This document shows positions 1 through 64,000 of a stretch of DNA of 64,000 nt, one piece after another; within the stretch, counting starts at the first letter, position 1, and each line of letters begins with the position of its first letter. A program made the translations under genes and the position numbers. Where the stretch lies: assembly GCF_000002075.1 (NCBI RefSeq), contig NW_004797336.1, positions 1,837,787 to 1,901,786 on the forward strand, in the 5' to 3' direction. The notes beneath the pieces were generated by a model. That model ran no database searches. It saw only the letters and a list, made by a program, of their open reading frames with translations, and was not told the DNA's origin. This stretch comes from Aplysia californica (Eukaryota).

Positions 1-302
1 AGGCATATCCGTAAATACAACTTTTAGATTAACGTGTTACTTTCCCAATGATTGTATCAATATCACGGTCAAGTGATGCAAAAACCCATCTATTTTTGTT
101 CTCGGTGTTTTATTCCAAGTAATGTCCAATTGAATCAGACGTGGTGTTTTATAATTAAGGTTATTTCAAAGGAGTAGGTCATCAAAAAATGTTCGAAATA
201 TTTGTTATGGATTTGAAGTTCCCAAATAGTAAAATTGTTACATCATAACCAGCAACGTACCCGTCTTTGAACCTCTGCTTCCAAATGTCCGTCTGCCCTC
301 AG

Positions 303-990
303 AGCACCCCTGTACCTGAACCTGCACTCTCCCTGGCTGACCAAACCCTACCACCTGGATGCCCTGGACGAGTTCATACAGAAGATGGTAGAGATGGATG
401 ACGTTTTCCTGGTCACTGTAAACCAGGCCTTACAGTGGCAGATGGACCCCACCCCACTGGATCAAATCAACGAGTTTGCCCCGTGGCAGTGTCCAGGCTT
501 CGAACCCAACGCCGAAGACAGGAAAATCTGCTCTTTTGTGTTCAAACACAAAAGGAAAGGTCACATGACAGGCCATGGAGGCAGTCAGGACTCTAGTGGG
601 GGGCATGGGAAAAGTAGTGCAAGCCATGGTAGAAGTAACACCAAGCCCAAGGGTAATTACGTGGTTCAAAGAAAGTCAGATGACCACTCCTCCGACCACA
701 ACGTCCATCATGACAGGAAAGATGACCACAGGGACACCCACCACGCCGACTCTTCTAGCCACGAAGACGTACGATCTGACAAACACGACCTCCACAGAGA
801 TGACCATCACAACGATCACCACGACAACACGGACCACACAAGGTACACGTCTGGTAACTCCATCCACCATCATCACCACCGCACCCACAAACCTTGGTTT
901 CTCAAGAGTGGGGCTTCTAATTCTCTCGGGCCCTCCCTGCTGATCTTTTTTCTGAGTTGTCTATCAGTTGCAAGCTTTCTGTTCACCTGA
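303..990 (+). CDS. Terminal exon of a chitin deacetylase-like (CE4/polysaccharide deacetylase) protein with His/Asp-rich tail and putative GPI-anchor signal
   Basis: Acceptor ctgccctcag at 301-302. The frame reads (R)APLYLNLHSPWLTKPYHLDALDEFIQKMVEMDDVFLVTVNQALQWQMDPTPLDQINEFAPWQC, matching the C-terminal part of animal chitin deacetylases (NRAP.GL..H..W...DV.FVT..Q.I.W...P). Then a His/Asp-rich stretch and hydrophobic end SGASNSLGPSLLIFFLSCLSVASFLFT*. AATAAA at 1060-1065. Upstream exons lie outside the window. Confidence 0.85.
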
Positions 991-1299
991 ATCTCTCTAT
1001 CTGTTCCGTAGCATCCAATACATATTATATCATGTCATCATCTAAAACAAAAAAAAAACAATAAAGAAAAAGTTTCTTCCAACTACTTGTCTTATCCATT
1101 TGTGCCCTATTTTTCATATGTTCTTGTAAAGGAATACAATTCGATATGCTTGCAAATGCTGTAGGTCATCATCTACTCAATTTAGATCTTTAGTGGATAG
1201 GCCGCTTTGATTCAGAGCCAACCTAGGCAGAGTGGTACATGTACCAGAAAGTCAGTAAAAGAAAATGTTAAACAAAAATTCTTTGAAAAGGAATCAAAT

Positions 1300-1301
<2 letters not shown>

Positions 1302-1332
<31 letters not shown>
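1302..1332. repeat. (TA)n microsatellite
   Basis: Direct reading. Confidence 0.9.
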
Positions 1333-1335
<3 letters not shown>

Positions 1336-1911
1336 CGAGCAACAGCAAAGAGTCTAAATGTTACACCACAGACGCTTCCTGTACTGCTAAGGCAAAAGTT
1401 CACGAAGAAACTGACTGTTCTTAAAGTTCTGCGACAATGCAGGAGTGAGTAAGTACAATACAGGTCATTTTGAAGATGGAGAGCTTGATTCTGTCCTGAA
1501 GTATTGTGCGTAGAGGACATTCCAGTCACGATGAAAGTATACTTTGGATCCCCACTCAGATTTAAAGCATGACCTTCTAAGGGGTAGATCAAATTCGTAA
1601 CCAATTGCACTACACCAGCCGAAGTTGAAAATTGGGGAAAGAAGTATGACCAGCCAGTGGCGCCTTCCAGCCACTTCACGTTGATTTTTACGAAATTAAT
1701 CATACTATATTTAAGTTTAAGAGGCAGGACCTTCTTCTTCTACTCCATCAGTATCATTCACCACCAACAGGACTGAGCCGAGCAAGCGGTAAGCCATTAG
1801 AACTTCCTGATTTAAAAAACAACCCAAAACCCAATTGGTCGCTTTTAATTTTAAGCACAATGGGGCAATCCCGAAAACTGCTGTTTTGAGATAATCGAAG
1901 ATAAAGTTTTT

Positions 1912-2150
1912 TGAGTTTTAGTAGACGTTTTACGGCGCTCGGAACAGTATAAGGTCATATGAGGGCCAGAATATTAGAGATGTTACAAGGGAGTAACAAA
2001 CACAAAAAAGGAGGGGAGATAAAGACGATAGATGTTTGACAGGAAAGAAGGAGCAAACCACACCAGAGAACCCGCCAACCTCCCACGAGGTAAAGTCTTA
2101 GACCCTTGTTCAGTTTCTTTAAAAGAAAAGAAAAGTTTTCTCTGAAACTA
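1912..2150 (-). mobile_element. 3' end of a retroposon (LINE/SINE tail family ending ...catatgacc..gagcgccgtaaaac)
   Basis: Minus strand ends ctcatatgaccttatactgttccgagcgccgtaaaac plus an actaaa-like tail. Near-identical to the SINE tail at 24505-24546 and similar to 8205-8236 and 50430-50490. Confidence 0.55.
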
Positions 2151-3299
2151 AACGAATAATATGCACACCAATGAAACCAAACTTCTCCTATACCCCTATA
2201 CAGGTAGGGCAATGCCCACTTTTGGTGTAAGTCAAGATTGCTGGAAACACCCGAATTCTGGGTTAGCCCACTTAAAAGCGACTAACTGGGGACCCTAACT
2301 AAGCCAATGCATAAGTTCCAGCAGCAGTACACTAACTGAACTATAAAAAGGTTGGTGGAGTCAGGCATCCAAGACCCAGTTAACTTGTTCGAAATCAATT
2401 CATAATCAACAATCATATACACCATTTTCTTCATCAGCACCCTAAAAAGAGAGGAATTCACTATTTTAGTCTTCTAATTGTGGAGGATTTTCACTGGACA
2501 TGAATTCATGTACCAACGTCGTGAGTTGAACCTTTAGCCATGTTATGCACTTGCAAAACATCAGACCAGCTGAAGCAACGATGTCAGGGACGAATAACCT
2601 ATCAACATAACATCTGTCCCACTTACAGAAAGCATCTCTCTTTAAAACCAATCTCTCAAATTTTCATTTCTCGAATGGACGTTTGCACAGTATAACAAAG
2701 TATCATTTTCATCCTAAAATCATTATATTAATAATATTATAATTATACCCTGTGAAATTTAAATTTAAAAAATATTTTTAAAGTAAAGAGAAGAACATCA
2801 GCAAGGCAAAAAAGCAAGACATACAGACAGTTGAGACAGAAACAACAGAGGAAAGATCAGAAGCACCTACCATGAAAAAAAAAGCTTGTGAATACTTTTT
2901 CATAGAGAGAAAAAAAAAACACCCACAATTCAAGAAAACCCACGACACGCTTATATCTCTGACAACTTGCCATGGTCGTCATCACTGTGGCACATGACAC
3001 TGTGACGGTCATACAGCAAGCACATAAAGGCACTTCTATGATCCAGTGCCTATACCCGTAATTTACCTCAAATTTATTTATCTAAAATTAAAAGGAGCAC
3101 ACAAAAGCAAAATGAGAGACACACTGCCACAATGTCATTTAATCCAAAATGAACCCTGACCTCCCGAGCCCAAATTAACCCGTCCCCTGGCTTCCTGATA
3201 AAAAAATGCCTACTTGGCTGCACACTCCCTGAACTACGAGTCTCTTCTTAATATTCAAACCAATTCCTTCTTCCTTGAGCTGCCTTGATCTGTACAATA

Positions 3300-4674
3300 C
3301 AGGGCGATCCCCCCCAAAAAAACAATTTTTTTTCTAAATATCTCGCACAAAATGTGTACTAGATTCTAGATCTAGCATGTTGTAATTTGGAACAGATATA
3401 ATTCATTCAAAAGGAATTTGTTTGACATAAAATTCACAAAGAAAAAAATTGTTTTCGAAAACGTAAATGGATTTTTATTAAAACAACCTATAAAAATACA
3501 AAATACACTAATTTAAAAGATATTGTAAAGTCATGAAATGATTGGTTTGTTTTTTCCTTTCCTTTTATATTTTAAAATCTAATCTTTCCATCCCTGTAAC
3601 CTTTAATATTTCCTTTTTCTCCTACAGAGTTTTAAAAAATATTTTTAAATTCTGCAATTCTGAGAACAAATTTTAATCATATATATCATATGTCCCCCTT
3701 TGGACTCGACACATTTAAACGCGTCAATCGTAATGTTCAGTGGTGGCCAAACACAAAGATCTCCTCAACCATGATTACTCAAAGCCACACACACTGTAAA
3801 CCTTACAGTACGGAGCTGTTTCTAGAGACAAATGGAGGTTGCCCAAATAGACAGCATTTGTGGAGTTGATGTAACCTGAAAGAGATAAGTAAAAATGGGC
3901 TTTGCCAAGGAACCAAATGTCATTGAGTAATGTTCATGCTTTTCAAGACGATCAACGTATCATGAACACATTGTTATCCTCTGATACTGATAGCTTCGAG
4001 AACGGGAAAATGGTACTGTCGTAGGTGAAGATCTGCCATGACAATGCGGACCGTCGAGATGTAGGAAAGCCATTGCTGCAGACATCGTCTACGAACAGAC
4101 GCCCCATGGGGCTCATCTACTGAATTCTGCACCCCGGTGACCTTTGGATTTCGAATGAAGTGTGCTTGACCAGAAGTGGTCGGTTTGTCTGGGAATTTTT
4201 AGTTCTAACTCTCTACAGGTCCTAACTGACGGACCATTTCCACCCTTGACATCAAATAAGGCCTTAAGGGTACTTAAACATTATTTCCGTACCATGTGCG
4301 AAACTTACGAAATGAATTGGTGGTGAGGAAACGTTCAATAAAAAAAGCTCTCTGCTCTTCACTAAATCCTGCAAACTTCTGTTGGCCTGTTAGACGACTG
4401 TAGTTTGCAAAATGGCGAAATCCTTGGTACTTTTAGTGGTAGGCCTAATGCGAACTAGTGCGTCATGCTACAAAAATGGAGACAGCTGAAAATGCGTTGC
4501 TTTTTACACGCTATGCAGAGCAGAACTATTCTGTGGATTTATCTAAAATGAATATCGGACAAATTCCATTTCAACTTCCAATTAATGTTGAGTACAAATT
4601 TGAAGCGCAAAATTTCAGTGTGGAGGAAAATATTAACCCCCTAAAAATGTGGGTTTTTTAAAAATCTCATCCTG
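3300..4674 (-). mobile_element. Degenerate Tc1/mariner-superfamily DNA transposon
   Basis: TA|CAGGGCGA at 3298-3307 and TCATCCTG|TA at 4667-4676 (decayed TIRs, TA target duplication, 1.37 kb). Minus-strand remnants DIWFLGKAHFYL and GYINSTNAVY resemble the IWFSDEAHFHL.G.VN.QN transposase motif. Many stops and frameshifts. Confidence 0.6.
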
Positions 4675-7600
4675 TAGTCAGAGGTGTCGCGTGGGTTGCA
4701 GACAAGGTGGTGCATAATTGGAAAGTGAACAAATGGGCAATAGGCTTACTAGATCTAGCTACTATTAAAATTGTAATGAGCGGTAGGTGGGCGCTCTGGT
4801 GTGGTCTGTTCTTTCTATTGCTTNNNNNNNNNNNNNNNNNNNNNNNNNNNNNNNNNNNNNNNNNNNNNNNNNNNNNNNNNNNNNNNNNNNNNNNNNNNNN
4901 NNNNNNNNNNNNNNNNNNNNNNNNNNNNNNNNNNNNNNNNNNNNNNNNNNNNNNNNNNNNNNNNNNNNNNNNNNNNNNAGAGAGAGAGAAAGGCAAAGAG
5001 ACAGTGAGTGTGATTGATGACCAATCCTTGTCAGTGTCTGACCGATCAGTAAAAAGCAGATAATGGAAACAGTACAATTTCTTTTTGGACAAGCTCAGCG
5101 TAAGCCATTCATACTTTTCATACCACGTACAGGAAATAGAGCGAACATTATTCTTGAGCTCAAAATCTGGCGGCTAATGAGGACCAAGCTCTTTTATGCG
5201 CACTTTCTCTTCTAAATGTAGCCTGCTGAATGGCACAAGAAGCAAAGCGTTAACGTGATTCATCTAGATTTCTAGAGAAAGTCAGAATCAGCAAGATATC
5301 CCGTAATCTACATCTTTCGATATTCACAACTGTTTCTAGATGAAGCCGCATAAAAGCTGCAATAAAGTGACACAATACTAACAACTCACTATGCTCATAA
5401 TCTGAGAAGATTTAAAGATTTCTAATTACTTTACATGTACTTCACTTCGTGCAGCACCAAAAACCAGACTCAATTTGAAAATTTACCTTAACAGGACTTG
5501 CTACACAATTATAGAGGGAGACAACAGTTTCGATACCCATTCTTCATTGAGTTACTGTAGACTCTAGTGTACATGTAGTAGATGCTAGCCTAGCGTAAAC
5601 TTGGGATCAAATTTTTAGCTTGTACCAAATTGATGCTGTAAAGAGGAGTTTCATGCACCTTTCTTCTTGTGCGGGAAGAACGATGCCTAGATTTCTCTAC
5701 AGTGACAAACATAACTTTGGTGCAAAGATTTTGCTTGCTCCCAGCAGACACGACCGCAAGCGGTGCGACGAGCATAAACCTTCCTCGCTGTCTGTCTCTT
5801 CACTGGCGCGCGCGCAGCCAACGGGTGACAGATCGCAAGGATGTAGGCTTATACTAGTAGCCTACTAGTATGTAGATCTAGAGCACTGACTGGTTTAGAA
5901 TAATTAGAAAAGGGAGGGGGGGTGTGAAGGCCAGGGTTAGGTGCGCCCCGCCACTGCCTGTAGTTACCACAAAACATACAAGTCCCTTTCTATCCATGTA
6001 CAGACTACTGTTCTACGATAGACTCGCACACACCGGCATATCAGTGCTTCGGGGCAGGGGCAAATAACTCGCACCCTGAAATATCAGAGTCACGGGTTCA
6101 TTGAGGTAATGCTAAAAAAAAAATAGACAGAAAGACAGAAAAGACAAGAGGGACAGTAAAGTACAAATAGGACTTGCGACATACAAACTCCATCCATCCA
6201 GTAACAAAAAATGACGCCACCAAAACACGGAAATGAAACAAGACGCAACCTTTGCGAGAGGATTTATTGTATATTTTTTCATTGACCCCACATAAGAACA
6301 TCAACCAACCAACATTGCTAGTTTATTATTATTATAATGGTATTCAACAAGATTAATTCAGTGTGAAGAAGCACCTTCCCACAGTACAGCGGAAGATGAT
6401 GCCCACAGCTGTGCAGCAGCCATTTTAAAAGACTGCACTCAAAGAAAAACTCCAATGTTCATACAGAATATGGGGGTCTATCATCTATGTGAGCTGATGC
6501 AAAAGAGAACAATAGTAACAAAAACACCCCAGAGCAAACATAAAATCAAACAACCGAATTCAAGTTAATAAAATGTATGTTCATGTGTGGAAGAAGTAAA
6601 AGGTTNNNNNNNNNNNNNNNNNNNNNNNNNNNNNNNNNNNNNNNNNNNNNNNNNNNNNNNNNNNNNNNNNNNNNNNNNNNNNNNNNNNNNNNNNNNNNNN
6701 NNNNNNNNNNNNNNNNNNNNNNNNNNNNNNNNNNNNNNNNNNNNNNNNNNNNNNNNAAGCAGACAGACAGAAAAGAGAAAAGACAAAAAGCTGAAGGAAC
6801 GAAAACTAAAAAAACCTCAAAACAATCACCTTACTCAACTGTAGCACAAACATGTAAAAACTGAAGCATAGAACCCGATTTAAAAAAGGGGGGCAAATGA
6901 GAAGTAGCAAAACACTTGCCTCGTGAAAAAAAAAAATTTCCAATTAACGTGGTCAGATTTCACCATAGGAAACAAGAGTTTCCAAAGCCACACAGAATCA
7001 CAAATCAAAAACTTGAAGACATCTATACGATATGAGAATTTTTTTTTAAAAAGGGTAATAAATCCAACATTGATACCCATAAAAACGAGGCCAGCAGAAA
7101 TACATACAAATGACAGCATGATCAGTATTTCATGACAAAAGACAATAGATGAGCACGAGGGTCAATGCACCAAGAAGTACTTGCACCAGATTCTTTTCAT
7201 TTGGAACTGTCCCTTTTCTGTGCCGAGATACCGTAGTCGTCCTAAAGTGCAGGCTACTTTTACACATTTTCATACTTTTTACACTACAAAACAGTTTTGG
7301 AAGGATCTGGCTTACACACACATTTCAAAGCAATGCCTAGCATCATTTGCTAAAAAGCTATCACACCATTGTCCAAATTTCAAACTTGTTAGACTTTTTA
7401 AAGCAAGGAGAGGGCGATGGATTAAACGTGTTAAAAAAAAAAGGGAGCTTGGCAGGGGGGGTTTACTTACTCAGCTCTGGCCAGGAGTATCACAATCATA
7501 ACATCAAGATTCCGGATCCATTGCACACAACGGGACAACTGAATGAGCAAACACATGAAACTAAAATATGTACACCACAGAGTGTGTAAGAGTATATACA

Positions 7601-10600
7601 AGCTAATTGTTTGGACCTTGAAAGCTTACACTAGACACTTCAGCATTTTACTTCATCATAGATCCAAAGCACATACTGTAAGGTGCATATAAAGAAAACG
7701 AATGTTTGGAAAAAAAAAGAAAACTTTAATCACAATCTTTTTTGACAATCACACGTTTAAAATAAGGTGCGGTCATGAATTTATGCATGCNNNNNNNNNN
7801 NNNNNNNNNNNNNNNNNNNNNNNNNNNNNNNNNNNNNNNNNNNNNNNNNNNNNNNNNNNNNNNNNNNNNNNNNNNNNNNNNNNNNNNNNNNNNNNNNNNN
7901 NNNNNNNNNNNNNNNNNNNNNNNNNNNNNNNGGGTGCAAACTCAAACCTTTCCCAAAGCCGTCAGCTTTCCGCTCATCTTGCAAAAACCTGTGAGTAATA
8001 AGCGGCTCACCATGAAAACTCAGGTGTACCTTCACACATCTGACACCTCATACATCACATCAGGCTAACTTCTTAGATAACTTAAAGTGAGCAGATATAA
8101 GCAGATTATCTCAAATGAAGTGCCTATTACCAGCACAAATTAATAATGTTATATCCCCACTATCTCCCATATGTCACCTAAATCATTATTTTTATTTAGC
8201 AGAGGGTTTTACGGCGCTCGCAACTGCACAAGGCCAACTTAAATCAGTTTGAACTCATCAATTGAAGTTTTGAAAAAAAAAGAGACAAAGAAAGAAAATT
8301 ATCTAACTAACACAGGAACTCCGAAGATGAGACAGTTCAAGAGAAATTTGTTGGAATGATTCAGTACATGTTTTCCAGATATTAGGCCAGAATCATTTTT
8401 TTAGCCCCCCCCCCCCAAAAAAAAACCAAAACAACAACCCTGCAGTAACAAAAGAAAATATAAAGCTGAATAAAATGCTTAACCACAAGCTGACATGGTT
8501 GTGAAACTAAAACGAGAAATTGGGCTACGGAGAAAAAGATATGATGACAGTCAACAAAAGTATGACCTGTAACAGTAATGAATGACATCCGTCACATAAA
8601 TCTAGTGGAGCATCAAAACCAAGTAACACTGCCTCGTATGAGTTACGACCACCTGTCATTGTCTTCACTCTTATCAGCAACAAAATCAAATTAACTGAAA
8701 ACAAAACAAAAATCAATACCACTCTCAATGAGCAAGATCAGAGCACAAAGAGAGGCTGTAGGACAATTAACTTAACCGTTCACAAAACAGGATTATATAT
8801 TACAAGCACAAATACACGCAGAGACAGAAGACATGCCACTTCTCACAACTCCTTTCACAGTACCGCAAGCAAGATGCTGAAGAAACAAGCAAAGTTGCTT
8901 GGATGGGAGAACAAAACTCTGCCATTTCAACAGAGCAAGGCACACAACTAGCAAATGAAATGGCACCCCAACACAAAATCTGTCTTTCAGTTTTCTCTCC
9001 ACATACATCATCAATACTCTTCATATACAGACGTGACACATAATCATGAACGCAGATAAAAATGTCTTCATAATGAGTTGTCTGCCATCAACAGCATATA
9101 TTATTTATGTACAATAAATGTCATTTCCCAATGATCTGTGGCAGAGAATCACAATGGGCTTCATCATGCGTCATGAGCAGTCATCAAGGCCAGATTCCCT
9201 CCTAACATCACTCCGTGAGCTGTCCATGAAAACAAACACACATCTCATATTTCTGGCACGAGGTGATGACAGACATCATAGCAAATCATAACCTTCCCTG
9301 GTTCACACCCAAAGACAAACTCATAATTTGCCATATAATGCAGCATCAGTCATTCAAATGCAAGAAAATGTTCTGACCATCAAGGACAAGTAAATTTCCC
9401 CACAATATAAATATATTATTATTCATTTAGAACGTGTGCATGCACTCAAAAGAAAACATTGAAAATTTGCTCATGTACGAGTTGAAACTAATCTTTTTCA
9501 AAAGGTAATTATGTTCCCCACAGAAGATGATGTATACTAAGTTAACATCTACTCCACAATATAATCAATGACTTGATTATAAAAAGAATAAAAACTGTGC
9601 GTCCAACCATTAGCTTCATGTCCAATAATTAGGACAGTAATGAGAACCTAACTAAAACAATAAAATATCAGCTGCAGCATAGTTTGCAAAAATTGATGAA
9701 GTCATAGCCTTTCGCAGCAGACTTATTAGTTACCTTGGCACACACGAAAAAAAATAGCTTTTAATTGTAAGGACTTGTTCTTTCTTTTCATAGAGAAAAC
9801 CCCCCCACAAACAATTGGTATAGAACTAATGGGTAAAGTCAAATCACTAGTCCAGAAACATAAGAGAGACTGGCCTATACAGTGGACATATTAAGCCAGA
9901 TAAAAGGCTGCAATAAACCTTAGAAGTGAAATTTCAGAACAAAAACCCAAAAGTAGTGTACTTCATTTCATAGCTTTAAATACCCATGAGTTGCATTCGT
10001 TACTTCAAAGAAAAGCAAAAAATGTAGATATCTATAATTTTTGCTGATGTAAGAAAAGAATCATTTTTTAAAAGCATTGTAAGTCATTCAGGACAGGTAT
10101 GTCCACATCTTCTCAGAGATGTCATGAAGAACAAGAAAAAGGAACTCATATTTGCAGACTCCTGTATCCATCTGCAGCATAAGAAAGTAAGGGAAGGGAA
10201 AAAGCACACAATTACTATCAGCCTAAAGCTCAAAATAAAAAAAACAACAACCAAAAAACCCCCAAAACAACTAATCTATTATGAAACTTTAAGCAGCCAA
10301 TCCATAAAAGTGATACTTCATACTCACAACTTACAATCAAAACAGATTTAGCCATGATCAATCAAGTAAAGATTGCCAATATCATACTTCATGAAATATT
10401 AATAAGACAAGTCAAAGTTTATAGTAATAACCAAAAAAGTATATTTAAATTCAGATACAAAATAGATCACCCTCTTGCAAGAACCCCTTTTTAAAAAAGT
10501 GAAAGTAGCTTGCACAAGGAAACAGGCCCTTACTATAAGGACTGGAACATGTGTCACATCAGTATCCCAAAAACTGACAGAGAGAGAACTTTTTTTCAGA

Positions 10601-11597
10601 CAAACATCTTTAAAAAATTATGTCAAAGTGCAAATCTTGCTTGACACACGGAATCTAGATATAGGACCAGTGACGTACGGCGACATTTTCTCAAATTCTC
10701 TTCCTCACCATGCACAATATAGGTGAGGTGAGAAAGACCTGGTGAGCACTACTTGAACTTTGCTATTTTTCTTCTTTTGGCAAACACAGCAAACCAACGA
10801 ACTGACATTTAGTCTAAAAAGCACAAATTAGCTATGCCAGACTAACATCTGACAGTTTCTAACCTTTAATTTGAGGACAAGTCAGCAAAACTGAACTGTG
10901 GTTTCACCTTTAAATGCTTGAAGGAGAGAGATTTATAAATAGAGTCACTTGAGCTTAGGAGATTTACTTGGTACATTGGTATAGCAAACAAAAATTTCCG
11001 GAAAAGAATGGATCTTCATGCATAGGATACACGATTATTTGTGATTCTTTTTAAATTATGAGTAACCTCGAATAAGCGTTTTCGTATGAATGAAGAGAAA
11101 CAACCTTTGGGTTATAAAATGCTGGCCATCAGCAATGTACCAAAAGGGTCAATGGTACAAAACTCACTGAAAGGGAAAATTTGTGGTCACTTAGGAAGGT
11201 CATGAGAGCAAAAAACGTCCTATTTTACCCCCTTCATTCTTTGACATTATTTTTTCCATTCAATCTCATTTACTCTACATGCACTCACACTGCACAGGTT
11301 CTAACATTCAAGGGAACTTCAACACGATAACACAGATGGACAGTGTAATCTACAATTTACATCAGCACACTCACTTACTGAACTCACATCTCTATTTGAT
11401 AGTGTTTCTGCGATTCAAGCACTTAACAACTCACAATGTCAACTGGTCCCTGGGTTTAAGTTATAAGGCAGCCCCACTAAACTACTGATAAAAAGTTCCT
11501 GTCAAATGATCTGTCCTAGACAAGTGAAGAGCAACTGTAATTCCTCATGCAAAGCATCTCCATGACAAAAGTCAAAGGCTGTAAAAATTAGCAGATA

Positions 11598-12107
<510 letters not shown>

Positions 12108-13779
12108 TCATTGAGAAAATAGTAATTGTAACAATTGATGCAATAGGCAATATCCGTGTACCAAGATCAGAACTAATTTAACATGCAAAGCAGCAAAATG
12201 TTCGCGTTAAAACATTCTTACACCTACAGACAAAAATTTTTCTCAAAAGTAATCTCAGAATCAGAAGAAGGCAGGACTATAAAAGACAGGAGAAACTAAC
12301 CTCAAGGAGAGAAAGCGACCATTCTTATAGCTTAACTCACTTCACCCTGGCCAGTATGGGATCGCTGTGGTCACTCCACACTGGCAATTTTTCCCCTTTT
12401 CAAAACCTTTAAAAGAAAGTTAATTATAGTAAACTACTAGCTCAACCCCCAGTGACAACGTGCCAGGTCAGGATGAACAACATACTAGACTTCGGGAGCA
12501 GTTCATCTCAGTAAATGCATAATATTAACTCGGTTCTGGGCTATTTTAGAAAAGTCTGAGCTTTTTAGAGGCTTTCAAAATTTTACAAAAACTCCACCCT
12601 CTCACACTACACACCAAATTTACACCACAAAAACATCCAATACAGTACAATAACATGCAAAATAAAGGACAAAGAAATCTTTTGTGGCGTTTGTATTACA
12701 ATCTTTCAAAAATGGGCACAATTTTACCATGTGCAGAATTTTTCTTAAGAGGTACTTGTCCAAACTGAGGAGGAGTAAATTTACAGAAAAAGGCTTCACT
12801 TTGAGAGTAATTGAAAACAAAATCAAATAAGTACATCCTTCTTGTTTTCTACAGCAAAAAATGTTTTATTTCAGAGTGAAAACAAAAAAAATTGTCATTA
12901 TTATCGTAAAAAATCTCAAAACCAACAGATTTGTTTCGACATCATAATGAACGCCGACTCCATTACAGCAGTGAGAGAAGAAAAACACTGCGGATCGGTC
13001 GATCATCTGCTACACAAAAACTGCTACTCGGATAGAAGATCCGAAATGAAATTTTTATCAGAAGAGAGTAAATGATACCTGATGTGTGTTTCCCGCAACT
13101 TACACGATGAATTAGAAGAGCTGTCATGTTTAAAATACTGATGACGCAAGGGGTGCGGGAAAAGACTCAAGTGAGTCAATATGTGTCACCATGTGTTGGA
13201 ATCTGGCCCTCATCAATTTTGGGGCATGTGGAATTATTGGTATCAACTTAAAGCTTGTTCATTTGTCATGTTATCTGAGAAAAATCGACATTTTTCAGTG
13301 AAACCCATCCAGAATGAGAAATGTGTTCTTAATTGGACAAAGGTGGTGTTAAGCCCCCCCCCCCCCCCCCCCTAAAATTCCATAAAAATTGCCAAACTGG
13401 CAGAAAAATGACAATTTCTTCAATTTCATTATTTTGACCAGCGACTCACATGCAGTTTTTTATTTTCGTGTATTCATTTTTTAAATTACTGGGCTTTCAA
13501 GGAATTATGTCATTAAAACGTGTTGTCAAAGAGGTAACATCTGGCTCATATAATGGTACACCTTCCCTCTTGACAATACTTTTTTTCCTCTTCTTCTTTT
13601 TCTATGACATTCAAATGGTGAATCAGGTGAAGCCCAAATAGTGTTGTTCTGACAGAAAAAATTTTTCATGAGCGAATTAACGAGCCTGTGAGCCAGCAAT
13701 GCTAATCTTGGCTGGCTTGTTAATGACGCAACAATACATAACCTGTAAGCTCATTTCTTGATTTGGTAATTCAGTATGC

Positions 13780-14640
13780 CATATCTACGCCCATCGAGTG
13801 TTTACTCCAATACGACAATGCATCCAGCCCACTCCTTGTCTACGAATTGCAATCCCATGAGCTTCGGCCTGAAGTGGATGGAATCATTTAACCCACTGCT
13901 TGTAGAGCAGTCAGCTCATTTTTCGAGCACACCCTTTGCACTCCAGGATAATGAATCAGTCTCAAGTGCTCGCTACACCACTAATGTAAAGCGGGTTCTG
14001 TTTGTTGAAACTTGGCTGGGAGTAGTTCCATCTCCTTCTCATAGCAGACTTCGTGAGGGTTTTTGACTTGACAGGTTCATGCCATACACAATCCGAGTCA
14101 TTTTGGTTCCTACCTTCGCTAATACATCTTCAATGTCATTTCCTCACATAATATAACAGTGACCTGGTATCATGAGAACTGAGATCACAATCTCAGCTAT
14201 GTAGTTAAATCGTTGGGATCTTGTAGGTATGAAATGACTCTCTGATGATCCTTCTGACCATTCAATGTAGATTCCCCCCAAAGTCATCTTTGACAGCATC
14301 AGTTGCTGAGACACCTGTGTACACTCGGTCGCACTTGTGCCTGGGTAGTTTTTACCCTGGCGGTCAGGAGTAGTCATCTTCAAAGACTGTGGAGAGACTT
14401 TCTGCTTTCCATCAGAGTTCTTGTAGTTTCTTGGTCTGGAGAGGGTGAGCTTGGCACGTGTGTAATGGGACTGGGGATTCTTCCAATTTGATCTCCATTT
14501 CAGAGCTGGAGTGGAGACATTTGTGTAGGCTTGCTTGTCTTAATGGCTTGCTCAAGCTTTTTGAACCGCTTCATGGGATAGTCAGCATTCTTAAAATTTT
14601 TTCAAGCTGAATAATGGTCTTCAGGTCACACCCGAAGCTG
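13780..14640 (-). mobile_element. Possible decayed LINE ORF1 (SGNH-esterase-like) remnant in GOLPH3 intron 2
   Basis: More GC-rich than the flanks. Broken minus-strand motifs YPGTSA, KVGTK and DSIH loosely recall the esterase ORF1 of CR1/L2 elements. Weak. Confidence 0.25.
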
Positions 14641-52903: not shown

Positions 52904-53226
52904 TCTCCGAGACGGTAATCGAGGAAGTATCTCCGCTCCCCTCTCCTCGACGACGCCCAAATAAGGGGATCGGTTGGCCTTTCACTGTCATTTCACAAGT
53001 GATAGATGTTCCCTCGTTATCTGACGAATGGAAAGAACCGTGGGCCCGGTTCGTTCCCCGGATGCTGAAAGTGGGCCGCATTCTGATGACGATCTTCACG
53101 TACTTCTGCGTGATCTACGGCTCCCTCACCATCCTGGCAACGTGCGTGCACAGACAGATACAGTTCACCCCCTTCAATTTGAGCTTTGTCGTCAATGGCA
53201 CTTTCGGTATCATACACCGCTACTAG
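52904..53226 (+). CDS. Uncharacterised single-pass membrane protein, terminal exon
   Basis: ctctcttgcag|(V)SETVIEEVSPLPSPRRRPNKG...VGRILMTIFTYFCVIYGSLTILATCVHRQIQFTPFNLSFVVNGTFGIIHRY*. Coding-like C/G third positions, one TM segment, AATAAA at ~53836 and 53851. Confidence 0.72.
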
Positions 53227-56200
53227 AGACTGAAACTGGCGGAATTTGGAGCTCAATACTGTTGTTAGTTACATGAGAGAATTGTCTGAACTCTCTCAAG
53301 AAGAGCAAGCAAACTGCATTTTTAACGCATCTACCTTATCCTCAGTTCAAAAGTTTTCAATTTATATCACAGACAGAAAGATGAGATAATGTATCTAAAC
53401 ATGCCACAGGACCAAGGAGAATTGAAGTTTTGTTTAACAATTAAATAGGGAGAGCACGTGACACCTCATAGTTAAGAGAGTGAATGTTAATTTTTTTAAT
53501 TGAATTTCTGGACTACCTGGATGCTCACCTGTTCCTGCTGTACAACTTTCGTCTTAATTCTCATTCTTCTCTTTTCCCATTTTGATGCAAGTATTAACTC
53601 TCTCACAGTCAATGTTTCAAAATGTGTTTGCGATCCACACATTCGTAAAAAATGAGTCTTGCCATGTTCGTCATCGGTGGACCCAAACCAGAAACATCGC
53701 AGAGGTCTCACAAGTCCGCAATGTGGGCCAAAGGTTGAGTTTGATAGACTGCGAATGTTGAATTTCTGCCGGATAATTAAAAGTAAGTTTTATGAATTCA
53801 GCTTGAAAATACCGAAGTGTCCCGTGACAATTAATAATAAAGTCTTGTTGAATAAAACACCAACCGTGTGCTTGTGATTTGTCAAATAACATCGTCAACA
53901 CTGATTCACAATACAAATGTACTTATTACAGACTGCTTACTCATTTCGGTTTGTACAGTACATCAGGTGTTTAGTTTTGAATAGCTTGCCACGCCTTTAG
54001 TCAGCAGTGGATTCTACAGCAAAGTAAGAGTAAGAGCCATCATGGACCAACTTTATCGGAGTTCTATCACAGCGGCAACGTGGGCTATACAAAATACACG
54101 TTTTGAACTATTTGTTACAAGTTCTGGGGCCACCCATTCGTCTGCTTGAAATGCATCATAACCCGACTGCTATTTTTTTTTAGAAAACAACGTGATAAAT
54201 CTGCTGCTTCTGGTCATTATATAATATTAATAATGACATCTATCTGTAATAACTGGGTTATTATAAAGTAGGCCTACTTGTCTTTCAGATCAAGAGTTCA
54301 GAATTACAGTAGTAACAGTTTCTGTTGGCTGTATTGTTATTGACATTTTGACAGGGGGTTTTTTTGTTTGCTTTTTAAGCATCCACTTGTTTCAAAAGTG
54401 GAATTGGAAATAGAGGGGAAGTGATATGATCCTGTTATCTGATACAGCCCACTTAATACAAAAGTTGTAACAAAGTGAAGTGTGAAAAATGAACATAACT
54501 TTTGAGTTCCAGAGCAAACTTCTGGCTGCTTACTGGTGTCTCCAGTGTGCATACTATTTTCTTCCCAAATCACAGAGACCCATTTATAATATGTATTATA
54601 ATCCAGAGATCGGACACAGTACGCAATGCGCCCGCCACGGCCACTTCTTTGCGAGTAGGTAGACAAATACTTGACTGCCTTGGGTTCGAATTCCCATCTC
54701 AACACGATTGTTCGAGGATCCCCACTCCACTTTTTTCATCCCCCCCCCCCCCCCCACCCCCAGAAAAAAACTATTCCATTATATTTTGTAAGTTCTACTA
54801 TAATATATTACGACATAGGATAAGCATAAATTTTTCACAATTGGAGAAAACTGCAGCAGGGGGCAGATCTTTATGTTGACATTGTGTCTCAGCGCAGCTG
54901 ATGTTCAATTGGTAGCATCTTTTCGGCACAAGGTAAGATTCCAAATGTAGTACACGAAATTTTCTCGCATTTGTTATAAACTAACAATATTATATTTTAG
55001 CAATACGCTAGGCACGTAAAGAGCATTCTCGTCTACGGGTGCAGACGTTCATTGGCTCCGATGGCTTGCTCGCGGCTCATAATAATAGGGCCAACTACAA
55101 TGTATTTGAATTATAAACCCTACAGACAAGTAAAAGTACGATACTTTAAAGTATTTTCGAGGTAGGTTGCTTAGACCCTACCTGTCAGCACCAATGGGCT
55201 GGGCGGAATACCGTATTCCAGCAGAGAATCTAAGATGAAAACACTCGATAAAATAACCATCCCTCCACGGAAATTGCACTCTTGTCTTTTGCGTGCAACA
55301 GCAAAAAGCAATTCCATTACACTACGGATGCAGGTGACCTACCAAAGGCACCTCCAACAATCCACACTCTTCATGTAAGTTAGAGGGCAGAGGAAACATT
55401 CTAATCAAATCAAAATATTATAATACATGTATTCTTGCTCGTTCTCTTTTCTGATTACATCTTCCTTTAAATTTGTCCCCACCCTCCCCCCTCTCAATTC
55501 CTCTCAAACAAACACACAACATGCGCGTTCACAAAAAGTAATATGCATGAACAAGAACACTTTCAAGTAAAAATTAGAGATCCATTTTATTACATTTGTG
55601 TAAAGATGTAAAACATCACCAGTTTTCCAGATTGGTTTACTTCCATCACTTGAATTTTTTTCCAATCACCTTTCTCTCTTAATGCCGACATACACATACA
55701 CACTCATAATGCCCAATAAAACAGTTATATCTTACCTAACTTTGAAGTAAAAATTAAACTTCTCCAGACCTGCACATTAGCACCTTTTTTTTTTCGCTGC
55801 CGTTTTTCTCTCCACAAACACACATACAAACAGAAAAAGATTTGCTTTTGGGCAAACACACAGACATACATTCACTAAAGCACATCAGAGGAATCAAACA
55901 TGAAACTATTGGTGGTATTTCATCAAATTATGATAAATACATAAGAGCATTCTGTACACACAGGTCCAAAGGAAGGGCATTGATATCATGGTCAAATTAC
56001 TCCGCTTGAGACAAAGCTTAATGTGGGTAATGTAATTTCTTAAATAAGCCCTGTGTAACTTATGTAACAATCATCCAACCAGAGACACAATTCCAACACA
56101 ACTGCAAACTATATAACCTGAATCACAACAATAGACAATTTGTGCATTTATTTACCAAAGCTCGCAACAGTGTATTACTTTTCAATAATAATGGAACGAA

Positions 56201-58387
56201 TGTGATGATGAAAAGACCAATGAAGAAAAAATATGAAAAGACCAATGAAGAAAAAATGTGAAATGCACTGAGGAGTCTATCATTAAACAACATAATGTCT
56301 ATTTTTCAGACTGTGAAAGAAAGCATGGACTTTTCATGGAAGTTGTCAGTTTGTATACATAGCAAGCAAACATGGATTCCTTCATTGAAATTATTGCACT
56401 CAAAATCAGTTTTTAAAAAATATATATATAAAAATTCGAAAACGATAGATCAGATTTGTATGCAGTTGTCTGAAAAAAATCACTCTTCAAATTTCAAGAG
56501 TTGTTCATTTGTATACATTAGGAAATAGATAAAAAGGCTGAGAGTAAATTAGTCTGGAGAGAAGGCATCTGCTTGTCAAGTATCAAATTCCACACCAAGT
56601 TCTTTTGGTAAAGTTTTAGACATGAACAGTGTAAAACTTACTATCTTACTTTTCTTTATCTGGTTTGATGATGGAATGAAGGGTTAAACATTAAGTCTTT
56701 TTGTATTAAGACGAACAACTATTAGGCTACATAATAAACAAAATTTGGCAACTGAAAGGCAAAGAAGATCAAGCTTGGCACTGCAAATAAATAAAAAATT
56801 AATTCAACCAAAACTAAAGAAAAAGGTCAGTATAAACAAACAACAAACATAAGAAATAAACGACATACAGCTGTCTGAAAAGGTATGTGGCATTTCATTT
56901 TAGTAGGGAAAAAGTGTCACAATGTGAAAATTACAGCTCTGTGGGTTAATTTGGTTAAAAAAAACTATTGTAAACTACCTCTGACATCCGGTAGAACACA
57001 TTGGAAATTATATATATAATGTCAAGATTTAAAACAAGGCAGCAAAAGAAACAAAAAAGTCAGTTTCCTAAAGAAGCAAAGCTTTGAAATTGAAACTGCC
57101 ATTTCTTTATAAAGAAAATGGGCTTCATTGATAGATGTGACTATAATCTGAATGACATAGATCTAGATCTACCTTACGGCCATCAAGTAGGGCAGTTTAA
57201 GTACAATTCCATCTGATAGAAGAAATAAATTACTTGGGTATTGGTATCACAACCACAAATAGAAAAGCAACCCTGTTTGGAGAAAAGTTATAATTAGAAT
57301 CTATGTATGAACAAACATTATATCATGGCATAATACCAACATAAATATCTCTCTATATATATATATAAATATTAGCAAACAGCTGGGAGCACAACTGGAC
57401 TTTTTTTTAGCATAACAAATCAATAAAAGAAAAGCGATGTTAAGATAGTACAACAGAAAAAGAATTACCTACAGCTGTAATTTTCAAACAGTAGAGTCAA
57501 TTTATACTTTCATTGTACAAACAGCACTGCATTAGTATAGCATACTTTAAAGCTAAATTATTGGAGAAAAACAAAGAATACTATAGAATCATGGTCAAAA
57601 TCGTTTAAGAAAGCCACCAATTTTTTAGGATAAAATTGGTTGTCTTAGACAAGTGGATGTCTAAGACTGTCTTTACAATATTATATAAATAACAGAATGG
57701 GGGGGAGTGGATAGGGGTCATTTGTTCGGATCTAAACAGATGGCCATTAAATGAAGCAAGTTTTACAGTACATCTAGGCCTACTCTTTCCTCTCTTGATG
57801 AAAGACATTGGATATGCCTGATTGGAACAGACTATACATAAAAAGTAAAACGTGTGAAAAGAACATATTACATTAGCCGCTCATTTTACAATCAAGGCCA
57901 AAGGCAAGCATAAGGTCACACAGGTAGAAATAAATCAGGAAGAGCAGCGGAAGGGGAATTCATGTGGATCGGAAGTATAAGTAAAAATTTCATATTTATT
58001 TAAAGCAAAACATGCCAACATTTCAACTCATATATTTATTATGAAGCCACAACTGAAGGTAGATTGTGCAGAATAACCATCAAGTCCTGTCAACTGAAAT
58101 GAACTTCAATATCACTTAGTTTTTATATGACTATGACAAGTAAGGCTTGAAAAAATATATCCCGATTCACGAAAGAATACACATACAAAAACACACTGTC
58201 ATTAAATAGCAAAAACAAAAATAAACACAGTGAAGTGGAGCTTAGAAGAACTAATTCTTTTTCGCTTGAATGAACTGAGTAAGTAAAGAGAGACATGGTT
58301 CCTCAAGAAAAAGCTGCCTGGTGTTCCATACTGAACTTCTCTGCCAGGAAAAAGTTCTTTCATAAGTTACGCTGTCATGGGCTGTCA

Positions 58388-58708
58388 TCATGAAGTGAGA
58401 TCAACACTGAAACTAACACCATCCATCTCTGGATGGGGGAGGAAACAGTTACAGCCACCATGATCCGCCACCACACGGTCATAGTGGTTACCATTTGTGT
58501 TACACAGTGAGATGTAACATGGGTGATGGCTCACCTCAACCGAGTCTGTACTTAATGCAAACACGGGGCGAAAATGCAGCCACGAGTACTTGATGTTGCG
58601 GTGATTCGGTGTCAACATGTAGATGTCTCTTTGCAGCAAAGTGGCAGCTGCATAGATCTCACAGGTTGTGGCCCAGCTGTGATCCTCAGCCATTCGCATT
58701 ACATGAGT
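58388..58708 (-). CDS. OTU-domain deubiquitinase, last exon
   Basis: cttaacag|THVMRMAEDHSWATTCEIYAAATLLQRDIY...LCNTNGNHYDRV...; carries the OTU W...E motif and catalytic His loop (HYD). Confidence 0.92.
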   Translation of the reverse strand, partial: THVMRMAEDHSWATTCEIYAAATLLQRDIYMLTPNHRNIKYSWLHFRPVFALSTDSVEVSHHPCYISLCNTNGNHYDRVVADHGGCNCFLPHPEMDGVSFSVDLTS

Positions 58709-59547
58709 CTGTTAAGAAGTAATTTAAAAAGATTCACTTTAAAATAGCTAAAAGCCGAAACAATGAAAGATGACCGCACTTTCTTAAGATCATTTACGAA
58801 CTATATTCAGATGCAAGTCTTATACTAAAAGTTAAAAATCGATATAAATTGCTATCCAGTTTCATTTTTAATACAAGTATGATTGAGTCTGAGTGTGTAT
58901 TTTATGGTTGGGATGGGTGAATACTATATATTTAAGTCAAGACAAGTGTACATGAAAAATAAAATTTACAACAACAAAATAAATTATGAGATCATCAAAA
59001 ACACCCTGAAAATTCGGAATAGAGTTTTTAAAAAACCCTTTACATTTCAACAGAACTGTCATTCAGATTAAATCACAATTGAAAGAATGACAGAAGGTGT
59101 GTCTGAGATCAGTCTACAAGAGATTGATCAAATAAACCTATAAAACAACTCAGCTGAATATGTGTTTCATTTAAAGGAAAAGAGATGTGGAAATGAAAAA
59201 TGAGAANNNNNNNNNNNNNNNNNNNNNNNNNNNNNNNNNNNNNNNNNNNNNNNNNNNNNNNNNNNNNNNNNNNNNNNNNNNNNNNNNNNNNNNNNNNNNN
59301 NNNNNNNNNNNNNNNNNNNNNNNNNNNNNNNNNNNNNNNNNNNNNNNNNNNNNNNNNNNNNNNNNNNNNNNNNNNNNNNNNNNNNNNNNNNNNNNNNNNN
59401 NNNNNNNNNNNNNNNNNNNNNNNNNNNNNGGGGGATAACACTGACACGTATAAATATACATCATTTCAATATGAATGTGATAGAATTCTGGTCAAGTCCA
59501 CTAACAAATAACCCAGACAAAAAGGAAAAATTCAAATCTGTTCTCAC

Positions 59548-60579
59548 CTGCACATCCTCTCCGTCCACAAACTGGGCAAATTTGTCCTTGTTGGTGGCAA
59601 TCACGTCCACAATTAAGCTGCGTATCGTTTTGTGAAAGCGCTCACTGCCATACAGTTGCTTGCTCAGAGCCCGGAAGAAGCAGTTCCCATCACCTCGAAT
59701 ATAGTCAATTTGACGATTTTCCTGTGCAAGTTTGTCTTTCAAAATATCATACACAGGATAACTGGGTGCTGGATTGACCTCTTTCTCATCATCTTCTGTG
59801 CTTGTTTTGCTGACTGATGGCGATGGATCACTACTTGAACTGAATGGTTGGGACAGCTCAGATGGTTTCTCTACAGCACTAGAGACGTCAACTTCAATGT
59901 CATCAACTGAGATAGCGTTACTTATGGAACAGGAACTTGTCTCTCGGCTTAACCTTTCACTGTCTTTGTCATTCCCTGAACTGTTGTTACTTATGTTCAT
60001 TTCATATGATTTATCTCTCAGAGTGTGTTTTGACCTTTCATCCCCCAACGTTTTGCTGTGTGTAAAGAGACTGCGCCGGGCACCTAGCGACTGAACGGAC
60101 GACTTGTTAATGATGACATCCTCTTCAATCTTGATTGGAGAAACTGACACAGTACTATCCGAATCACAAACATTTCTACTGAATCTTCGGTGGCTGGATA
60201 TACCAGGACAAGAGCGATCTGCTGAGGCAGATTTATAAATAATTGGCACCTCGACAGGTTCATCGTCTACGACAATAGGAGGTTCAGATTTTGACGAACT
60301 CGTTACCACTGATGGATTAATCCACTTTTTATTCGTATCTGGTGTTCTGCTCTCTGTTATGTGCTCAACCTTGATGGGGATGACCTTGCCGGGAGGACTT
60401 GGTGACCGAAGAGTTTCATACTTAGGGGAGGCCCATGATGGTCTGGACCAAGTAGGAGATGAAGGACTAGTCACTCGGTACCGTCGACGAGCTGGTCTTA
60501 TGTCATCCCACATAGAATGGAAGAAACTTGAGGAGGGAGATGGAAACATGGGGTTGAGGAGTGCAGGGCCCCCAGCCAT
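59548..60579 (-). CDS. OTU-domain deubiquitinase, first coding exon
   Basis: Acceptor ttctttcag|AT ATG (ATG at 60579). Ser/Pro-rich disordered N-terminus, then IRGDGNCFFRALSKQLYG (catalytic Cys). Donor CAG|gtgaga. With the last exon gives 450 aa. Confidence 0.92.
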
Positions 60580-61162
60580 ATCTGAAAGAATGGAGAAACA
60601 ATTCATAACAAATGTAATAATCTTGACAAATTTCTCCACAAAACCGGTCAAAAGCTATATTTTTAGCAAACCAATAATTTTTAGCAAACCATGATGAAAC
60701 AAGCAGTCTTGATGGGCTCATCACTGATCGAGTTAAGAAAAAAAGTGAAGAAACGGGGGCTACTGTATTCCATGAAGTTTCAAACAAAGATTCATTTTTT
60801 TAAAATATCTTTCACTGGTCTCGGCTATCACACACAGAACAAAAAGACAAGAATTTGCAAGCACCTTGTAAACCTAATGTTTACCTTACTCTTGGATTCG
60901 GCAAAACAAAATCTACGCTATACATACACACTGTTTTCATTTTTTCTCTCCTGTTTTTTTACTGAGCCATGCAGACAATCAGATACAACACTTTCACAGG
61001 TAAGAAAATTAATTATTAAAGAGGTCTTTTTTAAGCCTGTTCAACTATCTTCACGCTGCCATGACACATAAAAGTAAAAATAACATGGACACATTTCTTT
61101 ACATATTTTGCCTTTGCATAAATTTTTTCAACAAAAACACATAATATTAGACATAGGGAACT

Positions 61163-61662
61163 CTATTTCTCCGAAAGCTCGGGAAAATAAACTTGAACTC
61201 TATTTCTCCAAATAGTTTACGCTCCGGAGATTTGTTGGTTATTTGCGAATGGAGTGGCCCGTGTGTGTGTGTGTGTGTGTGAGTGTGTAAGATGTGAGTG
61301 GGGGGATTTTTGTTTGTTTACACTGAGGATTTTAGTCTTTACTTTAAGGGAGATTAAATGCTAAATAAGTTACTGTCAAAGTCAAGCAGTCTTGTTTTCT
61401 CGCAGTACCTTTTGAAGGCAGTAATTTCAAATGAAGTATAGTCCGGGAACATTGCCCCAACCGCAATTTAAGTATCTAAAATATATTCAAACATTAAAAA
61501 ATCTCTAGAATCTAGCTCTAGAAATTGAATTTGATGCAAAAAATGTTTCTCCGAAGTCCTCGCAGAATGGCAGAATGAAAGACGATGCCGAAATCTCTCA
61601 AATAACCAGAAAATCTGAGAAATAGAGGTCAAGTTTATTTTCCCAAGAGTTCGGAGAAATAG
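61163..61662. mobile_element. MITE-like element with ~50-70 bp imperfect terminal inverted repeats
   Basis: ctatttctccgaaagctcgggaaaataaacttgaactctatttctc pairs with gagaaatagaggtcaagtttattttcccaagagttcggagaaatag. Confidence 0.75.
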
Positions 61663-62122
61663 TCACTTCGTCAATGATACTGATACCCTTGACTACAAAA
61701 GACAGTGGGCTACTTCTTTCTATCCTATCCCATCATTGATCATTTCAATTTCATATTATTTACAGAGTACTAACATAACTAACTAACAACTAAGATTAAG
61801 TCTTCCCTTCAATGATCAGTGCCTTTCACAATTACGTACTTTGTCATTGTTGTCTTTCATGCCTTGAGACTGAGATAGGGCTATGCTATGATATGGCTAT
61901 CTAATCAGTATTCATTCAGAATGAATGACATCTAATCTATGCATCAAAGTCAAAGAGACAAAATCATATTTTCCATTATTATAATAGTCTAGAATCTAAT
62001 CTAGATCTAGATCTAGATCTCTAATAATATCTGATCGCAGGTAAGGTAAGTATTAGAAAGTAATAAAATATAGGCCTAGGCATACACTGCTGATCTAAAA
62101 CTAAAAGTAAAAGTTAAAGAAA

Positions 62123-62605
62123 GTGGCTATTCTCACCCGCCCGGAAGTTCTCGCAAGATCAACTCCTCTCCTCTTCTCTCTCTCTCTGTCTCTTTCTGAA
62201 TACTGTCTATCGGTGTGGACGATCAAATTGACCAAAACAAAGTTAAAACCTGATGTTAAAACACAAAAGTAAATTAATTTGGTTGTCTACAAAGATGCTA
62301 CGGCTATTTAACTTTTCGAATCGAGCCGAACTACGCGGGTCGCCATTTTGTTTTGCCCGGAAATTCTCGCGTTACTCCTCTCTCTCTTTCTCTCTCTCTC
62401 TCCACTGCCCACAGACAAAATTGTACGCTTTCTGTAGGCTACAGTTGTAATGGAACGTTTGTTCACGGCACAGAATTCTACAATTTTTCTGTTATCACAG
62501 TGTAGAATTCTGTGGTTTAGGGTGAACGCAAAATTTGGTGAACGCGCACCGGGTGAGAATAGCCACAAGACTCGCCTGCACTATTCTCACTCCGGGTGAG
62601 AATAG
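62123..62605 (-). promoter_or_regulatory. Putative promoter and non-coding first exon of the OTU gene
   Basis: CpG-rich patch. YY1-type CAAAATGGCG (minus, 62341-62350), ETS cores CCGGAA at 62141 and 62357, minus-strand donor CGG|gtgaga at 62137/62136. Confidence 0.55.
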
Positions 62606-63765
62606 AGGTGGCCAAAGTTAAAATGGGATGAAACCCGACACAATTGACACTCGGTCAATCCCATCATACATAGGCTCTACTGTAATATCTTGAACTAATC
62701 TAGATCTAGAATCAATGAATATATATGCCAATCATCAATGCCAATATCATTATCAGTATCTCAGTATCAGTAACAAACCTTCAAAAAAGGAATCTGCTAG
62801 TGAGGTGAATGCCAGGTCAGGATCAATATGAAGTCTGTGAGGAAATGTTCTCAATCTCCTCCTTGAATTTGAGTTGTTTTCAGGTGGTCGTCCCCTCTCA
62901 ACAGACACCATTCTGGTGGGTGAAGTCGTTGTTTATAGTGATGATCTTGCTCCGCGATGAATCAATCGATCGTAATTCGTAGTGCTCAGTCAGGCACCGA
63001 TGAATGCCAGCACGCCGCTTACTCACCTATCTATTTATGTCTTCCACCTGTAAGTGGACGTGTGATTCAATCAACATACACGAAGAAACTGACTGCCTTC
63101 AACCCCTCCTACAATTACACGAACTTGCTGAATGACTAACAATTCTTCCCAGATGACTCATGAACATTCTAGTTGCTTTGAGAGCTTTGCGAACCAACTC
63201 CCAATGTTTACATTTACTCGAGCACTGATTGGCTGGCGATCTTCGTTCTGGGAAGTGCGTCATCAAAAACAGTGTTGTGGTACGAGATGACCTCTTTGGA
63301 ACAGCTGAAGTAGTAAATCAAGCCTAGCCTAGTTTTATCAGAGCTGTTTTATTTTGCTATCATCCGTCATCCACAACACATGATTCGAGGAATCTATTAT
63401 TAGATCTTGTTTAGAGACGTTAAATTTTATCCAGCGTGTTCAATTAATCAATCGTATTTATCAGTATTACGTCCTTCAAAAATAGAACACTAACCCAAGC
63501 TTGGCATTGAGAATCAAAAAAGGGTATATAGGCCTGTACCTGTACGTGTACCAAGGAGTTGGCCTGAACATGTACCCAACAAAAATTTTACGAAAACTCA
63601 TAGTAGTAGTCATAGTCTATAGGCTGTTCAAATAATATAAATTCTACACCTTTTATTTGAGATTCCGCCCCCTTTCTAACACTTTTCCTAACTTTGTCCC
63701 CCCCCCCCCCCCCCTTTTTTTTTCCAAAGAAAAAAAAAGCCGTATATATATTATTTTGTTTTTAC

Positions 63766-63964
63766 GAGGGCAGGCCCAGAACAACATGTAGATAGTACTT
63801 AGGGAACCTAAACAAATGGGTAACAGGGAAAGATCCTGGAAACGTAACTTTTTTTAGAGCATCCGAGCAAAGAAATGATCATGGAGAACCATGATCGCCG
63901 ATATGTCTGTCGCAGATCTGGCACTATGATGATGATGATGATAATAATAATAATAATAATAATG

Positions 63965-64000
<36 letters not shown>
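63766..64000 (+). mobile_element. RTE-type LINE 3' end with (GAT)n/(AAT)n tail
   Basis: Homologous to the reverse complement of 46828-46965; the tail runs into a long (AAT)n microsatellite. Confidence 0.8.

What the first reader, a model, noticed from the sequence alone, without database searches (positions are those of the whole stretch)
547..990. Chitin deacetylase-like enzyme with a 26-His/Asp-rich stalk and putative GPI anchor
Seen: after the deacetylase-like domain come a basic cluster (KHKRK), a Gly/Ser/His linker, repeated DDH/DHH/HHD motifs and an H5 run (26 His in ~115 aa), then a small-residue site (SGASNS) and a hydrophobic C-terminus. Known: the animal CDAs I recall are mostly secreted and end in a short Cys-rich ...YPW module; His-rich proteins bind Zn/Cu/Fe and harden chitinous jaws and beaks. 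Inference: a surface-tethered enzyme that couples chitosan formation to metal capture or sclerotisation/mineralisation (e.g. radula or shell matrix). The HKPW before the anchor may be a relic of the YPW motif.
Basis: partly seen in the sequence, partly recalled or inferred. Interest (0 to 1): 0.7.

Follow-up and report, generated by a model that had tools for sequence, protein, structure and literature searches.

The report
Membrane-anchored mollusc chitin deacetylase, His-rich linker
This is the last exon of a snail chitin deacetylase gene whose counterparts in chitons, cephalopods and other snails share a short conserved motif and a predicted GPI-anchor signal, so the enzyme likely works tethered to the cell surface, while the very histidine-rich linker seen here is an enlargement not matched in the relatives found and is probably not the conserved function.

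Summary
Observation confirmed: 26 His in 114 residues, H5, SGASNS and a hydrophobic end, all in one exon (303-990). One transcript-like contig joins it to upstream exons with CE4 motifs 1 and 2; motif 5 is in this exon; the unreadable middle has exactly the orthologue's length (136 codons). The gene belongs to one well-supported clade of chiton, cephalopod and gastropod deacetylases. Across that clade the conserved parts are the catalytic domain, a two-Cys module, a [KR]PWFL[KR] motif, a small-residue site and a hydrophobic tail. The linker is not conserved: 31-98 residues and 0-15% His in 28 others, against 114 and 23% here, and His-poor in limpet, chiton and cephalopods. Only a short HHHxH[RK]TH cluster is shared, among heterobranchs. 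Best reading: a likely GPI-anchored Zn deacetylase that trims newly secreted chitin at the cell surface, as fungal Cda2 does, on a disordered spacer. A conserved metal-capture or hardening role for the His tract is not supported. The shell-matrix deacetylase of Lottia is a paralogue. No named bivalve carries the motif, which hints at radula or jaw, but bivalve loss is unproven. GPI anchoring, metal binding and tissue are untested.

The parts
303..990 (+). Last coding exon of a CE4 chitin deacetylase gene (acceptor AG at 301-302, stop 988-990); upstream exons lie outside the window, about 3.2-5.8 kb before base 1
   Evidence: Contig of run X1 is spliced here and continuous to 1052; run X12 also leaves the genome sequence at this site; acceptor seen
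304..546 (+). C-terminal part of the CE4 barrel with motif 5 (LNLH, 316-327), PWQC and the second Cys of a two-Cys module
   Evidence: phmmer hit to BmCDA1 5zns, E 3e-6; 63-73% identity to heterobranch orthologues; His, Trp and both Cys invariant in 26 of 26 rows
547..888 (+). Low-complexity linker, 114 aa: 26 His, 18 Asp+Glu, 17 Lys+Arg, 10 Gly; likely disordered; longest and most His-rich of 29 clade members compared
   Evidence: the orthologue's linker has low pLDDT in two models
679..840 (+). Asp/His core built partly from degenerate short duplications of a DDH unit; not shared with orthologues
   Evidence: Repeat family D1, 3 copies of 26 nt, 69-73%; alignment
865..888 (+). HHHHHRTH cluster; the HHHxH[RK]TH pattern is shared by heterobranch orthologues (4-6 His in the 11 residues before the motif in 8 of 8), replaced by Lys/Arg-rich or no cluster elsewhere
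889..906 (+). Conserved [KR]PWFL[KR] motif directly before the predicted anchor site
   Evidence: Trp invariant in 26 of 26 rows; motif in 40 of 269 retrieved proteins; all that entered the tree fall in one clade
907..915 (+). Predicted GPI omega site (Ser-Gly-Ala), 26 residues from the end
   Evidence: Ser, Asn or Gly at this position in 28 of 29 clade members; rule-based, no predictor run
937..987 (+). Hydrophobic C-terminal signal without a cytoplasmic tail
   Evidence: Best 11-residue hydropathy 1.7 or more in 28 of 29
991..1065 (+). 3' untranslated part; AATAAA at 1060-1065, possible polyadenylation signal
   Evidence: X1 contig ends at 1052 beside an A-run; hexamer; true 3' end not shown

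Best explanation
This is a CE4 chitin deacetylase gene of a clade shared by chitons, cephalopods and gastropods; its product is predicted to be GPI-anchored and likely deacetylates freshly secreted chitin at the surface of chitin-making cells, held on a probably disordered linker whose His/Asp richness here is likely a lineage-specific expansion. Steps: (1) shown: one spliced transcript-like contig links signal-like segment, motifs 1, 2, 5, linker and tail; (2) from family knowledge: the Asp-His-His triad binds Zn and the motif-1 Asp and motif-5 His do the acid-base chemistry; (3) inferred: the tail is swapped for GPI at Ser after PWFLK; (4) inferred by analogy with Cryptococcus Cda2: membrane tethering lets it act on nascent chitin near chitin synthase; (5) inferred: the basic/His cluster plus PWFL is the selected part of the tail, most likely a membrane-facing or anchor-processing element; the Asp/His tract may well bind Zn or Cu in vitro, but that is at most a local add-on; (6) weakly inferred: the tissue is radula, jaw or other foregut cuticle rather than shell.
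For: Spliced contig joining three readable exons with 407 further letters, equal to the 136 codons of Lymnaea. Motifs in own genome: AFDD, HSVTH, LNLH. In 29 orthologue rows: motif 1 in 24 of 24 with residues there, motif 2 24 of 24, RSPFL 24 of 26, motif 5 29 of 29; motif-4 Asp at 90% or more in 88 rows. Lottia model matches BmCDA1, Z 44.0, rmsd 2.5, 331 aligned. Clade support 1.0 among 320 domains and SH-aLRT 99. GPI-type pattern in 28 of 29. Linker 31-98 aa, 0-15% His in 28 others. His+Lys+Arg of 4 or more in the 11 residues before the motif in 25 of 29. Cda2 needs its anchor to make chitosan (PMC3280450). Lottia orthologue 161263 in 0 of 12 shell-proteome files, paralogue 181237 in 12 of 12.
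Against: No GPI predictor or experiment; the tail could be a short transmembrane helix or be cleaved for release. Motifs 3 and 4 of this very gene could not be read. No activity is known for any member. The first in-frame Met lies about 100 residues before the hydrophobic signal (first Cys at 122 or 132 against 23-51 in 21 orthologues), so targeting may differ here. No close relative of this species was retrieved, so the His tract could be conserved and functional within its own family. All heterobranchs keep a His cluster, which argues for some selection on His. Bivalve loss is unproven (AU p 0.208), and a membrane-anchored protein could be missing from a shell proteome though made in mantle.
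Confidence: 0.62

Rival explanations
1. One reading: the His/Asp tract is a selected metal-collecting module that couples chitosan formation to hardening or mineralisation, at least in this lineage.
For: 23% His with 16% acidic residues; a His cluster is kept in 8 of 8 heterobranchs and 3-5 His in several caenogastropods; His-rich proteins bind Zn in Nereis jaws (PMC13120676); the motif occurs only in radula-bearing classes among named hits.
Against: Patella, chiton and cephalopod orthologues have 0-4% His, although limpets and chitons mineralise teeth (PMC9263180, PMC6351634 abstracts) and squid beaks are the His-rich example (recalled). Below the 8-in-20 criterion; Gly-poor compared with jaw protein Nai11527 (29% Gly); an enzyme on a membrane is unlikely to be abundant enough to be structural (inference); the tract looks like recent short duplications.
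Confidence: 0.15
2. The linker is a loop, not a stalk: PWFL is the remnant of the YPW element, packs back on the catalytic domain, and the enzyme sits directly on its anchor with the His/Asp loop projecting beside the substrate cleft.
For: PW aligned with YPW without guidance; best register score 9.6 against mean -10.7, sd 4.8; YPW-type ends (69) and hydrophobic ends (73) never co-occur among 269 proteins; a YPW-type protein (P0186) has a 45-residue insert at a similar place; the C-terminal loops shape one end of the BmCDA8 cleft; strong conservation of a motif after a freely varying linker.
Against: Two AlphaFold2 models of the Lottia orthologue leave the motif unconfident (block means 35-54 and 46-57), even with YPW rows aligned on it; the superposition on BmCDA1 stops at residue 504-505, before its YPW (527-529 by my numbering); the CxxCP that precedes YPW is absent; the sequence match rests on two residues.
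Confidence: 0.15
3. The tail is not a GPI signal in use: the protein is held by an uncleaved N-terminal or C-terminal hydrophobic segment, or is shed by cleavage at the basic cluster and works as a soluble matrix enzyme.
For: About 100 extra residues before the N-terminal hydrophobic segment; basic clusters at both ends of the linker; other lophotrochozoan CDAs end in TM-like segments with short polar tails (Owenia, scallops).
Against: L-x-A before Gln after the hydrophobic segment is shared with Lymnaea and Physella and looks cleavable; small residues at the site and 21-36 residues to the end in 28 of 29 fit GPI rules (rules recalled).
Confidence: 0.08

Closest known systems
Insect chitin deacetylases BmCDA1 and BmCDA8 (CE4; PDB 5ZNS, 5ZNT, 5Z34; PMC6463723)
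   Same: Same fold and loop insertion (orthologue model Z 43-44, 34-36% identity); same five-motif active site; no chitin-binding domain, as in insect group V (PMC7953033).
   Different: The second half of the C-terminal loops (CxxCP, YPW) is replaced by a linker, PWFL[KR] and a GPI-type signal; separate clade from arthropod CDAs.
Cryptococcus neoformans Cda2 (PMC3280450)
   Same: CE4 deacetylase with a GPI anchor; membrane location is needed for chitosan production. The working model for this gene.
   Different: Fungal subfamily, only distantly related (fungal CDAs Z about 15-16); anchoring is shown there and only predicted here.
Molluscan proteins auto-annotated 'chitin deacetylase 7-like' (Physella, Biomphalaria, Haliotis, Patella, Octopus, Liolophura)
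   Same: Orthologues: same architecture, motif and tail.
   Different: Shorter, His-poorer linkers and short N-termini; none found characterised in the papers searched.
Shell-matrix chitin deacetylases (Lottia Lotgi1|181237; Haliotis two-domain protein)
   Same: Molluscan CE4 enzymes acting on chitin matrices.
   Different: Paralogous type, described as secreted; the genome has such a two-domain paralogue on G000:C591.
His-rich jaw proteins Nvjp-1 and Nai11527 (PMC13120676)
   Same: High His fraction (16% there, 23% in this linker).
   Different: They are Gly-rich secreted structural proteins; this linker is Asp-rich, Gly-poor and fused to an enzyme; no sequence relationship was tested or seen.

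Membership tests
CE4 chitin deacetylase, animal type | Motif 1 (T/A)FDD with catalytic base and Zn ligand | tested here: met
   AFDD in own upstream exon, joined to this exon by contig X1
CE4 chitin deacetylase, animal type | Motif 2 HSxxH, two Zn ligands | tested here: met
   HSVTH in own second exon; Pfam PF01522 E 1.7e-4, 22.0 bits, just under the 23.1 cut-off for that 68-aa piece
CE4 chitin deacetylase, animal type | Motifs 3 (RxP[YF]L) and 4 (Asp) | tested here: inconclusive
   Not readable in G000; length of the hidden part equals the orthologue's; present in orthologues
CE4 chitin deacetylase, animal type | Motif 5 LxH, catalytic acid | tested here: met
   LNLH at 316-327
CE4 chitin deacetylase, animal type | (beta/alpha)7 NodB barrel with loop insertion | tested here: met
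   On the Lottia orthologue, not on this protein: Z 44.0, rmsd 2.5, 331 aligned to 5zns
CE4 chitin deacetylase, animal type | Deacetylase activity on chitin | not testable with these tools
   Needs an assay
Insect-type CDA with Cys-rich YPW end | CxxCP-xx-[YF]PW C-terminal module | tested here: not met
   CxxCP absent from this protein and from all motif-bearing proteins; only PW may correspond
GPI-anchored protein | N-terminal ER-targeting signal | tested here: inconclusive
   Hydrophobic segment with a cleavage-like site is present, but about 100 residues behind the first in-frame Met; no predictor available
GPI-anchored protein | Small residues at omega to omega+2, spacer, hydrophobic end without cytoplasmic tail | tested here: met
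   By recalled rules, here and in 28 of 29 clade members
GPI-anchored protein | Glypiation shown by PI-PLC release or mass spectrometry | not testable with these tools
   Needs an experiment
His-rich jaw/beak hardening proteins (Nvjp-1 type) | 8 or more His in 20 residues, or 10 His in a row, in a Gly-rich secreted structural protein | tested here: not met
   Maximum 7 in 20, run of 5, Gly 10 of 114
His-rich jaw/beak hardening proteins (Nvjp-1 type) | Zn or Cu binding, location in hard tissue | not testable with these tools
   No tissue label on any run; no binding data
Molluscan shell matrix protein | Detected in shell matrix proteomes | tested here: inconclusive
   Lottia orthologue in 0 of 12 files of one study, paralogue in 12 of 12; one species, and a membrane protein may escape

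The most novel reading that the evidence does not exclude
An undescribed GPI-anchored chitin deacetylase of radula-bearing molluscs, lost or remodelled in bivalves, that sets the acetylation of tooth and jaw chitin at the microvillar surface; its PWFL motif is the old YPW element docking back on the enzyme, and heterobranchs have turned the looped-out linker into a His/Asp metal or pH-sensing module, most extremely in this species.
Probability: 0.1. Interest if true: 0.7.

Novelty: new variant of a known kind. Interest (0 to 1): 0.38.

Why it matters
GPI-tethered chitosan synthesis is established in fungi; ten literature searches listed no paper on a GPI-anchored chitin deacetylase in molluscs, although the library lacks most subscription journals. 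A conserved, apparently single-copy membrane-anchored deacetylase of chitons, cephalopods and gastropods is a concrete candidate for how radula and jaw chitin is modified before hardening, testable by in situ hybridisation and knockdown in Lymnaea, Biomphalaria or Crepidula.

Tried and rejected
Pfam on the exon alone gave only chance hits. Run search: no RNA holder listed on record; three raw polyA runs of unknown tissue gave 0, 1 and 0 reads with no control stretch, so no test. Runs X2 and X5 proved to be unspliced, probably DNA. Complex prediction of the Lottia catalytic domain with a 32-residue motif peptide: no answer, score 0.00, alignments not used. First fold with 26 rows was too shallow (pLDDT 73). 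Atlas: no usable hit for the Physella tail. The idea that WFLKN equals the beta-10 strand (RYMKT) scored poorly (0.6 against 11.6) and was dropped. Claim of loss in bivalves: no named bivalve in the clade, but joining six hydrophobic-tailed, bivalve-type CDAs to it is not rejected (AU p 0.208, quick tree of 53 rows); the careful tree did not finish. Radula papers: no chitin deacetylase in the text or readable supplements of PMC5995198, PMC9263180 (one file unreadable, the table cut when stored) and the supplement of PMC6351634; these rest on name-based annotation and say nothing on expression. No copy of the unreadable exons elsewhere in G000. Microsatellite artefact and pseudogene rejected. 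Neighbouring genes are unrelated. Three look-ups of earlier findings were empty.

Full report
Observation. It is far beyond chance and is no microsatellite; three degenerate 26-nt copies suggest growth by short duplications. The frame is open from 271 and the exon starts at 303 behind an AG. Residues from 304 to 546 match the end of the Bombyx CDA1 catalytic domain (E 3e-6) and carry motif 5.

Gene. The window is G000:C66:1837787-1901786. Orthologue searches of the upstream DNA found two exons at 70-84% identity, with AFDD (motif 1) and HSVTH (motif 2). The part with motifs 3 and 4 is not readable in G000. One 2,246-base contig of run X1 (RNA by the tool's guess; it covers exons only) joins the first exon, the second exon, 407 further letters and this exon through to base 1052. 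Those letters plus the shared junction give 136 codons, the same as in Lymnaea. A contig of run X12, from another study, leaves the genome sequence at the same acceptor. The predicted protein has 602 or 612 residues, because the first in-frame Met lies about 100 residues before the hydrophobic signal; 21 orthologues have short N-termini. That oddity rests on one contig.

Relatives. The closest proteins come from heterobranch gastropods (Elysia, Lymnaea, Physella, Biomphalaria, Candidula). Wider searches (best 120 of 214 listed, best 120 of 233, best 150 of 2,956) and cluster look-ups added limpets, abalone, caenogastropods, Gigantopelta, octopods, Sepia and the chiton Liolophura. These form one clade: support 1.0 with 34 of 320 domains, SH-aLRT 99 in a 53-row subset. 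The window protein itself was not in the trees, as only part of its domain is readable; it is placed by identity and motif. Catalytic motifs are intact across the clade. An AlphaFold2 model of the Lottia member (pLDDT 89.5) superposes on BmCDA1 with Z 44.0 over 331 residues; BmCDA1 motif definitions are from PMC6463723 (passages; section 7).

What is and is not conserved in the tail. Among 29 clade members with a complete tail (three pairs are near duplicates; Elysia chlorotica and a Sepia fragment lack the tail and were left out), the order is constant: PWxC, a second Cys, a variable linker, [KR]PWFL[KR], a small residue, a hydrophobic end. The position after the motif is Ser, Asn or Gly in 28 of 29, and 21-36 residues follow in 28 of 29 (the Batillaria model looks truncated). 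This fits GPI rules as I recall them; no predictor was available. The linker is 31-98 residues with 0-15% His in the 28 others (medians 60 and 10%), against 114 and 23% here; Patella, chiton and cephalopods have 0-4%. Only the last cluster is shared: 4-6 His in the 11 residues before the motif in 8 of 8 heterobranchs, and 4 or more His, Lys or Arg in 25 of 29 overall. So charge next to PWFL is the conserved property, and the long Asp/His tract is particular to this lineage as far as the sampling goes; no close relative was retrieved.

Membrane tails are common in this family. Of 269 proteins held at that point (redundant), 73 had a hydrophobic C-terminus, 69 a Cys-rich YPW-type end (one of these a false match), none both, and 40 the PWFL motif. 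Hydrophobic ends also occur in mussel and scallop, limpet and Owenia paralogues.

YPW relic. Unguided alignment puts PW on PW, and that register scores best against 23 dereplicated YPW tails, but an unrelated PW scores nearly as well with the short block. If the motif packed on the enzyme as a YPW remnant, the linker would be a loop. Two models leave it unconfident, and the match to BmCDA1 ends at residue 504-505, before its YPW at 527-529 by my numbering. The idea stays open at low odds.

Tissue. No run carries a tissue label. The Lottia orthologue (161263) is in none of 12 supplementary files of a shell proteome in which paralogue 181237 is in all 12 (PMC3374290; passage; supplements); the paralogue's peptide type marks the two-domain group, and the Haliotis shell CDA is two-domain (PMC6003135, passage). 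A mussel nacre transcriptome lists two CDAs (PMC3544910, passage). No named bivalve falls in the clade though many bivalve paralogues were retrieved, which would fit a radula or jaw role, but the data do not reject a bivalve group as its orthologue.

Mechanism. Most likely the enzyme is glypiated at the Ser after PWFLK, sits on the apical membrane of chitin-secreting cells and removes acetyl groups from nascent chitin with a Zn triad. The precedent is Cryptococcus Cda2, which is GPI-anchored and makes no chitosan without its anchor (PMC3280450; abstract; section 11). Insect groups are summarised in PMC7953033 (passages), which has no occurrence of 'transmembrane'. The His/Asp tract would probably bind Zn or Cu in a tube, but it misses the 8-in-20 His criterion and the Gly richness of Nereis jaw proteins (PMC13120676, passages) and is absent where teeth are most mineralised. 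Shown: gene structure, motifs 1, 2, 5, clade, tail pattern. Inferred: anchor, activity, tissue, role of the motif.

Novelty. Ten searches (listings only, except for the papers named) showed GPI-anchored CDAs in fungi and none in molluscs; subscription journals are mostly missing and some supplements were unreadable or cut. Radula papers checked without a hit: PMC5995198 (passages and one supplement), PMC9263180 (passages and supplements), PMC6351634 (listing and one supplement). Verdict: a real, intact gene; a new variant of a known enzyme kind, whose interest lies in the conserved anchored clade and its motif more than in the His tract. Interest 0.38.

Noticed in passing
L016:3137-3500 (G000:C66, first readable coding exon, upstream of the window): About 100 in-frame residues precede the hydrophobic signal segment, with no Met close to it; orthologues have short N-termini. 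Four short upstream ORFs lie before the first in-frame ATG, and the exon begins behind an acceptor-like AG. Long signal peptide, signal anchor or an unseen alternative 5' exon.
   Followed up: partly
G000:C591, about 258,300-268,400 (L002, L010, L012): Two-domain CDA paralogue; the second domain lies wholly in the last exon and lacks the DD and HxxxH ligands, so it is likely inactive. Same type as molluscan shell-matrix CDAs.
   Followed up: partly
G000:C388, C422, C250, C897, C86, C694, C22: Further CDA-like exons; the genome holds several paralogues.
   Followed up: no
P0050, P0052, P0059, P0060, P0063, P0066, P0051, P0047 and about 25 unnamed proteins: Other animal-type CDAs with hydrophobic C-termini but no PWFL motif; membrane tethering recurs across the family and excludes the YPW-type end.
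   Followed up: partly
P0122 (Gigantopelta): Record with two tandem copies of this gene type fused in one model, probably a local duplication merged by annotation.
   Followed up: no
window 11598-20869, - strand: Exons of a GOLPH3/GPP34 gene, convergent with the deacetylase (Pfam E 3e-20 for 11598-12104).
   Followed up: no
window 39386-42210, - strand: C2H2 zinc-finger gene exons, named from the translation only.
   Followed up: no
window 59461-60654, - strand: OTU-domain protease exon (Pfam PF02338, E 5.8e-5).
   Followed up: no
window 22432-23807 (-) and 46994-48011 (+): Broken reverse-transcriptase-like frames, probably LINE remnants; named from recalled motifs in the translations.
   Followed up: no
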